The notes beneath the pieces are model-generated. The model searched no databases and was not told the DNA's origin. It was given only the letters and a program-made list of their open reading frames with translations. Of a stretch of DNA of 64,000 nt, positions 1-64,000 are shown piece after piece. Made by a program: the position numbers and the translations under genes. The DNA comes from Escherichia phage arall, in sequence record MN850584.1. One strand, written 5' to 3'. Positions within the stretch are counted from its first letter, which is position 1; each line of letters starts with the position of its first letter.

Positions 1-784
1 AGTACGGCAGCACAGGAGAACAGATAATAGGAAGACCCTTTGCACCTGCTTCCAAAATCTTCAAATTGCTTTTACAGTTGTTGAAGTCATTATCTACTAG
101 GGGAGCAATTGCAATACTGTGACCGTCATACACAGACATATACTCACCTAAATTTTTAATAGCTGGTTTATACTGTGCATTTGGAATTTTACGTTTTATT
201 TTAACCCACTCCGCAGTAGTTAGATACTGACTATTATTTCCAACAGGTGCAGAAGGATACACTTCATACCCTGCAATTGTCAATAGTGTATCATCAAATG
301 TATTAGCTACAAGAGATAAATCAGGCTCATGGCTTGCTCCTCCAGCCCAGATAATAGGTGTGTCAGAACTACGGTCTTTTGTCAAAGTAAATTGACCTTC
401 GTCGTAAGGTAGTGCGTTTCTAATAACGACAACATTACGATTTAAATGACGAATTTTGTAAGCTAGGTATTCTGTTGTTACAGTAACCACATCTGCTAAC
501 TTAATCATCTCTACAATAGTCTTTGAGTGATTAGTAAATACGCCAGCCATATAATGTTCAGGATTAAGCGAATAAAAATCATCTAAATCAACAATAATCT
601 TAACACCTTGTGCCTTCAGGCGTTTAACTTCGTCTGATCCACGAGAATACACTCTATTAAAAACTAAAACGTCTTTCTTAGGTTTAAACGTATTTCCAGC
701 AAATGGCATTACAATACGATGGTAATCACAACCACTGCCTAACTTATTATCACACTTAAGTACAGGAGTATTAGGATTTACCAT
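1..784 (-). CDS. Glycosyltransferase-like protein, N-terminal part (gene runs off window start)
   Basis: Open minus-strand frame from ATG at 784-782 to position 1, translated by eye; segment KILEAGAKGLPIICS resembles the GT-B family 1/4 EAxAxGxPVI motif. Not in ORF track because no stop lies in window. Confidence 0.4.
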   Translation of the reverse strand, partial: MVNPNTPVLKCDNKLGSGCDYHRIVMPFAGNTFKPKKDVLVFNRVYSRGSDEVKRLKAQGVKIIVDLDDFYSLNPEHYMAGVFTNHSKTIVEMIKLADVVTVTTEYLAYKIRHLNRNVVVIRNALPYDEGQFTLTKDRSSDTPIIWAGGASHEPDLSLVANTFDDTLLTIAGYEVYPSAPVGNNSQYLTTAEWVKIKRKIPNAQYKPAIKNLGEYMSVYDGHSIAIAPLVDNDFNNCKSNLKILEAGAKGLPIICSPVLPY

Positions 785-1457
785 ATTTTTGAGCCTCCTC
801 ATAAGAGATAAAAGTTTTACCATTGCGAAGATCCTCCAGTGATTGTTTATATTGTTCCCAGTTTACACCAATCCCCTGTTCTTTCTCTTCTTTTGACAGA
901 TTCGCAAAAGGTAAAGGATTATCTCCAAACACATCGTCAGGATGGATAAACGCCATAATTCGAATAGGACATGGTACACCGAGAATGCCTCGGTTCAAAC
1001 CTGCCAGTGGAACGCGCTGAATCCACTCTGCATCTTCATATCCATAACCGTGGGTGTATGAGCGGAAATAGCCAGCTTTCTCAATAACTGCACGGGAATA
1101 CATACCAAACTGGCACATACCTAGTTCCCAAATAACCACCTCCCCTTCAATACCTTTTACTTTATCTTTAAAGTATTCAGGCATACCAAAGAAATCCCAA
1201 CCATTTTCCTTTGCCTGTTTTACAAAATATGTTTCCCACCCTGGAACAACAGGATAGCAATCATCATCAAAAATAAACCAGTAGTCATACCCTTCATCAT
1301 AAAACTTTTTCATCAGTTCATTACGGGCATATGCAACACCTTTTCGTTCACGATCATACTGTACAACAAAAGTAGCATTAGGATCAGTCACAAGATAATC
1401 TTTAAGAGGACGCTTACCTACAGTAATAACACCAACACCAATTTTTGTATTTTCCAA
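771..1457 (-). CDS. GT-A fold glycosyltransferase-like protein
   Basis: 228 aa ORF; FIFDDDC (DxD) and YGYEDAEW motifs typical of GT-A enzymes; TTG start preceded by AAGGAG. Confidence 0.55.
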   Translation of the reverse strand: MENTKIGVGVITVGKRPLKDYLVTDPNATFVVQYDRERKGVAYARNELMKKFYDEGYDYWFIFDDDCYPVVPGWETYFVKQAKENGWDFFGMPEYFKDKVKGIEGEVVIWELGMCQFGMYSRAVIEKAGYFRSYTHGYGYEDAEWIQRVPLAGLNRGILGVPCPIRIMAFIHPDDVFGDNPLPFANLSKEEKEQGIGVNWEQYKQSLEDLRNGKTFISYEEAQKYGKS

Positions 1458-1466
1458 AATAACTCC

Positions 1467-2030
1467 TTAAATAATTTTATTCATGTCTTGACAATGTAAA
1501 AGGTGTGAAACAGCTTTTCTAGGATCATCATTACCTAAACGGTAGGTGTGAAATAAATATAACCCACGTAATAAACCTAGCCTTTTGTTGTTAGCATGTA
1601 ATGCTTTAGAGAAAATTATATCAAACTGTATTGATCTTTCCTCAAAAGGAATTTCATTCCACAGACTCTTACGAAAGAGAAGAAAGAATCCTGCTAAGAT
1701 AGCATCTGTAGGTACTTCCTCTATTGAGTTTCCCCATTCTAGATGTGCTCTTTTTGCAATCTCAATGTGGTGTAATATATTCGGATCTTCACTTCTTTCA
1801 TTATTAAATAATTGATATGTTGATCCCAATCTGTTACAAGATGCACCAAGAACATCAAAATCAGGATTTGAACGGACAATTGATTCCAGCCAAGCAGGTT
1901 GTTCTGGAAGAAGAAACATTGTATCAATGTCTCTTAGGCAAATCCAACTATCTTCTGGTAAGACACTTATTGTGTCATTGATACCTTTTCCAATATCTCC
2001 AGAAAGATAGGGAGTTATGTGAAATATCAT
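1467..2030 (-). CDS. Putative glycosyltransferase (GT-A-like)
   Basis: 187 aa ORF with CLRDID DxD-like motif; third consecutive glycosyltransferase-like gene. Confidence 0.4.
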   Translation of the reverse strand: MIFHITPYLSGDIGKGINDTISVLPEDSWICLRDIDTMFLLPEQPAWLESIVRSNPDFDVLGASCNRLGSTYQLFNNERSEDPNILHHIEIAKRAHLEWGNSIEEVPTDAILAGFFLLFRKSLWNEIPFEERSIQFDIIFSKALHANNKRLGLLRGLYLFHTYRLGNDDPRKAVSHLLHCQDMNKII

Positions 2031-2087
2031 ACTCCCTCCGTATTATTACTTTAGCATTTTTAGACTAAAAAGTCCAAATGGTTTTAC

Positions 2088-2282
2088 CTATTGATTACGT
2101 TTTGCGAGTTCCATTTGGATAGCTAAACTGTGATCTCGTGCTTCCATATACTCTTTATATGTTTCATTAAGATGATCACGACAAACATCACGCAGTTTAA
2201 TCAGTTTATCTGTAGGGATACCACTAAGATCATCCCAAGATTTTACAACTTCACCAGTATCATTGATCCCAATGGTTTTCAT
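2088..2282 (-). CDS. Hypothetical protein
   Basis: 64 aa ORF co-oriented in minus-strand block. Confidence 0.4.
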   Translation of the reverse strand: MKTIGINDTGEVVKSWDDLSGIPTDKLIKLRDVCRDHLNETYKEYMEARDHSLAIQMELAKRNQ

Positions 2283-2490
2283 CTACAACCTCCTTAATTG
2301 CTACAGCACAGTTTTTGCAGATACACTGCCCTTTACCTTTAGAAATCTGGATGTAAGGTTCATTTTCATTTTCGCCCTTACGTGAGTCATATATTACAGT
2401 ATTGAAGCACACAACGCAAATATTTTTTAAGATTGTATACTTATCAACTTTCTTTTTTGTTTTAAAGTTAACTTCAATAACATCAGCCAT
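2260..2490 (-). CDS. Small Cys-rich (zinc-ribbon-like) protein
   Basis: ATG at 2490 overlaps upstream stop (ATGA); CxxC...CxxC pattern (CVVC, CICKNC). Confidence 0.45.
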   Translation of the reverse strand: MADVIEVNFKTKKKVDKYTILKNICVVCFNTVIYDSRKGENENEPYIQISKGKGQCICKNCAVAIKEVVDENHWDQ

Positions 2491-2768
2491 CAGTGTAACA
2501 CTCCCAGTATGTTGTTTTGTGACATAACCATAGAACATTCAACATTATCGTGACTACGTGAAAAACGTTCCCAAACATCTTCATCGACTCGTAAAGCTAT
2601 ACAAGGATAGACGTTATCATTGATCATTTCAATTGAATAAACATCCACATTGTCTTCGTCTTCGATGAACATCATTGCAAACTGTTCTAAATGTTTCCTA
2701 ATGTAATGTACATCCTCTTCTGTAAGACCAATAACAAGATAACTTGCAACGATAACGCCATCTTTCAT
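2490..2768 (-). CDS. Hypothetical acidic protein
   Basis: 92 aa ORF in gene block. Confidence 0.5.
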   Translation of the reverse strand: MKDGVIVASYLVIGLTEEDVHYIRKHLEQFAMMFIEDEDNVDVYSIEMINDNVYPCIALRVDEDVWERFSRSHDNVECSMVMSQNNILGVLH

Positions 2769-2778
2769 CTATATCTCC

Positions 2779-3288
2779 TTAGCGATAGAATTGATGTTCT
2801 TTGTAGCGGTACACTAGAACCATATCTTTTTCCCAGTGTGCTCTTATTGTAGATTTTTTAAAGTATAATGCTCCTTTTGTAATATCTAATGCAATTCGTA
2901 ATTCTGGAAAATGGTTATCGAGATAAAGTAGACGTTCTGCTATAGCTTTAGCGTCTTTCCACTTATCGTGTTCCATAACGTTGAATGTCTTTGTGTAAGA
3001 GAATTGTCCTTTCTGAAACAAAACTTCTTTTATAGTATCAGGGAAATATGAATCTTTAGCCCTATTCAATACTACATTACCAACAGCAGACATACCGCGC
3101 TTTCCTTGATTACGACTTTCTGCATAGATTGCACAAGCTAATAGATTTTCTTTACTATCACGCTTTGTACACTTGTGAACTACTTTAGCAGTTTTTACGT
3201 TTGCAGCTTCGGCTTGCGCCACAACAGGTGTAAATGTAAAAGCAGTTAAGGATAGTAACGCAATTGCGACAAAGGTTTTTATTGACAA
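2779..3288 (-). CDS. Secreted SleB-like cell wall hydrolase
   Basis: N-terminal signal peptide (ALLSLTAFTFTPVVAQA); ACAIYAESRNQ...VGNVVLNRAKD...QKGQFS matches cell-wall hydrolase (Hydrolase_2/SleB) signature. Confidence 0.7.
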   Translation of the reverse strand: MSIKTFVAIALLSLTAFTFTPVVAQAEAANVKTAKVVHKCTKRDSKENLLACAIYAESRNQGKRGMSAVGNVVLNRAKDSYFPDTIKEVLFQKGQFSYTKTFNVMEHDKWKDAKAIAERLLYLDNHFPELRIALDITKGALYFKKSTIRAHWEKDMVLVYRYKEHQFYR

Positions 3289-3380
3289 ACTTGCCTCCTA
3301 TTTTGTTAAACGAACTTTTATTGTAACACAGAAGAGGCTATTTTGCAAGTGGAGGGGGACTATCCCCCTCTTACACTCTG

Positions 3381-3983
3381 TTAGATATTGTAAACCTTTG
3401 TATGAGTTACTACACCATCTTCTACAAAATCAATACGTTCTTGATCCGTGACTAGTGCAGACAACACTTTAAATTTAATTTTTACACGTTCAAAAGCTGG
3501 TTGACCATCTTTAAGATAATTATGTTCGGTTGTCACTGTCTTGTTTACAAAATCAACTTTTGCTTTACCGTTTTCGCGTAGGTGGAATGTTTTTCCTGCT
3601 TTATACACAATTTCAACATTACCTTCGAGAGTAATTCCTTCAAAAAGTTCACCCTCTTCTTCATTTTCTTCGCTTTTGAACAGACGACGAAACTCTTCCA
3701 TATCAAGATAAACAACATCTTCAGAATAACTATCAGTAAGGTATGTCTTACCATCCATTAACCCGAAATATTGCCAGATCGCAGAATAAACATCACTAGT
3801 TGATCCAAGGGTATCTCTGAGTTTAGTTCCACGGATTACTTCATAAACTTCAAAATTGAAACCAGACTGCAAAGCATCAAACAGCACATCACTAACTTCT
3901 AAAGCATAATCTTCATTGTTGTCAATATCTACAAGAAAATTGCCGCTACGAATAAGTTTTTGACCTTCTAAAGTAATACTCAT
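3381..3983 (-). CDS. Hypothetical protein
   Basis: 200 aa ORF in gene block. Confidence 0.55.
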   Translation of the reverse strand: MSITLEGQKLIRSGNFLVDIDNNEDYALEVSDVLFDALQSGFNFEVYEVIRGTKLRDTLGSTSDVYSAIWQYFGLMDGKTYLTDSYSEDVVYLDMEEFRRLFKSEENEEEGELFEGITLEGNVEIVYKAGKTFHLRENGKAKVDFVNKTVTTEHNYLKDGQPAFERVKIKFKVLSALVTDQERIDFVEDGVVTHTKVYNI

Positions 3984-4035
3984 TGTTTTCTCCTCTTCTA
4001 TTTAAAATATGCGCCCCGAAGGGCACTATGATTTA

Positions 4036-4632
4036 TTACTCGAACCAATCGTCGCCAGCGCCAAACGCTTTAACTACATCATAAATGTCAAGTCCAGCTT
4101 TACCTACACCATATGCTTTCAGTTTCCATTCACTATCTTCCCGCACCAGGGAGGCAACGTGGCAAATGGTATTACCTGCAAGTTCTGGAGCCAAGAAGTC
4201 AAAATCCAGCAGTTCAACGTTACGTTCATCATCGAAGATTTTAAGGAAACCTTCGGTAGCGTGACCAAGGCGTTTCTTACCCGTTTCGTCATCAATAGTA
4301 ATTACGAATGCAATTTCCTGTGCTTCAGCAGAGATATTATCCAGTGTAACATCAATCTGCTCCATTTGTCCTACACCGTCACGAACATCTTCACCTGCAA
4401 AAGTAGAACGTTCAGGGTCAAATTTCTGTGCGTAGCATACCAGGTGGCGAGGAGACAACAGTTCCGGCAGACCAGATGCATTGTGTCGGCAAATCAGAGC
4501 ACTAACATCCAGATCCAGTTTTTCGTTAGATTTCCAAGAGAATTCCAGACGAATGCGTTTCAGTGCTGGTGCAATCTTTTTCAGAGAAACTTTTTCGCTA
4601 GAACCTTTTTTCAGGGAAATTTTCTGAGTCAT
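4036..4632 (-). CDS. TerD-domain protein (tellurite resistance TerD/TerE/KlaB family)
   Basis: ISLKKG...VSLKK N-terminus, DLDVSA, AFVITIDD and SEWKLKAYGVGKAGL segments align by eye with E. coli TerD. Confidence 0.8.
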   Translation of the reverse strand: MTQKISLKKGSSEKVSLKKIAPALKRIRLEFSWKSNEKLDLDVSALICRHNASGLPELLSPRHLVCYAQKFDPERSTFAGEDVRDGVGQMEQIDVTLDNISAEAQEIAFVITIDDETGKKRLGHATEGFLKIFDDERNVELLDFDFLAPELAGNTICHVASLVREDSEWKLKAYGVGKAGLDIYDVVKAFGAGDDWFE

Positions 4633-4704
4633 AATTTATTATCTCCTTTGTTGTTAATTTACGTTATCTATTTTACTAATCTTTTCTACAAAGTCAAGCG
4701 TTTT

Positions 4705-5499
4705 TTACGCTTTTGCTCCGAATTTTTTAACCCACTCGCCAAACTCTTCGGATAGCAGTTTATCGTAAAGTTCTTCGTCAGACAAGGACAAATCTGCAAT
4801 ACCGATAAAGTCAACGTTATCGTATTCTTTTGCCAAGTCTTTCAGGAATTTAAAGTTTGCATTACCTACACCAACCATAAACCAGTAAACAGGAGTGTTG
4901 CGGTGTTTGTTCAGCAAACTACGTACTGCTGAAGTATCCATGTTCTCCCCGTCAGTTTGGAAGAAAATCATTGCAGGAGTACGATCAACTTGTGCATCAG
5001 TATCTACAACCTGTTCTACAACAGTACGTGTAACTTCTACAAGTTCTTTTTTACCAGTTAGTTTAGCAAGGAAACCCTTAGCCGGAACTTCTTCATACTC
5101 AACGACTTCGCGTGTAATATTTTTCATAGGTACACTACCGAAGTATGTATCATAGATCTCTTGCATTACTGGAGCATAAGCTGTACCACCATTGATGCAA
5201 ACGTTAGACATACAAGAGCCGACATAATCATCATATACATCAGCCGTAGCAGGAGGCAGTTCAAAAGAAGAACTATTGAAAGCCCACATGTCAATCTGTG
5301 CATTATCATCAAACTTCATACCAAACGGCAGCAGCTTACCTACAAAATCACTAACAGTGCCATCACGATACAGCTCACACATACTACCCGAAATATCTAA
5401 GGCGCTACCGACACGAAGAACAACATCGTTAATCTTTTTCTTACGCAGAGATACGGTAAGAGTTTCTTGACGTTTTTTAAGACTGATTTTATTGGACAT
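4705..5499 (-). CDS. vWA-domain protein (TerY/TerF-like)
   Basis: MIDAS-like LDISGSM motif; TerD-like ISLKK...VSLRKK leader; adjacent to TerD gene. Confidence 0.6.
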   Translation of the reverse strand: MSNKISLKKRQETLTVSLRKKKINDVVLRVGSALDISGSMCELYRDGTVSDFVGKLLPFGMKFDDNAQIDMWAFNSSSFELPPATADVYDDYVGSCMSNVCINGGTAYAPVMQEIYDTYFGSVPMKNITREVVEYEEVPAKGFLAKLTGKKELVEVTRTVVEQVVDTDAQVDRTPAMIFFQTDGENMDTSAVRSLLNKHRNTPVYWFMVGVGNANFKFLKDLAKEYDNVDFIGIADLSLSDEELYDKLLSEEFGEWVKKFGAKA

Positions 5500-5500
5500 A

Positions 5501-5770
5501 TTATTTCTCCTTTCTGAGTGTAATGTTAGTAACTTCTAAATCCACTTCTACCATTTCTGTATCATACGAAATACAGCTAAGTTGACCTCTTTGCGAACCG
5601 TTCAGACACATTGCTTGGTTTGTATTAACTTTAATAAACACTAAGTTTCTGAATGTATCTAAACCAGAATCTTGATAGGCAACATAATATACAAATGTAT
5701 CACCTGCGTCAAGTTCTCCAAAACATTTAGGTTCATCTGATTTGTCGTCTTTGATATTAAATTTAAGCAC
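5501..5770 (-). CDS. Hypothetical protein
   Basis: 89 aa ORF in block. Confidence 0.45.
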   Translation of the reverse strand: MLKFNIKDDKSDEPKCFGELDAGDTFVYYVAYQDSGLDTFRNLVFIKVNTNQAMCLNGSQRGQLSCISYDTEMVEVDLEVTNITLRKEK

Positions 5771-6326
5771 TGTCTTCTCCTTTACCTGCTCTCAAGCCTA
5801 AATAGAAAGCCTCTCTGGTGATCTTTTGCAACTCGTTTAAAGAGATAGTTACAACTAAATCATCTTCAATTTCTAGCTTTGAGTCTTCTTCTGTCTCAAT
5901 GCAAGTATTATGCACTTTGTGGTAAGGATTGTCAACACGTTTAAATTTATTATTTTCAGTGCTGAAGAAGCAATCTGGATCTTCTTCCCCATCACCCCAA
6001 CCCTGGTTAGGATCTTCTTCAGATCTTTCTGTTGGGATCTCGCCTGTAAAGTGCTCTTCTAATACCAGAGCAATCCCATCTCCAAGATCGGAAGAGAACA
6101 TCAAATTACAAACTTCTTCCCAAGGCATAGACCACTTAAATCTTTTACGATTGCCATGTTTATCTTCTTCGTTAGAGAAAACACTACCATAACTATCATA
6201 ATTCCCATACATCTCTTCGACAACCTTACCACCTTTCAAAAGAAATAGGTAGCAAGGAGAGCCATCGAAAGAGGTAGAAAGAGCAGCATTACCAGACTCT
6301 TTGCACAAGAAACTAAAACACCCCAT
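5763..6326 (-). CDS. Hypothetical acidic protein
   Basis: 187 aa ORF in block. Confidence 0.5.
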   Translation of the reverse strand: MGCFSFLCKESGNAALSTSFDGSPCYLFLLKGGKVVEEMYGNYDSYGSVFSNEEDKHGNRKRFKWSMPWEEVCNLMFSSDLGDGIALVLEEHFTGEIPTERSEEDPNQGWGDGEEDPDCFFSTENNKFKRVDNPYHKVHNTCIETEEDSKLEIEDDLVVTISLNELQKITREAFYLGLRAGKGEDSA

Positions 6327-6526
6327 TATACACCAGCCTTAAGATCAATTAAAGCCAAAGTTGTTTCAGAGTGTGTTTGCTCGTCTACAGGTGCAGTCAT
6401 ATGATAATACAAAAAATCTTCGGCATCATACCAATCTGATTCTTGACCTTGTTTCCAACCATCAATGAAAGCATCTTCCATAATGGTTTGCAATTCTTCA
6501 CGAGTTAAGTGAATATCTTTACTCAT
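6326..6526 (-). CDS. Hypothetical protein
   Basis: 66 aa ORF, start/stop overlap with neighbours. Confidence 0.4.
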   Translation of the reverse strand: MSKDIHLTREELQTIMEDAFIDGWKQGQESDWYDAEDFLYYHMTAPVDEQTHSETTLALIDLKAGV

Positions 6527-6759
6527 TACACATTCTCCTCTTTTACCAATTCCATCGTTGAATTGTCAAAACCATCTTTAGAAGAATAGGTATAGACAGA
6601 ACGTAGTTCTCGCAGGACAGTGAATACATTAGGATCATCTAACCAAGCATCCTGGAGGAGAACATAACGATCTTCATTGTCATACTGAACAGCAATCATA
6701 GAACCAGACAGTTTGTAAATTTTAATATTCATAATATATTTCTCCTTAAAGTAGACCAC
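6526..6759 (-). CDS. Hypothetical protein
   Basis: 77 aa ORF in block. Confidence 0.4.
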   Translation of the reverse strand: MVYFKEKYIMNIKIYKLSGSMIAVQYDNEDRYVLLQDAWLDDPNVFTVLRELRSVYTYSSKDGFDNSTMELVKEENV

Positions 6760-7849
6760 GTTTAACAGTTTGAATCATACCATCTTCAAGAGATTGCACT
6801 TCTTGAATGTAATCAATACGAGCAGCACGGGCTTCAGTGTTGATTCGGTTAGTTTCTTCCAACATTTTAACTAAGTTTTCTTGATCACGACGCAATGTTT
6901 CAATATCCAATACTTGACGATTAGCAAGTTGTGTAGCTTCAATCTGGTTTTGTGCAGCCAGATCACTACCCATTGCAATAGCAGCATTAAATTCATTCAG
7001 TACGTTGTTCTGTGTATCGGCTGCTTTCTTCTGGCGTAGACTTTCAATATACATAGAAAAGTTTGCAGAGTAAGCAGGAATAACATTATTCACAATATTA
7101 CGGGCTGATCGCATCAAACTTGCAGATACTTTCTGCATACTTTGTACACGTGGCCCCATCTGAACACATAGTAAGCGTAGGGCTTTCAGGTCTGCAATAC
7201 GAATTTCAAGCAGATCCATAGTATCACGAGTACGTTGACGCTCTTCTACCTCATTTTCAGGTAGTGTATTAAGGCGAATTTCTTCTTTTTCATAAGTAGC
7301 TGTTAGAAGCTCTATATCCCTGTTTAAGCTAAGGGCATATTTTGCAATAGCCTCTTCTAAACGTTGCAGATATCGTAAAGAATCTTCTTCTTTTTTCAAG
7401 TCTGTTTGGAGTGTCTTTACCAAACCTTCAATACGGTTATTGATGGTGTCAAATTCTCCAAACAAATCTTCTTTCATACCTAAAACTTTCTTAACTAGTT
7501 TACCTAAACCTTTAGATTGTTTAATAGAGTTAGGATCAAGTTGCTTTGCTTGCTTAATAAGTGCAGTTAAACGTTCACTCATTTCATCTCCCTGAGATGA
7601 ACGCTGGTGTTTAAGCACTTCAGCATTAAGGTTACGAAGAGTAAGTCCTGCATCAGCACCAACCTGTTCAATCTCTTCACGAGACATTGGAGGCAGCATT
7701 TGTACAGGGCGTGCAACAGCAGGGGCATATACAGGGCTTGCATCCATAGCACTTGGAGCAAACAAAGACTTACTTTTTTCTGTTGTTGCCGTGAATACAC
7801 TCATTTCAGACGGTTTGCTTTTTACGGCACTGATAAAAGGACTGGACAT
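6746..7849 (-). CDS. TelA/KlaA-like toxic-anion-resistance protein (tentative)
   Basis: 367 aa, strongly coiled-coil, size and context match TelA, which pairs with TerD-like KlaB in kilA-type operons; assignment is by context and composition. Confidence 0.4.
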   Translation of the reverse strand: MSSPFISAVKSKPSEMSVFTATTEKSKSLFAPSAMDASPVYAPAVARPVQMLPPMSREEIEQVGADAGLTLRNLNAEVLKHQRSSQGDEMSERLTALIKQAKQLDPNSIKQSKGLGKLVKKVLGMKEDLFGEFDTINNRIEGLVKTLQTDLKKEEDSLRYLQRLEEAIAKYALSLNRDIELLTATYEKEEIRLNTLPENEVEERQRTRDTMDLLEIRIADLKALRLLCVQMGPRVQSMQKVSASLMRSARNIVNNVIPAYSANFSMYIESLRQKKAADTQNNVLNEFNAAIAMGSDLAAQNQIEATQLANRQVLDIETLRRDQENLVKMLEETNRINTEARAARIDYIQEVQSLEDGMIQTVKRGLL

Positions 7850-7917
7850 TCAATTTCCTCCATATTCTTTAGTAGATGGTGATACCTCTGTACCACCATC
7901 ATAACACAAATTAAGTA

Positions 7918-8769
7918 TTAAACAAACATATCTAAATAATTTGTAGTAATAAATGCTCCATCTGCTTCCAGATTAACATAACCCGTGGTATTAGCAGTTA
8001 AGAAATCCAGATCGAAGGACTCTTTAACACCCCGTACCTCAACACGAGAGATATCGAATACAGGTAGTGTAACAGCCTCTTCGTGCAATACCGTACCTTT
8101 GTAGGTTGCCTTAATGATAAACTTGATATTACCTGTTCCAGCATCATATAAAACACTTTCAAACCCTTTGAGAGTATATTTATCACCAGAAGTGAAGTGC
8201 AAAGTTGCTTTGTTTACAGTACGTTTCTTACGAGGAGTTCCTTTCACACATTTATGATCACTACGTTTTTTGTATTTAGGAATGAATACAAACGATACAC
8301 TCTCAAGAAAGGTATCAACATCAAGGATTTTAATATCCTCTGTTGCAGCAAATTTTGAAGTCGTTGCATCAAAATGCTTTTCCCTGCGATCATACATAAA
8401 GATATCAAACCGATCTTCTAAATCAAACAAATTATGTATTTTAATTTCAGAATGCTTGCGCATTGCAGCAACCTTGAACTCTTCAAAACGTGGGTGTTCT
8501 ACAAGTTCTTCAAGTTTTACACCAAAGATAGTATATTGCTTCGAAGTCTTTTCTGGTGTTGGCATTACAGAAGCATAGTCCCCGATTGCGCTCTTAAAGC
8601 AAAATTGTTCTTGACCTGTATTTTTACCAACGAATTTACAGTATTCGTCATCGTGCATACTTTCCTTGGTAGTACCAACAAACTCAAAACCATCTTTATT
8701 CTTCTCAAGGATTTCTTGATTAAAGATCCAACCTTCCAGGCGATATACTTTACCAACTTCTAGTTTCAT
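7918..8769 (-). CDS. Hypothetical protein
   Basis: 283 aa ORF in block. Confidence 0.55.
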   Translation of the reverse strand: MKLEVGKVYRLEGWIFNQEILEKNKDGFEFVGTTKESMHDDEYCKFVGKNTGQEQFCFKSAIGDYASVMPTPEKTSKQYTIFGVKLEELVEHPRFEEFKVAAMRKHSEIKIHNLFDLEDRFDIFMYDRREKHFDATTSKFAATEDIKILDVDTFLESVSFVFIPKYKKRSDHKCVKGTPRKKRTVNKATLHFTSGDKYTLKGFESVLYDAGTGNIKFIIKATYKGTVLHEEAVTLPVFDISRVEVRGVKESFDLDFLTANTTGYVNLEADGAFITTNYLDMFV

Positions 8770-8804
8770 CTGTTTCTCCTTCTTATTTAATCTGTATTAA
8801 ATTA

Positions 8805-9395
8805 TTAACGACGACGTGAGCTACTAAAACTACGTTTCGACGAAGAATAACTTTTCGAAGACTTACTATAAGAGCTAATAGGGCTTGAGTAAGACTTACG
8901 AGCAGAGTAATCACTATTCACTTTTGTTGTTGACGGGCGTGAATACGTTTGTACACTTTGCTGCTTAATTGTGTTTTGTTTAGTGGTTGTATATGTATTT
9001 CCTTGTTTATCATAAAAACTATGCTTTTGTGTTGTATATGCTTTACTGTTAGTTGTAGGAGCAGCGTTGTTATTAATAATTGTTGTGCTGCTACCACCAT
9101 CTCTATAACCGCCACCGCCACTATTACCACTCAACATATGACCAAGAAGCATACCTGTAGCAAACTCACCTACACCAGACGAACCACTGCCGCCTCCTTG
9201 CACAACAACTGTTGAAGGTTGTGCAGGTGCTGCTTGAACAACTTGAGGTGCAGGCTGGTTTACATATTGTTCATCTACCATCTGATTTGGTGTTTGTTGG
9301 TAACGTTGATTTTGTACATTTTCAGAATCATCACAACCTACCAGCAATGCACTACCTAAAACAACTGCAACAATAAAAGATTTAATGTTTTTCAT
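8805..9395 (-). CDS. Lipoprotein with Gly/Ser/Tyr-rich low-complexity region
   Basis: ATG at 9395; signal peptide plus lipobox (LLVGC); glycine-zipper and S/T/Y-rich tail. Confidence 0.55.
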   Translation of the reverse strand: MKNIKSFIVAVVLGSALLVGCDDSENVQNQRYQQTPNQMVDEQYVNQPAPQVVQAAPAQPSTVVVQGGGSGSSGVGEFATGMLLGHMLSGNSGGGGYRDGGSSTTIINNNAAPTTNSKAYTTQKHSFYDKQGNTYTTTKQNTIKQQSVQTYSRPSTTKVNSDYSARKSYSSPISSYSKSSKSYSSSKRSFSSSRRR

Positions 9396-9588
9396 TTGTA
9401 ACCCTCTCATTTAAAGTCTCAACACAATTTTTAAAATCCCTAGAGAAACAATACATCTGTTCTCCGTTCCTGTTGATAGTAATTGTATGGTTATCAATAT
9501 ATGTTGTCAAGATAAAAATCAAACAAAACAACCCTAGAGCAAAACAAATATTTTCAAACAGAATCCAAAGAACACGTAAAACCACCAT
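9382..9588 (-). CDS. Small putative membrane protein
   Basis: 68 aa ORF with hydrophobic N-terminus; overlaps start of downstream gene. Confidence 0.3.
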   Translation of the reverse strand: MVVLRVLWILFENICFALGLFCLIFILTTYIDNHTITINRNGEQMYCFSRDFKNCVETLNERVTNEKH

Positions 9589-9628
9589 CAGATCACCTCA
9601 ACAAAGCCCCCCGAAGGGGCTTAATGAA

Positions 9629-10606
9629 TTAAGCAACAGTCTGGTCTTCTTTTTCAGGGAAGATTAAACTTGCAAGAACACCCAGCCCAAGAGTACCTAA
9701 CACAATATACATACTGATCGTCGGGTCAATGTGTGCTGGCAGGAAACTCATTTTTGCGTGCAGAGTTTCTGCAAACGGATGATACATCAGTTTTACACCA
9801 ACAAATACCAGGACTACGATAACTGCTTTCTCCAGATGAACCAAATACTTCAGTGCAACACTAAGAACAAAGAACAGAGCACGTAAACCTAAGATTGCAC
9901 AGAGCATCGAAGAGAACACCAGCAGAGGTTCTTGTGTCACTGCAATTACTGCTGGAACAGAGTCTACTGCAAAGATTACGTCAACCATTTCCATTACAAA
10001 CACACAAACCAGAGCCGGAGTTGCTACACGAACACCATTTTTTATTGTGAAGAACTTCTCACCATTCATCTGATCAGATACAGGGAACAGCTTACGAACA
10101 ATGCGAGTAGCCCAGTGTTTAGAGTAATCAACTTCTGCATCATCATCCCCAGCGAATACCATTTTAGCCGCACAGAAAAGGATGACAGCACCGAAGAAGA
10201 TATTAACATACCAGCCCAAACTCAACAAGTAAGTACCTACTGCTACAAACACACCTCGGAAGACAATCGCACCTGCAATACCCCAAAGTAGAATTTTGTG
10301 CTGCAAGTGTGTGCTTTTAATACCAAAACTTGCGAAGACTGCCACAAATACTACTAAGTTATCTACAGAAAGAGATTTCTCCAACACATACCCACTCAAG
10401 AACAAGCTCGCAAAATCAGCACCGTGTTGGAAGTATACAAAACCATAGTAGGCTAATGATACCCCAATCCAGAAAATTGACCAGCCAATTGCAGATTTAA
10501 ATGAAATTTCTTTGTTTTCTCTGTGTCCAAAGAAGTCAATACAAATCGACAAGACTAAAATACCCACTAAAACAACCACATCAATAATTGGGAAACCCAG
10601 TTGCAT
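9629..10606 (-). CDS. TerC-family integral membrane protein
   Basis: Multi-pass membrane protein with LSVDNLVVF TerC signature. Confidence 0.8.
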   Translation of the reverse strand: MQLGFPIIDVVVLVGILVLSICIDFFGHRENKEISFKSAIGWSIFWIGVSLAYYGFVYFQHGADFASLFLSGYVLEKSLSVDNLVVFVAVFASFGIKSTHLQHKILLWGIAGAIVFRGVFVAVGTYLLSLGWYVNIFFGAVILFCAAKMVFAGDDDAEVDYSKHWATRIVRKLFPVSDQMNGEKFFTIKNGVRVATPALVCVFVMEMVDVIFAVDSVPAVIAVTQEPLLVFSSMLCAILGLRALFFVLSVALKYLVHLEKAVIVVLVFVGVKLMYHPFAETLHAKMSFLPAHIDPTISMYIVLGTLGLGVLASLIFPEKEDQTVA

Positions 10607-10683
10607 TCTTTTCTCCTCTTTAATGCGGAGGACAATCCTCCGCTCTATGTCTTATACTATAAACTGTTTTTAAAGAAAGTCAA

Positions 10684-10932
10684 CTAGTTCAGTTCTGTAA
10701 TTTTAAGTTTATCTTCTTTGTTAATGATAGGGAAAGCTACAGCATCACCTACGTCATCAATAAAGCAAATAGCAAGACCACCTTCCACTTTGCTAATCTG
10801 ACCATTAAAGGCGTGATACGGGGCAGGAACTTGATCTCCATCTTCAAGGAGAATAGCCTCGTAAACCTTGCCGATAGTACAATCACGAGTGTTTCTAAAT
10901 TTTTCAAGCACTTCAACATTTACTTTACGCAT
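10684..10932 (-). CDS. Hypothetical protein
   Basis: 82 aa ORF in block. Confidence 0.45.
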   Translation of the reverse strand: MRKVNVEVLEKFRNTRDCTIGKVYEAILLEDGDQVPAPYHAFNGQISKVEGGLAICFIDDVGDAVAFPIINKEDKLKITELN

Positions 10933-10946
10933 ATAAAAATCCTCTC

Positions 10947-11153
10947 TTATTTGTTAGATTGAAAGATACCACGGAGTACCGCAAGAATGAACGTCACACA
11001 GACTACACTCCAAAACGTTACAGGAACATGATGCCAGTCTAAGCCGATAATGTCAATCATATAGTTGTATGCTAAAAGCAGTAGCCAACTAGGGATTAAC
11101 ACAATCAAAAACACAACAATAAAACAACCTAATACTGCTAAAACACCTGCCAT
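10947..11153 (-). CDS. Small membrane protein
   Basis: 68 aa, two hydrophobic segments. Confidence 0.45.
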   Translation of the reverse strand: MAGVLAVLGCFIVVFLIVLIPSWLLLLAYNYMIDIIGLDWHHVPVTFWSVVCVTFILAVLRGIFQSNK

Positions 11154-11162
11154 ACTTTCTCC

Positions 11163-11879
11163 TTATTTCAGTTTGTAAACAATTACATTTAAACCTTTGT
11201 TTACTAGAGTTTCTTCGATCATAAGTTTTACAATATTCCAAGAACCTCCAGCCAAACCACAACCAAGCATTGGTAAACCTACAATTTTACCGCCTGAAGA
11301 TACAACATCGTCTCCCATACTATCTAACGCATTGTAGATAGCTTCATAATTCAGGTCACGCTTACCTTCCTCACGACGACTATAACCATATTGTCCATAT
11401 AAATTATAAATTGTCAAATTGTTTTCTGTATACTTAGTAAACGTACCTAATTTTTTATAATCACCACGTTTAGTGGCACAATCTGCTTTAAACGCACCAG
11501 GCCACTTGCTTTTAATTTTTGGTGCAATACCACTACCCATAGTGCAAAAACAGTTACAGCAGTGTGCTATAGCGTCTATATCGCCTCTCTCGGCTGCTGC
11601 TAAAAGATCACCGTATACCTCAATGATACCTGCTAGATAACTTGTTACAATTTCATCTTCCCAGTACATTTGCTCTACACCACCGATCAGTGCAAAGTTT
11701 TGTGTAAGGCGATCATCAATATAGTTAAGACCTGAAACATACACAGCATATTCATCCTGTGCTGTAATACCTTGTACACGAATTCTTAAGACACCATCTT
11801 TATCTGTTGCTACACGCCCAAAATCTTTTTCTGTAATATTGGTGATAGGATCTCCGAAAGTCATTACTTTATTAGACAT
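11163..11879 (-). CDS. Macro-domain protein (putative ADP-ribose binding/hydrolase)
   Basis: ATG at 11879 overlapping upstream stop; GDIDAIAHCCNC...GSGIA...VGLPMLGCGLAGG follows macro-domain motif order. Confidence 0.5.
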   Translation of the reverse strand: MSNKVMTFGDPITNITEKDFGRVATDKDGVLRIRVQGITAQDEYAVYVSGLNYIDDRLTQNFALIGGVEQMYWEDEIVTSYLAGIIEVYGDLLAAAERGDIDAIAHCCNCFCTMGSGIAPKIKSKWPGAFKADCATKRGDYKKLGTFTKYTENNLTIYNLYGQYGYSRREEGKRDLNYEAIYNALDSMGDDVVSSGGKIVGLPMLGCGLAGGSWNIVKLMIEETLVNKGLNVIVYKLK

Positions 11880-12729
11880 AATAATCCCCTTTAACATTAG
11901 ATTTGTTGATAATGTTGCTTTCAAAAAATTGACGTAGGAAATCAAAGTTCTCTTTATATTTTTCAATGTTATTGTAGCCTTCTGCAAGGCAACCAAAGAA
12001 CAGTTGTTCTACATAATACAAAGGAAGCTGTGAAAGTGCAATTTTAAAATCAACTTCGCTTTGACTCATTAGATACTTAATAGGACGAACCAAACATTTA
12101 GCATCAGTTTCTTGCTTAATCATTTTAATAAAAGCTGCCAGGTTATTGATATAGTTGAAGTTAAGTGCAGCTTCGGTATTGGCTTCTGTACCTTCATACT
12201 TTGCAAAGTACAGGAAAAACGTATCGTTTTCAACACCTTCTTTGTCTAAAATTTCAATAAGTTTTTCTTCGTGCGTTCCTGTAATATTAACATCATCAAT
12301 GAAAATCAGAGTTTTATTACCCCAGAAATCACGATTGATAGAGAAAGTGTCACCATCGATCAAAGCCTTACGATCTTCTTTGCTAAGAAATCCATAATCA
12401 TTGATATAGCTCACTTTACGATGAACGATATCCCACTCCACTGCTTTACCTCCTTTGATAGAGATTAGGTAGTTGAGGTGATCTACAAAATGTTCAGATA
12501 ACACTGTAGCTGCATTTTTCACATAGTTATATGGAGATGGAATAACAACAAAACTTTCATTTACCAGTCGTTCTTCATACTTGGAAAAGAAACTTTCAGC
12601 CAGAATGCGTCCCATTCTTTTTGCTGCTTGGTTACTACCAAACTTTAGTTTGGAATAATCTGCAATGTTAAATTTTGCTTCCTTCAGGTTAGTAAAAGTA
12701 TTAGCAAAATGTTGAATTTGATTACGCAT
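11872..12729 (-). CDS. Type I phosphoribosyltransferase-fold protein
   Basis: KTLIFIDDVNITGTHEE matches the PRPP-binding loop of type I PRTases; unusual N- and C-terminal extensions. Confidence 0.55.
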   Translation of the reverse strand: MRNQIQHFANTFTNLKEAKFNIADYSKLKFGSNQAAKRMGRILAESFFSKYEERLVNESFVVIPSPYNYVKNAATVLSEHFVDHLNYLISIKGGKAVEWDIVHRKVSYINDYGFLSKEDRKALIDGDTFSINRDFWGNKTLIFIDDVNITGTHEEKLIEILDKEGVENDTFFLYFAKYEGTEANTEAALNFNYINNLAAFIKMIKQETDAKCLVRPIKYLMSQSEVDFKIALSQLPLYYVEQLFFGCLAEGYNNIEKYKENFDFLRQFFESNIINKSNVKGDYYV

Positions 12730-13378
12730 TAATAAGTTCCTCTTTTTTAAGTTTAGCCAACAAGTCTTCTGGATTAATAATATGACAGAACTTCATCCCT
12801 ATGTCAACAGCTTTTCCATCATAAATCAAACTATCCCCAACGTGTAAAATCTCCTCTGGTGCGAGATCAAACGTTACCATTTCATCAAAAGAGAGTTTAA
12901 AAAACCTAGGATCTGGTTTACACAAGCAAAACTCATCAGAAAAATGCATAAAGTCAAATGGTAATTTTGTCAAGCCAGAATATACAGCTAAGAAACTACC
13001 AGGTACAAAATTGGTATTGCTTTTAATACTCAAAGAATAGGTTGAACTTAGCTCTTCCAACTTCTTGCAAAGTTCAGGGTTTAATATTGGAGGATGTTTT
13101 ATAAACATTGCTAAACAGTCTCTTTTTAACCCATCTACTTTATCAAGATCAATGTTCAAATGAGCAGAAAGTGTTTCCCAAGCATTTCTAGATGTTCCAC
13201 AAATGCCTTTTTCTGCTCTTAAATCCAGGAGAGTTTTTACTTCTTTATATACGGTAGCTGCTTCTACCTCAGAACAAGAGGCATACTCGGCAATAACCTT
13301 GTTGCGTTCTTCTGCATACAAAGGATTAGCAGTAATAAGAGTATTCCATACATCAAAAGAAATATGCTTAACAGTCAT
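12722..13378 (-). CDS. HAD-superfamily hydrolase-like protein
   Basis: ISFDVWNTL (motif I-like), KPDP (motif III), HVGDSLIYDGKA (motif IV); ATG at 13378; overlaps downstream gene. Confidence 0.55.
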   Translation of the reverse strand: MTVKHISFDVWNTLITANPLYAEERNKVIAEYASCSEVEAATVYKEVKTLLDLRAEKGICGTSRNAWETLSAHLNIDLDKVDGLKRDCLAMFIKHPPILNPELCKKLEELSSTYSLSIKSNTNFVPGSFLAVYSGLTKLPFDFMHFSDEFCLCKPDPRFFKLSFDEMVTFDLAPEEILHVGDSLIYDGKAVDIGMKFCHIINPEDLLAKLKKEELINA

Positions 13379-13547
13379 TTTTAATCCTCCGTCCAAAAGA
13401 ATATCATCTGCTTAATTTTATTGATCTCTTGATGTAGTAACTTTCCAGCATGTGATTGATCTTTAATATTGACAGCAAGAATTTCAAGCTCCGTTAGTTT
13501 TTCTTGGATAGCTTTATATTCATCATCTGTAAGCATTTTCTTCCCCT

Positions 13548-13751
13548 TTAGAATGGTAATCTTTGTATGTCACTTATCCCCACACCAAGAAGTCTAGCAA
13601 TATCCTTATCTAAAAGCAACTCTTTTTGTTCTAAAATGTTAATCAGATCTCCTAATACTTCTTTAATGTCACGATCATTTTTAGCAACGTGACCACCTGC
13701 GGTATCAACTTTATCTTTAAAAACAAAATAATGATCCATAATACCCTCCAT
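13548..13751 (-). CDS. Hypothetical protein
   Basis: 67 aa ORF. Confidence 0.4.
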   Translation of the reverse strand: MEGIMDHYFVFKDKVDTAGGHVAKNDRDIKEVLGDLINILEQKELLLDKDIARLLGVGISDIQRLPF

Positions 13752-13785
13752 ATAAATAAAGGAGGCTTTCGCCTCCTTTTATCAC

Positions 13786-14946
13786 TTAGTAAGAACGACC
13801 ACCAAACACATACTCTGTGTAGTTTTTACGTTCTTTGTTTTTAATAACAACTTCAATGTTGTTACCTTTATCATCGGTGAACATAAAGTGATAGCCGTCA
13901 CCACCCATTGTACGAATGTGTTTTTCATCATACGTTAGCAAGATACGGTCTACACCCCAGTAGTAGTCACCTTCTTCATCTTTATCTTCTACGGTAACAA
14001 TCCCTTCCATTTCAGGAAGATGCTCTTCACCTAGTTTATGGTCTACAGCTACAACATAACGATTACCGCTAAACAAACCTTGTGCTGTCATACCGTCAAT
14101 ATCGGTATCTGACGAAACATCTCCTGTACGATCTACACCGTTAACTTTCAGAAGTTTAACCTCTTTTGCAGCATAGCGGTGTTCAGTAATACTGATACCC
14201 ATCAATGCAAGTGCATCAGAGAATTTGTCATTAGGGTAACGGTTAAGTTCTTCTACTAATGACTGAACAATATCAAAGTTCAAATCCACGGAGAGATTAT
14301 AAAGCGTTTCAAAATCTGGTAAGAAGGCTTTGTTCTCCAGATTTTTAGCCAGATAATCATCCATAGTAGCTTTAGGTAGTTTCTTATAGCTAAAACTGTA
14401 GAAAATACGGCTAGGACGATTACGCAAAAATTCTGATACATAACCATCATTTTTAGTCAATACAAACAGTTTGTCGTAGCCACCAACACCATCCAGCAGG
14501 GTAAGCAAACCATCTTGTGCATCTTTTTCAGCATACAGTTTATCAAATTCATCGATCATAATCATCACAGGTTGTGTGATTTTAGACATAAAATTGATAA
14601 AGCCTTCACCATTAAAAGCACTACCGATAGAAATAGTAGGAATACCCATTTCACGAAGAGCAGAAGACAGCATTTTAGCTTGCAAAGTTTTACCGCTACC
14701 TTTCGTACCTTCAAGGAGAACACCTGTGTTTTTACCTTTGCGGCTAAGGAACGTTTTGATAATACGTTCTGATTTATCATCAGTATCACCGTATGTTACT
14801 GAAGGGACTTCCATATCGTTTTTAGGATACAGGAAGAACTCACCACTTTGAGTAACACCTACACCAAAAGTTCCTGCTGGAATTTCTTCAATATCTGTAC
14901 CAGATTTCTGACGCAGAAAGATTTGATTGCCGAATACTGTAAACAT
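13786..14946 (-). CDS. AAA+/P-loop ATPase-like protein (paralog of 30965-32092)
   Basis: Walker A GTKGSGKT and Walker B MIMIDEFD; clearly alignable with the plus-strand ORF at 30965-32092. Confidence 0.6.
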   Translation of the reverse strand: MFTVFGNQIFLRQKSGTDIEEIPAGTFGVGVTQSGEFFLYPKNDMEVPSVTYGDTDDKSERIIKTFLSRKGKNTGVLLEGTKGSGKTLQAKMLSSALREMGIPTISIGSAFNGEGFINFMSKITQPVMIMIDEFDKLYAEKDAQDGLLTLLDGVGGYDKLFVLTKNDGYVSEFLRNRPSRIFYSFSYKKLPKATMDDYLAKNLENKAFLPDFETLYNLSVDLNFDIVQSLVEELNRYPNDKFSDALALMGISITEHRYAAKEVKLLKVNGVDRTGDVSSDTDIDGMTAQGLFSGNRYVVAVDHKLGEEHLPEMEGIVTVEDKDEEGDYYWGVDRILLTYDEKHIRTMGGDGYHFMFTDDKGNNIEVVIKNKERKNYTEYVFGGRSY

Positions 14947-14966
14947 AGTTTTCTCCTCTATTTAAT

Positions 14967-15437
14967 TTAGTCAGATTCCCAAATGTTGTCTTTCTTAACC
15001 CACATTCGTTGATTATCTGAACCTCTATAACGTTTCGTTGTTGGTTGATTCATATCATACTTACCATCTATCACTATGTCAACCAGTTTTTTAATTTTCT
15101 CTGGAATTTCTTCAAAAAGATATCCTGTATATAAGACAATATCTTTTTTGTTTCCAAAACAATCTCTTACCTTCTCAAGAACATACTCTACAGTGTCAAT
15201 GTTCTCTTTGTCAAGAGGTTCACCACCTAAAACTGTTAATCCTTTAATGAAAGGTCGAGATAAATCTTCCAAGATAAGATCTAATGTTTCAGCAGTGAAC
15301 TCTTGTCCGTAGTTATACGACCAGGCTTTCTGGTTAAAGCAGCCACGGCAACCGTGGCTACAACCGCTCACCCACAAAGAGCATCTTACACCGTCACCGT
15401 TGAGCATGTCAACAGGTTCATATCCGGCGTAATTCAA
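14967..15437 (-). CDS. nrdG: Anaerobic ribonucleotide reductase activating protein (radical SAM)
   Basis: CSHGCRGC cysteine motif, about 156 aa, immediately downstream of nrdD. Confidence 0.85.
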   Translation of the reverse strand: MNYAGYEPVDMLNGDGVRCSLWVSGCSHGCRGCFNQKAWSYNYGQEFTAETLDLILEDLSRPFIKGLTVLGGEPLDKENIDTVEYVLEKVRDCFGNKKDIVLYTGYLFEEIPEKIKKLVDIVIDGKYDMNQPTTKRYRGSDNQRMWVKKDNIWESD

Positions 15438-16375
15438 AAGTGTTTCTCCCTTTCTAGTACCTCTTGCATTTTACCTTTATTATAAGGGCGAGAGTTAGGG
15501 GCAGAAAGGTATCCTGACACTCTTCTGATCACAGATATGGATTCTTCTTCGTGATTACCGCAACTTGGACACTCGAAGCCTTTAGCTGTTGCCTTAAATT
15601 CACCATGAAAACCACATTTGAAACACTGATCTACAGGTTGGTTCACGCCAAAATAAGGGATTTTGTTGTAGGCATAATCTACAAGAGTTTCCAGTGCTTG
15701 CAAGTTATTTTTAAGGTTCGGTGTTTCTACATAACCTATGTTCCCACCATTACTAATTTGTGCAAAACCTTCCTCATAATCCCACTTTTGGAACGGGGTA
15801 GTGTGCATCCATACAGGTTGATGGAAAGAGTTTGTCAAGTAGTCACGATCAATAGAGCCAGGATAGCGATCATTTAACGCTTTGGCAAATTTATAGCACA
15901 AGGATTCTGCTGGTGTTCCATACAAACTAAAAGCTAAACCAGAACGTTCTTTAAATGTGCAACAGATATCCTTCATATATTGAAGGATGTTTTTACCCAT
16001 TGCTTTTGGATTGGTGTTACCTGGGTATAAAATCTCCATAGCTTCTGCTAAACCTACATAACCGATACTAATAGAGGCATAACCACCTTCGAATAGCTTA
16101 CCAATCTCTTCATTAGCTTCTAGTCGAGCTAAAGCCCCTTCCATAAACAATGTAGGGTTTTGAGATGCTTTGGTATGTCTAATACGGTTAACACGTAGCA
16201 TATGTGCCTTATACGCCATCTCCATATGTTGTTCCAACAGTTCAGTAAATAAGATGCCCTTTTCACGGGACTCTGCTGCAATGATAGGTAAGTTTAAAGA
16301 AACTACGCCTAAGTTGAAACGACCATCATATTTTTCACCTTGCTCTGTTGCATAGTATGACAAGAAACTTCTACA
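15434..16375 (-). CDS. nrdD: Anaerobic ribonucleoside-triphosphate reductase, exon 2
   Basis: Begins CRSFL..., contains C-terminal zinc-ribbon cysteines (CFKCG...CPSCG) and ends with the RVSGYL glycyl-radical-region motif; upstream part of the track ORF is intron sequence. Confidence 0.85.
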   Translation of the reverse strand, partial: CRSFLSYYATEQGEKYDGRFNLGVVSLNLPIIAAESREKGILFTELLEQHMEMAYKAHMLRVNRIRHTKASQNPTLFMEGALARLEANEEIGKLFEGGYASISIGYVGLAEAMEILYPGNTNPKAMGKNILQYMKDICCTFKERSGLAFSLYGTPAESLCYKFAKALNDRYPGSIDRDYLTNSFHQPVWMHTTPFQKWDYEEGFAQISNGGNIGYVETPNLKNNLQALETLVDYAYNKIPYFGVNQPVDQCFKCGFHGEFKATAKGFECPSCGNHEEESISVIRRVSGYLSAPNSRPYNKGKMQEVLEREKHF

Positions 16376-17144
16376 CATTATGTTCAAAGTGGCTCGCAAG
16401 GCCACTCCCGCACCATTACGTGCTGCTGCATGTCACCATGCAGATCAGACTATATCTTCATGCTTAAAGCATGTCTACCATTTGGGGTGTCATAGGCTTA
16501 CACCCTACGCTGCTACATTCATCACAGCTAGTCGTTAGGCATTTCGTAACAGAACTCATAATCATAATTATTTGGTGCTCCGCGCTTTAAGATTGCAGAT
16601 ATTCTTTTTCTGTCCAACCCTAAAGCGTCAGCACAACATCTCAGACTTTTAAAGTAAAAAACTTCACCAGTAGCCTTATGAGTAGCTTTTACACTGTGAC
16701 ACCTTGTGTAGAAAGCATAACAGTTATTATCGTAACCCTCTTGCGTGTTGTCTGGACAAGATCCCCACTCAAGATTGTATACACTGTTGTCTTTCCTATT
16801 GTCACCTTTATGCTTCACATAAGGTAAATTGTCTGGATTGGGTAAAAACGCTTCAGCTACAAGTCTGTGCACCCGAAAGCAAACAGTTTTCTTGTTTTTA
16901 CGTATTCTGACAAGTTGGTATCCTGTGTTTATTTCTTCCCACGAGCGAAGGATTCTTTCATCCTTATACCTGGTACAATAAACATTTCCAAGCTCGTCAA
17001 TTTCATACCCTTCAAAATCACGAATTTGTTTTCTCATACCAGTACCCCCTTCTTCTGTGTTGGGAGTTCTGTTACGTTTAGCACGGGATTGTCTCGTTGA
17101 GAGTTCCCCCGTTTAGGCAGATTTTACATGAGCAGTTATAGTTT
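16376..17144 (-). mobile_element. Group I intron interrupting nrdD, carrying an HNH endonuclease ORF
   Basis: Exon 1 frame stops 2 codons after ...VTSMG; exon 2 resumes CRSFL; intron has the group I core recalled from T4 td-type introns (CTAAACGGGG...GACAATCCCGTGCTAAA), exon ends in U, intron ends in G. Confidence 0.75.
16528..17037 (-). CDS. HNH homing endonuclease (intron-encoded)
   Basis: VHRLVAEAF...VKHKGDNRKDNSVYNLEW matches the HNH_3 motif; lies inside the nrdD intron. Confidence 0.8.
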   Translation of the reverse strand: MRKQIRDFEGYEIDELGNVYCTRYKDERILRSWEEINTGYQLVRIRKNKKTVCFRVHRLVAEAFLPNPDNLPYVKHKGDNRKDNSVYNLEWGSCPDNTQEGYDNNCYAFYTRCHSVKATHKATGEVFYFKSLRCCADALGLDRKRISAILKRGAPNNYDYEFCYEMPND

Positions 17145-18002
17145 ACCCATGCTTGTGACGCGACCATCTGAAGATCCTGTAACTTCTTTGTTTAAAGGTA
17201 CAGAGATAAAATCAGGATAAATGCGTTCAGCACAACACTCCATTGCCAGTTGCTTCAAATCATAGTTTGGATCGCCAGCTTTCATGTTAACACCATCTTC
17301 CAAGAAGAAGATAACTTTAGGAAACACAGGAGTTACCCTATCTTTTCCTAATCCTTGTTTGTGCACCATTAGGTAGTTTTTAGTGATCATTCTACCAAAA
17401 GCAGAGGTATCCAAACCTAAACTAATTGTTATAAAAGGTGACTGACCATTTACACTCATTAGAGTGTTCACCTGGTAGATTAAAGTTTGCATTGCATCAT
17501 AGACCTGTTTATCTACCATACGCATAGCAATATCATAATCGCCAACATCGGCATATATTTTATTAAAACTTGCTTTAACGTATTGACTAAGCCCAGTATC
17601 AACATGTGCACAAGTTTGTCCACCATATTGGCTAGAAGCTACTGCTTGAATAATTTGAGTTAGGACAGTAGTCGCTACACCGATAGATTTTGGTTTTTCA
17701 ATATGTGCATTACCAATACGGAAACCGTTCTCAAGCATATCTTGGTAATTTACCAGGCAACAATTAGTTAAAGGTGAGAGTAAATAATCTAAATCGTGAA
17801 TGTGACCATACCCACTTTTATGCCATTCTGCCAGATCTTCCGGTAAAATATGGGTCATTGCCATGTGCTTGCTTAGGATACCTGCTAGTAAGTCTCGGTG
17901 AGTATTAACAATCATTGCAGGTTTGTTTGCATTTTCACGAGTAAATTCTTCGGATGTTTGTTCGAGGAATCCGATTACATCCTCATATAGTTTTTGGGTC
18001 AT
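17145..18002 (-). CDS. nrdD: Anaerobic ribonucleoside-triphosphate reductase, exon 1
   Basis: 286 aa N-terminal NrdD portion ending ...EVTGSSDGRVTSMG; exon1+exon2 about 600 aa, typical NrdD size. Confidence 0.85.
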
Positions 18003-18091
18003 TAATCCTCCGTGGAAAATAAAAGCCAGCTTAATGCTGGCTTTAGGGTGGATCTTTATTTTAAATCTTTTTCGTAAGATTGTCCTTGATC

Positions 18092-19042
18092 TTAGTCAAG
18101 GTTTTTGGTAATACGTGTACAACCGTCAGAAGTCAAACCGTCAACTTGAGTTTCCCAAGTGCCATGAATATTTCGGAACAATGTTGTTACACCTTTTGGT
18201 TCATTAATAATGATTGCCATAACAAGTTTAGGATCGATAACAGACATAATCTTTTCCTCAATACCCTCTGTAATAACATTATTGCGCACAATATTAATTG
18301 CATCTTCTTGTACAGTAAGAGCACTTACATTCTTAAGAGTATATACCTGCTGTGTAGTGTAAATGATACGAACATAGCTTACAGAACGAGTAGGCACAGG
18401 TTTACGCGGTCGGCGAAAACGTGGTTTTGGTGAAGATTCAGTCTTACTTTCATTTTTTGAATAATACTCCTCAAACAGTTTAGTAAATGTTTTTACATCA
18501 ACTACAAACCGATCTTTCCTATATGGAGAATTCTTATGTGCACCATTAATACCACTGTTTTCATCGAAGAAAGTAATGTTTTCTTCAGTTGAATACATTA
18601 GATAATGATCTGCATTTTTCCAATGTGGTTGTGGACAACGAGGATTACAAACGGAAAGCAGATAACTAATATCTTCTTCCGTGGCATCAGTATCCAGGAA
18701 ACACGTATTATGCACAGTCAGTTGTACTTTTTCAGCCATATCTTTTTCTTTATCCTCTTTAGCAAGATATTCAGTACGAATAATCTCCAGAAAACCTTCA
18801 GGTGTTACTTCCATAAATTTATATTCAGGATGAAGCTCCATATATTCAAATCCACAACCATCTAATTGCTGTAGGAAGTTAGGGTAGAAGAACAAATCAT
18901 TAACACTGTGAATCAGATCATTGATTTCTGCTTCAGTTGTGTAACCAAAACTCTTGTGAATTGCTTCGTTAAGAATATGCAGGATACCCATCTCTTCTGC
19001 TGCTTTTTTAACTTCCAGTTTATTAGCGTAAAATGCAATCAT
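18092..19042 (-). CDS. Hypothetical protein
   Basis: 316 aa ORF. Confidence 0.55.
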   Translation of the reverse strand: MIAFYANKLEVKKAAEEMGILHILNEAIHKSFGYTTEAEINDLIHSVNDLFFYPNFLQQLDGCGFEYMELHPEYKFMEVTPEGFLEIIRTEYLAKEDKEKDMAEKVQLTVHNTCFLDTDATEEDISYLLSVCNPRCPQPHWKNADHYLMYSTEENITFFDENSGINGAHKNSPYRKDRFVVDVKTFTKLFEEYYSKNESKTESSPKPRFRRPRKPVPTRSVSYVRIIYTTQQVYTLKNVSALTVQEDAINIVRNNVITEGIEEKIMSVIDPKLVMAIIINEPKGVTTLFRNIHGTWETQVDGLTSDGCTRITKNLD

Positions 19043-19059
19043 TATGTTCTCCTTCTAAA

Positions 19060-19494
19060 TTAGTTTAAAATTTCTTTGGCAATGGTAGAAGCAAGTTTTC
19101 CATCATATTGATTAGGATACTCTGCTTTAAGGTGTTTCATCATATCTGGCATTTTCTTGCCTGTCAAGGCAAATTCTTCAGCAATCGCTCGAAGGTCATC
19201 TTCAGATAGCATTTCTGGTAAATATTTTTCCAGGGTGGTGATATCCCGCATAGCTCGCTCACATTTGCTAATGGAGGCATTAACTTTCTTAAGCGAGTCT
19301 AGTTCCTCTTTAGCGTGTGCAATACCAATCTTAACAATGTTAATCATAATATCATCTTCTGATTTATTCAGATTTGCCTTTTGAGTACGAGCAAGGTCAA
19401 ACTCACCAATAATATTAGTTAACAAAGCAAAAGCACCCTTATCGGTTGTACGTGCTAAGATACGATCTGCTTTCATTTGTGTCACAATAGACAT
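19060..19494 (-). CDS. GatB/YqeY-domain protein
   Basis: 144 aa; YLPEMLSEDDLRAIAEE...DGKLASTIAKEIL resembles YqeY-family C-terminus. Confidence 0.55.
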   Translation of the reverse strand: MSIVTQMKADRILARTTDKGAFALLTNIIGEFDLARTQKANLNKSEDDIMINIVKIGIAHAKEELDSLKKVNASISKCERAMRDITTLEKYLPEMLSEDDLRAIAEEFALTGKKMPDMMKHLKAEYPNQYDGKLASTIAKEILN

Positions 19495-19506
19495 TCTATT
19501 CTCCTC

Positions 19507-20079
19507 TTATTTGCCAATGCTTTGAATCTTATTTACAACACGGTTTATTGCCAGTGAAGCCCTAGGCTCCGCAATACCTGTTGCATAGATATAAGGATGA
19601 CCTTTTGGAGACTCCCTCATACCGAATGAACCTAATTCTAAACCATATTCATCCTCTACGTCAACCCCAATATTAGTGGGTACTAAATATGTTTTAACTC
19701 CATAATAAGTAGAGAAGAAACAGCGCATAGAGTTAGCATACTCTTCAATTGTAGCATCAGGGTAGAACTCAATCAACTCCAATTTCAAGAAAATATTAAA
19801 ATGGGTATCATCTAAATTTTCTTCTGTACGGTAACATGGCGTTAGTGCCATATACGGATTACCTGCTGCAAATTCAAAACCATCCTTCTCCATTTGCAGG
19901 AAAGATTGTTCTGCACTAGCTACATAGTATTTACCGTTAGGATGCCCTAATGGGCGATCCTCTTTATTTTCTGGTAGTGTGTACGCCAGTATATCAGCAT
20001 CCACGAGATATGGAACTTCTAACATTTGTGCAAATCGACCATAGTACTCAATAGCTTGAGCTATTACTGCAACATTCAT
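19507..20079 (-). CDS. Hypothetical protein
   Basis: 190 aa ORF. Confidence 0.55.
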   Translation of the reverse strand: MNVAVIAQAIEYYGRFAQMLEVPYLVDADILAYTLPENKEDRPLGHPNGKYYVASAEQSFLQMEKDGFEFAAGNPYMALTPCYRTEENLDDTHFNIFLKLELIEFYPDATIEEYANSMRCFFSTYYGVKTYLVPTNIGVDVEDEYGLELGSFGMRESPKGHPYIYATGIAEPRASLAINRVVNKIQSIGK

Positions 20080-20327
20080 GATCGACCTCCATTGCGGAAT
20101 GCACGTTTAGTAATGTTTGACATAGTGATCAAATCTTGAAGCGTCATATCAGGAAAATGCTGTTCAAGAACACCTTCAACAGCGCCTACAATATCTGATA
20201 ACTCAATAAGTTGCATCAGCTTGCAATCTTGATCAATAGCATCTTGAAGTTCATAAAGCTCTTCTTGAATCTTAGCAACAGAACCATATTCCTCTTTGCT
20301 AATCTCCTTCAAATGATACCCTGCCAC
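20076..20327 (-). CDS. Small acidic helical protein (possibly MazG-like NTP pyrophosphatase)
   Basis: 83 aa; EELYELQDA...ELSDIVGAVE resembles the EExxE...D pattern of all-alpha NTP-PPases; weak. Confidence 0.35.
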   Translation of the reverse strand: MAGYHLKEISKEEYGSVAKIQEELYELQDAIDQDCKLMQLIELSDIVGAVEGVLEQHFPDMTLQDLITMSNITKRAFRNGGRS

Positions 20328-20337
20328 TTTAACCCCC

Positions 20338-23112
20338 TTAGTTTACCAGTTTATTTATATCTGGTAAAAGATTTATTTCACCTAAGAAATCACCTTCACC
20401 TTCCTCTAGCCAACTCTCATATGCTTGTGCATGATTATAGTTACCATCAAAAGAATCTGCAACAAATTTTTCTACAGTTTTTCGAGATGTGCCAGCGCCA
20501 AATACACCAAGTTTAATACCATTGATCGGTAAAGTGGTGCTTGTGGGTACTTTCTCTGTTGCAACACGGTTGATATCTATAATCTCCTGTACGGTTGTAT
20601 TCCATTGTAAGCATTTAACACAACGGGTGTGCGCTACATACAGTAGGTTTCGCTCTGCCTCTTCCAGTCCTACCCATTCACCAGTCTTTTTATCATAGTT
20701 GGAAGGAAAATCATTAGCAACAATAACCTGATCCCACTCCAAACCTTTAGACTTGTGTGCTGTAGTAAGTGTGACTTTTGCTGTAGGAGAATTTCTATGC
20801 GTTCTAAGTGTATGTGCTATAGTGTTTGCCTTACCAGAAACTACGATGTTTAACAAGCGTTTAGCATCTGGATCAGCCTCTGCACACTCAACAAATTCAT
20901 CCCAGTCTGCGTAAGGTAATACAGTTTCATGTTTTACTTTCTCAATATCTCCTCTCCGAAGAGCATTAACACTATCTACCATAGAGATAAAATCCCTGGT
21001 ATCTACGTTAATAATAATTTCTTCCCCATCTGCAATACGATCCATTGCCTCCATAAGCAAGGTTAAATTCTTGCGAAAGATGATAGTGTAAGGTTTTGTA
21101 TAGTCTACAACATCTGATTTGTAGCTACCTACTACAGTATCAAAGCCTTTACCAACCAAAGGGTGACGCAAAGGTTCTTTATCGCTTAAAATCATATTGG
21201 CAATGTTTGCCACTTTGGGGCCAAAACGGAAGCAAGCAGTTAATGGAAGCTCTGCCCCATACTTAGCTGTTTCAATCATCATATTAGAGCTACCTCTAAA
21301 TTGATAAATGCAGTTGTGGCTAAGAATTTCATTGCCAAAGAAGTTAGCAGTATCCTCTACTTCAATATCATAATAGATACCCTCACTATCTACAATGTCC
21401 ACAATCTCTTCTGCCGTTACAGTATCACCATCTTTTACCAACACAGACATGCCTTTAAACAAACCCGCTGCCGGAATTAAGTTATATTTGGCACTGTTCA
21501 CAGAGGACATGCATTCTTTTAAAGATGCAAACGGAACTATTTCAAGGATCTTTTGTGCAAAACTCAATGCTTCACGATAAGAATTGAAATATTTACGTAC
21601 ACGGTAACGACCTTCCAATTTAGCAGCACTTACGCTTACACCTGCTTTAATCAGTGAAGAATAGATCGGCATTTCACTTTCTGTCCACTCAAAACTAACT
21701 TGTGTTCCTTTACAACTTTGTGCTCGCAAAGTCACTGTTAGCATTTTTCTTTCATCTACTGCACAATTGATGCTGTGCCAGTGTGGATAAGCAAAATGAT
21801 AATCTTTATCCTCTAAAAGTTTAAAACCATTTTGTCCGAATTGTTCAAAGATGTTATTGATCCTTTCTTGATTAATGCCGCGTGAACTTGCTTCAAATAC
21901 ACAAGTAGGAATGCCATATTGTAAACTGTATGCCATTTCTTTTTCCATAGCAGCTTCACGGTTTTCAACAATATCCAACACCCATAATTTCTGTGCTTTT
22001 TCAGAACGTGTACGTTGCCCCAGTTTAGAAAAACCTTCTTTATCATCGAATTTGTTAGTGATCCCTACTCGGAAACCTAAATCTTTCCTCCACATTAGGT
22101 ATACCACCATCTGATCATCTTTCAGAACATAGGATGAAGCCCAAATACGATGGTTATGTGTCATATCTAAAGTTTTACCTGTGGCAGTAATAATATTCCT
22201 ACCTTTTGTACGTGTAGATAAAGTCTTATTTGTTACTTTTCTAAATGTAACTTTACCATTAGAGTAAGACTCTACCTTATCACCGATTTGCAGGTCTTTC
22301 ATTGTAACCTGACCATTCTCGGTATTAAGTACCGTGTTTTCCGACACACATTGGAATTCATCGCCCACTACCACAATTTGTTTTGCAGATTTAGCATTTC
22401 GCAGAATAGACAAGAATGCAGGGTTAACATCCTGGAATTCATCACCAAAAATAATATCATAACCAAGATCAGCACCAGACAATTCAAACAATTTTACATA
22501 GGTGTCATGCGTCATCAAAGTATCTGTATTAGGATCAATGCGCTCTCGCCACAATTGTTTTGCATACTTAACTACTTCTGTAATTAGTTTGTGTTCGTTA
22601 ATACCTTTTCTTTTAATATCTGCAAGATGTACACTAGGAAAATGTTTACGGCTGATAAAAGGATCATCCGAAAATTCAAACTTACCTACGGTTTGTTTGA
22701 TCATTAAACCAATCATAGCACGAGTTAACAGTGTTTTCCCTCGTTTATCAATAAGATTATTAATCTTAAATTTCTTTGCTATCTCGCTACCTGTACCTGC
22801 AACGTTAACATACTGTCCTTCTGGTCGTGACAGTTTTGCACGTAAACGATGATCCAGGAATTGATAGCAAATAGAATGCAATGTACGGCATTCTACATTT
22901 AGTGGCATCTTACGTCGTGCTTCTTCTGCCATGCTTTTATTGAAAGCTAAGTAAAGAATGCGATCTTCTGTACTGTTAGCCAGCAAATAAAGTGTTGACG
23001 TTTTGCCTGATCCAGATTTAGCTTGGATAGTTAAAAAGCGATGGTCTGGAAAAGCCTCCTTAATAGCTGTTTGCTCTTCTGTTGGAGTGAAGCTCAACTC
23101 TTTCTTAGCCAT
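20338..23112 (-). CDS. UvrD/Rep-like SF1 DNA helicase interrupted by an intein
   Basis: Walker A AKSGSGKTS, motif II FGDEFQD, motif III VGDEFQ|CIYQFRG split by insert, motif VI TTAHKSKGLEWD; likely ATG start at 23112. Confidence 0.8.
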   Translation of the reverse strand: MAKKELSFTPTEEQTAIKEAFPDHRFLTIQAKSGSGKTSTLYLLANSTEDRILYLAFNKSMAEEARRKMPLNVECRTLHSICYQFLDHRLRAKLSRPEGQYVNVAGTGSEIAKKFKINNLIDKRGKTLLTRAMIGLMIKQTVGKFEFSDDPFISRKHFPSVHLADIKRKGINEHKLITEVVKYAKQLWRERIDPNTDTLMTHDTYVKLFELSGADLGYDIIFGDEFQDVNPAFLSILRNAKSAKQIVVVGDEFQCVSENTVLNTENGQVTMKDLQIGDKVESYSNGKVTFRKVTNKTLSTRTKGRNIITATGKTLDMTHNHRIWASSYVLKDDQMVVYLMWRKDLGFRVGITNKFDDKEGFSKLGQRTRSEKAQKLWVLDIVENREAAMEKEMAYSLQYGIPTCVFEASSRGINQERINNIFEQFGQNGFKLLEDKDYHFAYPHWHSINCAVDERKMLTVTLRAQSCKGTQVSFEWTESEMPIYSSLIKAGVSVSAAKLEGRYRVRKYFNSYREALSFAQKILEIVPFASLKECMSSVNSAKYNLIPAAGLFKGMSVLVKDGDTVTAEEIVDIVDSEGIYYDIEVEDTANFFGNEILSHNCIYQFRGSSNMMIETAKYGAELPLTACFRFGPKVANIANMILSDKEPLRHPLVGKGFDTVVGSYKSDVVDYTKPYTIIFRKNLTLLMEAMDRIADGEEIIINVDTRDFISMVDSVNALRRGDIEKVKHETVLPYADWDEFVECAEADPDAKRLLNIVVSGKANTIAHTLRTHRNSPTAKVTLTTAHKSKGLEWDQVIVANDFPSNYDKKTGEWVGLEEAERNLLYVAHTRCVKCLQWNTTVQEIIDINRVATEKVPTSTTLPINGIKLGVFGAGTSRKTVEKFVADSFDGNYNHAQAYESWLEEGEGDFLGEINLLPDINKLVN
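21313..22350 (-). mobile_element. Intein (about 346 aa) within helicase motif III
   Basis: Insert starts with Cys (CVSENTVL...), has block B TxxH (MTHNH) and ends ...FFGNEILSHN followed by Cys; flanks rejoin as GDEFQ-CIYQFRG. Confidence 0.7.
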
Positions 23113-23113
23113 T

Positions 23114-23590
23114 TCAACCTCTCTTAATTTGTTTAACAAGCATAGGAACAAAATCTCGTTTTAAAATTTGTTCAATAATATGATCAGGTAGCTGTTGGAA
23201 ATTATAATTAAAAGCTACTGTCTCACCTTTAGGTGTTTCTACCCGCACATATAACATGTTACGAAGTTTATCCACTTGTGCTGTGTATTCTAAACCATGT
23301 AATTGATGCATTGCAAACATCAAATCATCAGTTTCAGTTTGGAATCTATCATTTGCTTGCATTAAGGACAAGGTAAAAGGTAGATTTTCCCTAAGAGCCA
23401 CCTTCTTAGGAACTAGTGAAGGAAAATACTCACCAATAACTTCCTGTGTAAGCTGGATACACTCTTTTTCAAGTTGGTTTTGTTCCTTAAGTTCACAAAC
23501 ACTTTTTTGTAAAGTGTTAACCTCTTTTTGCAAAGCTGCTAGTTGAGCACTTAACTTTCTTTTTTGATTACGACCAAAACGTTTAGACAT
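23114..23590 (-). CDS. Hypothetical coiled-coil protein
   Basis: 158 aa ORF. Confidence 0.5.
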   Translation of the reverse strand: MSKRFGRNQKRKLSAQLAALQKEVNTLQKSVCELKEQNQLEKECIQLTQEVIGEYFPSLVPKKVALRENLPFTLSLMQANDRFQTETDDLMFAMHQLHGLEYTAQVDKLRNMLYVRVETPKGETVAFNYNFQQLPDHIIEQILKRDFVPMLVKQIKRG

Positions 23591-23598
23591 ATTTCCCC

Positions 23599-24114
23599 CT
23601 AGTAAAACCCTTTAACAATCTGTATTAACTCGGCACAACGGTTGACCAACTTTTCCTCATACAATACACGTTGTGGCATATGTTGTATAATATACTCCAT
23701 TTGCTCATGCCATGTCCACTTTTCTTTTTTGTCCGGGATAACATCACTAGCACGAGAATTATCTTTTAATGTTTGTATAATCCAATTGCTTGGAAAGTGC
23801 TCTCCACCTTTCTTAAATGGTTTATAGTGGCCTAGAGTGAATTGAGAATCCCCTGTTAGAGCACCCAATTTATTTAGATGGATAATCAAACTACGAAACA
23901 CATAGTATTCATAGATGTTATCCACCGTATAGCAAGCATAATATTTCAAGATGCCCTTATCTCGCGGATACTTACCAACATCCAGATTGCACCAGTTGAC
24001 ATTTTCTGGATCATAGTGGTGTTCCTTAAGCCATATTTCTCTTTCATCAAAGTCTGGATATATTACCGCTCTGCTTACAGAGTCAACAAGTGGAGATTGA
24101 GCATCAAAAAACAT
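23599..24114 (-). CDS. Hypothetical protein
   Basis: 171 aa ORF. Confidence 0.5.
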   Translation of the reverse strand: MFFDAQSPLVDSVSRAVIYPDFDEREIWLKEHHYDPENVNWCNLDVGKYPRDKGILKYYACYTVDNIYEYYVFRSLIIHLNKLGALTGDSQFTLGHYKPFKKGGEHFPSNWIIQTLKDNSRASDVIPDKKEKWTWHEQMEYIIQHMPQRVLYEEKLVNRCAELIQIVKGFY

Positions 24115-24135
24115 TATATTTTCCTTATTGGTTTG

Positions 24136-24501
24136 TTAAACGTTTTCTAAATCTTTTAAGGCATTACCCAACGTTAGAACAATAACATCGTTTGCTGCCT
24201 CTTCCCCATTGATATTGGTGAAATTTGGTGTGACAAAAGTAACCATATAAAACTCGTCCACCTGGAAGATAGCAATAACACCATCCATCTTAACATCTTG
24301 ACGAAAGGAAAAACCAAGCATCTTCTCTTGCAAAGGCATATCCCCTTCCTTCATTACTGCCAGGGAGTTTTCAGGAATGTTATATTTATCTGCTCCGATG
24401 TAGATGTACGTAATGTTATCTTTATCGTGATGATACAGGGTTGCTTTTTCCATATCTAAACCTGACAGATCAAATACGTTAATTTCTTGTGTAGTCTTCA
24501 T
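24136..24501 (-). CDS. Hypothetical protein
   Basis: Internal ATG (MKTTQEINVF) chosen to limit overlap with upstream gene. Confidence 0.45.
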   Translation of the reverse strand: MKTTQEINVFDLSGLDMEKATLYHHDKDNITYIYIGADKYNIPENSLAVMKEGDMPLQEKMLGFSFRQDVKMDGVIAIFQVDEFYMVTFVTPNFTNINGEEAANDVIVLTLGNALKDLENV

Positions 24502-24865
24502 AAATATCCTCCCAAATCCAATAATCATCTGTGTAAGTAGGATGCCTTTTATCCCACTCTGTTCTAGCCCAAGCAACCGCTGCTACCAACACATCACCAT
24601 GACAAGGTTGAGGTGCGCAGAAGCAAACTAAGTCTTTCCCTTCTAATTCTAACAAATCCTCAAGAGTGATTTTACCACAACGAATTTGTTCCCACAACCA
24701 CTCTTTATATCTTTGTATAGTTGATCCTCGTGGTTCATCATCCTTTAACTTAAAAGGATTTGCAAACTTTGAGGCTTTTAACCCCATATGAGGCATAGCT
24801 CTGCCAATGTAAACTGCACCTTCAGGTATTACTTTACCTAAGTGGTAAAAATTTAATACTTTCAT
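24479..24865 (-). CDS. DUF4326-like protein
   Basis: MKVLNFYHLGK...ANPF...CFCAPQPCHGDVL pattern; ATG at 24865. Confidence 0.5.
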   Translation of the reverse strand: MKVLNFYHLGKVIPEGAVYIGRAMPHMGLKASKFANPFKLKDDEPRGSTIQRYKEWLWEQIRCGKITLEDLLELEGKDLVCFCAPQPCHGDVLVAAVAWARTEWDKRHPTYTDDYWIWEDIYEDYTRN

Positions 24866-24866
24866 A

Positions 24867-25217
24867 TTAACCCAAACACATCTGTGCAATCAAGCCCTGT
24901 ATAAATTTATTAGCTTCTTTACTGTCGTAGTCAGTCTCTTCTGGATATCCATCTTCATCGTACACAACTGTACCTTCAATATACCCTGCCTCAATTAAGG
25001 CGCGGATCATATCAAATTGCCAGCATGAGTTACCAAATGGACGTTTACCATTAAAACACTCTTCTTCTCTCCATAACGTAGAGAGTAGTTGTCGGAAATA
25101 TTCCCGTACAGTGACAGTACCAAGATCTGAATCCTCAAACATAACATCCAGGGCATCAGGATTGCTTTTCTCTACATAAGGGATATATTTAACACCGTTA
25201 ATAGTTACATCAAGCAT
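24867..25217 (-). CDS. Hypothetical protein
   Basis: 116 aa ORF. Confidence 0.5.
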   Translation of the reverse strand: MLDVTINGVKYIPYVEKSNPDALDVMFEDSDLGTVTVREYFRQLLSTLWREEECFNGKRPFGNSCWQFDMIRALIEAGYIEGTVVYDEDGYPEETDYDSKEANKFIQGLIAQMCLG

Positions 25218-25580
25218 TTATTTCTCCTTATCATCATATTCTAAGAACATATCTGCACGATATGCTTTACGCTCTTCAAACTTAGCAGGATCTACAACAA
25301 TAAGCAATACAAGGTTAATATCTAAATACTTCTTAACAAATAGAAATAAATCTTTTCCACAGTTAAAACCTACACCAGTATAGGCATCCCCATATTGATC
25401 TACTGATTTAATCTTCTTACTAACCGTACACTCTATGCTATTCTTTTCTTCTTGGTATAAGGCTTTCCCACCCCAATATGTAAAGAATTTAGTACCGTCA
25501 GCACCAAGTTTAAAACCCTCTGTTGCATGTCCCGCAAATGAAAGTAAGCATAACCAAGTGATCATCAGGTACTTTAGCAT
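25218..25580 (-). CDS. Putative secreted protein
   Basis: ATG at 25580 gives N-terminal signal peptide (MLKYLMITWLCLLSFAGHA). Confidence 0.5.
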   Translation of the reverse strand: MLKYLMITWLCLLSFAGHATEGFKLGADGTKFFTYWGGKALYQEEKNSIECTVSKKIKSVDQYGDAYTGVGFNCGKDLFLFVKKYLDINLVLLIVVDPAKFEERKAYRADMFLEYDDKEK

Positions 25581-25581
25581 T

Positions 25582-26064
25582 TTAACCACCCAATTGCAAA
25601 TGTTTAGAAAGAACAATATCCCACTGATCACCACAACCGTTATCTATGCGGAACATAATGTACGTATCATCTTCTTCTACGACATATAATACCTCATAGG
25701 AATTACAACAGCCTTCCCAATTTTTAACAGCTTCTGGTGTATCATGTGTAAAAATTTCATTACCATCATATGACCAAAACAAAGGGGTAAGGTTTTCGAA
25801 GGTCAGTGAAGTAGGGTTTACTTCATCTTTAACTGCTTCCTCATATTCTTTATGCGTTTGTACTGCTTTAGTTAGTGTACTCATGTCTATCTCCTTTTCT
25901 CCTTCTTGACTATGGAGGATAGCAAACTCTCTAAACTCCACTTCACGCCATGTTTTCAGGTAGTGCTTTATAATTTTATCAACATCTGCCTGTTCAACAT
26001 TACTTTTCAAGCAATAGTAATCATGGTCTTCGCCCATTCTACCCCATATGCTATACATTGTCAT
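25582..26064 (-). CDS. Hypothetical protein
   Basis: 160 aa ORF. Confidence 0.5.
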   Translation of the reverse strand: MTMYSIWGRMGEDHDYYCLKSNVEQADVDKIIKHYLKTWREVEFREFAILHSQEGEKEIDMSTLTKAVQTHKEYEEAVKDEVNPTSLTFENLTPLFWSYDGNEIFTHDTPEAVKNWEGCCNSYEVLYVVEEDDTYIMFRIDNGCGDQWDIVLSKHLQLGG

Positions 26065-26332
26065 CTGATTGATCCTTTACATTGTTCTTGGCATACACAG
26101 GAATAACATCGTCGTGATCTTTATTACTTTCATCTGTTAAAGCCCAAAACAATTTACCTGCTGGATGTTTAAAGATGTAAGCAATAGGTTCCTCTTCCTG
26201 GGCTTCTTTGCTACGGATACCATCCCGCCAGGCAAGCCAAGTGTAGATCATCACTTCTTGACGTTCTTCTTCGTTAGGCCACATATGTGGTGGAAAGTTT
26301 TTATCAAACCATTGCTTAAATTCTTCAGTCAT
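26051..26332 (-). CDS. Hypothetical protein
   Basis: 93 aa ORF. Confidence 0.45.
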   Translation of the reverse strand: MTEEFKQWFDKNFPPHMWPNEEERQEVMIYTWLAWRDGIRSKEAQEEEPIAYIFKHPAGKLFWALTDESNKDHDDVIPVYAKNNVKDQSDDNV

Positions 26333-26342
26333 AGTCTACTCC

Positions 26343-26507
26343 TTAACGTACAAAGTTAACCTCTGCTTCTTTCAGCTTTGACACTTCTACATAACCACCA
26401 TGATCATCTTTAATCCATTCTTTTCCTTTACGGATGATAACAGGATATGTAGAGTGAGTAAGTTTAGGTACAGATCTTTTTGTTTTAGTGATAGAAATGT
26501 TTTGCAT
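26343..26507 (-). CDS. Small hypothetical protein (about 54 aa)
   Basis: ATG preceded by AAGGAG at 6 nt spacing; below ORF-track size cutoff; translated by eye. Confidence 0.35.
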   Translation of the reverse strand: MQNISITKTKRSVPKLTHSTYPVIIRKGKEWIKDDHGGYVEVSKLKEAEVNFVR

Positions 26508-26567
26508 AGTAGTCTCCTTAGTAAATTTTACAAAGAGTCTAGATTATTTAGTAGATAGAGTCAATAA

Positions 26568-26834
26568 CTAATTACTGTTAGATCTGTATTCTGTCTTCCA
26601 TTCACAATGGTAAACTTCAACAGGTTCTAACTTCCAATGTTCAGGAACTAATTCAGGACAATATCTACAAAAGAGAAATAGATAGATAACTAAGACAGGT
26701 ATTAAATAGTAAAATGGTATACGATCATAACCATACTTACGAGATAACATGTAGACGTATAGATAGGGTATAACAATTAATCCTATAACTATAAGTAAGA
26801 AGAGAAGTATAAACCTTAGTGTAGTAACATCCAT
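26568..26834 (-). CDS. Small membrane protein
   Basis: 88 aa, two hydrophobic helices. Confidence 0.45.
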   Translation of the reverse strand: MDVTTLRFILLFLLIVIGLIVIPYLYVYMLSRKYGYDRIPFYYLIPVLVIYLFLFCRYCPELVPEHWKLEPVEVYHCEWKTEYRSNSN

Positions 26835-26998
26835 AGTATTCTCCTATACAGTAATATACTCTGTTCCTGCCCCTCCATGAGTGACAGGAACAATATCTAT
26901 AGAGAATACTAACTCGCTTCGCTCGTCACCTTTCAGGTTTAGGGTAGCATGTTTTTCTGAAAAAGTCAATACTCTCCACAAAACTTTACAAAATACTT

Positions 26999-27271
26999 TT
27001 ACATAGGTACAACAGAGTCTGTTTTGAAGTCGTACATATGATTTACACCTGTGATTTTTGACATAGAGATTGCACGTTTAGCACCTGCAATTACCTGGTC
27101 TGTCTTCTTAATCTCTTCACGGAACTTACGTACAGTTAAAGAGAAGAAACGATGATCCATCCATTGACGATTCACACGATCACGCTTGAAGTGACGGAAA
27201 TCTTCAATCTGTTTATTGCGCAATCGGCGCAGTACATGCAATAGTTGATAGTAAGGGTGTTTATTTTTCAT
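26999..27271 (-). CDS. Hypothetical basic protein
   Basis: 90 aa ORF. Confidence 0.45.
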   Translation of the reverse strand: MKNKHPYYQLLHVLRRLRNKQIEDFRHFKRDRVNRQWMDHRFFSLTVRKFREEIKKTDQVIAGAKRAISMSKITGVNHMYDFKTDSVVPM

Positions 27272-27274
27272 AAA

Positions 27275-27703
27275 TTATTCTCCAAATCGAAAATCGTCAA
27301 TATCATCAAACCATACACAATGGCGAGTCCTTTCTTTTTCTGTTGCAGACATTGTTTCAACAGCTTTAGGACTAAGCACAACAGGAATGTAACGAACAGG
27401 TCGTTCATAATAGTAGCCATACTTTTCTGTATTAGCTGCCTCAAAGACTTTACGGCGTTCTTCAAGATCTTCTATGGTGAATCCTACCATATAACCATCA
27501 TGTTTGCTACCCCATCCTTCCTCACTTTCAACAATCGGGATATAAAAGCCGTTACGAGTCCCTGACACTGGTTTTTCTTGAGCCTGAAGGCAAGCCTCCC
27601 ATCCTGCTTTAAAGACGTTATAGAGCGATTTACGCACATTATGAGTGCCGCTTTCGCTTGCTGGATATAGTTCATTAAATTTGTCTTGAATTTGTTGTGT
27701 CAT
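27275..27703 (-). CDS. Hypothetical protein
   Basis: 142 aa ORF. Confidence 0.5.
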   Translation of the reverse strand: MTQQIQDKFNELYPASESGTHNVRKSLYNVFKAGWEACLQAQEKPVSGTRNGFYIPIVESEEGWGSKHDGYMVGFTIEDLEERRKVFEAANTEKYGYYYERPVRYIPVVLSPKAVETMSATEKERTRHCVWFDDIDDFRFGE

Positions 27704-27846
27704 ACTCGCCCCTTAGTGATTATTTGACCAGCTAAACAAATAGCTTGTAGTACAATAAAGAAGTAGCCTAATTTTACACTACCCAATACCCAAAATGCAA
27801 TGTTTGCAAACAAACAAAAAGCAATATTAAGTCTAAAGAATAACAT

Positions 27847-28047
27847 TTAATCCCCTTCATATTTAGGTAAAGGCATATATGCCACAATAGGAGGGTAATC
27901 AAAGTGAAAATGATGGTTCACCACAATAATCTTACCAGACATACTTTTATGCACTTCACAATACCCTTTTTCACCATCTTCCATTACCACCACATACTCA
28001 CCTAGTGGGATATCGTATGGATCTTCTACTTTTACCCATTCTGTCAT
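27847..28047 (-). CDS. Hypothetical protein
   Basis: 66 aa ORF. Confidence 0.4.
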   Translation of the reverse strand: MTEWVKVEDPYDIPLGEYVVVMEDGEKGYCEVHKSMSGKIIVVNHHFHFDYPPIVAYMPLPKYEGD

Positions 28048-28058
28048 TTTGGAAACAC

Positions 28059-28313
28059 CTATTGTCCATCTTCATGCATTTGTAGTAAAGTTTCACAGAT
28101 TTCATACACATCTTGGTATGTTACAACTGAGAGATCAGAGTCTTGATCTTCGACAAGCATAGCACAAAGAGCTTTAATATCAATACCTTTACAATGTTCC
28201 GTAGCTATACGGTACATTTCACCATCCTCCCAAACAATTGGTTGCGGAAGCAAAACGTCTGTACCATCTTCACAAGTTACAATGTAATCTGCAATATTAT
28301 CACGAATTTTCAT
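28059..28313 (-). CDS. Hypothetical acidic protein
   Basis: 84 aa ORF. Confidence 0.4.
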   Translation of the reverse strand: MKIRDNIADYIVTCEDGTDVLLPQPIVWEDGEMYRIATEHCKGIDIKALCAMLVEDQDSDLSVVTYQDVYEICETLLQMHEDGQ

Positions 28314-28567
28314 TGTACTACCCCCTTAAATCCAGATGTGCTGCCAGTTTTAACTTTTGCTTTAAGATGTTCCAACTCTACCATAGGTGTTGCTACTTGT
28401 ATAGGATTTTCCTCAACCTTATGAATATAATATTCATAATAAGCATACTTACCAATAGAGTGCAGATACTTAATTGCATGTTCAGGCGAATCTGCTTCGA
28501 CATACCCTAAATCTTTTGTGGTACGACCTTCGCAATCACCTTCGGTAGTTACATGATAAAGTGTCAT
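28310..28567 (-). CDS. Hypothetical protein
   Basis: 85 aa ORF. Confidence 0.4.
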   Translation of the reverse strand: MTLYHVTTEGDCEGRTTKDLGYVEADSPEHAIKYLHSIGKYAYYEYYIHKVEENPIQVATPMVELEHLKAKVKTGSTSGFKGVVQ

Positions 28568-28716
28568 AAAACCTCCTCATAGTAAGGTAAAGCCTTGATC
28601 AGTTGTTCTGAAGTGCCATTTTGCACCCACGTAACCCCGTTGTCAACAGAAACATACCCTTTTTTGTCAATAAATTTACGCAGACAGCCAGTGAACTTAT
28701 TTTTGTAGATAACCAT
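28564..28716 (-). CDS. Small hypothetical protein (about 50 aa)
   Basis: ATG with AAGGAG 5 nt upstream; stop overlaps next ATG (ATGA); translated by eye. Confidence 0.35.
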   Translation of the reverse strand: MVIYKNKFTGCLRKFIDKKGYVSVDNGVTWVQNGTSEQLIKALPYYEEVL

Positions 28717-28728
28717 GTTCACTCCTTG

Positions 28729-29082
28729 TTACATCCACAGATTATGAAAATACTTAGCAAACAAAATGCGACCTTCTAAACGATCTTGCCGCTGTTTTTC
28801 ATTAACCTCTTCTGGTGGAGTTGAGTCCTTAAAAGAAGACTCCATTTTTTCAAGAATTTCTAACCAGTGTTCTGCTGCTCGTTCTTCCATATAAGGTAGA
28901 TAGTCACCTTTAGCGTGTGGGTACATCCGACGAAGTAACCCACTAGGAATTTTAACATTGTTTGTGGCTATCACTTTTGCACGATATGCAGAAAGTGCAT
29001 TGTAGATCAGTTTACTTAGTGTCACATCTAGATCAAGAAGATCACTCTCTTCAAATTGAATTTCATCGTGTACAATTTTCAT
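28729..29082 (-). CDS. Hypothetical protein
   Basis: 117 aa ORF. Confidence 0.45.
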   Translation of the reverse strand: MKIVHDEIQFEESDLLDLDVTLSKLIYNALSAYRAKVIATNNVKIPSGLLRRMYPHAKGDYLPYMEERAAEHWLEILEKMESSFKDSTPPEEVNEKQRQDRLEGRILFAKYFHNLWM

Positions 29083-29093
29083 ATCACTCTCCT

Positions 29094-29384
29094 TTATAGT
29101 AAAACACGTTTTGCACTGCTTGGTGCATTGTCGAACATGTTTATCACTTTGTCAAGTTTGTGTATTAACTCGTTCGTAATGTTCCACTCTTTGTATGATC
29201 TCCATTGTTTCTTATTCTCACCTACCTGGTGTAAAACTTTGATGGGTGCATTCAAACGTACATTGCGTTCTTTGTCCTCTTCAAAAGAGGCTAACCATTT
29301 TTCGTTATGCCCATGAACAGCAATAATAATGCCAAAACCATCAAAAGTTTCTGTAATATTCTTAGTTGCTAGTGTGATGTTCAT
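29094..29384 (-). CDS. Hypothetical protein
   Basis: 96 aa ORF; first gene of the minus block at the strand-switch. Confidence 0.45.
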   Translation of the reverse strand: MNITLATKNITETFDGFGIIIAVHGHNEKWLASFEEDKERNVRLNAPIKVLHQVGENKKQWRSYKEWNITNELIHKLDKVINMFDNAPSSAKRVLL

Positions 29385-29443
29385 ATCTAACCTCTTTTGT
29401 TACGATGCACACAGAGTACCAGAAATTAATTTCAGATCAAGTA

Positions 29444-29471
29444 TTGACATACTGTTTTATTGTGCTAATCT
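29444..29471 (+). promoter_or_regulatory. Sigma70-like promoter (TTGACA-16-TAATCT) at the divergent strand-switch
   Basis: Read from sequence; drives plus-strand block starting 29504. Confidence 0.4.
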
Positions 29472-29503
29472 TAATGCATACACAAATGAGAGGAGATAAA
29501 CGA

Positions 29504-30055
29504 ATGCAAAACACCAATCTGACTTGGATAGAAGCCAAAGAAGCAATGTTAAAAGGCAAACGCGTTAAACATAAATACTTTTGCGAAGGAGAATGGTTTG
29601 AAATGCGTAACCGATCCCTTGTAGATGAAAAAGGGAATGACATGGAACAATGGTTCAAAAATGAAATTTGGCAGGGGACAGGTTGGTCTATAGTTGAAGA
29701 GCAGCCTAGCCCAAGCGCACTGTTTAGCCCTATTATGTATCGCGTTATCGGTGCTTTAGTTGTTGATCACGGAATTGCAGTGGAAAAAGAATGCTGGGAA
29801 AAGGTATCTTTTTTCAACCTGGCTTCTTATGCAAAAAGCCATATGCACTTGTTTGAAGAAGGGGATGAATTTGTTCTTCGTATGCGATATGGCAAAGAAT
29901 TCAGATTACCACTTGATAATGATGTAGACACTGTTGTAAAATGGTTAGCAGAGCATTACGCTTACGATGCAATTTGTGGTCGCAGCTTCGGCAACGAACG
30001 CTGGGACATGATTTGTGAAAAATATGATTTTGAGCCAGAGTACGGAGTTTTATAA
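29504..30055 (+). CDS. Hypothetical protein with possible N-terminal DUF2829 (Tad2-like) segment
   Basis: ATG at 29504 with GAGGAG upstream; LTWIEAKEAMLKGKRVKHKYFCEGEWF resembles the W-x-EA-x-K-G-K-x-V-R pattern of DUF2829; weak. Confidence 0.5.
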   Translation: MQNTNLTWIEAKEAMLKGKRVKHKYFCEGEWFEMRNRSLVDEKGNDMEQWFKNEIWQGTGWSIVEEQPSPSALFSPIMYRVIGALVVDHGIAVEKECWEKVSFFNLASYAKSHMHLFEEGDEFVLRMRYGKEFRLPLDNDVDTVVKWLAEHYAYDAICGRSFGNERWDMICEKYDFEPEYGVL

Positions 30056-30306
30056 TGTTAAGTATCAAACCTAAAATGATAACAGAAGACGAAGCAGACT
30101 TTATTTTCAAATGTGGACGTGTATGGAGAGAATTCACAAAAGGGAATGAAGTGGTTGTTGTTGTCGAACACAAGATATCTATCCAGGATCTGTTTGGACA
30201 ATATGTTGATGTTATTAAATTAGGTATTGACAAGGGTTTAGTTGAGGTGTTAACATTAGATCAAGTTGAAGCAGAGCACCTCGATAAAGTGGTGGTTGAA
30301 TTTTAA
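30055..30306 (+). CDS. Hypothetical protein
   Basis: 83 aa ORF. Confidence 0.45.
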   Translation: MLSIKPKMITEDEADFIFKCGRVWREFTKGNEVVVVVEHKISIQDLFGQYVDVIKLGIDKGLVEVLTLDQVEAEHLDKVVVEF

Positions 30307-30326
30307 AATACAGACGGGAGAAAGGT

Positions 30327-30500
30327 ATGAGTTTCTTTGTTACAGTATTTATGGCTATCTGGATTGTAGTCTCACTCGTTCTTTTCCTGGTGGGTTGTCT
30401 GGAAGAGATTAAGAAAGCGGTTATTTGCGGTTTCTTTGGCTTTATTATCTCTCCTGCCTGGATGTGGTTCTTCATTATGATTGGTTTCCTTAAAAGGTAA
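30327..30500 (+). CDS. Small membrane protein (57 aa)
   Basis: ATG after AGGT; two hydrophobic segments; below track cutoff. Confidence 0.35.
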   Translation: MSFFVTVFMAIWIVVSLVLFLVGCLEEIKKAVICGFFGFIISPAWMWFFIMIGFLKR

Positions 30501-30514
30501 GTGAGGAATAAAGA

Positions 30515-30952
30515 ATGAGTAAAACAAACGCAATCGCAGATAAAGCAACGGATGTACTTCTGAACATGGTTAACGTCACTATTCAAACAATGAGTGATGT
30601 TGTGGAGTTTGGAAAACAACAAATTCCAGAAGTAATCCATCAATTATTAGTGTGGAAAGCAGTATCCGCAGGTTTATGGCAACTTTTTAGTATTTGCTTT
30701 ATGTTTATTACTTTTATTGCTGTGCGGAACCTCGTAAAAGCAATTAAAGATAAAGAATGCCTGTGGTCACGAGATCGCTATGGTGAAGTATCTGCTTTAC
30801 CTATTGTTGGTCTTGTTGTCTGTGCTTTCTTTTTCTTTTTAGGATTTGTTATTTTCTTTTCGAATTTTGATTGGCTAAAAATTATTATTGCACCAAAAGT
30901 GTATCTGATTGAATTTGCTGCTGATTTAATTCGTTCATCTCAACAAAGATAA
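30515..30952 (+). CDS. Membrane protein
   Basis: 145 aa with two long hydrophobic helices. Confidence 0.5.
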   Translation: MSKTNAIADKATDVLLNMVNVTIQTMSDVVEFGKQQIPEVIHQLLVWKAVSAGLWQLFSICFMFITFIAVRNLVKAIKDKECLWSRDRYGEVSALPIVGLVVCAFFFFLGFVIFFSNFDWLKIIIAPKVYLIEFAADLIRSSQQR

Positions 30953-30964
30953 AAGGGGGTTAAA

Positions 30965-32092
30965 ATGAAATACACGATTTATGGTGATATTGTAAGTGTA
31001 AATAAAGATATGGGCGTGGAATCTAACTATCTTCCACCTGGATTCTATACTGTTAGTCGTGATCCCCTTGGCAATTACTTTTTAAGCCGTGGTAATCTAA
31101 CAGGTGTACCGGATGTTCTGTATGGTGAAACAGAAAAACGAGCAAATCACGTTATTCGTACATTCCATCGCCGGAGTGCACAAGGTAAAAATACAGGTTT
31201 GCTCCTGACAGGAACTAAGGGCAGTGGTAAAACTATGTTAGCCAAACTCATTAGTCGTGACCTTGTAGAAGAAGGTATTCCAACTATTATGGTTACTCAA
31301 GCCTACAGTGATGCTAATTTCATTGAACTTATTAGCAAGATCACAGACAAAGCAGTCATTATTTTTGACGAGTTTGATAAAGTATATGAGAAGAAACAAG
31401 ATCAAGAAGCACTTCTCACTTTGTTAGATGGTACTGGCAGTGGTAATAAACTGTTTATTCTGACTAAAAACAGTGGTTTTATCTCTGAATTCTTTTTAAA
31501 TCGTCCTAGTCGTGTGTTTTATAATTTTAATTATGATAAAATCTCACTAGAAACTATGATTGACTATTTAGATAAAAACCTGGATAACAAAGCACACTTT
31601 GATAATTTCCAAAGACTTTGGGATGTAAGTTTAGAGTTGTCCTTTGATGTGATCCAAGGTATAGTAGAAGAACTTAATTTCTATCCTGATTTATCCTTTA
31701 AAGAATGCATCTCTATGATGGGCGTTTCTTTGGGTGGTGGTAATAAATGGGATATCAGCAGCGTTGTTATTAATGGAAAACTTCAGAAAGTTAGCTGGGT
31801 ATCTAGTTGGCATAACTTCACACCTGCAATCTTTTTAGGTGGTTCGTGCACACTAGACGTGTACTTGTCATCTCCAAGTGATGCAGACTCTAAAGAAGCC
31901 CTTGCTAATAGCTCTTACGTGGTTTTTGATGATGAAGGCGATGCTCGAATTCCATTGAATGCGACAAAAATGAAAGCAGATCTTATTACAGGCGGTAAAA
32001 TCGTTGTGTTTAGTGATGATCCAGAAGATTCTTTCCGTATTGTTCTGGAACCAACTATCACCAATGGTGCAACTTTGGCAAGTGTGTTTTAA
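30965..32092 (+). CDS. AAA+/P-loop ATPase-like protein (paralog of 13786-14946)
   Basis: Walker A GTKGSGKT, Walker B IIFDEFD; collinear similarity to minus-strand paralog. Confidence 0.6.
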   Translation: MKYTIYGDIVSVNKDMGVESNYLPPGFYTVSRDPLGNYFLSRGNLTGVPDVLYGETEKRANHVIRTFHRRSAQGKNTGLLLTGTKGSGKTMLAKLISRDLVEEGIPTIMVTQAYSDANFIELISKITDKAVIIFDEFDKVYEKKQDQEALLTLLDGTGSGNKLFILTKNSGFISEFFLNRPSRVFYNFNYDKISLETMIDYLDKNLDNKAHFDNFQRLWDVSLELSFDVIQGIVEELNFYPDLSFKECISMMGVSLGGGNKWDISSVVINGKLQKVSWVSSWHNFTPAIFLGGSCTLDVYLSSPSDADSKEALANSSYVVFDDEGDARIPLNATKMKADLITGGKIVVFSDDPEDSFRIVLEPTITNGATLASVF

Positions 32093-32106
32093 GTAAGCCA
32101 GCAAAT

Positions 32107-32131
32107 AAAAACCCGCTTCGGCGGGTTTTCT
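32107..32131 (+). terminator. Rho-independent terminator
   Basis: AACCCGC-TTCG-GCGGGTT hairpin followed by TTTTCTTG; identical hairpin recurs at 57026. Confidence 0.6.
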
Positions 32132-32166
32132 TGCATTAATGCCAGATTTAATAAGAGGAGTAGTAG

Positions 32167-33360
32167 ATGGCAGCACCAAAATCATGGGAACAATATAAAG
32201 AAGAGTGTCAACCTATTGCGAATAATAAAGGGATTGAGATCCTAGGATATGTTGAACCGTTTATAGGTTGTGATACGAAAATGATTCTACGCTGTAGGCA
32301 GGAACATGAATGGAAGACTTGTAGTATTAGTAATTTCAAGCACGGTAACAGTTGTCCTATCTGTTCTGGTAAGAAGCCGTTAACATGGGAAACAGAATTG
32401 CCGATCTTGGAAGAGATAGCACAGAAGAAGGGGTATCAGGTGTTAGGGTACGTTGGAGAATGGAAAGGGAATAAAACAAAACTTGATTTGTTGTGCCATT
32501 GTGGGAATAGATGGCAAAGTACAGCAATTCATCAATTTAAAGGCGGTCGAGGTTGTCCACAATGTAGGGGGGAGAATACAAGGAAGGCACTAACAATGTC
32601 CGACGATCAACATATTGCAGATTTCTTTTCTACAGGGAAATTTAAGGAAGGCACTATCTTCACTAACACAGGAACACGGAGTAAAGGATGCAGGCATAGT
32701 ATCTGGATGGTTGAATGTCCTGTTTGCTCTCATGATGAATATGTTCAAGCAGGTGTTTGTGATGGTAAATTTTACTCTGAAGGAAATAACCTTAAACGAG
32801 GGTGCATTCCGTGTCGTTGTGGGAACTATCGGTATACAGAAGACCAGATCACCTATAGGGTAAAAAAGGAAGTAGAAGGGCAAGGGTATGTCTGGGTAGG
32901 TTGGATCGGTAAACCGTCTAGAAGTCACGGTAAGTTTAAATATCTTTGTCTTGTGCATGGGGAACAGACAGGGAGGGCTAATAACTTATTAAGCCTCGGT
33001 CAAGGTTGTCCACAGTGTGCTGGTCATAATCAACAGCAATTATATATTAATATTGTTAAAGATAATGATATTATAGTGGCTCTTAAGTTTGGTATAGCTA
33101 AAGATAGTGATAGGCGATTAAATAGTCAAAATAGTTGTAATATGTTTTTTATGGAGCGTATTTGTTTATATGATTTTAGCACAGTGAAACAATGTAAGGC
33201 TGCTGAAAGAGCTATAAAGAAAAAATTAAAAACTGGTATTTTAACGGAAAGAGAGTTGAAAGACGGTTATACAGAAACAGTAAGTGTTTCTGATTTGGAA
33301 AATCTTCAAGAAATTATTACACAACATGGTGGCAAATTAGTATATAATAAGGAGATGTAA
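32167..33360 (+). CDS. Zinc-ribbon repeat protein with C-terminal T5orf172/GIY-YIG-like domain (putative free-standing homing endonuclease)
   Basis: Four repeated modules each ending in a CPxC zinc ribbon (CPICSG, GCPQCRG, CPVCSH, GCPQCAG); C-terminal YINIVKDNDIIVALKFGIAKD...RR resembles T5orf172 domain. Confidence 0.45.
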   Translation: MAAPKSWEQYKEECQPIANNKGIEILGYVEPFIGCDTKMILRCRQEHEWKTCSISNFKHGNSCPICSGKKPLTWETELPILEEIAQKKGYQVLGYVGEWKGNKTKLDLLCHCGNRWQSTAIHQFKGGRGCPQCRGENTRKALTMSDDQHIADFFSTGKFKEGTIFTNTGTRSKGCRHSIWMVECPVCSHDEYVQAGVCDGKFYSEGNNLKRGCIPCRCGNYRYTEDQITYRVKKEVEGQGYVWVGWIGKPSRSHGKFKYLCLVHGEQTGRANNLLSLGQGCPQCAGHNQQQLYINIVKDNDIIVALKFGIAKDSDRRLNSQNSCNMFFMERICLYDFSTVKQCKAAERAIKKKLKTGILTERELKDGYTETVSVSDLENLQEIITQHGGKLVYNKEM

Positions 33361-33912
33361 ATGCGGATTACTGATAAGTATGTGTTCTTCTTTTCGGCAA
33401 AAGATGAATTTAGCAACTGGTATCTATCATCTTTTATTGAACCTTTAGCTCCCAAGTATAATAATTCTATCACAAGTTCTGTCGAATTTACTTGTGTGGA
33501 ACAATATATGATGTGGAGAAAAGCATGTTTGTTTTATGATTACAATATTGCATCTTCTATTTTAACCGGAGATCTAAGATATACAGGAGAAAAAGAACAA
33601 GCATATTATAAGCGACTAGGTAGATTAGTTAAAGATTATGATGAAGACACCTGGACTTCTTTACGGGAGAAGATTGTCAAACGTGGTTTGTATCTTAAAT
33701 ACACACAAAATGAAGATCTCAAAAATAAACTTATTGCTTACGCAGATAAGGAGTTCGTAGAGGCAAGCCCTTATGATTCTATTTATGGTATCAAAATGGG
33801 GATGTGGGATCGGGACGTGGAAAATAAGGATTGTTGGAAAGGACAAAATCTTTTAGGAAAATGGCATACAGACCTTGCTGTTTATCTAAAAACACAATCT
33901 GATATTTCCTGA
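33361..33912 (+). CDS. NADAR (DUF1768, YbiA-like) domain protein
   Basis: FFFS..DEFSNWY...EQYMMWRKA...EASPYDSIYGIKMG follows the NADAR pattern. Confidence 0.7.
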   Translation: MRITDKYVFFFSAKDEFSNWYLSSFIEPLAPKYNNSITSSVEFTCVEQYMMWRKACLFYDYNIASSILTGDLRYTGEKEQAYYKRLGRLVKDYDEDTWTSLREKIVKRGLYLKYTQNEDLKNKLIAYADKEFVEASPYDSIYGIKMGMWDRDVENKDCWKGQNLLGKWHTDLAVYLKTQSDIS

Positions 33913-34130
33913 TATTTTGAAAATTTTTATTTTTATAAAAAGGGGTGTGGTTTCATGTACGGAAATCCACCCTCTGAATAATATATCCAGAGTAAATATT
34001 ATTCTGTACTCTGTTAATAAAGTATTTAATTTGTTTGTTGGACTATGGTATCTGATCTTTAAAAGGTATACTATCTCTTAACTACTACTTATAACAGAAC
34101 AGTAAAATCATTTTTATAAAAAGGATAAAA

Positions 34131-34330
34131 TTATTTAAAGTTTTTACAGATTTTTGGATACAAATTTTGAAAATGAAAAGTTCAAGTTTGGTCAAAATTA
34201 TTTAAAGTTTTTGTACGTATTTCTATCCAGATTTTGAAAATGAAAACTTCAATTTTTTAAAAATTCCCCAGTTTATTTAAAGTTTTTTTGCCTTTTTCCG
34301 TAGAAAAATCAAAAATGAAAAGTTCAATTT
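34131..34330. repeat. Three iteron-like direct repeats (period about 66-75 bp)
   Basis: Each unit has TTATTTAAAGTTTTT followed by (A)TTTTGAAAATGAAAAGTTCAA-like motif (34164-34185, 34231-34252, 34308-34327). Confidence 0.6.
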
Positions 34331-34350
34331 CGTGTTTTTATGGGTGTGCG

Positions 34351-34412
34351 GATGATAATCATTCTCACTAAGAGAATGAGAATCATTAGCAAATGAGAAT
34401 TTTTCTCATTTA
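34351..34412. promoter_or_regulatory. Nested palindromes including two Fur-box-like sites
   Basis: GATGATAATCATTCTCAC and GAGAATGAGAATCATTAGC resemble the Fur consensus GATAATGATAATCATTATC; plus perfect palindrome AAATGAGAA-TTT-TTCTCATTT. Confidence 0.4.
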
Positions 34413-34429
34413 GAGAATAACGCGCAGGG

Positions 34430-34641
34430 GTGGTGTTTGTCTCGCGCTCCCGTGTCCCCTCGCCATACAATAAGAATAGCATAACCAACAACAAAAGCAA
34501 GCGATTATTTTTATCTTTACATTTCTTTACAAATTTATTTTAGACGAGCTACCGGCGATCAACCTTCCAACCAGTGCCCCCTGGTATGTTAGCCCCGCCT
34601 TTACGCCGTGGGGGTGGCGTTTCCTCTTCTGTATGTAAAAC
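34430..34641 (-). ncRNA. Candidate structured non-coding RNA downstream of a minus-strand promoter
   Basis: GC-rich segment in AT-rich context, no ORF, directly downstream of TTGACA-17-TATACT; speculative. Confidence 0.2.
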
Positions 34642-34670
34642 AGTATAAGCCCGATCCCTGGGCTTGTCAA
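34642..34670 (-). promoter_or_regulatory. Sigma70-like promoter (TTGACA-17-TATACT), minus strand
   Basis: Consensus -35 and near-consensus -10; spacer contains GC hairpin AAGCCC-AGGGATC-GGGCTT. Confidence 0.45.
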
Positions 34671-34672
34671 GA

Positions 34673-34939
34673 TTATTTTTTGTTTTCTTGCCAGGATAGG
34701 ACACCTAACCAAAAATACATGTCGCCCCGCGCCCCTGGCGGGATCTTGCTTTCCCCGCCGCCACTGCAAGCCCATAGATAACCATTTACGAACGTATCAA
34801 AGTGATCTATCTCTTCCACCTTATGATTGCCCAGGTTGAGAACGGTTTCAACCTTTAAGCCCGTTGCGCTTGCTACCTGGTGCACCGTGCCGCCTTGCCA
34901 GCCCAATGAGTGCATGAGGTGTAAAGTAGTATTTGTCAT
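34673..34939 (-). CDS. Hypothetical protein (88 aa) in GC-rich island
   Basis: ATG with AAAGGGCG SD-like sequence; own promoter and 5' hairpin upstream; local GC content higher than surroundings. Confidence 0.5.
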   Translation of the reverse strand: MTNTTLHLMHSLGWQGGTVHQVASATGLKVETVLNLGNHKVEEIDHFDTFVNGYLWACSGGGESKIPPGARGDMYFWLGVLSWQENKK

Positions 34940-34961
34940 GGTATCGCCCTTTCTTTGATGT

Positions 34962-34977
34962 GCGCCCTGGTTGGCGC
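34962..34977 (-). promoter_or_regulatory. 5'-UTR hairpin (GCGCC-AACCAG-GGCGC) of minus-strand gene
   Basis: Inverted repeat between promoter and start codon. Confidence 0.35.
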
Positions 34978-34986
34978 GGTAGAAAG

Positions 34987-35015
34987 ATAATAGCCCTTTC
35001 CTTTATAGATAGCAA
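34987..35015 (-). promoter_or_regulatory. Sigma70-like promoter (TTGCTA-17-TATTAT), minus strand
   Basis: Back-to-back with plus promoter at 35056; shared A-tract (35016-35050) could act as UP element for both. Confidence 0.45.
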
Positions 35016-35055
35016 GCAAAAAAAAAGAAATGAAAAAAAGATTAAAAAAAAGGGG

Positions 35056-35084
35056 TTGACGTTCCTCACCTGGTAGCGTATTAT
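35056..35084 (+). promoter_or_regulatory. Sigma70-like promoter (TTGACG-17-TATTAT), first plus-strand early promoter
   Basis: Preceded by long A-tract. Confidence 0.5.
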
Positions 35085-35211
35085 TCATCTTGTCGAGGGG
35101 GGCGAGGCACAACGACAATAAACAAAAGGAGGGCGCAATGTAGGACGGGCAAAGGTGAGGATCTCCATAATCCACCGTCACAATAACATTACTTATAAAA
35201 GGTTGATAACG

Positions 35212-35307
35212 ATGATCAAGAAAGAAAACAGCTTGACGGTTGGAACGATTAACGCTATCATTCTAGCCGTTCCATTTTGGGTTGTAGTAGCGGTTATTAT
35301 CTTTTAA
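35212..35307 (+). CDS. Small hydrophobic peptide (31 aa)
   Basis: ATG 9 nt after AAGG; single TM-like segment; low confidence. Confidence 0.25.
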   Translation: MIKKENSLTVGTINAIILAVPFWVVVAVIIF

Positions 35308-35315
35308 AAATATTC

Positions 35316-35343
35316 TTGACAACGTTTTTTAATCTGATAAGAT
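35316..35343 (+). promoter_or_regulatory. Sigma70-like promoter (TTGACA-16-TAAGAT)
   Basis: Upstream of hairpin and gene 35396. Confidence 0.45.
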
Positions 35344-35353
35344 GTATCACATA

Positions 35354-35373
35354 GGGCGGCAATAGTGCCGCTC
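35354..35373 (+). promoter_or_regulatory. Conserved 5'-UTR hairpin (family member 1)
   Basis: CATAGG-GCGGCA-ATAG-TGCCGC; 40-nt element identical to copy at 38448-38487. Confidence 0.6.
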
Positions 35374-35395
35374 ATAACAGAAGAGAGAAATAATC

Positions 35396-35668
35396 ATGGC
35401 ATCATATAGCGCATCAATGATCGTAATGGGTATCACTGGTAAACCTATGCGCGGTGGCGGATCTTTCGCTAACATCAATATTGATGGGCGTTTATCCCTG
35501 GATGCAGCGATCACCGTGGCACGGGAAACATTTAAAAAAGAATGTAATTTCAATAAACAAGATTATCTCGGTTTCGCTATTGAAAAAACCGCGCGCTTTG
35601 TTGATTATAAAAGCCCGAAAATGGTTGATACTACACTAAAAGCGCAAGATGTAGCATTTTTGCTTTAA
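35396..35668 (+). CDS. Hypothetical early protein
   Basis: 90 aa ORF, ATG start. Confidence 0.55.
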   Translation: MASYSASMIVMGITGKPMRGGGSFANINIDGRLSLDAAITVARETFKKECNFNKQDYLGFAIEKTARFVDYKSPKMVDTTLKAQDVAFLL

Positions 35669-35671
35669 GGC

Positions 35672-35701
35672 TTGACACTGAAAAATAATTTGGTAATATA
35701 T
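35672..35701 (+). promoter_or_regulatory. Sigma70-like promoter (TTGACA-17/18-AATATA)
   Basis: Upstream of hairpin and gene 35755. Confidence 0.45.
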
Positions 35702-35710
35702 ACTACATAG

Positions 35711-35732
35711 GGCGGGGAAATGGTTTCCCGCC
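35711..35732 (+). promoter_or_regulatory. Conserved 5'-UTR hairpin (family member 2)
   Basis: GGCGGGGAA-ATGG-TTTCCCGCC, 9-bp stem. Confidence 0.6.
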
Positions 35733-35754
35733 AAATCAAAGAAAGGGTAACACA

Positions 35755-36117
35755 ATGAGCAAGCAAATCAATACTATCATGTTAAACCTGGTATCTTTCC
35801 GCGACGACGTGAAAAATCTTCCACGTGATGCAGTGGATGCACGTATCGAAAGCTATCGCTCACAGATCGCAACGCTACCGCTAAAACGTGATCAACATGC
35901 CGCTAATATGATGCTTAATGCTATGCTTAAAAAGATGATTCAATGTGATCTTACCCTGGCTTATGAATATGCTGGCGATCTCTTTGTAACATATAGCAAG
36001 CCCGTACCAGGTATGAGCACAACCGAAGAATTGCATGCCTTAAATCTGCGACAAGATGCATGGGATAACATGCGCCGTGTTATGGTATGGGTAGAAAGCG
36101 GTAAAATTTACGAATAA
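35755..36117 (+). CDS. Hypothetical early protein
   Basis: 120 aa ORF. Confidence 0.55.
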   Translation: MSKQINTIMLNLVSFRDDVKNLPRDAVDARIESYRSQIATLPLKRDQHAANMMLNAMLKKMIQCDLTLAYEYAGDLFVTYSKPVPGMSTTEELHALNLRQDAWDNMRRVMVWVESGKIYE

Positions 36118-36123
36118 AAACGG

Positions 36124-36151
36124 TTGACATTGCACTAAAACCTGATAAGCT
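36124..36151 (+). promoter_or_regulatory. Sigma70-like promoter (TTGACA-16-TAAGCT)
   Basis: Upstream of hairpin 36158. Confidence 0.4.
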
Positions 36152-36157
36152 ATCTTA

Positions 36158-36178
36158 AAGCGGGAATAGTTCCCGCTT
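36158..36178 (+). promoter_or_regulatory. Conserved 5'-UTR hairpin (family member 3)
   Basis: AAGCGGGAA-TAG-TTCCCGCTT, 9-bp stem, 3-nt loop. Confidence 0.6.
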
Positions 36179-36195
36179 ACATAGGATAAAACTTT

Positions 36196-36342
36196 ATGAA
36201 ACAATATGTAATGAGTATTCACACCAAAAACGGCGCTACTGTTACGACTCCGGCACGGTTTGCACTTGTAAACCGTTGCAAGAGACTAAAACGAGAGCTA
36301 AAAAACAACCGTGCAACGGGCTTTAAACGCTGGGGAGGATAA
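36196..36342 (+). CDS. Small basic protein (48 aa)
   Basis: ATG downstream of hairpin; below track cutoff. Confidence 0.4.
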   Translation: MKQYVMSIHTKNGATVTTPARFALVNRCKRLKRELKNNRATGFKRWGG

Positions 36343-36344
36343 TC

Positions 36345-36605
36345 TTGTTTTTTCTAAAAGTTTTTGATAATGTGATCGCTTTTGAACATGCTGCAACGTT
36401 CAACCTGGCGAGATACGCTATCAGGTTTAAAGATAATGTTTATCCCCGTGCTGGTGGCGGTTACACTATCTTTAATCATCGTAACGCTCAATTAACGGAT
36501 ATAACGAATCCAGATCCTGGAGTGTATCGCATAGGTTGGCTACCGTCAAAAGACGCGGCAAGCATGTTTAAGGTATGTAAACTACTAACAGAAGAGGCAA
36601 ATTAG
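36345..36605 (+). CDS. Hypothetical protein (start uncertain, TTG or GTG)
   Basis: 86 aa ORF with no in-frame ATG near 5' end. Confidence 0.4.
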   Translation: MFFLKVFDNVIAFEHAATFNLARYAIRFKDNVYPRAGGGYTIFNHRNAQLTDITNPDPGVYRIGWLPSKDAASMFKVCKLLTEEAN

Positions 36606-36606
36606 C

Positions 36607-37161
36607 ATGGGGCGTGAGTATGTGATCCAGTCCTGGGTAAAGCATGACGCTAATGATCCGCGCATAATACCAGATGACATGATCGATCACATGGTAGGGT
36701 ATAGCGGGGAGCAGATAGGAAATCGAGCGGCAAAGAGCAACGGCAACACAAAGGCGCGATCCGTTCGCCCTGGTTGGCTGGCAAATGGTAACGCTGACAT
36801 TACAAGCGCCGCAGATCCAAGCGATGACGCTAAAAATAATCCCTTATACAGCATTGATCCGGCTTTTAAGGTGTTAGAAGAATATCCCGCTAAATTAGCC
36901 GCACTAGATAAAGCATACGAAGAAAAACGGGTGGCATGGACTGTATACAACACCGCTAAAATGGTGCTAGATGCAAAATTGATTAAAGCCCAGGAGAAGA
37001 TCAATAAACTTGTTACCATAGCGCAAGAGGAAGACCAGGACGACCAGGAGGAAGAGGAAGAAATCATGCCTATCCTGGAAGAGGAAGAGATCCAGCCATA
37101 CATGCCGACGGAAGAGGAAAAAAGACAAGCCTTAAAAAATTACGAAAATTGTATTGTGTAA
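36607..37161 (+). CDS. Hypothetical protein with acidic C-terminal tail
   Basis: 184 aa ORF. Confidence 0.55.
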   Translation: MGREYVIQSWVKHDANDPRIIPDDMIDHMVGYSGEQIGNRAAKSNGNTKARSVRPGWLANGNADITSAADPSDDAKNNPLYSIDPAFKVLEEYPAKLAALDKAYEEKRVAWTVYNTAKMVLDAKLIKAQEKINKLVTIAQEEDQDDQEEEEEIMPILEEEEIQPYMPTEEEKRQALKNYENCIV

Positions 37162-37164
37162 GGC

Positions 37165-37193
37165 TTGACATATGCAAACAAGCCCCGTAATAT
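37165..37193 (+). promoter_or_regulatory. Sigma70-like promoter (TTGACA-17-TAATAT), first of tandem pair
   Basis: Followed by hairpin but no ORF before second promoter. Confidence 0.4.
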
Positions 37194-37207
37194 GTACCAC
37201 ATAAAGC

Positions 37208-37220
37208 GGGGCAACGCCCC
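37208..37220 (+). promoter_or_regulatory. 5'-UTR-type hairpin (family member 4)
   Basis: GGGGC-AAC-GCCCC. Confidence 0.4.
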
Positions 37221-37242
37221 ATAAGGTGAAATAAAAAATCAC

Positions 37243-37270
37243 TTGACACCTGAAATCAGTAAGCTATAAT
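37243..37270 (+). promoter_or_regulatory. Consensus sigma70 promoter (TTGACA-16-TATAAT)
   Basis: Perfect -35 and -10 hexamers. Confidence 0.6.
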
Positions 37271-37307
37271 GCTTATATAAATTAAAGCGTTACTAAGGAA
37301 TAAAATC

Positions 37308-37673
37308 ATGGCTAAAAATATCAATGTTTCTGCTTATGCTACCCTGGCTAACACTGCTAAAATTGAACTATCCAGCATTGAAGCGGTACATATTAGCGCC
37401 CGTCGCTGGTTTCAAAAGTCTTATGGTAATACTTATTTCTCTTTGATGGTTGACGTTGAGATCGGCGGTAAATTGGTCGAAGTGGTTAACGTTCCGTTTC
37501 AATATGGTTATGGTGATCATTTTGATACCGTCGCCCTGGAAGAGTTTAGCAAGGTTATCAACCTGGAAGGTAAAGACTTTTCAAATTATGCTTACCTTTC
37601 CCGTTTTTGCCGTGACAATGGGATCGCTGTATACAGTCATGCAAGCGATGTTAAACGTAAAAAAGATTTATAA
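37308..37673 (+). CDS. Hypothetical early protein
   Basis: 121 aa ORF. Confidence 0.55.
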   Translation: MAKNINVSAYATLANTAKIELSSIEAVHISARRWFQKSYGNTYFSLMVDVEIGGKLVEVVNVPFQYGYGDHFDTVALEEFSKVINLEGKDFSNYAYLSRFCRDNGIAVYSHASDVKRKKDL

Positions 37674-37679
37674 AAAGCA

Positions 37680-37707
37680 TTGACAGCACGAATAAAAAGC
37701 ATATAAT
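37680..37707 (+). promoter_or_regulatory. Consensus sigma70 promoter (TTGACA-16-TATAAT)
   Basis: Perfect hexamers. Confidence 0.6.
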
Positions 37708-37720
37708 ACTTATATCGAGA

Positions 37721-37737
37721 GCGGGAATAGTTCCCGC
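37721..37737 (+). promoter_or_regulatory. Conserved 5'-UTR hairpin (family member 5)
   Basis: GCGGGAA-TAG-TTCCCGC. Confidence 0.6.
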
Positions 37738-37761
37738 CTCACTGAAAAAGAGATTAACATC

Positions 37762-38001
37762 ATGGCTAAATCTAAAATGTACAACGGTCACAAAAATAAA
37801 ACTCATTGGAATGTAAGCCTTTGGATCAACAACGATGAAGGTTTTTATAATCTTGCGCGTGAATTTATCGCAGCTAACACCAATAAGAATGACGCAGCGC
37901 GTGATATGATGTTATTTCTTGAAAGTATGGATCAAGATAAAACGCCAGACGGATTCAAGTTCAGTAAAACCGCGATCCGTGCCGCTATGGTTGGAATGTA
38001 A
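37762..38001 (+). CDS. Hypothetical early protein
   Basis: 79 aa ORF. Confidence 0.5.
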   Translation: MAKSKMYNGHKNKTHWNVSLWINNDEGFYNLAREFIAANTNKNDAARDMMLFLESMDQDKTPDGFKFSKTAIRAAMVGM

Positions 38002-38014
38002 AGGAGACATAAAA

Positions 38015-38095
38015 ATGAAACATCGTTCGACCTATCTCACAAAACGTTTTAGCTTAGATCATAAATTGGGCTACTACGGAAGAAATAGAAAATAA
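38015..38095 (+). CDS. Small basic peptide (26 aa)
   Basis: AAGGAG 8 nt upstream of ATG; very short. Confidence 0.25.
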   Translation: MKHRSTYLTKRFSLDHKLGYYGRNRK

Positions 38096-38096
38096 T

Positions 38097-38124
38097 TTGA
38101 CAACGTTTTAAATTAGTGTAAGAT
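38097..38124 (+). promoter_or_regulatory. Sigma70-like promoter (TTGACA-16-TAAGAT)
   Basis: Upstream of hairpin 38136. Confidence 0.45.
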
Positions 38125-38135
38125 ATATCACATAA

Positions 38136-38156
38136 GGCGGGAAATGGTTTCCCGCC
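38136..38156 (+). promoter_or_regulatory. Conserved 5'-UTR hairpin (family member 6)
   Basis: GGCGGGAA-ATGG-TTTCCCGCC; near-identical to member 2. Confidence 0.6.
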
Positions 38157-38178
38157 AAATCAAAGAAAGGTTATAATT

Positions 38179-38406
38179 ATGGCTATCGTTATTGTTCGCG
38201 TATCCGGTACGGTTGGAAGCTCCCAGGTAGTAGCAGTTATCACAGAGAAGAAAGGGGATGATCTTCACTCTTCCTTGAATAGCTGGGCGGTCGCTAATTT
38301 TGGTCAGTGGTCGAGCGTCGAGTATATCGAATCCTACCAGGTGCCAACGATTAGCCTGACCGATCTCAACGTTGATCGTCTGTTATGCCTGGATGAATTA
38401 ATCTGA
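38179..38406 (+). CDS. Hypothetical early protein
   Basis: 75 aa ORF. Confidence 0.5.
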   Translation: MAIVIVRVSGTVGSSQVVAVITEKKGDDLHSSLNSWAVANFGQWSSVEYIESYQVPTISLTDLNVDRLLCLDELI

Positions 38407-38415
38407 AAAAGATTG

Positions 38416-38443
38416 TTGACACGGGAAAGAAAAAGAGTAAACT
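38416..38443 (+). promoter_or_regulatory. Sigma70-like promoter (TTGACA-16-TAAACT)
   Basis: Upstream of hairpin 38454. Confidence 0.4.
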
Positions 38444-38453
38444 GTATTACATA

Positions 38454-38473
38454 GGGCGGCAATAGTGCCGCTC
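38454..38473 (+). promoter_or_regulatory. Conserved 5'-UTR hairpin (family member 7)
   Basis: Identical to member 1. Confidence 0.6.
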
Positions 38474-38496
38474 ATAACAGAAGAGAGATTATCACG

Positions 38497-38712
38497 ATGG
38501 CTAATATCCGCACACTGTTAAAAAATGCAAAGCAAGTTTTATTTTCAGATGACGAATATTTTAATAAAGATATCACAGGCGTGAAAAATCTTAAAGATGT
38601 GAAAGATGTGATAGGTATTCGCGGATCTTTACGTAAAGGTGACACATACGGTAACAAGGTGCAATATAAGTTAGATCAGTTTTATGATTTTACTTTGACA
38701 ATTATTTCATAA
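38497..38712 (+). CDS. Hypothetical early protein
   Basis: 71 aa ORF. Confidence 0.5.
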   Translation: MANIRTLLKNAKQVLFSDDEYFNKDITGVKNLKDVKDVIGIRGSLRKGDTYGNKVQYKLDQFYDFTLTIIS

Positions 38713-38718
38713 AACCGC

Positions 38719-38746
38719 TTGCAATCTTAATAAAATAAAGTAAACT
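38719..38746 (+). promoter_or_regulatory. Sigma70-like promoter (TTGCAA-16-TAAACT)
   Basis: Upstream of hairpin 38757. Confidence 0.35.
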
Positions 38747-38756
38747 AAATTCATCA

Positions 38757-38780
38757 AGGCGGTGGAATAGCCCACCGCCT
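38757..38780 (+). promoter_or_regulatory. Conserved 5'-UTR hairpin (family member 8)
   Basis: AGGCGGTGG-AATAGC-CCACCGCCT, 9-10 bp stem, different stem sequence. Confidence 0.55.
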
Positions 38781-38803
38781 AACAAAGAGAAGAGGAAAAT
38801 ATC

Positions 38804-38974
38804 ATGATCACTTTCGCCACCCGTGAAGCCGCTCGCAACGTTGCACGTAAAGTTAACGCCGCCAACCTGGGCGCTACGCTTAAAGCCCCGGTGAAAGATG
38901 AATCAGGTAAATGGATCTTCCCTGGTCTGCGTCACGCTGATAAGCTGGGAACGTTAACGCTAAAAAATAAATAA
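38804..38974 (+). CDS. Small hypothetical protein (56 aa)
   Basis: ATG after AGAGGAAAA; below track cutoff. Confidence 0.45.
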   Translation: MITFATREAARNVARKVNAANLGATLKAPVKDESGKWIFPGLRHADKLGTLTLKNK

Positions 38975-38981
38975 GATCCGC

Positions 38982-39010
38982 TTGACAGTAGCATCATTTA
39001 TAAGTAAAGT
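38982..39010 (+). promoter_or_regulatory. Sigma70-like promoter (TTGACA-17-TAAAGT)
   Basis: Upstream of hairpin 39020. Confidence 0.4.
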
Positions 39011-39019
39011 AACAACAAC

Positions 39020-39040
39020 GGCGGGAAATGGTTTCCCGCC
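39020..39040 (+). promoter_or_regulatory. Conserved 5'-UTR hairpin (family member 9)
   Basis: GGCGGGAAA-TGG-TTTCCCGCC. Confidence 0.6.
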
Positions 39041-39060
39041 ATCAATAAAGAGATAAAATC

Positions 39061-39420
39061 ATGAAATCAGTAAAAGCAATTAAAACCTACATTGTGTCGG
39101 CTATTTCTTTTGAAGGTACTACAACAGAAAAAGAAAAGATCACCGAACTGATGCGCCGTTTTAACTCTGAATACTGGTATCCCGATAATCAAAAACGTTA
39201 CAATTATAACGTGATCAAGGCGATAGCCTCATGGTTACAAGGTTTACCGTCAGACATTAACATCGCCTTTGATTATAACGAGATTGATCATTTATTAATT
39301 GAATGGAAGTACATAAAAGAAACAAGCAAAGAAACAACCGTTACCCGTGAGCGGGAAAATTATTGGTTATATATTGCAAGCATGATCGTAATCCTGGCAA
39401 AACAGCATAACGTGGCGTAA
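39061..39420 (+). CDS. Hypothetical early protein
   Basis: 119 aa ORF. Confidence 0.55.
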   Translation: MKSVKAIKTYIVSAISFEGTTTEKEKITELMRRFNSEYWYPDNQKRYNYNVIKAIASWLQGLPSDINIAFDYNEIDHLLIEWKYIKETSKETTVTRERENYWLYIASMIVILAKQHNVA

Positions 39421-39435
39421 TTAAGAGGAAGAAAC

Positions 39436-39573
39436 ATGAACGCATCACAGCAGATCGAAAAATTCAACCGCAGCAAGGCGCGTAAAGATTGGAACGAAGA
39501 GATCACCAAAAAAGGCGACAAGCGGAACAAAACAAAGAGAGATCGCAGCACAAAAAGATACTGGAACGAATAA
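39436..39573 (+). CDS. Small highly basic protein (45 aa)
   Basis: AAGAGGA SD; Lys/Arg-rich; followed by terminator. Confidence 0.4.
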   Translation: MNASQQIEKFNRSKARKDWNEEITKKGDKRNKTKRDRSTKRYWNE

Positions 39574-39574
39574 C

Positions 39575-39602
39575 AAAAAAGGGCGCAATAAGCGCCCTTT
39601 TA
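39575..39602 (+). terminator. Rho-independent terminator
   Basis: AAAAAAGGGCGC-AATAA-GCGCCCTTTT. Confidence 0.65.
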
Positions 39603-39612
39603 GCTTATATAG

Positions 39613-39654
39613 AGGCTTGTTACCCATAGGCAATGGTAACGCCAGGATAAGCCT
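39613..39654 (+). promoter_or_regulatory. Nested inverted repeats upstream of gene 39693
   Basis: AGGCTT-GTTACC-cataggcaat-GGTAAC-gccaggata-AGCCT. Confidence 0.3.
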
Positions 39655-39692
39655 ATAAATCAACGTTAAACGGCTTTACAGGAGCTTTAAAA

Positions 39693-39875
39693 ATGAAATT
39701 AGACGAAATAAGCAAGGCACTAGCCCAGGGGCAAAGGTTATGCGCCCGATATCGTGATCAATATGGCTTCATAACTAGCGGCGTGATCCTGGGGATTGAA
39801 GGCAATAAGATTTTTATTGACACGTTGAAAAACGTTGTATATAGTGACAATATAATCTCAATAAAACATATATGA
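39693..39875 (+). CDS. Hypothetical protein
   Basis: 60 aa ORF, GGAG SD. Confidence 0.45.
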   Translation: MKLDEISKALAQGQRLCARYRDQYGFITSGVILGIEGNKIFIDTLKNVVYSDNIISIKHI

Positions 39876-39883
39876 GGCAAGAA

Positions 39884-40285
39884 ATGAAAAAATTATTGAT
39901 CGCTGGTTTAATCTCTTTTGGCATGGTTGGAACATCTAGCGCGGCGATATCCTCCACAGTAGCAGAATTAAGCGCCGTTGATGCAATGGAAAACGTCATG
40001 CTTATTAATAATGCGATCCCCGATGAAATCATGGAGGATTCACACATGATCGCTTATGGTGCTGTTACACAACTAACGGCAAAAATAGATAAATCTATTG
40101 TTAACGGCTTAAATGAAGATGTGCCATGTGAAATTATTACCAGTGTGCTGACTACTCAAAATTTTACGCCGTGGTTAAAAAGTATTCAAAAAGTACACAG
40201 TACAGCCGCAGATCGTAGCAATGAAAAACTAGTGTCAGCACTTGCAACGTATACCCTAGCAAAATGCACCGAGATAAAAGATTGA
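39884..40285 (+). CDS. Putative secreted/periplasmic protein
   Basis: Signal peptide MKKLLIAGLISFGMVGTSSA; ATG at 39884 (alternative 39872 overlaps upstream stop). Confidence 0.55.
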   Translation: MKKLLIAGLISFGMVGTSSAAISSTVAELSAVDAMENVMLINNAIPDEIMEDSHMIAYGAVTQLTAKIDKSIVNGLNEDVPCEIITSVLTTQNFTPWLKSIQKVHSTAADRSNEKLVSALATYTLAKCTEIKD

Positions 40286-40310
40286 CAACATAGAAAGCAC
40301 GTTATAAGAT
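40282..40310 (+). promoter_or_regulatory. Sigma70-like promoter (TTGACA-17-TAAGAT)
   Basis: No hairpin in this 5' UTR. Confidence 0.45.
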
Positions 40311-40332
40311 ACACACAACAAAGGAGAACTAC

Positions 40333-40635
40333 ATGAACGGCATAGCTAAAACGTTTTTTCTTTTTTCTGGTGTAAATGATCCATCAATAAAAGTCGATAG
40401 TGTAAAAGAAAACAATACTATCACCGCTAAATTGTTTCAAGATGAAACAAATAACGTGCTAATCATTAATCTTAAAGAAATAACGAAAGGTTATTATACT
40501 ATTGCTTACCATGCGATCTATCATGCGGGTACTAGTGAGGAAGTGCAAACAAGCAACAACGAAAGCGCGGCGCTACCTGGTGATCTGGTGCTGGGCGTTA
40601 TCAGTTTAATTGTCAATGATTTTTTTAAGGAGTAA
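40333..40635 (+). CDS. Hypothetical protein
   Basis: 100 aa ORF, AAGGAG SD. Confidence 0.5.
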   Translation: MNGIAKTFFLFSGVNDPSIKVDSVKENNTITAKLFQDETNNVLIINLKEITKGYYTIAYHAIYHAGTSEEVQTSNNESAALPGDLVLGVISLIVNDFFKE

Positions 40636-40639
40636 AACC

Positions 40640-40735
40640 ATGCCCTATTTACATTTATTTTTCGGTATCTTATTGACAGGATCTTTTTTCTTCTGTATGC
40701 TTGTTTCTATTGTAAACCACGTTTTAAGACATTAA
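40640..40735 (+). CDS. Small hydrophobic peptide (31 aa)
   Basis: AAGGAG 7 nt upstream. Confidence 0.3.
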   Translation: MPYLHLFFGILLTGSFFFCMLVSIVNHVLRH

Positions 40736-40744
40736 GGAAACAGC

Positions 40745-40864
40745 ATGAAAATTATTCCCGTACAGTATAGCGTAATAAATCCAGCATATGAGGAAGGAAG
40801 GAAAACAAGCATGGCTTTATGTTGTATTGCTACTATAGCCATGTTGTTATATATTGTGTTTTAA
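40745..40864 (+). CDS. Small hydrophobic peptide (39 aa)
   Basis: AAGGAA upstream; C-terminal TM segment. Confidence 0.3.
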   Translation: MKIIPVQYSVINPAYEEGRKTSMALCCIATIAMLLYIVF

Positions 40865-40964
40865 TAGGTTTTATAGTTGTACGCTTTAAAGGCTTGACAA
40901 TTTTTTGTTATGCTTTAAAATATATCTTGAAAACGGCAAAGGCCGCAAACAAAAGGGTAAAATT

Positions 40965-41288
40965 ATGAAATCTGTGATCGGTGTTTATTTGGATAACTCT
41001 GATTTTTTCTATCATCGCGCTCGTTTCCTTGATGCGATTGAAATGATAGAATCAGGCTTTAAAGAGTATCGCCTTGCACATGATGACCTAGAAGCATTAC
41101 AGGGCAATAGTGTTTTTACATTGCAAGCGAAAGCACTATGCAAAAGCCGGATCGACATTGCGAGCAAAAAGATAGAACGCGGCATGTCCTGGTTACGCAC
41201 CGCAGAAATCAACATGGGGCAATGGTACGGCGAAAACTTAGAAAATAAACGCACTTTTGTAAATGTAGAAAATCTTAAAGATTATTGA
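40965..41288 (+). CDS. Hypothetical protein
   Basis: ATG at 40965 (track start 40905 is inside the promoter). Confidence 0.5.
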   Translation: MKSVIGVYLDNSDFFYHRARFLDAIEMIESGFKEYRLAHDDLEALQGNSVFTLQAKALCKSRIDIASKKIERGMSWLRTAEINMGQWYGENLENKRTFVNVENLKDY

Positions 41289-41317
41289 TTGACAGCACAC
41301 CTAACAGATAGTATATT
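41289..41317 (+). promoter_or_regulatory. Sigma70-like promoter (TTGACA-17-TATATT)
   Basis: Upstream of hairpin 41330. Confidence 0.5.
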
Positions 41318-41329
41318 GTATCTCATAGA

Positions 41330-41350
41330 GCGGGGAAATGGTTTCCCCGC
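41330..41350 (+). promoter_or_regulatory. Conserved 5'-UTR hairpin (family member 10)
   Basis: GCGGGGAAA-TGG-TTTCCCCGC. Confidence 0.6.
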
Positions 41351-41370
41351 CTTAACAGAAGAGATAAGCT

Positions 41371-41655
41371 ATGAAGATCACAAAAGCACTTTCCAACTAT
41401 GCAGCACGTCGCGGATTATGTTTAACCGTTGAAAATTTAGGGAAAGAAGATTTTTTGTGCTTTTGGGAGCTTGAGAATGATAATGAGTGGATCTTCTCTT
41501 ATTCTATCTGCGAAGATCAAAACGGTTGTTTATTAACCTGGCGCGGTAATATCTATCTACCGGAAGAAATCAAAGAAGAATTACCAGGCACGATCATGAC
41601 TGAGAAACAGCTTAAGGAAGTGATCAATTTTGTAGGGCAAAACATTAAAAAATAA
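41371..41655 (+). CDS. Hypothetical early protein
   Basis: 94 aa ORF. Confidence 0.5.
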   Translation: MKITKALSNYAARRGLCLTVENLGKEDFLCFWELENDNEWIFSYSICEDQNGCLLTWRGNIYLPEEIKEELPGTIMTEKQLKEVINFVGQNIKK

Positions 41656-41656
41656 T

Positions 41657-41685
41657 TTGACACTAGGCAAACAACGTAGTAAAGT
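41657..41685 (+). promoter_or_regulatory. Sigma70-like promoter (TTGACA-17-TAAAGT)
   Basis: Upstream of hairpin 41696. Confidence 0.45.
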
Positions 41686-41695
41686 TTATCACATA

Positions 41696-41718
41696 GGGCG
41701 GGAAATGGTTTCCCGCTC
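41696..41718 (+). promoter_or_regulatory. Conserved 5'-UTR hairpin (family member 11)
   Basis: GCGGGAAA-TGG-TTTCCCGC. Confidence 0.6.
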
Positions 41719-41739
41719 ACAACAGAAGAGAAACAAATC

Positions 41740-41910
41740 ATGATCCCAACTATGTTTTATGTATCGCGCAAAGGTCACAATATTTTTTGGTCTGAAGATT
41801 TAAATGAAGCCATGACGTTTGCCCGTGATCGTGTTGCTATCGGTGGCGTTAACATTACTGTAACCGATGAAAACGGCATTGAATACTATAACGGCGACGA
41901 TGAAGAGTAA
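41740..41910 (+). CDS. Small hypothetical protein (56 aa)
   Basis: ATG after hairpin; below track cutoff. Confidence 0.45.
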   Translation: MIPTMFYVSRKGHNIFWSEDLNEAMTFARDRVAIGGVNITVTDENGIEYYNGDDEE

Positions 41911-41917
41911 TTAATGA

Positions 41918-41939
41918 GGCGGGGGGAGTATTCCCCGCC
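41918..41939 (+). promoter_or_regulatory. Hairpin (family member 12) between co-transcribed genes
   Basis: GGCGGGGGG-AGTA-TTCCCCGCC directly after stop codon, no promoter of its own. Confidence 0.5.
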
Positions 41940-41958
41940 GTCAATAAAGAGGTAAATC

Positions 41959-42228
41959 ATGAAAATATCATTGGACGTTGCAATCAAGGCCATCGAATCC
42001 GGTTACACCCTGGTAAAAGATGATAAGGCTAAAATAGTGCATCATGTTAACAAGGAAACAGGCGAAAGCATGATCACATATAAAGCCGCCTACTTTCTCC
42101 AATCAGTAGCAGATCCGCGCGTACAACGCCAGGTTACAGCGGCTATTGCTAAAAAATTATGTGCTTTACAGGGCACAAGTTTTAACGAGATCGCCCCGTG
42201 TTTTGACTGGTCGAGCTTGAAAAAATAG
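41959..42228 (+). CDS. Hypothetical early protein
   Basis: 89 aa ORF. Confidence 0.5.
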   Translation: MKISLDVAIKAIESGYTLVKDDKAKIVHHVNKETGESMITYKAAYFLQSVADPRVQRQVTAAIAKKLCALQGTSFNEIAPCFDWSSLKK

Positions 42229-42229
42229 T

Positions 42230-42257
42230 TTGATAATATGCTGTTATCTGGTAAAGT
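42230..42257 (+). promoter_or_regulatory. Sigma70-like promoter (TTGATA-16-TAAAGT)
   Basis: Upstream of hairpin 42268. Confidence 0.35.
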
Positions 42258-42267
42258 GTACGACATA

Positions 42268-42291
42268 GGGCGAGGCAATAAGGCAACGCCC
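42268..42291 (+). promoter_or_regulatory. 5'-UTR hairpin variant (family member 13, large loop)
   Basis: GGGCG-(14 nt)-CGCCC. Confidence 0.35.
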
Positions 42292-42310
42292 ATTAATGAG
42301 GGGTAGAATC

Positions 42311-42415
42311 ATGTTAGAGAAAATTTTCACGGTTGTAATAGTGGGCCTGGCGTTATCGGTTGGATTGGTTGCAACTATGGCTAACATGATCCTATCTTCC
42401 CACGGTATCGGCTAA
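42311..42415 (+). CDS. Small membrane peptide (34 aa)
   Basis: Single hydrophobic helix. Confidence 0.3.
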   Translation: MLEKIFTVVIVGLALSVGLVATMANMILSSHGIG

Positions 42416-42429
42416 AAGAGAAACACAAC

Positions 42430-42594
42430 ATGAAAACAGAAATCATTATTGAAATCATCAACGGTTATAAAGAAGCCTTTATTTTTGCCGAACCAGCGAC
42501 GGATAACAATGGGGAATATATTGAGAATCTAGACGATTATGATTTTTCTCCTAGCGCCCTGAAATATACACTACTAACACCGCCAACCGTTTAA
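42430..42594 (+). CDS. Small acidic protein (54 aa)
   Basis: ATG after AAGAG; below track cutoff. Confidence 0.35.
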   Translation: MKTEIIIEIINGYKEAFIFAEPATDNNGEYIENLDDYDFSPSALKYTLLTPPTV

Positions 42595-42671
42595 CTGATG
42601 CAGCTAAATTAATGCCATCGGTGCATGCTTACATTGGTGAAGATAATTTGATTTATATTGAATAAAAAGTA

Positions 42672-42699
42672 TTGACACCGATCCCCAATATGTTATTAT
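42672..42699 (+). promoter_or_regulatory. Sigma70-like promoter (TTGACA-16-TATTAT)
   Basis: Upstream of hairpin 42710. Confidence 0.5.
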
Positions 42700-42709
42700 T
42701 TACCACGTA

Positions 42710-42730
42710 AGCGGGAAATGGTTTCCCGCT
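42710..42730 (+). promoter_or_regulatory. Conserved 5'-UTR hairpin (family member 14)
   Basis: AGCGGGAAA-TGG-TTTCCCGCT. Confidence 0.6.
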
Positions 42731-42753
42731 AGGTAATCAAAAAGGTAAATACT

Positions 42754-43143
42754 ATGCGCAACCTGGTTTCTGTTTCTAACGTTGAAAAATTCCAATCTTT
42801 ACATGGTATCGTTAACAACGTGGCGCCTTTTTTAGTAAACGGCTTGATTGCAAAGATGAAAAATAAACATCATGCGGCATGGTCTGCTTACTGCTTTGAT
42901 AATGATGAAAAAGCGGCTGAAATGATGTTAAATATGCTGTTAGACAGTGTAGAATCATCTTTACCGGAAAACATCGCAGAAGAGATCACCTATCGTTATA
43001 ATATGGCGATCACTTACCAGGAGGTTGCGCAATTCAATATGATGGACGATGACGAACAACAGGATCAGGAAATGTTTTGGGAGTATGCAGATCGTAAATC
43101 GGCTTTTGATGAAAAGTTAGCGATGTATTATAACGAATATTAA
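42754..43143 (+). CDS. Hypothetical early protein
   Basis: 129 aa ORF. Confidence 0.55.
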   Translation: MRNLVSVSNVEKFQSLHGIVNNVAPFLVNGLIAKMKNKHHAAWSAYCFDNDEKAAEMMLNMLLDSVESSLPENIAEEITYRYNMAITYQEVAQFNMMDDDEQQDQEMFWEYADRKSAFDEKLAMYYNEY

Positions 43144-43156
43144 TACACGGTAAAAG

Positions 43157-43184
43157 AAAGGGGCGCACTAAGCGCCCTTTTTTG
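43157..43184 (+). terminator. Rho-independent terminator
   Basis: AAAGGGGCGC-ACTA-AGCGCCCTTTTTT. Confidence 0.65.
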
Positions 43185-43528
43185 TATTCTTTTTTCACAA
43201 TGGAAGCGACACGTAAAGAATAGGCGTAAAGGTGGCGTAAAACCATCTAAAACCGACTGTAACCGCTTAAACAAGGTAGGAATGATTAATCACCTTACCA
43301 GGATGAAAAAGCTGTTATAAAGCTATCTAGGGCGTTTAAAGCACATAGGAAATAATTTGCTTTTTATCTTGCCTTTTATCCTGCTTTTGATTATTATTAT
43401 GGAACGGGCGGCACCTGGGGACAGGGGAAGATAATCACCGGAAGATCCCGCTATATATTAATAGCTAATACCTATTAAACAACAAAACATCAAAGGTATA
43501 AACTATCAAATCTTTACAATTCTACCTA

Positions 43529-43557
43529 TTGACACCGGATCACGCTTACACTATTAT
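43529..43557 (+). promoter_or_regulatory. Sigma70-like promoter (TTGACA-17-TATTAT)
   Basis: No hairpin here. Confidence 0.5.
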
Positions 43558-43603
43558 TTATCACGTAGGGCAAATCATTTTAAACGGTAAACGAGGAATC
43601 ACC

Positions 43604-43987
43604 ATGAGCAATATCATCAACCTGGCAGCGACTGTAAACGGTAAAGATTTTAACGGCGCTGTAGATCGTGATCCTATGTGGTGCTTATCAGTGTTTAAAG
43701 GCGATCTGGTTGAAGTTAGAACAACCGAAGGTTATAGCGACGATTATAAATGCGAGATCCATTTACATAACTGGTACACGGGTAAAACTTATGCGCTGAA
43801 TCATGCGTTTATCGGGAAAATTGAATATCGCGAGATGATCGACGAAGAAACCGGGCAAGATTTTAGCGAAAACGTTTATATTCGTTCAGAAACATTAGCC
43901 GAACGTTTGATCGAGAAAATGAAAGCAAAAAATAAAATTAATTTAACTCATTGGATTGATATAACAAACGATCCAGCTTATCAGTAA
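43604..43987 (+). CDS. Hypothetical protein
   Basis: ATG at 43604 (track start 43529 is the TTG of the -35 hexamer). Confidence 0.55.
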   Translation: MSNIINLAATVNGKDFNGAVDRDPMWCLSVFKGDLVEVRTTEGYSDDYKCEIHLHNWYTGKTYALNHAFIGKIEYREMIDEETGQDFSENVYIRSETLAERLIEKMKAKNKINLTHWIDITNDPAYQ

Positions 43988-44001
43988 ATAACATTCCATA
44001 C

Positions 44002-44029
44002 AAGGGCGCACAAAGCGCCCTTTCTTTTT
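44002..44029 (+). terminator. Rho-independent terminator
   Basis: AAGGGCGC-ACAAA-GCGCCCTTTCTTTTT. Confidence 0.65.
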
Positions 44030-44233
44030 ACCTCAATAAAGATGATAGCTTTTACCTATCAAAAACGTTCACCGAAAAAAGTGAATAGATCGCGGTATCG
44101 AGCTAATCAAGGAGCAGATGAATAACCATACCATGAAGATCATAAGGCGCTTACAACGTGTTTTAGACCGCTTATTTTTAATTTCTTCATGCAACTATCT
44201 GGCAAAAACAGCCTTTTTCTTGTCTTTCCTCTT

Positions 44234-44250
44234 AAATGATAATCATTCTT
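44234..44250. promoter_or_regulatory. Fur-box-like site
   Basis: AAATGATAATCATTCTT; core AATGATAATCATT matches Fur consensus. Confidence 0.35.
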
Positions 44251-44290
44251 ATTTATAGCTGATTATTTATGCAATAAACTGCATAATTCA

Positions 44291-44308
44291 ATAATGATAA
44301 TCATTCTT
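44291..44308. promoter_or_regulatory. Fur-box-like site
   Basis: ATAATGATAATCATTCTT. Confidence 0.35.
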
Positions 44309-44329
44309 AACTTATGACCATCTAACCTA

Positions 44330-44640
44330 TAAAATAATAAGTTATCTAACTAAATTAAAACTAATTATCTTACTTTTATTTATAACTTACTGTTACTATC
44401 TCATTGATAACCTTATATTAAACAACAATAACTAATATAAATCATTACTAAGCTAACTATAATCTATCTAACCCTTAAAACTACAACTATAATCTATCGA
44501 ATTGTTGCACAAAGTAACTATTAAATTGTTAGTAACATTGCTAAATAATTAATATCCTATCTATTTATGATCTAATCTTTACCTTCCTATTTATTACCTA
44601 ACTAATCATTTCATACAGTAATCATTGCATACAGTAACTA
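44330..44640. repeat. G-depleted AT-rich repeat tract
   Basis: Plus strand almost lacks G; repeated CTAACT/AACTATAATCTATC (44454-44467, 44486-44499) and AATCATT-CATACAGTAA (44605-44640) motifs. Confidence 0.5.
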
Positions 44641-44676
44641 TGACAAGAAATATAATTCGCAAGCGTATCATTAGCA

Positions 44677-44845
44677 GCCTATGCCGGACACATAGGCGGC
44701 TAATATTAACGCAACTACACACCCCACATAATAACCATCGGTGATGGTTATTATTTGTGTTTATGTAGCTTGCAACAATTGCAAGCGCAACAATATACAT
44801 GGTATATTGTATTCCCTTACATTGTTGCGGTGCGTTAATATTAGC
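44677..44845. repeat. Cluster of perfect palindromes flanked by an 18-bp inverted repeat
   Basis: Hairpin GCCTATG-ccggaca-CATAGGC (44677-44697); flanking IR GGCTAATATTAACGCAAC / GTTGCG(gtgc)GTTAATATTAGC; internal palindromes ATAACCATC-ggt-GATGGTTAT (44731-44751), CTTGCAA-caa-TTGCAAG (44769-44785), CAATATAC-atg-GTATATTG (44791-44809). Confidence 0.6.
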
Positions 44846-45112
44846 TAATGTTTAGAACATTGGCTATAATATAAGCTGCATATAATAAGCTATACAATAA
44901 TAAACATGGTGAATAATGACCCTGATGATCATAATGCGCCACCCTCCAGGGGGCGCTATGTGTACACAAAAAATCTTTCTTGTCAAGAAAATATTAACAC
45001 TATTGCGCAAAATTATTTACAACTGAATAGATGATTTTTCATACTATTGCCCCTATAACATACCTCATTTGTTGAGCCTACTTTCTTAAAAGCGCAATAA
45101 ATCAGAATTATC

Positions 45113-45141
45113 TTGATTTTTAGGGCGTTTTATAGTATAGA
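45113..45141 (+). promoter_or_regulatory. Candidate promoter (TTGATT-17-TATAGA) with Fur box at predicted start site
   Basis: Weak hexamers; Fur-like 19-mer immediately downstream. Confidence 0.25.
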
Positions 45142-45147
45142 AAATAT

Positions 45148-45166
45148 GCAAATGATAATCATTATC
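45148..45166. promoter_or_regulatory. Fur-box-like operator (best match)
   Basis: GCAAATGATAATCATTATC vs Fur consensus GATAATGATAATCATTATC, 17/19. Confidence 0.45.
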
Positions 45167-45330
45167 AGCTATCTTCCACGGGTGGCACTATTTCACGCCA
45201 GATCATTTCATTTGGCAAGGTGTATATAGATGTTTAGACTTGCCAAGCCATTGATTTACTTAGAATTTATCTGTTTTGTTGTGAGTAGTACCTTTCTTGC
45301 TTAGAAAATAATCAAAAGTCTTATAAGTCA

Positions 45331-45365
45331 TTGAATGATAATGCAAATGATAATTATTCTCATTG
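45331..45365 (+). promoter_or_regulatory. Candidate promoter overlapped by tandem GATAAT Fur-like repeats
   Basis: TTGAATGATAATGCAAATGATAATTATTCTCATTG; -35-like TTGAAT, AT-rich -10 region. Confidence 0.35.
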
Positions 45366-45445
45366 ATATTTGAGGGGGACGGTCGGCAGAAATCGGGGGG
45401 CGCTGAAAATCGCGTTAAGCACCTCTCGCAAGCGAGCAGTGTTTT
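45366..45445 (+). ncRNA. Candidate small RNA (about 80 nt) between Fur-like operator and terminator-like hairpin
   Basis: GC-rich segment with no ORF, ending in CACCTCTCGC-AA-GCGAGCAGTG hairpin followed by TTTT (45420-45445); speculative. Confidence 0.25.
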
Positions 45446-45809
45446 GCGGCAAGTTATTGATATTATTGACTTTACGCTTATGAAAAGGGGGTGTGTCGAA
45501 ATAAATCGGGTATACCGGAAAATTTTTGTGGCATAGATATTTATTTGTCTATATTATGTACAAAGGGGTGTATTAAAAATAATAGGTATATATAGAATAA
45601 TTGATAGGGAAATCCTATACTAAATCCTTCATTAATGATGTTCCTATGTTGCTGTTCTTGTAACAGATGAAAAGACGCTATATGATGTGTGGCATGAGAC
45701 GTAAATTTATAAGATGCAAATAATGCTTGCATTGAATAGAAATGTCTATACACTGTGTTTCATAAGATATGCAATATCGCGCATAACAAACTACTAATGA
45801 GAGGTGTAA

Positions 45810-46127
45810 ATGAGAACCTTAGCTTTGTATATTGATCCTCACTCCATTCGAGAAATGCGAGATGTACAACAGGATTACGAATTCTACCCAGAAATTTGTG
45901 AACGCTATGAAACTATTCTTAGTTCTGTAGAAGATCCAGATACTAGTGAAACAGGTGCTTCCCACTTACTGTGGATGTTGAATGAAATTCAGGATGTGTG
46001 TAATGGTATGTCTGAAACCAAACACCATCGTTGGCTAGGCTATATTCAGGGTGTTATGGTTATGAAAAACCTTATTACAGTGAACGATGAACGTAATGCT
46101 ACACGCCCCGTCTTTAATGGAGCATAA
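45810..46127 (+). CDS. Hypothetical protein
   Basis: 105 aa ORF, ATG with GAGAGG SD. Confidence 0.55.
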   Translation: MRTLALYIDPHSIREMRDVQQDYEFYPEICERYETILSSVEDPDTSETGASHLLWMLNEIQDVCNGMSETKHHRWLGYIQGVMVMKNLITVNDERNATRPVFNGA

Positions 46128-46128
46128 C

Positions 46129-46344
46129 ATGAAAAGCATTCAGGTGTGTATTGAAAATAATTGTGGTTATCTGGGATTGACACACGTTGCTTTCCCTCTT
46201 ATGTTAGATGCCGATATCGCTTACAGCGGAGTTGCTTATGTGTCATTCAAGACAATGAGCCAAGTACCTGGCTGGAAGTGGGGAGTAGTTGATGTTGTTG
46301 AAGGAGAAGATTATGTTTTCCTTCCACACGAATATACTGTTTAA
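46129..46344 (+). CDS. Hypothetical protein
   Basis: ATG at 46129 with GGAG upstream. Confidence 0.5.
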   Translation: MKSIQVCIENNCGYLGLTHVAFPLMLDADIAYSGVAYVSFKTMSQVPGWKWGVVDVVEGEDYVFLPHEYTV

Positions 46345-46359
46345 AGAGAGGAAAAGAAG

Positions 46360-46530
46360 ATGGATAAACAAACTACTGTGTACTTAGTAACAAAGAATAC
46401 CCCAGGCTGGAGCCAATGCAGCACTGTCCCTTACAAGATCTGTGCAACACTAGCACAACGTGCAGAAGCAGAAGTGAATGCCATGCAATACAGCTATGGT
46501 GAGATCATTCCTTTTACTCTTGAACAATAA
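46360..46530 (+). CDS. Small hypothetical protein (56 aa)
   Basis: ATG after GAGAGGAAAAG; below track cutoff. Confidence 0.4.
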   Translation: MDKQTTVYLVTKNTPGWSQCSTVPYKICATLAQRAEAEVNAMQYSYGEIIPFTLEQ

Positions 46531-46541
46531 GGAGTTGTGTA

Positions 46542-46994
46542 ATGTTTGAAATTGGTAAAGTGTATCGTTTTAAGAACGCATCTTATATCCGTAAGTTTGC
46601 TAATGTGTCTGAGTGCAATAGCAGGATTGCTTCTTTCTTAGGTGATTCCTATTTTCGTGTATTAGATGTGGATGACTGGTATGGTGTCACTGCTTTGCAA
46701 TCCTTAGCAGGAGAACAAGAAATTATCGCTCAAAATGAAGGAGACTTTCTTCAGTGTTACACGTTACTTGCAAAAAGTGAGTTTGAGTATTTTGTAGAAG
46801 TCTTAGAGGAAGCACCAAAAAGTAAACACGAAGAGAAATACCTGCTTGTAGTGGATGGAGTTCCGATCATGGAAACCATCTCCCGTGAGGAAGTTGAAAA
46901 AGAGGCAAAACGTTACAAGCTGGATCGTACACAGAGTGTAGTTGAAGTCTATTCTCTTGTTGGTGTTGCAGATATTAATGTGACCATTGTATAA
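46542..46994 (+). CDS. Hypothetical protein
   Basis: 150 aa ORF. Confidence 0.55.
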   Translation: MFEIGKVYRFKNASYIRKFANVSECNSRIASFLGDSYFRVLDVDDWYGVTALQSLAGEQEIIAQNEGDFLQCYTLLAKSEFEYFVEVLEEAPKSKHEEKYLLVVDGVPIMETISREEVEKEAKRYKLDRTQSVVEVYSLVGVADINVTIV

Positions 46995-46997
46995 TAT

Positions 46998-47210
46998 ATG
47001 TGTAATGACAGATACATTCTTCGTGTATCTGATAAGTCTCCTATGTTTGACTGGCGGGGCTGGTGGCTACTAGCTCCGATGCAAGGTCTGACAGACGTGG
47101 AAAAGGAGGCTTATGTGTATACAAAAGAAGAGATAGAAGATAACCTTTATTTGACAGATAACATTAAGAATGGTATCTTTGAGTGTAAATTGAAAGGAGA
47201 GGAAGAATGA
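46998..47210 (+). CDS. Hypothetical protein
   Basis: 70 aa ORF. Confidence 0.45.
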   Translation: MCNDRYILRVSDKSPMFDWRGWWLLAPMQGLTDVEKEAYVYTKEEIEDNLYLTDNIKNGIFECKLKGEEE

Positions 47211-47506
47211 CTATTACAGAAAAACTGCGCTGTATTGCAAAGCAAAGTGGAGAAGGTTTATGGTTTCCTATTGAGGAAATTATTCAGGACTGTTATGATC
47301 AGGCTAAGACTGGCAAATACTCCAAAGCATTTAAACCATCTGTTTTCGGTTTGGATGATTATCCAAAAAATAAACAAGCAAAGAAACGCCAAGTTGATTT
47401 GATTGATCTTGCTATGGAAGCACTACGAGAGCGTGGACTTAGTAAGGTGTATGCTTTAAACACCAAAGAGGGTTTTGTAGATTCAGTGATCGTAGATTGG
47501 CATTAA
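47207..47506 (+). CDS. Hypothetical protein
   Basis: 99 aa ORF, ATGA overlap with upstream. Confidence 0.5.
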   Translation: MTITEKLRCIAKQSGEGLWFPIEEIIQDCYDQAKTGKYSKAFKPSVFGLDDYPKNKQAKKRQVDLIDLAMEALRERGLSKVYALNTKEGFVDSVIVDWH

Positions 47507-47515
47507 GGAGAAACC

Positions 47516-47884
47516 ATGCAAGAGAATAGTAAAGTGTGTAGCATGAAAAGCAGCCCCTATTTGCTACAATTTTATGAGTGGTGGTTAGAACAAGAAGATA
47601 CAAACTTTAGCAAAAAGCATTATGGTCTTTGCACGTGTCTTGTAGACTTTTTGTACAATATTGCTTGGATAAAAGATGTTGAGAATGTATCAAAGCTCCA
47701 ATCCTCTGTACGAGAGGAAATGAAGGAACAATTTAAGAAAGCGGGTTTGAACCATTTACATCCGTTTAATACGGATTTCTCGCACTACTTTACGGAAACA
47801 GAACTAGGCATTGCACACCTTAATAAAGAACGTGTACAATGGGTGATTGATCGTATTCGTGATATGGAGGAATACAATGGTTAA
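47516..47884 (+). CDS. Hypothetical protein (paralog of 48794-49378)
   Basis: Shared LLQFY...HPFN...HLN..R..WV..R pattern with 48794 ORF. Confidence 0.55.
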   Translation: MQENSKVCSMKSSPYLLQFYEWWLEQEDTNFSKKHYGLCTCLVDFLYNIAWIKDVENVSKLQSSVREEMKEQFKKAGLNHLHPFNTDFSHYFTETELGIAHLNKERVQWVIDRIRDMEEYNG

Positions 47885-48086
47885 GTTTAAAACTTTCTGT
47901 GCAATCACTGTTTGTCTTATTCTTGCATACGTGTTATTCTCTAGTATCATTCGTTTAGGTGAGTATATGGCAAGAGAAGCTCGTGAAAGTGAAGCTAAAA
48001 AAGAACAGTGCATCGTGTTAAAGCACCAAAGGGATGCTGAAAAATTTCTTGAACAGGATTGTGGGCGCTATGTGAATTATAATTAG
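47877..48086 (+). CDS. Small membrane-anchored protein (paralog of 52875-53099)
   Basis: ATG at 47877 with GGAGG SD; N-terminal TM; shared KE(K/Q)CI(I/V)LKH...AE.FL...C..Y(I/V).Y with 52875 ORF. Confidence 0.5.
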   Translation: MVKFKTFCAITVCLILAYVLFSSIIRLGEYMAREARESEAKKEQCIVLKHQRDAEKFLEQDCGRYVNYN

Positions 48087-48095
48087 GAGGGAAGT

Positions 48096-48344
48096 ATGTT
48101 AGATATTTTTACCTTTGATCGTGTTGGTACACCGATTACCGAAGAAGAACGTACCAAAATTGAACAAGAATTGGATGCTTTACGTGCGTCTCTTACAGAC
48201 ACAGCCTCACTACAACGTGAAGCTGCACATCTCACAGAGATCACTGGTATTCAGTGGAGCACGGAGTGGGTTGTAATTACAATTGAAGCGGATATTTGGG
48301 GACATGAAGAGACGCTACGTACCGGAGTAGTAACGGTTTGGTGA
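48096..48344 (+). CDS. Hypothetical protein
   Basis: 82 aa ORF. Confidence 0.5.
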   Translation: MLDIFTFDRVGTPITEEERTKIEQELDALRASLTDTASLQREAAHLTEITGIQWSTEWVVITIEADIWGHEETLRTGVVTVW

Positions 48345-48390
48345 TAGATGTTATTCTTTTGTGTTTCTTGATATATAAATAGGAGGGTTT

Positions 48391-48615
48391 ATGGTAAAAC
48401 GTCTGGAATGGGATGCGTGTACTGCTCACGCTTGCCACTGTGATATTGTTGAAGATCCTAATGGAGAGATGGTGTATTATGAAGATTACGAAGCATTGCA
48501 CAATGCTGTGATTGCTTTACTGGATGATATTAGCTCACGCTATCCAGGACAACAATTCACGTGTCCACATATCCAACTATTAGCCGAACTTACGGAGTAT
48601 CCAAGTGTTCCATAA
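48391..48615 (+). CDS. Hypothetical protein
   Basis: 74 aa ORF. Confidence 0.5.
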   Translation: MVKRLEWDACTAHACHCDIVEDPNGEMVYYEDYEALHNAVIALLDDISSRYPGQQFTCPHIQLLAELTEYPSVP

Positions 48616-48793
48616 TATGGGTGTCCCTGAACAACTGCTCTTTATTGTAGGATTAGTAGGCTTATTGGCGGCTGGCGCTAAAGCCGCTTCTCACACGCAT
48701 CACATAATGTTAAGATTTCTGTTCCTACTCCCTTCTATCCTTGTATTATTAGTCATATTGATTGATAACATTTTTCACAATTAAGGAGAGGTT

Positions 48794-49378
48794 ATGAATA
48801 AAATTATACCAAGCAGTTATGAATTATTGCAGTTTTATGTATATTACTTAGACTGGGTTAATAGATCGAATGTTAAAGACAATGCGATGTTTAGTAAAAA
48901 CATCTGTTTAACAGAAAGTATCTTCCGTTATTGGCACACAGGTAGAAAGTGTACACACAGTGAAGCTATGCGCATTGTAGGAGAATATCTGGAGCAATTG
49001 CAAAAAGCAGAGCTACCTGTCCTTCACCCATTCAATGAATCTAAAGAAGAATTAGAACAAGAGTGTAGAGAAGGTAAGTGCCATTTGAATGAAAAACGTA
49101 TCGAATGGGTGAGGCAACGTTTAGCCGATGCAGGAAAGCCTCCTAGTGACTCTGACTATACGTGGTATGATGTAGAGGGTTTAGTTCAAGGTTTTGAGGC
49201 TTGTGCTATAGATAATACCAACTTTGCCAAAGTTTTATGTGAGGCTTATGATCTGGCAGATAAAATCCGAAATCACGGATGGAAACAAGAGCATAAAGAA
49301 TCATATGAACGCCTTGACAAGATTTTCAAACAGATCTATTCTAACCACAAGAAGATGTTCCAAATGGAGGATGTGTAA
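48794..49378 (+). CDS. Hypothetical protein (paralog of 47516-47884)
   Basis: 194 aa ORF. Confidence 0.55.
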   Translation: MNKIIPSSYELLQFYVYYLDWVNRSNVKDNAMFSKNICLTESIFRYWHTGRKCTHSEAMRIVGEYLEQLQKAELPVLHPFNESKEELEQECREGKCHLNEKRIEWVRQRLADAGKPPSDSDYTWYDVEGLVQGFEACAIDNTNFAKVLCEAYDLADKIRNHGWKQEHKESYERLDKIFKQIYSNHKKMFQMEDV

Positions 49379-50064
49379 TGAAAGAGATTATGTTTGAAGG
49401 GCATTGTTACGAAGTTCCAGACAATGCAAATTTCATGGCTCGTGATATCACTGGAGATGTGTTCTGGTTTGAAGATGAACCTATGTTTTCTTCGAACAAA
49501 CACTGGTTTTCACAACAATCTTCTTCGGAAAATATGACTTTTGGCTACGTAGAGCCTAAAGTGCGCTGCAAAGCAGCTTCTTCTTTGGTAAAAATTTCCC
49601 AAGATGATCAAGAAAATACTCAAGATGTTGTTAGTGCGCTACTGAAGTACATTGCAGAACTTGAGAAGAAAATTAAAGAAGCAGAAACTAAGGTGAAAGC
49701 ACGATCAGCAATCATCGAAGCCATGTCTGAACGTATTTTAGAACTAGAAGATTTGTGTGGAGAGGCTTATCAAGTGGTTGGTGCGCTGGCTTGTGAAGCA
49801 CAAATGTTTGAAACTTCAGAACAAGTTTCACATATGTTAGATAATTTGAGTGAATGTAAAATGATTCATGATGATGTATTGCCATTTTGTTGCAATGTTA
49901 ACAAAACAGAGCAAACACAAGATTCAGAAACAGTTTATGTTCCGCTAATGTGTGTTCCAGATCATCTAAAAGGTGTATTCTCTTGTAAATGGTCGCTGTT
50001 GAGCGTTACTAATTGTGGTGAAAACTATTCTGCCAACATTGAATTGCTAAAACACGTTAAATAA
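49378..50064 (+). CDS. Hypothetical protein
   Basis: 228 aa ORF, ATG overlapping upstream stop. Confidence 0.55.
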   Translation: MKEIMFEGHCYEVPDNANFMARDITGDVFWFEDEPMFSSNKHWFSQQSSSENMTFGYVEPKVRCKAASSLVKISQDDQENTQDVVSALLKYIAELEKKIKEAETKVKARSAIIEAMSERILELEDLCGEAYQVVGALACEAQMFETSEQVSHMLDNLSECKMIHDDVLPFCCNVNKTEQTQDSETVYVPLMCVPDHLKGVFSCKWSLLSVTNCGENYSANIELLKHVK

Positions 50065-50074
50065 GGAGAGTAAT

Positions 50075-50479
50075 ATGTGGTCTGTTAAAATCAAATATAA
50101 TGCGCAGTATTATGGTGGAAAGCCTTACGAAGTTGTTATTTGTGACTGTATCTCTAAAGAAGTTGCACAGCTTTGTGGCGCTGGTGTTAGTGAAGCTATG
50201 AACAAAATGCATAACTCTACTGTGCGTTACCTGGATCAAGATATTCCAGAAGATGTAAATGACTATGCTTACGAAATTATTTACAGTGAAGGTAAAAAGC
50301 TCTCTATTGAAGATGCACTTAAAGCACTACCTGCTATGTGCAACCCGACACCAGAAGCAGTTAAAGAGATTTTACCAGAATCCAACCCCGATGAATATGC
50401 CTCTATGGTTGCTTCAGATATGTGGAATCTCTGTCGAGAAACTATGATTAAAAATCTGGTGGAAATGGCGCATGAGTAA
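50075..50479 (+). CDS. Hypothetical protein
   Basis: 134 aa ORF. Confidence 0.55.
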   Translation: MWSVKIKYNAQYYGGKPYEVVICDCISKEVAQLCGAGVSEAMNKMHNSTVRYLDQDIPEDVNDYAYEIIYSEGKKLSIEDALKALPAMCNPTPEAVKEILPESNPDEYASMVASDMWNLCRETMIKNLVEMAHE

Positions 50480-50690
50480 AACGCACTTTATACATCCGTT
50501 TGATCCAAAGAACAAGGCGGTTATACACCGCCGTTGGACTGAAACGCGCATTACAAAATGTCCTGTGCCAGCAGCACAGGAATATAACAAAACATATAAA
50601 GCAGAATTTGTGGAGTACACCTTTGTAAATAACAAAGGGAAGGAGGTTTATGTTCCAGAATACTGCCTTTGGATAAAATGGGAGGAATAA
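50472..50690 (+). CDS. Hypothetical protein
   Basis: 72 aa ORF. Confidence 0.45.
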   Translation: MSKTHFIHPFDPKNKAVIHRRWTETRITKCPVPAAQEYNKTYKAEFVEYTFVNNKGKEVYVPEYCLWIKWEE

Positions 50691-50857
50691 TGCAAACATT
50701 TTTTATCGACAAGTTTAATAAAAATATGAACACGTGGATGGCAACATTCACTATGCAATTTGCGTCATTTAAAGAGGCTCAAGAATGGTGCGATCAGCAC
50801 AAGGATTTTGATTTTTACTATCAAATTAATACAAATCTTTCTCCAGAGGATAAATAA
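50690..50857 (+). CDS. Small hypothetical protein
   Basis: ATG at 50690 with GGGAGG SD, overlapping upstream stop. Confidence 0.45.
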   Translation: MQTFFIDKFNKNMNTWMATFTMQFASFKEAQEWCDQHKDFDFYYQINTNLSPEDK

Positions 50858-50858
50858 T

Positions 50859-51203
50859 ATGTTGGCTGATATTGAAATCCTTATGTACCGCCAAGGTATG
50901 ATCAAAATGTGGCTGGATTCTTTTAGCAACATATACTGCACAGTGCGATCAGCAGAGGAGCGTAAAACGCTTATTTTATCTGCTATTGTTGATAAACAAC
51001 GTTTCTTCAAAGAAGTTTTGCAAACAGGCTTCTCCGATGCAGGAGTAGAGATTGCAACTCTTAGTCTTGGGGTGCTGTCTTACTTGGAATCCGTTGTTTT
51101 ATATGTCTTCTCTTTAGAAGAACACTTGCAATTTGAAGCATTAAAACTTATCTTAGACGCTGCAATTGACATAGAACAAAATCGAATTGATTCTTTTGAA
51201 TAA
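50859..51203 (+). CDS. Hypothetical protein
   Basis: ATG at 50859 just after upstream stop. Confidence 0.5.
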   Translation: MLADIEILMYRQGMIKMWLDSFSNIYCTVRSAEERKTLILSAIVDKQRFFKEVLQTGFSDAGVEIATLSLGVLSYLESVVLYVFSLEEHLQFEALKLILDAAIDIEQNRIDSFE

Positions 51204-51219
51204 AAATAAGGAGAAAACC

Positions 51220-51678
51220 ATGCAAGAGGTTAAACATTATCCACATGGTCGTAGTTTTGTAGCTGTATGGCATGTTCCTGCTCGTAATGAACTGTTTTGT
51301 GCATCTTTTCATTACAAAGATGGACAATATTTCACCTATGACGAGACGATGGATGATTTTATCCCAGAGTGCGATCATGGGTATACACCAATGTTCTTTA
51401 AACGTATGAAAGCTCGTTTCTTCGTTACAGATGTTGATGGTGAACCTACTTGGCACATCGAAGAAGATTGGCAAGATTCTGTGGATATTAAAGAAGCCCC
51501 AGAATGGGCTACACTACTGGTACACGTGAAAACCCCTACCCTTGACATTATGGCGTGGGTTAATCATGATGATACCCATTACCAATACATAAACAGTAGC
51601 ACAGAGATTTCTGGTGAGATTATTGGTCGTTGGAAGCCTACGAATCAGGTTGCTATTGTCGGATATAAGACAGTATAA
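51220..51678 (+). CDS. Hypothetical protein
   Basis: ATG at 51220 with AAGGAG SD. Confidence 0.55.
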   Translation: MQEVKHYPHGRSFVAVWHVPARNELFCASFHYKDGQYFTYDETMDDFIPECDHGYTPMFFKRMKARFFVTDVDGEPTWHIEEDWQDSVDIKEAPEWATLLVHVKTPTLDIMAWVNHDDTHYQYINSSTEISGEIIGRWKPTNQVAIVGYKTV

Positions 51679-51679
51679 T

Positions 51680-51874
51680 ATGAAAAGTAGCGTAGATTGG
51701 GATGATTTATCCGCTTTTGAAAAATGGTTCTTAGGTAGTGGTTGTTATGCAGATGGGGATCTCGAAAGAGATCCTTCTGGAAACTACATTATGCCATTAA
51801 CCCAAGGTTTTTATGAGTGCTGGTGCGCAGCACAAAACAACGTACTGAATAAGGAGACAACACAATGCAATTAA
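51680..51874 (+). CDS. Small hypothetical protein
   Basis: ATG at 51680. Confidence 0.45.
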   Translation: MKSSVDWDDLSAFEKWFLGSGCYADGDLERDPSGNYIMPLTQGFYECWCAAQNNVLNKETTQCN

Positions 51875-52104
51875 ACATCGGACAACCAATTTTTGATGCA
51901 GATACTGGTCAATATGCAGTGATTGTTGCTCGTATGAGCGGTGATGACTTTATTGTTTCAGAACTACTGGAATCAGATCCGCAACTGCGTGTGGTTTGTG
52001 ACCTATATCTTCGAGACGAAAGTGATCGCATTGCACTGAAAGAAGATGGTATGCTTTACTACACCTGGACTAGAGATCCTGGTGTAAAGGAGGTAGAGGT
52101 ATAA
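51865..52104 (+). CDS. Hypothetical protein
   Basis: 79 aa ORF. Confidence 0.5.
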   Translation: MQLNIGQPIFDADTGQYAVIVARMSGDDFIVSELLESDPQLRVVCDLYLRDESDRIALKEDGMLYYTWTRDPGVKEVEV

Positions 52105-52403
52105 TGGTAAGGAATAGGGGTTTACATAAAAGAAGACACCTTACTTACTGGCATCGCAAAGTACATGAACCTGTATCAAAGAAAGAATGGCAATACCTTC
52201 CTTATGGAAAGGAGCGAAGGAAGTATTTGTTAGCTCATTTAAGGGTACATGGTTCGCTTCCTGTTAACAGTAAGTGGCAATTGCAAACAGCTTATGACGA
52301 AGATATGAAATATCTGTTAAAGAGAGGCATTATTTGCCTTGTTAAGATAGGACGATGGAAATCTCGTCAATCTTATATCGTACTTAAACAGGAGAAACGA
52401 TGA
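52104..52403 (+). CDS. Basic protein (possible nucleic-acid binding)
   Basis: 99 aa, Arg/Lys/His-rich. Confidence 0.5.
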   Translation: MVRNRGLHKRRHLTYWHRKVHEPVSKKEWQYLPYGKERRKYLLAHLRVHGSLPVNSKWQLQTAYDEDMKYLLKRGIICLVKIGRWKSRQSYIVLKQEKR

Positions 52404-52651
52404 ATATCAAAGATGTTGTAGCATACGTAGAAGATGAAGTTAAAAACCATACAAGTTTACTGAAAGTAATGGTTGTGGTTAAAGATGGTATTGGACAAGT
52501 AAACGTACAACATGTCTTATCTGACACTGTATATAATGTGTTTGAATGTAAAGAAACACCTCATGGAGTACGTGTGGTTTATATTGATAACAATTTCAAA
52601 GAATGTGTGAGACATACCTTAGAAAATGAACTAAGGATCACAATCTTATGA
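52400..52651 (+). CDS. Hypothetical protein
   Basis: 83 aa ORF. Confidence 0.5.
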   Translation: MNIKDVVAYVEDEVKNHTSLLKVMVVVKDGIGQVNVQHVLSDTVYNVFECKETPHGVRVVYIDNNFKECVRHTLENELRITIL

Positions 52652-52821
52652 GTTATTATGTTGTACCTTATGCCAATAAGTGGAGAGTAAGAGAAACTTG
52701 TTTTCTGTTCTCCTGGTGGGCTACATTCGGAGATGGCTGTGGAAATGATACAGGGAAGCCTGTAGAGTATGACACAAAAGAAGAATGTGAACAGTGGATA
52801 AAATTAACACAAAGATGTTGA
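52648..52821 (+). CDS. Small hypothetical protein (57 aa)
   Basis: ATGA overlap with upstream gene. Confidence 0.35.
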   Translation: MSYYVVPYANKWRVRETCFLFSWWATFGDGCGNDTGKPVEYDTKEECEQWIKLTQRC

Positions 52822-52846
52822 CACGATCTTAACTTCTTGTTAGTAT
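52818..52846 (+). promoter_or_regulatory. Sigma70-like promoter (TTGACA-17-TAGTAT)
   Basis: Upstream of gene 52875. Confidence 0.45.
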
Positions 52847-52874
52847 CAATGTGTACTAACGATAAGGAGGGTTT

Positions 52875-53099
52875 ATGAAGTCTGTAAACAAGTTGCAACA
52901 ATTTTTGTTATCAACAGCAATCTTTTTGCTTTTGTTAATTGGTATTCTGTATGGTGCATCTAACTTATACAATCTACATAATGATGTAGAACAGAATAAA
53001 GAGAAGTGCATCATTCTAAAACACAAGAAACAAGCAGAAGATTTCTTAAAGAATAAGTGTTACAACTACATTGATTATGAGGAGACAAACAATGATTAA
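52875..53099 (+). CDS. Small membrane-anchored protein (paralog of 47877-48086)
   Basis: N-terminal TM; conserved C-terminal motif. Confidence 0.5.
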   Translation: MKSVNKLQQFLLSTAIFLLLLIGILYGASNLYNLHNDVEQNKEKCIILKHKKQAEDFLKNKCYNYIDYEETNND

Positions 53100-53334
53100 A
53101 GAATTAGGTATGCGAGTATACAGTGAGTGGACTCCAAGCAATGGCCCAGGAGTTGTTGCAGCTAAATGTATCAATGGTCGTATTGAGTACCTGGAAGGGT
53201 ATGAAGATAATGAAGAATTAGTAGATTATGCTAAATCTTTTATTGAAGATGATACAGACTTTATTGTATTATATGATACAGGAGAGTTAGAGTATGGATA
53301 TGATGGAGATGGGGATATCTTTGAACTTCAATAA
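53092..53334 (+). CDS. Hypothetical acidic protein
   Basis: ATG at 53092 with GAGGAG SD. Confidence 0.5.
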   Translation: MIKELGMRVYSEWTPSNGPGVVAAKCINGRIEYLEGYEDNEELVDYAKSFIEDDTDFIVLYDTGELEYGYDGDGDIFELQ

Positions 53335-53352
53335 GAGTAGTAAGTAAGGTAT

Positions 53353-53416
53353 AAAGAGTATATAGTTAGTTATAGAGTTAGTAACATTACATATACTCTT
53401 TCCATGTATAACATGG
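53353..53416. repeat. Inverted repeat plus near-palindrome in intergenic gap
   Basis: AAGAGTATAT...ATATACTCTT (10-bp arms) followed by CCATGTATAACATGG. Confidence 0.4.
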
Positions 53417-53541
53417 AATATTCTCTACCTCGCTATCGCTCGGTATATAAGATTAGGGTAGCATGTTTTTTACGAAAAGTAAAACTGTTTATACCGATTG
53501 ATAGCAGGTTTTTAATAGATTCTATCTGTGAGGAGTAGAAA

Positions 53542-53760
53542 GTGTACAAATTATATAAAGGAAAAGATAAGTTTACGGGTAATACATCTGGTTTCTATGT
53601 AACACCACGCGGCGTTGCCGTATTTGATTGGATTCCTGGTACTCCAGATCGTGAAATGATCTCTCTTGTAAAACTGTCGGAACAAGAGTACACTTACGGT
53701 GACATTACAACATTCTATTCTCGTGCAGAAAATCCAAAACTGATTGCGGAGTGGGAATAA
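53542..53760 (+). CDS. Hypothetical protein (GTG start)
   Basis: GAGGAG SD upstream of GTG. Confidence 0.45.
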   Translation: MYKLYKGKDKFTGNTSGFYVTPRGVAVFDWIPGTPDREMISLVKLSEQEYTYGDITTFYSRAENPKLIAEWE

Positions 53761-54023
53761 TGGTTACACGATATGATTTAGAGGTGTACAGCCAAGGTGC
53801 TGCTGGTCAATGTGATATTGTACCAGATCCAGAAGGAGACTATGTTCTTCTTGCTGATTACAACAAGCTAGAAGAAAGACTTCTGGCTGTGTATGCTAAA
53901 GAGAACAAAACAATCTGTCCTTATTGCAATGGAATGGGTTGGGTGGTTGCAGATGTTGGACAAATGTATGAGTGTGTACCTTGTAAAACCACAGGCTTTA
54001 TTGAAAAGGATACTGACAAATGA
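53760..54023 (+). CDS. Cys-containing hypothetical protein
   Basis: ATG at 53760; CPYCNG...CVPC motif suggests zinc ribbon. Confidence 0.5.
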   Translation: MVTRYDLEVYSQGAAGQCDIVPDPEGDYVLLADYNKLEERLLAVYAKENKTICPYCNGMGWVVADVGQMYECVPCKTTGFIEKDTDK

Positions 54024-54268
54024 CTGTAGCAGATAAAATGAGAGAACTGGCAGAAAACGCAGAACTTAACAAAGCAAAGGAGAGTTTACAAAACATCTAC
54101 GCGTATATTGAAAGAGCAGCTAAAGATGGAGACAGAGAAGCCGCTATATACACGCTTTATCCAACTTTTGTAAAAGTTAGTTTGGATGCTGAAGGTTTTT
54201 CAACTTTTATTGATACAGAAACATCTCATTACGATGAAAACTTTACTCGAATAGTTATTCGATGGTAA
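54020..54268 (+). CDS. Hypothetical protein
   Basis: 82 aa ORF. Confidence 0.5.
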   Translation: MTVADKMRELAENAELNKAKESLQNIYAYIERAAKDGDREAAIYTLYPTFVKVSLDAEGFSTFIDTETSHYDENFTRIVIRW

Positions 54269-54373
54269 ATTTCTGATATTTATGCGCCCTGGCTACCTGG
54301 GCGTAATAAATTCAGCTTATATTTGATCCGCGCCTTCGGCGCTTAGGCAAAGCCACGCCACATAGGAGAGTTT

Positions 54374-54784
54374 ATGTTCAAATGGTTAAAAGAGTTTCTA
54401 ACATCTTTGGCAGAACCTAAGCAAGATGTTATTAAAAGCTCTATCACAGGAAAACCGCTTGTTATAGTTACAGGCGTCTTTGGTCATGGGTTTTCTCTTA
54501 AACAAACAGACATAGGTTTACAGGGATGTTTGATTAGTTTTAGAATCACTCAATTAGGAGATAATAGACAAACAATCTTAGACCTTTTCAATGGGGAGTT
54601 TGATGATTATTTATCTAAGAGTGGTAAAGAACGTCTGATCGAACATATAAAACACCGCTATGAGCATGGTGGTTACTACTTAGATACAAAACGTAATGCA
54701 CAAGGTGATCTTGACATAGTTCGTATAGCGTGGGATAATGAATTTAAAACTAAACTTGGTAAACTTCTGGAGGAGTTGTGGTAA
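54374..54784 (+). CDS. Hypothetical protein
   Basis: 136 aa ORF. Confidence 0.55.
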   Translation: MFKWLKEFLTSLAEPKQDVIKSSITGKPLVIVTGVFGHGFSLKQTDIGLQGCLISFRITQLGDNRQTILDLFNGEFDDYLSKSGKERLIEHIKHRYEHGGYYLDTKRNAQGDLDIVRIAWDNEFKTKLGKLLEELW

Positions 54785-54960
54785 ATATTAAAACAGGTGA
54801 TATTGTACGTCTTGCCAGTGAAGAAATGTTAATGACTGTAATGGTATCTACCTATGATACTTGCGAAGTGGTATGGTTTGATGTTAATGAACAACTACAG
54901 AAAGCTACATTTGATAAACGTATGCTTCGTAAAGTTGAAGAAGTGAAGGAGGAAGAATAA
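54778..54960 (+). CDS. Small hypothetical protein (GTG start)
   Basis: 60 aa ORF. Confidence 0.4.
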   Translation: MVNIKTGDIVRLASEEMLMTVMVSTYDTCEVVWFDVNEQLQKATFDKRMLRKVEEVKEEE

Positions 54961-54961
54961 T

Positions 54962-55174
54962 ATGACAATGTTGCTTCGTATGTTTGTGTTTCTTATGTTC
55001 TGGATTATCGTTGGTAACGGTATTGTGTTTTTGATTTTTCCTGAAGTAATGACAGGTAATGAAAATAAGGCAGTGCCTTACATTATGCTTATCGGTTACG
55101 GTATTGGTACACTCGGATTACTGTTTGCTGACTGGTTAGTCAATACTTTGTTCTCTAAGTACAGGAACAACTAA
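54962..55174 (+). CDS. Small membrane protein
   Basis: 70 aa, two TM helices. Confidence 0.45.
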   Translation: MTMLLRMFVFLMFWIIVGNGIVFLIFPEVMTGNENKAVPYIMLIGYGIGTLGLLFADWLVNTLFSKYRNN

Positions 55175-55175
55175 T

Positions 55176-55448
55176 ATGTCGGAAAAATTACCTAATGTTT
55201 TCTTTTGTTTTGTAGATTGTGTTACACAAGAAATTATAGTTGACGAAGAAGGTATGTTTACTTATTTTGCATCTGAAGAAGAGGCAAAACTGTCAGCTAT
55301 GAAATGTATAAGCCAATTGTCAGTACCTGCTGTCAACAGGTTCGGTATTGCACAGGTGTATAAAACAGTAACAGAGTTTACACCAGATCGAAAACTAACT
55401 TTTCTTAACGTTCACTTTGTTTGTAAGTTTAGTGAACTACGACATTAA
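55176..55448 (+). CDS. Hypothetical protein
   Basis: 90 aa ORF. Confidence 0.5.
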   Translation: MSEKLPNVFFCFVDCVTQEIIVDEEGMFTYFASEEEAKLSAMKCISQLSVPAVNRFGIAQVYKTVTEFTPDRKLTFLNVHFVCKFSELRH

Positions 55449-55461
55449 ATCAGGAGTGAAA

Positions 55462-56061
55462 ATGAAAGAATATTGGAGTGGTGAGAAGGGCTTACTAAAG
55501 CCAGGAATGCTTTTGCGAGTAAAGAACATGTTGATCACACAGGATTACATAATGCCTAATCCTGGGGCATTAGTAGAATTCCTTACTGCACGAGATCAAC
55601 CTGGGGTTGGTGAAATGTGGATTGTAACGTGGATATCTCTTGATGGTAAGTTGCGCGTTGCTCCTATCGACCCAAAACATTTGGAATCTCCTTACGCCAG
55701 CATTGATTCTCGGATCATAGATTTGGCTAGAGTTTATAAGGCTAGGACTGGTGTAGAATTAGATGTAGAAATTTTAAATCAATGTATTGACTTCTTACCT
55801 GAAAAAGTGCATAATGCACAACAAGAAGATAGCGGTTTAGAAGTTATTCTTCTGAATGATGGGATGTTCTCTGGTTTGGCATCTGTAGATTTTCCAATAA
55901 CATTAAGATTGTTACCTGGGGAATACGTACTGGATGAAACAACTATTGCTATATCCTCTAAAATTTTAGAACTCATTCCAGGTGCAAGGTGTGTTGGTGA
56001 TACCTCTTCCTTGCTGTTTACTCTGAATGAAGAAGCCATTATAGTTAAAAAGGAGAAGTAA
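55462..56061 (+). CDS. Hypothetical protein
   Basis: ATG at 55462 with AGGAG SD. Confidence 0.55.
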   Translation: MKEYWSGEKGLLKPGMLLRVKNMLITQDYIMPNPGALVEFLTARDQPGVGEMWIVTWISLDGKLRVAPIDPKHLESPYASIDSRIIDLARVYKARTGVELDVEILNQCIDFLPEKVHNAQQEDSGLEVILLNDGMFSGLASVDFPITLRLLPGEYVLDETTIAISSKILELIPGARCVGDTSSLLFTLNEEAIIVKKEK

Positions 56062-56166
56062 ATGATGACGTTTATTGTTGGTGTTGTTGTTGGTTATTTT
56101 GGTCACAAGTACCAGGATGTTATCATCGCTAAAGTTGACGAAGTAATCGAAAAATTTAAACACTAA
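56062..56166 (+). CDS. Small peptide (34 aa)
   Basis: ATG immediately after upstream stop; hydrophobic N-terminus. Confidence 0.3.
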   Translation: MMTFIVGVVVGYFGHKYQDVIIAKVDEVIEKFKH

Positions 56167-56176
56167 TTTTCTAAAA

Positions 56177-56196
56177 GGCTGTACTATTGTGCAGCC
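56177..56196 (+). terminator. Possible terminator hairpin
   Basis: GGCTGTAC-TATT-GTGCAGCC followed by TATCTTT; weak U-tract. Confidence 0.3.
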
Positions 56197-56217
56197 TATC
56201 TTTCAAAGGAGAGTAAA

Positions 56218-56391
56218 ATGTTCAAAGATACCAATTATAAATGTGTACATTGTGGTAAATCTTTTGGTGATCACCAAGCTAAAACATTCAATTGTCCACG
56301 AAAAGGGCGAGGTAGCTTTAAAGGTTTTAATCCATCCCACGTTTATTCTCCCAACTACGAGAAACCAGAAGAAGAAAAATTTGTAATCTGA
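56218..56391 (+). CDS. Small zinc-ribbon-like protein (57 aa)
   Basis: AAGGAGAG SD; CVHCG...CPRKG cysteine pairs. Confidence 0.4.
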   Translation: MFKDTNYKCVHCGKSFGDHQAKTFNCPRKGRGSFKGFNPSHVYSPNYEKPEEEKFVI

Positions 56392-56400
56392 GGAGGCAAT

Positions 56401-56688
56401 ATGGAACTAGTACAAGAAGTTTATGAAAAACTAAAAGAAGAGAATCTTGATTGGCCTGAACATGCTCTTATTGTCGTCAAAGATACTAATGGTGAAATAA
56501 AATTCTCAAGTGTAAGTGAAGACGATGTTGTTTTAAGTCCTACAGGATATTATATGAGAGGTGTTACGTGCCTATTCAACACCAAAGTGTATCCTGAAGT
56601 TAAACTTAGTTACGGTGAACCTGATCATCCAGAAATCGTTACACGTAATGAATATGAAAATTATTATTTTGCTCGTGAAAGCAAATAA
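56401..56688 (+). CDS. Hypothetical protein
   Basis: 95 aa ORF. Confidence 0.5.
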   Translation: MELVQEVYEKLKEENLDWPEHALIVVKDTNGEIKFSSVSEDDVVLSPTGYYMRGVTCLFNTKVYPEVKLSYGEPDHPEIVTRNEYENYYFARESK

Positions 56689-56696
56689 GGAAAGCT

Positions 56697-57020
56697 ATGC
56701 AAAAAATAAACACTGGTTCTCGTCCTAAACAGAAGCAAACAAAAGCAAGGGTATCTTATGTTGACAACTCTTGTTATAATTTCAAAAATGTTAAAGAAGT
56801 TATCATTGATGAAAAAGAAGGTTTGATTCACATTTCATCTGAACGTTTGAAAGGTAGTGTTACTCTTCGTGAGAATGTATCTATACCTATGAAAGTTGTG
56901 GCTACACTCTGTGTTGATAAACCAGATGTTGTTAACTACTATGTGTTCCGTGATAGTTGTATTTCATTACATAATAAGATTTTTAAATCTTCGCACGTTA
57001 AAACAAAACACATTGTATAA
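56697..57020 (+). CDS. Hypothetical protein
   Basis: 107 aa ORF. Confidence 0.5.
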   Translation: MQKINTGSRPKQKQTKARVSYVDNSCYNFKNVKEVIIDEKEGLIHISSERLKGSVTLRENVSIPMKVVATLCVDKPDVVNYYVFRDSCISLHNKIFKSSHVKTKHIV

Positions 57021-57025
57021 CACAT

Positions 57026-57047
57026 AAACCCGCTTCGGCGGGTTTTC
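57026..57047 (+). terminator. Rho-independent terminator
   Basis: AAACCCGC-TTCG-GCGGGTTTTCTTG; same hairpin as 32107. Confidence 0.6.
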
Positions 57048-57094
57048 TTGTATGTGTGTTTTTATTTGTCTTAGCATAAACAATAGGAGGTATT

Positions 57095-57316
57095 ATGTCT
57101 GTAGTTGTAGAAGGTAGTATTGGTTTCTTAGTAGATAACCCTCACCCTTTCGTGGTTAAGGTTCATATTCAAGAAAAGGTAAGCAACAATACGTGGTTGT
57201 GCTTGTTAGATAGTAAGATACACTCTTATACAGAGGTTTATCTTCACACTTGGCAAATTGGTACGATAACAGCAGAGGATGAATTGATAATTGAACTATA
57301 TGAACGAGATCTGTAG
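57095..57316 (+). CDS. Hypothetical protein
   Basis: 73 aa ORF; last gene of plus block. Confidence 0.5.
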   Translation: MSVVVEGSIGFLVDNPHPFVVKVHIQEKVSNNTWLCLLDSKIHSYTEVYLHTWQIGTITAEDELIIELYERDL

Positions 57317-57397
57317 ATGACTTTATTAGAGAGTATCGTAGTGTTAATCATCTTTATCATTGTTGTCATAGGATATTTTACAGAAGACTAAAATAAA

Positions 57398-57430
57398 GCC
57401 CCTAGAATCGCTTCTAGGGGCTTTTGTTTG
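57398..57430. terminator. Bidirectional rho-independent terminator at convergence point
   Basis: 11-bp perfect stem AGCCCCTAGAA-tcgc-TTCTAGGGGCT with T-runs on both strands. Confidence 0.6.
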
Positions 57431-57491
57431 CATTAGATAGGGAAACGTATTACTAAAATAAAAAGTGCGTTAGAATGCGTTACAGGAGGTT

Positions 57492-57749
57492 TTAAGAATG
57501 CATAAAATCTTCTTCAGGGCAGGTTGAGAGATAAGAGATGCACGTTGGGACAACAACAACATTATCTTTAAGGTTTGCAACCAAGCCTTTTGTGATTCCA
57601 GCCACTGCCCCGTTAATATCTGCTTGACGGATACCAAAACCTTGTTGTGCGGATAGATAACAAAATCCCTCACCTTTCTGTTGATTATTATTGAAGTAAT
57701 AAACGTAGTGCATCATAAAATGGTCTTTAACGATTTGTTCTGTGGTCAT
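57492..57749 (-). CDS. Hypothetical protein
   Basis: 85 aa ORF. Confidence 0.45.
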   Translation of the reverse strand: MTTEQIVKDHFMMHYVYYFNNNQQKGEGFCYLSAQQGFGIRQADINGAVAGITKGLVANLKDNVVVVPTCISYLSTCPEEDFMHS

Positions 57750-57792
57750 AATATTCTCCTATAAGAAAAGGGGCTTTCGCCCCTTGGTCAAG

Positions 57793-58605
57793 TTACTTAG
57801 TCAAATGATCTTCTATCATTTTTATGAAAGCAGGATTGCTAAAAGCATCTGCTGCCTTTTCTCTGTAAACAAAGACTCCTCTATCTTCGTAAAGAAGAGT
57901 TTCTTCGTAATTAATTCCTGGGTTAACAACAATCATTTTTGTACCCATATTAAGTGCAGGGAATAATTCCCAATTAAAATTGATAACTTGGTTTGAACAT
58001 CCTACTACAACAACCAAATCTTGCATGGTCAAAGTATCAAACAAGTGAGCCATATCTGCATACAAAGGTGCAGCCTCACCAAAAAATACAACATTAGGCT
58101 TCACCCAGTTATAATCATCTATGTTTATACTATTGTAACCAATATCTACCAGTGTTTTGTAATCTCCAGGATGCATACGGTAAACTACTTCAGGAAGATA
58201 CCCGTGCACGTGAATAACAGAATCCCTGTCCACACCTGCTCGCTCTAGTAGATCATCAACGTTTGTTGTCAAGTTTACTACTTGGTTAGGATATTCCTTA
58301 AACCACTTTGCTATTTGAATATGTGCAGCATTAGGTTGTACATCTTTAAGCTCAACACGTCTTTTGTTATAAAATTCGTGTGTTTTGGCATACAAGTCCA
58401 TACCGTTCTCGTCTACACCACCGACCACTGGAAGATCTGGAGATGTTCTCACACGATAACCTGCTTGGAAAGCTCCAATATCGCAGACCTCTTCTAAGTC
58501 ATATTCTTCCCATAAGGCACGACCACTATCTGTGTCTGTTCGGAACGTTCGAATCCCACTGTCTGCACTTAAACCTGCGCCACTAACAAAAATTACTCTT
58601 CGCAT
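57793..58605 (-). CDS. Sir2-family (sirtuin-like) protein lacking the zinc-binding module
   Basis: GAGLSADSGIRTFR, TTNVDDLLERAG, VHG, KPNVVFFGE and VVGCS motifs in sirtuin order; no CxxC...CxxC. Confidence 0.75.
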   Translation of the reverse strand: MRRVIFVSGAGLSADSGIRTFRTDTDSGRALWEEYDLEEVCDIGAFQAGYRVRTSPDLPVVGGVDENGMDLYAKTHEFYNKRRVELKDVQPNAAHIQIAKWFKEYPNQVVNLTTNVDDLLERAGVDRDSVIHVHGYLPEVVYRMHPGDYKTLVDIGYNSINIDDYNWVKPNVVFFGEAAPLYADMAHLFDTLTMQDLVVVVGCSNQVINFNWELFPALNMGTKMIVVNPGINYEETLLYEDRGVFVYREKAADAFSNPAFIKMIEDHLTK

Positions 58606-58616
58606 TCAATATCCTC

Positions 58617-59147
58617 TTAGTAATCATCATCCCAAGAAGATGCGTCGTAACGCTCTTCCTCTTCGAAATCCCAATTAATTTCTACTCCAAAATCTAAAAA
58701 CAATTTAACAATGTTTTCTGTAGAGTAGTATTTATCATAAGCATTAGCTAGTTCCCAATACTTGTCACTCAATTTTTTATATTTAGGATCATTATAGTCA
58801 TAATCTACTTTATAACCATAATCATACATCTCTTGTTTAGCTTTAAGCATAGCTTCTGGTGTAAGAAGATTAGGGAACGGACGATTTCTTTCTTTTAACT
58901 TAGAAGCAATCCAGTTTGCAACATTCGCCACTTCACCATCTCGATTATCACCTAAACAACTTGCATAATCTCCATCTTCGTAAGTGCCTAAATCCCCACA
59001 GACCACATGTACAATACTTGAATACGATCCACACGTTTCACAATCTGAAAAAGTGTCTACTGTTGTAATATCAATAGATAAAACTGGTAAAGCCATAGCT
59101 TCTTTCACACAAGCCTCCTCATATAATAACATATCATCAAAACCCAT
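58617..59147 (-). CDS. Hypothetical acidic protein
   Basis: ATG at 59147 with GGAGG upstream (track start is TTG). Confidence 0.5.
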   Translation of the reverse strand: MGFDDMLLYEEACVKEAMALPVLSIDITTVDTFSDCETCGSYSSIVHVVCGDLGTYEDGDYASCLGDNRDGEVANVANWIASKLKERNRPFPNLLTPEAMLKAKQEMYDYGYKVDYDYNDPKYKKLSDKYWELANAYDKYYSTENIVKLFLDFGVEINWDFEEEERYDASSWDDDY

Positions 59148-59201
59148 ATATCCTCCACACAAATAAAGCCCCTGATTGGGGCTTTGGTTAAGTTTTATGG
59201 A

Positions 59202-59813
59202 TTATACCAGACTTTTAAGGTACTTGTCAAGGGCTTCTTGATCACCTTGACAAACATAGCAACGGAAGTCTTGAGCAGAAGGTTCTTTGTCCTCGTCCCA
59301 ATCCCAATAAACAGTACCTTTATAACGTGAACCTGGGAACTCGAAATATGCCACATGAGTAATATGGTGTGGGCCACCCCAAAATTCTGTAAAAGTAAAT
59401 TGAGGATACGCTGCTTTAACTGTATTCTCAAACCAAGTTTTACGATCTAATGCTTCGTTTATAAAATAAGCATGGCGTTCCATTTCATCCCAATCTTTCC
59501 AAACGCATTTTTCATCCAGAGAAAAAACAAAATCTTCACTGTTAAAATCGTCTGTATCTGATTCCAAAATATCATAATCATGTGCACTAGGTATCCACCA
59601 TCCAGCTTCTAATAGTGCTTTTGCAGGTACAAAACCTTTTTCAGCATATTGATCAAATTCTTTTACTCTACGTACAGTGCAGTATTCATCTTCACCACCA
59701 ATGTCCAGCAGACAAGCACCTTTGCGTCTTGCTGCAAGACCATGTGTATCAAAAACTACAACACTACCTTCACCATCTTCACGATCTACTTGATATGCAA
59801 CTTTTTGAGTCAT
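59202..59813 (-). CDS. Hypothetical protein
   Basis: 203 aa ORF. Confidence 0.5.
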   Translation of the reverse strand: MTQKVAYQVDREDGEGSVVVFDTHGLAARRKGACLLDIGGEDEYCTVRRVKEFDQYAEKGFVPAKALLEAGWWIPSAHDYDILESDTDDFNSEDFVFSLDEKCVWKDWDEMERHAYFINEALDRKTWFENTVKAAYPQFTFTEFWGGPHHITHVAYFEFPGSRYKGTVYWDWDEDKEPSAQDFRCYVCQGDQEALDKYLKSLV

Positions 59814-59936
59814 ATTACCCCCAATGTATATGGGAAATTAACCAAAAGATAAATTCCCAAAAACACCAACCAAGAAAAGTTAATGGAATTATAAAAGCTA
59901 TCAGAGCAGTCTTCCAGCCTTTCCACAATGTTTCCA

Positions 59937-60926
59937 CTATTCCTCCATACATTTAAGAATATGTGCAATGACAGGTATAGTCCAACCGTTGCCTAACATC
60001 TTATATGCTTGTGTGTTACTACTCACTTTAAAGTAATCATCTGGAACACCTTGTAAGCGGCAACACTCTTTAACCGTTAACTTTCTGTAATGTACGCCTT
60101 CACTCAATTTTTCAAAGGCATCTAGATATCTTCCAGGTGGAATGTAAGCTAATAGTACGTCTTTCGGCACAGTCGTGAGGCAACGAGTTTTTTCACTGTC
60201 CTGAACTTCCAAACAATGTACCAAACGATCAGTTTTAGATGTACTACGTTTGCCATTCTCATTAATTCTACGCCCATATATTGCTGCCGGATAAAAAACC
60301 AGTTGTCTGCGACTCTTTTCAAAATACTGTTCTATATTACCACCTTTGGCATAATTTGCATCTATGCAATAAGCCTTATCTCTGTCTACAATACTATCAT
60401 CTTCAATAATATCTTGCAACACTTCATTGGTAATCTCCCAGGGTTTTATTTCCCAGTTGCACCAGTATAAACGTTGTCTATTCTGTGCCGTGAAATCTGC
60501 GGAGTTAATGAATACGGGATCAACACCTAAGTAACTTGTGATCACGTTTTCCCACTCCACTTTCATCTTAACGTTTTCAAGCATGAACTTAACATTAGGA
60601 TTAAACTTTTTAATATGTTCAAGAATTTCAACATATTCGAAGAATAGCTTAGATCGCGGATCTTGAAAGTTCAAACCCTTACCAGAAGAAGAGAAGCCTT
60701 GACACGGACTACCACCTAACAAAAGATCAATTTCTCCCCACGGGATATCCCATTCTCTCCATTTTGTAACATCACCTAACTGAATAATATCTGGAAAATT
60801 TGCTTGGCTTTCAGCTATGGCAAATTTGTCTAATTCTGAAGCATAATATGTATCTACTTCAATACCTGCACTTTTTAGCGCAAGCATTCCTCCTGACATA
60901 CCATCAAAAAGACTTAAAACTTTCAT
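59937..60926 (-). CDS. DNA (cytosine-5)-methyltransferase
   Basis: Motif I LSLFDGMSGG, motif IV GGSPCQGFS, motif VI ENV, motif X GNGWTIPV. Confidence 0.85.
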   Translation of the reverse strand: MKVLSLFDGMSGGMLALKSAGIEVDTYYASELDKFAIAESQANFPDIIQLGDVTKWREWDIPWGEIDLLLGGSPCQGFSSSGKGLNFQDPRSKLFFEYVEILEHIKKFNPNVKFMLENVKMKVEWENVITSYLGVDPVFINSADFTAQNRQRLYWCNWEIKPWEITNEVLQDIIEDDSIVDRDKAYCIDANYAKGGNIEQYFEKSRRQLVFYPAAIYGRRINENGKRSTSKTDRLVHCLEVQDSEKTRCLTTVPKDVLLAYIPPGRYLDAFEKLSEGVHYRKLTVKECCRLQGVPDDYFKVSSNTQAYKMLGNGWTIPVIAHILKCMEE

Positions 60927-60928
60927 TA

Positions 60929-61339
60929 TTACTTCTTCTCCTTAACACTAGCTGGTAATTCTGCCTTGAGGCAGAAGTTTAAACGGTAAGCCTCATTCTC
61001 ATTTAAAAGTACAGATTCACACGATAACCAGAACAAGAGATCCTCAATACCAGGGCTGTTAAGCCAACAGTGCAGAAGAGAATGTTGTTCTATATCAATG
61101 TAATTTAGTAACAAGGCTTGTAAGGCGTAACTAGTTCCTGTCGTTTTTGCTTTTTCAAGGATGATATTGTGTTTACTAACAACTTTCTTCTTAAGACCAA
61201 ACCATTTATTAACAACAACAGTCTCTTCTTGTAGTTGTTTTCTTATTTTCTCACATTCTTTAACTACAATCTGCATCTTATCCACTGCTGATTGAAGTTG
61301 TTCTTTTGTTGGGTTTACAAAATAGTCACTATAGTACAT
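60929..61339 (-). CDS. Hypothetical protein
   Basis: 136 aa ORF. Confidence 0.5.
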   Translation of the reverse strand: MYYSDYFVNPTKEQLQSAVDKMQIVVKECEKIRKQLQEETVVVNKWFGLKKKVVSKHNIILEKAKTTGTSYALQALLLNYIDIEQHSLLHCWLNSPGIEDLLFWLSCESVLLNENEAYRLNFCLKAELPASVKEKK

Positions 61340-61398
61340 GCTAATCTTCTCCTCTTCTGTTTTTCTGTAGTTTATTCGAAAAAACTGGTGTTGTCAAC

Positions 61399-61421
61399 AA
61401 AAAACCCGCCGAAGCGGGTTT
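61399..61421 (-). terminator. Rho-independent terminator (minus strand)
   Basis: On minus strand AACCCGC-TTCG-GCGGGTTTTTTG; same stem as plus-strand terminators at 32107 and 57026. Confidence 0.55.
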
Positions 61422-61424
61422 ATA

Positions 61425-61682
61425 TTATTCTACAGGAACTTCTTCACCAAGAGAAACTTCTAAACGGAATGCTTTACTTTCAATACACTCACTACCTTTT
61501 AGAAAATCAAATTGCACTATAGACTGACTTAATAGGATAGATAGAATCACATCACAATCTTCACTAGGAGCTAGATGTTTGTATTCTTCCTTCAAGGTAA
61601 CATCATAAAAACATAAATCCCCTACTCCTAGTTCATCCCATCCTTCCCACGCATCTACAAAGTTAAACTCTAAACCTTTCAT
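61425..61682 (-). CDS. Hypothetical protein
   Basis: 85 aa ORF. Confidence 0.45.
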   Translation of the reverse strand: MKGLEFNFVDAWEGWDELGVGDLCFYDVTLKEEYKHLAPSEDCDVILSILLSQSIVQFDFLKGSECIESKAFRLEVSLGEEVPVE

Positions 61683-62203
61683 ACAACCTCCTCGTAGTTG
61701 TTATTGTGTTTTACTGTCTCAACATACAATAAAGATTCCATCTGTAATACATTACCAGAAATAATAAACCCGTAAGCCATTTCAGATGTGTCTATATCAT
61801 ATGCCCCGTCTTCCGGTTTAGCAAAGTGTAAAACTATTTCATCTGGGTTTTCTTCATCCCATAGTTTAGAAATTTTCCGAACCAGAATGTTAGCTAAAAT
61901 AGTTGACATTCGGGATAAAGCTGTATCCTCGTATCTTTTAAAACCTAACCAATAGAGGTTAAGAATTTCTACTTCTTCTTGTGTTAAGTTTTTGTCTAAA
62001 GTAATCAGATCTGTAGGATACATCGTTTTTGTTGAACCTACTGTTACAAAACCTGGAGTGTTATGAAAAACAATCTTAACTTTATCACGTATAAAGTTTA
62101 AACCTTGTGCCTCAACTATATATTGTATTGTAGGTACAATATCGTTTGTTACATCAATAAAACTATCTTTAATGACGCTTATATTATTTCTGGACAAGAC
62201 CAT
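61679..62203 (-). CDS. Hypothetical protein
   Basis: 174 aa ORF. Confidence 0.5.
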   Translation of the reverse strand: MVLSRNNISVIKDSFIDVTNDIVPTIQYIVEAQGLNFIRDKVKIVFHNTPGFVTVGSTKTMYPTDLITLDKNLTQEEVEILNLYWLGFKRYEDTALSRMSTILANILVRKISKLWDEENPDEIVLHFAKPEDGAYDIDTSEMAYGFIISGNVLQMESLLYVETVKHNNNYEEVV

Positions 62204-62762
62204 TCTCCTCTAAAATAGGCTTAATAAATTCGAAAATTTGTTTTTTACTTTTATCTCGAATATTAAAACAAGGAACATTAAACTTTTTAGCCAACATCCA
62301 AGCTGTTCTTGTACCACCTAAAGGATCTCCATTTTTATCTGTATTTGCACAAGCTAAAAGAAAACAAGATGGTTTTGGATTCTCAAGATCTCTTCCAAGA
62401 ACTTGGTGGATATTTCTTTGATGTAATTTTTTAGCACCTTGAGATAATCTGTCCCAAGCTGGATGCAATTCTTTTGCATATTGCAAGGTTAGAGCATAGT
62501 TTACACTATCTGGTCTGTCAAGAACAATAACCTCTCCCTCTATTTCATTACCTTTAAACGAGAGCCAAGGGATGTATATTTCTTTCTTTGTATTGTTCCC
62601 ACTATCATATACCCCGCATTCAAATGCGGAATCTGCACCTTCTGCTTTACCAGATCGCAAAATGAACCATGTAGATAACCATTTTGCAACAGATACCATA
62701 GTATCCCATTCTTCGTCTGTAATATCTCTGCTACCAACACCTGTGTAGAATAAATCGCTCAT
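62184..62762 (-). CDS. SLOG-superfamily (DprA/Smf-like) Rossmann-fold protein (tentative)
   Basis: ATG at 62762; YTGVGSRDIT...SGKAEGADSAFE resembles the GSR...G.A.G.D pattern of DprA/SLOG domains; weak. Confidence 0.35.
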   Translation of the reverse strand: MSDLFYTGVGSRDITDEEWDTMVSVAKWLSTWFILRSGKAEGADSAFECGVYDSGNNTKKEIYIPWLSFKGNEIEGEVIVLDRPDSVNYALTLQYAKELHPAWDRLSQGAKKLHQRNIHQVLGRDLENPKPSCFLLACANTDKNGDPLGGTRTAWMLAKKFNVPCFNIRDKSKKQIFEFIKPILEENGLVQK

Positions 62763-62772
62763 GGTTTTCTCC

Positions 62773-63093
62773 TTAACAAGTAATATTGGGAGTAACAATT
62801 GGATTAACAATTGGAGTAATAGGGTACGTAAACCAAGGGCTTCCAATTTCCCAAGGATAATAAGGTCTACGAGGATCGTATGGAGGAGTTACTTCAGGCT
62901 TTTTCCAAATCTCCGCTAATTGTTTCTTCCATTTATCCCTTGCTGTCTCATTATCTTCATCCAACTGTTCATCATTATCTTTTATTTCTGGTTTTGGAAA
63001 TAAAAGCTCTTTGACTAATTCAACATCTTCCGTCTCAATAGTAGTTTCTTTCGTAAGTTCTCCTACTGTTTCTTTAATTGTGATTTTATACAT
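62773..63093 (-). CDS. Pro-rich hypothetical protein
   Basis: 106 aa ORF. Confidence 0.4.
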   Translation of the reverse strand: MYKITIKETVGELTKETTIETEDVELVKELLFPKPEIKDNDEQLDEDNETARDKWKKQLAEIWKKPEVTPPYDPRRPYYPWEIGSPWFTYPITPIVNPIVTPNITC

Positions 63094-63836
63094 TAGTCCT
63101 CCTCTAAAGTAGAATAAAATTGTAACGTATTTGAATCATCAAAATATGCAAAGGTTAAATTACCATTGAAGCAAGATCCTGTGTCCATATATACCCTATT
63201 ACTGCTAATCACAGGTTTAGGAACATAAGAATGCCCGTGAAATACATAATCTACTCCTGAAACCCTAGGAAGAAGAATCCCTTCAAGTGCGCAATCTATC
63301 ATATCACGATCCCACATTAAAGATTCTGTGAATTGAGAAACTTGCTCTTTATTCATATTCAAACAAAATGGCAAAACTTCTGTCACTGGTAAATGTTCCA
63401 AAACTGAAGGATACCCACCGTGAATAAAGCCTAGTTTCATATTACGATAATTGACAACAAGTACAACAGGTAAATCTTCTAGCATCAAAGCAAGAGCAGT
63501 TGCACCCTCTTCTCCACACTCGTCTAGAACTGTATGGCCTCCGTTCTGAAACCAACATTCGTAATATCGTCTATCACCTTCTAACAACCCTTTAATCATC
63601 ATATCTTCATGATTTCCACGAATACCATAACGATTTAGCTTTCTGGTGAATTCAACAACACAACGAAAATTCTGCTTGCCGCGATCTGTAAGATCTCCTA
63701 AAGATACAACAACATCTTGATCTCGGATACCTAAAGTATTAACACCTTTCTGGTACAAATCAAAGCAACCATGTAAATCACCAATAATAAACAGGTCTTG
63801 ATCATCTTTTACACTAATTTCTTGATATACTAACAT
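63093..63836 (-). CDS. PPP-family metallophosphatase (Ser/Thr protein phosphatase-like)
   Basis: GDLHGC, GDLTDRG and GNHE motifs in canonical order; ATG at 63836. Confidence 0.8.
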   Translation of the reverse strand: MLVYQEISVKDDQDLFIIGDLHGCFDLYQKGVNTLGIRDQDVVVSLGDLTDRGKQNFRCVVEFTRKLNRYGIRGNHEDMMIKGLLEGDRRYYECWFQNGGHTVLDECGEEGATALALMLEDLPVVLVVNYRNMKLGFIHGGYPSVLEHLPVTEVLPFCLNMNKEQVSQFTESLMWDRDMIDCALEGILLPRVSGVDYVFHGHSYVPKPVISSNRVYMDTGSCFNGNLTFAYFDDSNTLQFYSTLEED

Positions 63837-64000
63837 CAACTCTCCTCAAAATCCATAAGTATAAAGATATTAACTTTACCTTCTATATTATGTTCTACAA
63901 CAAGATCTGCAAATTCTTTGTAGGCTTTTTCTTCTATTTGTTCAATGTGAGACGCTACATCTTTGTATATAGCGTCACCATCTACTTTAACAAGGAGGAA
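63836..64000 (-). CDS. Hypothetical protein, C-terminal fragment (gene starts beyond window end)
   Basis: Open minus-strand frame ending at TGA overlapping downstream ATG (ATGA). Confidence 0.35.
   Translation of the reverse strand, partial: FLLVKVDGDAIYKDVASHIEQIEEKAYKEFADLVVEHNIEGKVNIFILMDFEES

What the first reader, a model, noticed from the sequence alone, without database searches (positions are those of the whole stretch)
45113..45445. Fur-box-like operators and a candidate Fur-controlled small RNA
Several sites closely match the enterobacterial Fur box (GATAATGATAATCATTATC): GCAAATGATAATCATTATC at 45148 (17/19), tandem GATAAT hexamers at 45333-45361, and more at 44234, 44291 and 34351-34390. 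The 45333 site overlaps a promoter-like TTGAAT/AT-rich -10 region and is followed by an ORF-free, GC-rich segment of about 80 nt ending in a hairpin plus TTTT. This is the architecture of a Fur-repressed small RNA, which would suggest iron-responsive control or Fur titration by the phage.
Basis: partly seen in the sequence, partly recalled or inferred. Interest (0 to 1): 0.65.

Follow-up and report, generated by a model that had tools for sequence, protein, structure and literature searches.

The report
Fur-type operators in a phage terminal repeat
The flagged stretch is the 343-bp repeat that sits at both ends of this virulent coliphage's DNA, and it carries real, conserved copies of the binding site for the host's iron-sensing repressor Fur; the proposed small RNA there is not supported, but a Fur-box-fronted structured RNA candidate lies 11 kb away.

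Summary
The motifs are real. The core AATGATAATCATT occurs 10 times at up to 1 mismatch against 0.5 expected, and 45153-45167 is a perfect 7-1-7 Fur palindrome.

The interval is not an sRNA locus. It is the phage's 343-bp direct terminal repeat (window 45075-45417), as mapped in the relatives UAB_1 and BME3. The proposed RNA (45366-45445) straddles the repeat boundary, folds no better than shuffled sequence (z +1.1), matches no Rfam family, and its hairpin and T-run are not conserved.

The boxes match the in vivo E. coli Fur motif TGAnAATnATTcTCA at 12-13 of 13 positions. They cluster only in three non-coding regions and are retained across genera despite sequence turnover. The perfect 19-bp palindrome of distant relatives (absent from this window, which has 1-mismatch versions) recurs in more than 120 viral contigs, almost all unrelated (control palindrome: 0). 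T5-like phages carry related boxes in their terminal repeats. The window's site-1 15-mer recurs 36 bp from phage lambda's right end. This points to a shared host factor, Fur, not a private phage protein.

At 34348-34630 a box array sits at a fixed distance upstream of a ~200-nt element found in 238 phage records, with covariation-supported helices. That is the better candidate for a Fur-controlled phage RNA. Fur binding and iron response remain untested.

The parts
45075..45417 (.). Direct terminal repeat (DTR), 343 bp. It is present once in this permuted or collapsed assembly.
   Evidence: It aligns end to end with both annotated terminal repeats of Salmonella phage UAB_1. BME3 has a 342-bp DTR by PhageTerm. 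Several records start at window 45075.
45066..45085 (+). Left DTR boundary motif TTTGTTG^AGCCTAC (cut between 45074 and 45075).
   Evidence: TGTTG^AGC(A/C)C is conserved in all 7 aligned genera, and the phi1_175008 record starts at the same AGC. The motif is not found elsewhere in the genome beyond chance.
45401..45446 (+). Right DTR boundary block GAAAATCGCGTTA^AGCACCTCTCGCAAGCGAG (cut between 45417 and 45418), including the weak hairpin 45419-45442 and TTTTG.
   Evidence: Window 45401-45432 is 76.9% identical to 5 distant relatives against 38-52% for neighbouring segments. It shares GTTR^AGC with the left boundary. The hairpin is -8.3 kcal/mol, is not called a terminator and is not conserved.
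45148..45168 (+). Fur-type box, DTR site 1. The core TGATAATCATTATCA lies at 45153-45167.
   Evidence: It matches the consensus at 17/19, is a perfect 7-1-7 palindrome, and matches the ChIP-exo motif at 12/13. The identical 15-mer lies at lambda 48452-48466. It is kept in Justusliebig- and Phapecoctavirus and in Tr1. In Klebsiella phages a new box lies 27 bp away.
45331..45372 (+). Fur-type array, DTR site 2. It reads TTGAAT-GATAAT-GCAAAT-[TGATAATTATTCTCA 45348-45362]-TTGATATTTG. Possible sigma70 elements are TTGAAT-18-TATTCT (45331-45360) or GCAAAT-16-GATATT (45343-45370).
   Evidence: It matches the ChIP-exo motif at 13/13. The block is 76.8% identical to distant relatives, tied for highest in the DTR. 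In phiWec190 the site matches the consensus at 17/19. The promoter score is modest, 8.6.
45373..45417 (+).
   Evidence: It is 55% G+C over 45366-45445. Identity to distant relatives is 52% for 45373-45400. Folding gives z +1.12 and there is no Rfam hit.
44232..44309 (+). Two Fur-type boxes (cores 44237-44251 and 44295-44309, both TGATAATCATTCTTA), 58 bp apart, about 0.8 kb before the DTR.
   Evidence: Each is 12/13. The equivalent sites in UAB_1 lie at 146585 and 146643.
34348..34418 (+). Locus-2 Fur-type array with boxes at 34353-34367 (13/13), 34377-34391 (11/13) and 34394-34408 (12/13), followed by a -10-like GAGAAT at 34413-34418.
   Evidence: Relatives have 4-5 boxes. In other genera the boxes are spaced exactly 29 bp apart, and the proximal box lies 142-148 bp (154-155 bp in Justusliebig- and Phapecoctavirus; about 196 bp in TH18) upstream of CTACCGGCGAT.
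34425..34630 (+). Candidate conserved structured RNA (~200 nt). It has a single-stranded CUACCGGCGAUCAACCUUCC (34549-34568), helix H1 (34568-34588), S1 (34593-96 with 34611-14), S2 (34604-07 with 34616-19) and a T-rich tail (34620-34630).
   Evidence: The element is present in 238 phage records. One pair covaries strictly, A-T x13 and G-C x11. The stated structure is 92.8% paired against 40-56% when slid, 5 pairs change on both sides against 1.7 expected, and 0 of 500 shuffles reach the observed values. There is no Rfam match and no E. coli homolog. The ends of the RNA are inferred.

Best explanation
The flagged interval is the phage's 343-bp direct terminal repeat, bounded by a shared GTTR^AGC cut motif.

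Inside it are two operators of the host iron repressor Fur. They belong to a set of about eight such boxes that occur only in three non-coding regions of the genome: the terminal repeat, a site about 0.8 kb before it, and an array at 34.35 kb.

Proposed mechanism:
1. In an iron-replete host, Fe2+-Fur dimers bind these 15-19-bp palindromes.
2. The palindromes lie over the -35/-10 spacer of weak sigma70-type promoters, so bound Fur represses them. In iron-starved hosts the repression is lifted.
3. At 34.35 kb the controlled transcript is a conserved ~200-nt structured RNA.
4. In the terminal repeat the controlled transcript would be the leftmost rightward transcript. It reads out of the repeat towards the first early genes and is not a discrete small RNA.
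5. As phage DNA multiplies, the boxes would also soak up Fur, as in a Fur titration assay.

Shown here: the repeat and its boundaries, the motif identity, its conservation and its distribution.
Inferred: Fur binding, promoter activity, the direction of regulation and titration.
For: The interval is the terminal repeat.

The motif is far above chance: (12 core matches in the UAB_1 genome against 0-3 in simulations).

The motif matches Fur: 17/19 to the consensus and a perfect 7-1-7 unit; 12-13 of 13 to the ChIP-exo motif TGAnAATnATTcTCA of PMC10164565. The asymmetry is the same as in that motif, with n at position 4 and c at position 12, and is uncompensated in 19 of 46 distinct boxes.

The boxes are under selection:
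- The site-2 block is 76.8% identical across genera against 38-52% for its flanks.
- In Klebsiella phages site 1 is lost but a new box appears 27 bp away.
- At locus 2 the proximal box keeps a near-fixed distance in 25 copies from 8 or more genera.

A host factor is more likely than a phage factor:
- The phage has no Fur homolog.
- The exact 19-bp palindrome occurs in more than 120 viral contigs; of the 80 loci examined, only 7 (6 contigs) show any similarity to UAB_1, all short, and a matched control palindrome gives 0.
- Four 12/13 boxes lie within 1 kb of the end of T5-like terminal repeats.
- The identical 15-mer lies 36 bp from lambda's right end, and a box lies 36 bp from the DLP12 cos site. 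Chen et al. list a strong predicted Fur cluster there (nohB) and verified by gel shift the one upstream of the related nohA gene (PMC2189734).

Promoter overlap is typical of Fur: 83% of E. coli Fur clusters overlap sigma70 promoters. In Vequintavirinae the geometry is TTGAAT-18-CAGAAT with the box filling the spacer.
Against: - There is no binding or expression data for any of these phages.
- The promoter elements around the terminal-repeat boxes are weak (PWM 8.6; -35 GCAAAT or TTGAAT), and promoter-like sites in the region are not more frequent than in shuffles (14 against 11.7).
- Citrobacter phage Tr1 lacks the site-2 box.
- Stronger promoters for the early genes lie elsewhere (45658; 35056, 35233 and 35316), so Fur control would affect only a few transcripts.
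- A regular 29-bp array next to AT-rich tandem repeats also resembles an iteron origin.
- The recurrence of boxes near genome ends in lambda, T5-like and these phages suggests a role at DNA ends that transcriptional repression does not explain.
Confidence: 0.55

Rival explanations
1. Fur as a host factor acting at phage DNA ends. The boxes recruit abundant host Fur to the terminal region. Fur would then serve as an architectural or protective protein for terminase cutting, for entry of the first-injected end, for circularisation or for end protection, as IHF does at lambda cos or as proposed for DnaA boxes in the T5 repeat. Transcriptional control would not be the main role.
For: Boxes lie near genome ends in three unrelated groups. 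Here they lie 78 bp and about 56-70 bp from the repeat boundaries. In T5-like phages four boxes lie within 1 kb of the left end, beyond the last gene. In lambda and DLP12 a box lies 36 bp from the cohesive end. Host DnaA boxes in the T5 repeat have been proposed to act in injection.
Against: Most boxes in this phage are not at the ends: one set is at 34.35 kb and another about 0.8 kb before the repeat. At 34.35 kb they sit at a fixed distance from an RNA-like element with promoter-like geometry. No experiment links Fur to packaging or injection in any phage, as far as the searched library shows.
Confidence: 0.15
2. Operators or iterons of a phage-encoded DNA-binding protein, such as an early-gene shut-off repressor or a replication initiator, with locus 2 as the origin. 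Their resemblance to Fur boxes would be coincidental.
For: The arrays are regular: 2-5 palindromes spaced 29 bp apart, next to AT-rich tandem repeats. This layout recalls lambda-type iteron origins. Most phage proteins are of unknown function.
Against: Almost all of the viral contigs that carry the exact 19-bp palindrome, and T5-like and lambda phages that carry box variants, are unrelated to this phage and share no evident protein with it. The motif is invariant across two subfamilies and equals the host factor's in vivo motif, including its asymmetry. GC skew gives no sign of an origin.
Confidence: 0.12
3. One reading: a discrete Fur-repressed small RNA of about 80 nt transcribed from 45366 to the hairpin and T-run at 45445.
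For: A Fur-type box overlaps TTGAAT-18-TATTCT. A GC-rich ORF-poor segment and a hairpin with TTTTG follow.
Against: The segment crosses the repeat boundary at 45417, so at the right genome end it would lack its terminator. It folds worse than shuffles (z +1.12, 173 of 200 shuffles fold as well). It has no Rfam match. The terminator scan finds nothing there. The body is 52% conserved, and the hairpin and T-run are lost in Klebsiella and Phapecoctavirus relatives.
Confidence: 0.07
4. The palindrome acts in RNA, as a hairpin AAUGAGA-AUCAU-UCUCAUU near the 5' end of transcripts (a stabiliser, a processing site or a protein-binding site), and not as a DNA operator.
For: In several unrelated viral contigs the palindrome lies just downstream of a consensus promoter (TTGACA-17-TAAAAT-CGGCGCC..CCA-[P]-TGG), and GC-rich flanks extend the dyad.
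Against: In this phage superfamily 19 of 46 distinct boxes have T at position 4 opposite C at position 12. That mismatch is never compensated, unlike true RNA helices nearby. In these phages the boxes lie upstream of the -10-like element.
Confidence: 0.05

Closest known systems
E. coli Fur boxes (19-bp consensus; 7-1-7 unit of Baichoo and Helmann; ChIP-exo motif TGAnAATnATTcTCA)
   Same: The sequence matches at 17/19, 15/15 and 13/13, with the same position-4/12 asymmetry. The boxes occur in clusters and overlap promoter-like elements.
   Different: They lie in a virulent phage genome, mostly as single-dimer palindromes spaced 24-58 bp apart rather than 6-bp-overlapping hexamer arrays. No iron gene lies downstream. 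Binding is untested.
Fur clusters beside lambdoid cos sites (upstream of nohA and nohB in the Qin and DLP12 prophages, Chen et al. 2007; the same box in lambda)
   Same: A Fur box lies tens of bases from a phage genome end, and the site-1 15-mer is identical in lambda. Fur binding was verified by gel shift and in vivo selection for nohA.
   Different: Those are temperate cos phages with 12-nt cohesive ends, not a terminal-repeat myovirus. Their function is also unknown.
RyhB and PrrF-type Fur-repressed small RNAs
   Same: A Fur box at the promoter precedes a short non-coding RNA that ends in a hairpin and U-tail. This architecture is matched by the 34425-34630 element.
   Different: There is no sequence or Rfam similarity and no host homolog. 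The element is about 200 nt and phage-encoded. The flagged 45366-45445 segment fails the structural and terminator criteria.
T5 long terminal repeat with host DnaA boxes (proposed injection stop signal, Davison 2020)
   Same: Conserved binding sites for a host DNA-binding protein lie inside a terminal repeat of a virulent coliphage. T5-like repeats also carry Fur-type boxes.
   Different: The T5 repeat is about 10 kb and contains genes; here it is 343 bp and non-coding. The host protein differs, and the model is unproven.
Short direct terminal repeats of T7-type packaging
   Same: A repeat of a few hundred bp lies at both ends with defined cut sites, and a promoter may lie within or near the repeat.
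   Different: The phage lineage and terminase are unrelated. The shared GTTR^AGC boundary motif and the host-factor boxes are not features of T7.

Membership tests
Fur box (operator of enterobacterial Fur) | Match to the 19-bp consensus GATAATGATAATCATTATC at the level of verified sites | tested here: met
   17/19 at 45148, and 14-16/19 at 45343, 44290, 34348 and 34372. Five matches with up to 3 mismatches against 0.04 expected.
Fur box (operator of enterobacterial Fur) | A 7-1-7 inverted heptamer matching the in vivo ChIP-exo motif TGAnAATnATTcTCA | tested here: met
   45153-45167 is a perfect 7-1-7 unit. 45348 and 34353 match at 13/13, and the others at 11-12/13.
Fur box (operator of enterobacterial Fur) | Overlap with the -35/-10 region of a sigma70 promoter | tested here: inconclusive
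   Candidate elements exist (TTGAAT-18-TATTCT; TTGAAT-18-CAGAAT in relatives). They are weak, and promoter-like sites are not enriched over shuffles.
Fur box (operator of enterobacterial Fur) | Fur binds the site, and expression responds to iron or to fur deletion | not testable with these tools
   This needs EMSA or footprinting, ChIP, and RNA-seq with and without chelator or in a delta-fur host.
Fur-repressed small RNA (RyhB type) at 45366-45445 | A discrete transcript ended by an intrinsic terminator that is conserved in relatives | tested here: not met
   No terminator is called there. The hairpin is -8.3 kcal/mol, lies outside the repeat, and is not conserved with its T-run.
Fur-repressed small RNA (RyhB type) at 45366-45445 | Stable or conserved secondary structure, or homology to a known sRNA family | tested here: not met
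   z = +1.12 against shuffles. No Rfam match at E up to 1. The body is 52% conserved.
Short direct terminal repeat | The same sequence is present at both physical ends of virion DNA, with defined boundaries | tested here: met
   Shown for close relatives: UAB_1 positions 1-343 equal 147427-147769 and align to window 45075-45417. BME3 has 342 bp by PhageTerm. The termini of this very phage were not measured.
Structured non-coding RNA (new family candidate) at 34425-34630 | Conserved helices supported by compensatory changes | tested here: met
   92.8% paired against 40-56% when slid, 5 pairs with changes on both sides against 1.7 expected, and 0 of 500 shuffles reach the observed values; one pair is A-T x13 and G-C x11 with none broken.
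Structured non-coding RNA (new family candidate) at 34425-34630 | It is actually transcribed, with defined 5' and 3' ends | not testable with these tools
   The ends are inferred from the -10-like GAGAAT (34413-18) and from the CGCC-N7-GGCG hairpin with its T-rich tail.
Iteron-type replication origin | The repeats are specific to the element's own initiator, so the motif is private to the lineage | tested here: not met
   Almost all viral contigs that carry the exact palindrome are unrelated to this phage, and T5-like and lambda phages carry box variants. The regular spacing and adjacent AT-rich repeats are present.

The most novel reading that the evidence does not exclude
Two linked readings remain open.

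1. Perfect Fur operators are a widespread, previously unremarked feature of phage genome ends. They occur in the 343-bp repeat of phi92-like myoviruses, in the first kilobase of T5-like terminal repeats, and 36 bp from lambda's right cohesive end. On this reading host Fur acts at the incoming or packaged DNA end, or couples the start of infection to the host's iron state.

2. A large group of virulent enterobacterial myoviruses (238 records in Stephanstirmvirinae and Vequintavirinae) encodes a Fur-controlled structured small RNA, a new RNA family. Its conserved single-stranded CCACCUUCC stretch, which resembles an anti-Shine-Dalgarno sequence, could reprogram host or phage translation under iron limitation.
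Probability: 0.3. Interest if true: 0.85.

Novelty: new variant of a known kind. Interest (0 to 1): 0.62.

Why it matters
Virulent phages are usually thought to ignore host transcription factors after takeover. Conserved operators of the host iron sensor in a terminal repeat, and in front of a conserved phage RNA, would mean these phages read the host's iron state, which is the dominant nutritional cue in the gut and in infection.

This bears on phage therapy, because several of these phages are therapy candidates and iron limitation is the in vivo norm. It also bears on how phage ribonucleotide reductases, which need iron, are supplied.

The recurrence of Fur boxes beside the ends of lambda, T5-like and phi92-like genomes turns an old, unexplained observation (Fur binding near nohA) into a directly testable question.

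Separately, the work fixes the physical genome ends and a candidate terminase cut motif (GTTR^AGC) for this phage group. It also nominates a new structured RNA family found in 238 genomes.

Tried and rejected
- Rfam, at gathering thresholds on the whole window and at E up to 1 on both loci, found nothing relevant. tRNA scanning found none.
- Folding 45366-45446 showed no excess stability, so I rejected it as a structured RNA.
- The IMG/VR scan with GCAGGNNNNGGTGTTTGTCT returned 53 hits, all unrelated chance matches. That scan was wasted. The 3' anchor pattern worked instead.
- RNAalifold on the 15-sequence alignment gave a weak consensus (-14.3 kcal/mol, covariation -0.22) and chose a helix (TACCGG with CCGGTA) that A7_1 breaks. 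I replaced it with helices found by a covariation scan and checked them with the count of structure pairs.
- The S1 helix has a one-base register shift in pEa56 and A7_1, so the column-based count understates it. A register-free check was only partly clean. The pseudoknot reading remains tentative.
- Cumulative GC skew of UAB_1 follows transcription direction only and gives no origin signal.
- No E. coli homolog of the locus-2 element was found.
- Literature searches found no paper linking Fur to these phages or to T5 repeats.
- I did not build a full Fur weight matrix because no site list was available as text. I used published consensus motifs instead.
- I saw a LexA-like box in the Klebsiella phages but did not pursue it.
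Full report
**1. Identity of the window.** The region 44000-46200 is 94-96% identical to Justusliebigvirus coliphages (alia, Paula, JohannJBalmer and others; Stephanstirmvirinae, phi92-like myoviruses of about 147 kb). It lies in a 1.8-kb non-coding gap. A terminator at 44002-44022 closes one block of small + strand genes, and the next block starts at 45810.

**2.
- The Fur consensus GATAATGATAATCATTATC has 5 matches with up to 3 mismatches, against 0.04 expected.
- The core AATGATAATCATT has 10 matches with up to 1 mismatch, against 0.5 expected.
- 45153-45167 (TGATAATCATTATCA) is a perfect 7-1-7 palindrome.
- The hexamers, the TTGAAT, the GC-rich segment (55% against 37%) and the hairpin with TTTTG (-8.3 kcal/mol) are all present.

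**3. What the interval is.**
- In several records window position 45100 maps to record position 26, and Salmonella phage UAB_1 annotates 343-bp left and right direct terminal repeats there.
- Alignment fixes the repeat at window 45075-45417.
- BME3, another Justusliebigvirus, has a 342-bp repeat by PhageTerm (PMC12210895). UAB_1's short repeat is reported in PMC11350853.
- The finding's coordinates (45113-45445) are therefore essentially the terminal repeat.
- I aligned the region with pEC-M2929 (84% identical), two Klebsiella phages, two Phapecoctavirus and Citrobacter phage Tr1. The conserved blocks are the two boundaries (TGTTG^AGC and GAAAATCGCGTTA^AGCAC, sharing GTTR^AGC), site 1, a central block, and site 2.
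- Identity of the window to the five distant relatives is 67.5% at the left boundary, 65.3% at site 1, 76.8% at site 2 and 76.9% at the right boundary. Intervening segments are 38-52%.
- The boundary motif is not a general genomic motif. I take it as the likely terminase cut signal; this is an inference.

**4. The proposed sRNA is not supported.**
- The segment 45366-45446 folds at -18.6 kcal/mol against -22.0 +/- 3.0 for shuffles (z +1.12).
- It has no Rfam match at E up to 1, and the terminator scan finds nothing there.
- It crosses the repeat boundary, so its hairpin exists only at the left-end copy.
- Its body is poorly conserved, and the hairpin and T-run are lost in Klebsiella and Phapecoctavirus relatives.

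**5. The boxes are a family restricted to three non-coding regions.** In the complete UAB_1 genome, matches of at least 15/19, or core matches, cluster in:
- the repeat (positions 74 and 269, and the right-end copy);
- 146585 and 146643;
- an array at 136041-136140.

Other hits are at chance level; simulations give 0-3. These regions precede the two blocks of small + strand, early-type genes. The window equivalents are 45153 and 45348; 44237 and 44295; and 34353, 34377 and 34394.

**6. The boxes match Fur in sequence.**
- The ChIP-exo motif from nine E. coli strains is TGAnAATnATTcTCA (PMC10164565).
- Window boxes 45348 and 34353 match at 13/13. Boxes 45153, 44237, 44295 and 34394 match at 12/13.
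- Across 46 distinct boxes of this phage superfamily, positions 4 and 12 are G/C (24), T/C (19) or T/A (2). This is the same asymmetry as the motif and is never compensated. That is the behaviour of a protein half-site, not of an RNA stem.
- The phage encodes no Fur or LexA homolog.

**7. The boxes are under selection.**
- Site 2 is kept in all relatives but Tr1, and reaches 17/19 in phiWec190.
- In Klebsiella phages the site-1 sequence is replaced by a CTG-N10-CAG palindrome (LexA-box-like, 14-15 of 20), but a new Fur-type box (TGAGAATCGTTATCA) lies 27 bp downstream. The motif is retained despite sequence turnover.

**8. Locus 2.**
- Downstream of the array at 34348-34408 lies an element found in 238 phage records across Stephanstirmvirinae and Vequintavirinae, including the PVP-SE1, GAP31, CR9 and phiTE lineages.
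- In 25 copies from 8 or more genera, a box of 11-13 of 13 lies 142-148 bp upstream of CTACCGGCGAT (154-155 bp in Justusliebig- and Phapecoctavirus; about 196 bp in TH18). Extra boxes sit exactly 29 bp apart.
- In Vequintavirinae the geometry is TTGAAT-18-CAGAAT with the box filling the spacer, followed by a G-rich start. The FBKp34 record annotates a promoter on that spot.
- The element ends in CGCC-N7-GGCG followed by a T-rich run.
- RNAalifold was weak and chose a helix that one sequence breaks. A covariation scan found a strictly covarying pair, A-T x13 and G-C x11.
- The explicit structure (H1, S1, S2) is 92.8% paired against 40-56% when slid. Five pairs change on both sides against 1.7 in shuffles, and 0 of 500 shuffles reach the observed values.
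- There is no Rfam family and no E. coli homolog.
- I therefore read 34425-34630 (+) as a candidate structured RNA whose promoter carries Fur-type operators. The transcript ends are inferred.

**9. Host factor or phage factor?**
- A composition-matched control palindrome gives 0 hits.
- Of the 80 loci examined, only 7 (6 contigs) show any similarity to UAB_1, all short (37-390 nt). The palindromes sit in intergenic, promoter-adjacent contexts.
- The contigs of 118-121 kb are T5-like phages (248 records), and the context lies inside the annotated left terminal repeat. Tequintavirus SIA3lw has four 12/13 boxes within 1 kb of its left end.
- Chen et al. 2007 list strong Fur clusters upstream of the prophage genes nohA (gel-shift verified) and nohB.
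- In K-12 DLP12 the box TGATAATTATTATCA lies 36 bp from the lambda-type cohesive-end sequence.
- Phage lambda itself has TGATAATCATTATCA, identical to window site 1, ending 36 bp from its right end.
- Unrelated phages sharing one motif argues for a common host protein, Fur, and against a private phage repressor or initiator.

**10. Mechanism.**
- Best supported: Fe2+-Fur binds the boxes and represses a few weak sigma70-type promoters. These are the RNA at 34.4 kb and the leftmost rightward transcript from the repeat. Fur is titrated as a by-product as phage DNA accumulates.
- Fur binding, promoter activity and iron response are all inferred.
- The clustering of boxes near genome ends in three phage groups is not explained by this model. 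It keeps open a role at DNA ends in packaging, entry or protection, by analogy with IHF at cos and with the DnaA boxes proposed for T5.
- An iteron-origin reading of locus 2 is weakened by the motif's presence in unrelated phages. GC skew is uninformative.

**11. Novelty.** Fur boxes, Fur-repressed sRNAs and terminal repeats are all known. I found no paper linking Fur to these phages, to T5 repeats or to a virulent-phage sRNA. I rate the finding a new variant of a known kind, with a testable and more general hypothesis attached.

Noticed in passing
L006 1339-1358 (FKP3) and L007 78-97 (phi1_175008), aligned to window about 45148-45168: In the Klebsiella phages the site-1 slot of the terminal repeat holds a CTG-N10-CAG palindrome (TACTGTTCACTTATACAGTG, matching the LexA/SOS-box consensus at 15/20; 14/20 in phi1_175008). 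A different host global-repressor site may have been swapped in. The window has no comparable LexA-like box outside genes.
   Followed up: partly
window 34150-34330: AT-rich tandem repeats of about 85 bp (TTTTGAAAATGAAAAsTTCAA ... ATTTAAAGTTTTT) lie just upstream of the locus-2 box array. Other genera have different tandem repeats at the same place (for example ACTCGATCGGTTTTTCAAAATCGAAA). They could be enhancer-like or iteron-like; their role is unknown.
   Followed up: no
window 44310-45070: A 760-bp AT-rich non-coding stretch lies between the 44.2-kb boxes and the terminal repeat. It contains short direct repeats (AACTATAATCTATC x2; TAATCATTkCATACAG x2), a 12-bp-stem hairpin with a T-run at 44728-44754 (terminator-like), and perfect 15-nt inverted repeats at 44699-44713 and 44831-44845. 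It could be another non-coding transcript.
   Followed up: no
L006 1121-1265 (FKP3) and L010 1137-1212 (Tr1), upstream of the left repeat boundary: The unit [small GC hairpin]+ATGTTG^AGCAC is repeated 3 times in FKP3 (67-69 bp apart) and 2 times in Tr1. TGTTGAGC also resembles the TGTTGAC -35 of the early promoter reported for Certrevirus (PMC7344957). The FKP3 record also carries a 300-nt segment duplicated at 500-bp spacing at its start, which may be an assembly artefact of the repeat.
   Followed up: partly
IMG/VR loci L148, L151, L155-L158, L099, L100: In unrelated environmental viral contigs the perfect Fur-type palindrome sits just downstream of a consensus promoter and is flanked by GC clamps (TTGACA-17-TAAAAT-CGGCGCCGCCA-[palindrome]-TGGCGGCGCC). 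This gives dyads of up to about 41 bp. It is a distinct recurring module of unknown function.
   Followed up: partly
L213 203-217 (lambda 48452-48466) and L212 1295-1309 (K-12 DLP12, 580594-580608): A perfect Fur box lies 36 bp from the lambda right cohesive end, just upstream of the GGGTCCT element that I recall from memory as cosQ. The same arrangement occurs in DLP12 upstream of nohD.
   Followed up: partly
window 45418-45810 compared with relatives (L001 3234-3969; L003 651-1016): Relatives carry one or two extra small genes (phAPEC8_0019-like) between the terminal repeat and the first early gene. These are absent from this window and from phage alia, so this is a hot spot for gene gain and loss next to the repeat.
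   Followed up: no
window 34673-34939 (- strand): A small conserved gene on the - strand (annotated hypothetical in ESCO5, PVP-SE1, GAP31, UAB_1 gp231 and others) converges on the RNA-like element. It has its own terminator-like hairpin at 34647-34665.
   Followed up: no
L079 (Pectobacterium phage phiTE 39230-40251): phiTE, known for its pseudo-ToxI RNA that defeats ToxIN abortive infection, carries the same box array (247, 284, 313, 342) and the conserved RNA-like element. Experimental tools for phage non-coding RNAs therefore already exist in this family.
   Followed up: no
window 34549-34568: The conserved unpaired stretch CUACCGGCGAUC(C/A)ACCUUCC contains a sequence resembling the anti-Shine-Dalgarno end of 16S rRNA (GAUCACCUCCUUA, recalled from memory). 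It could pair with ribosome-binding sites.
   Followed up: no
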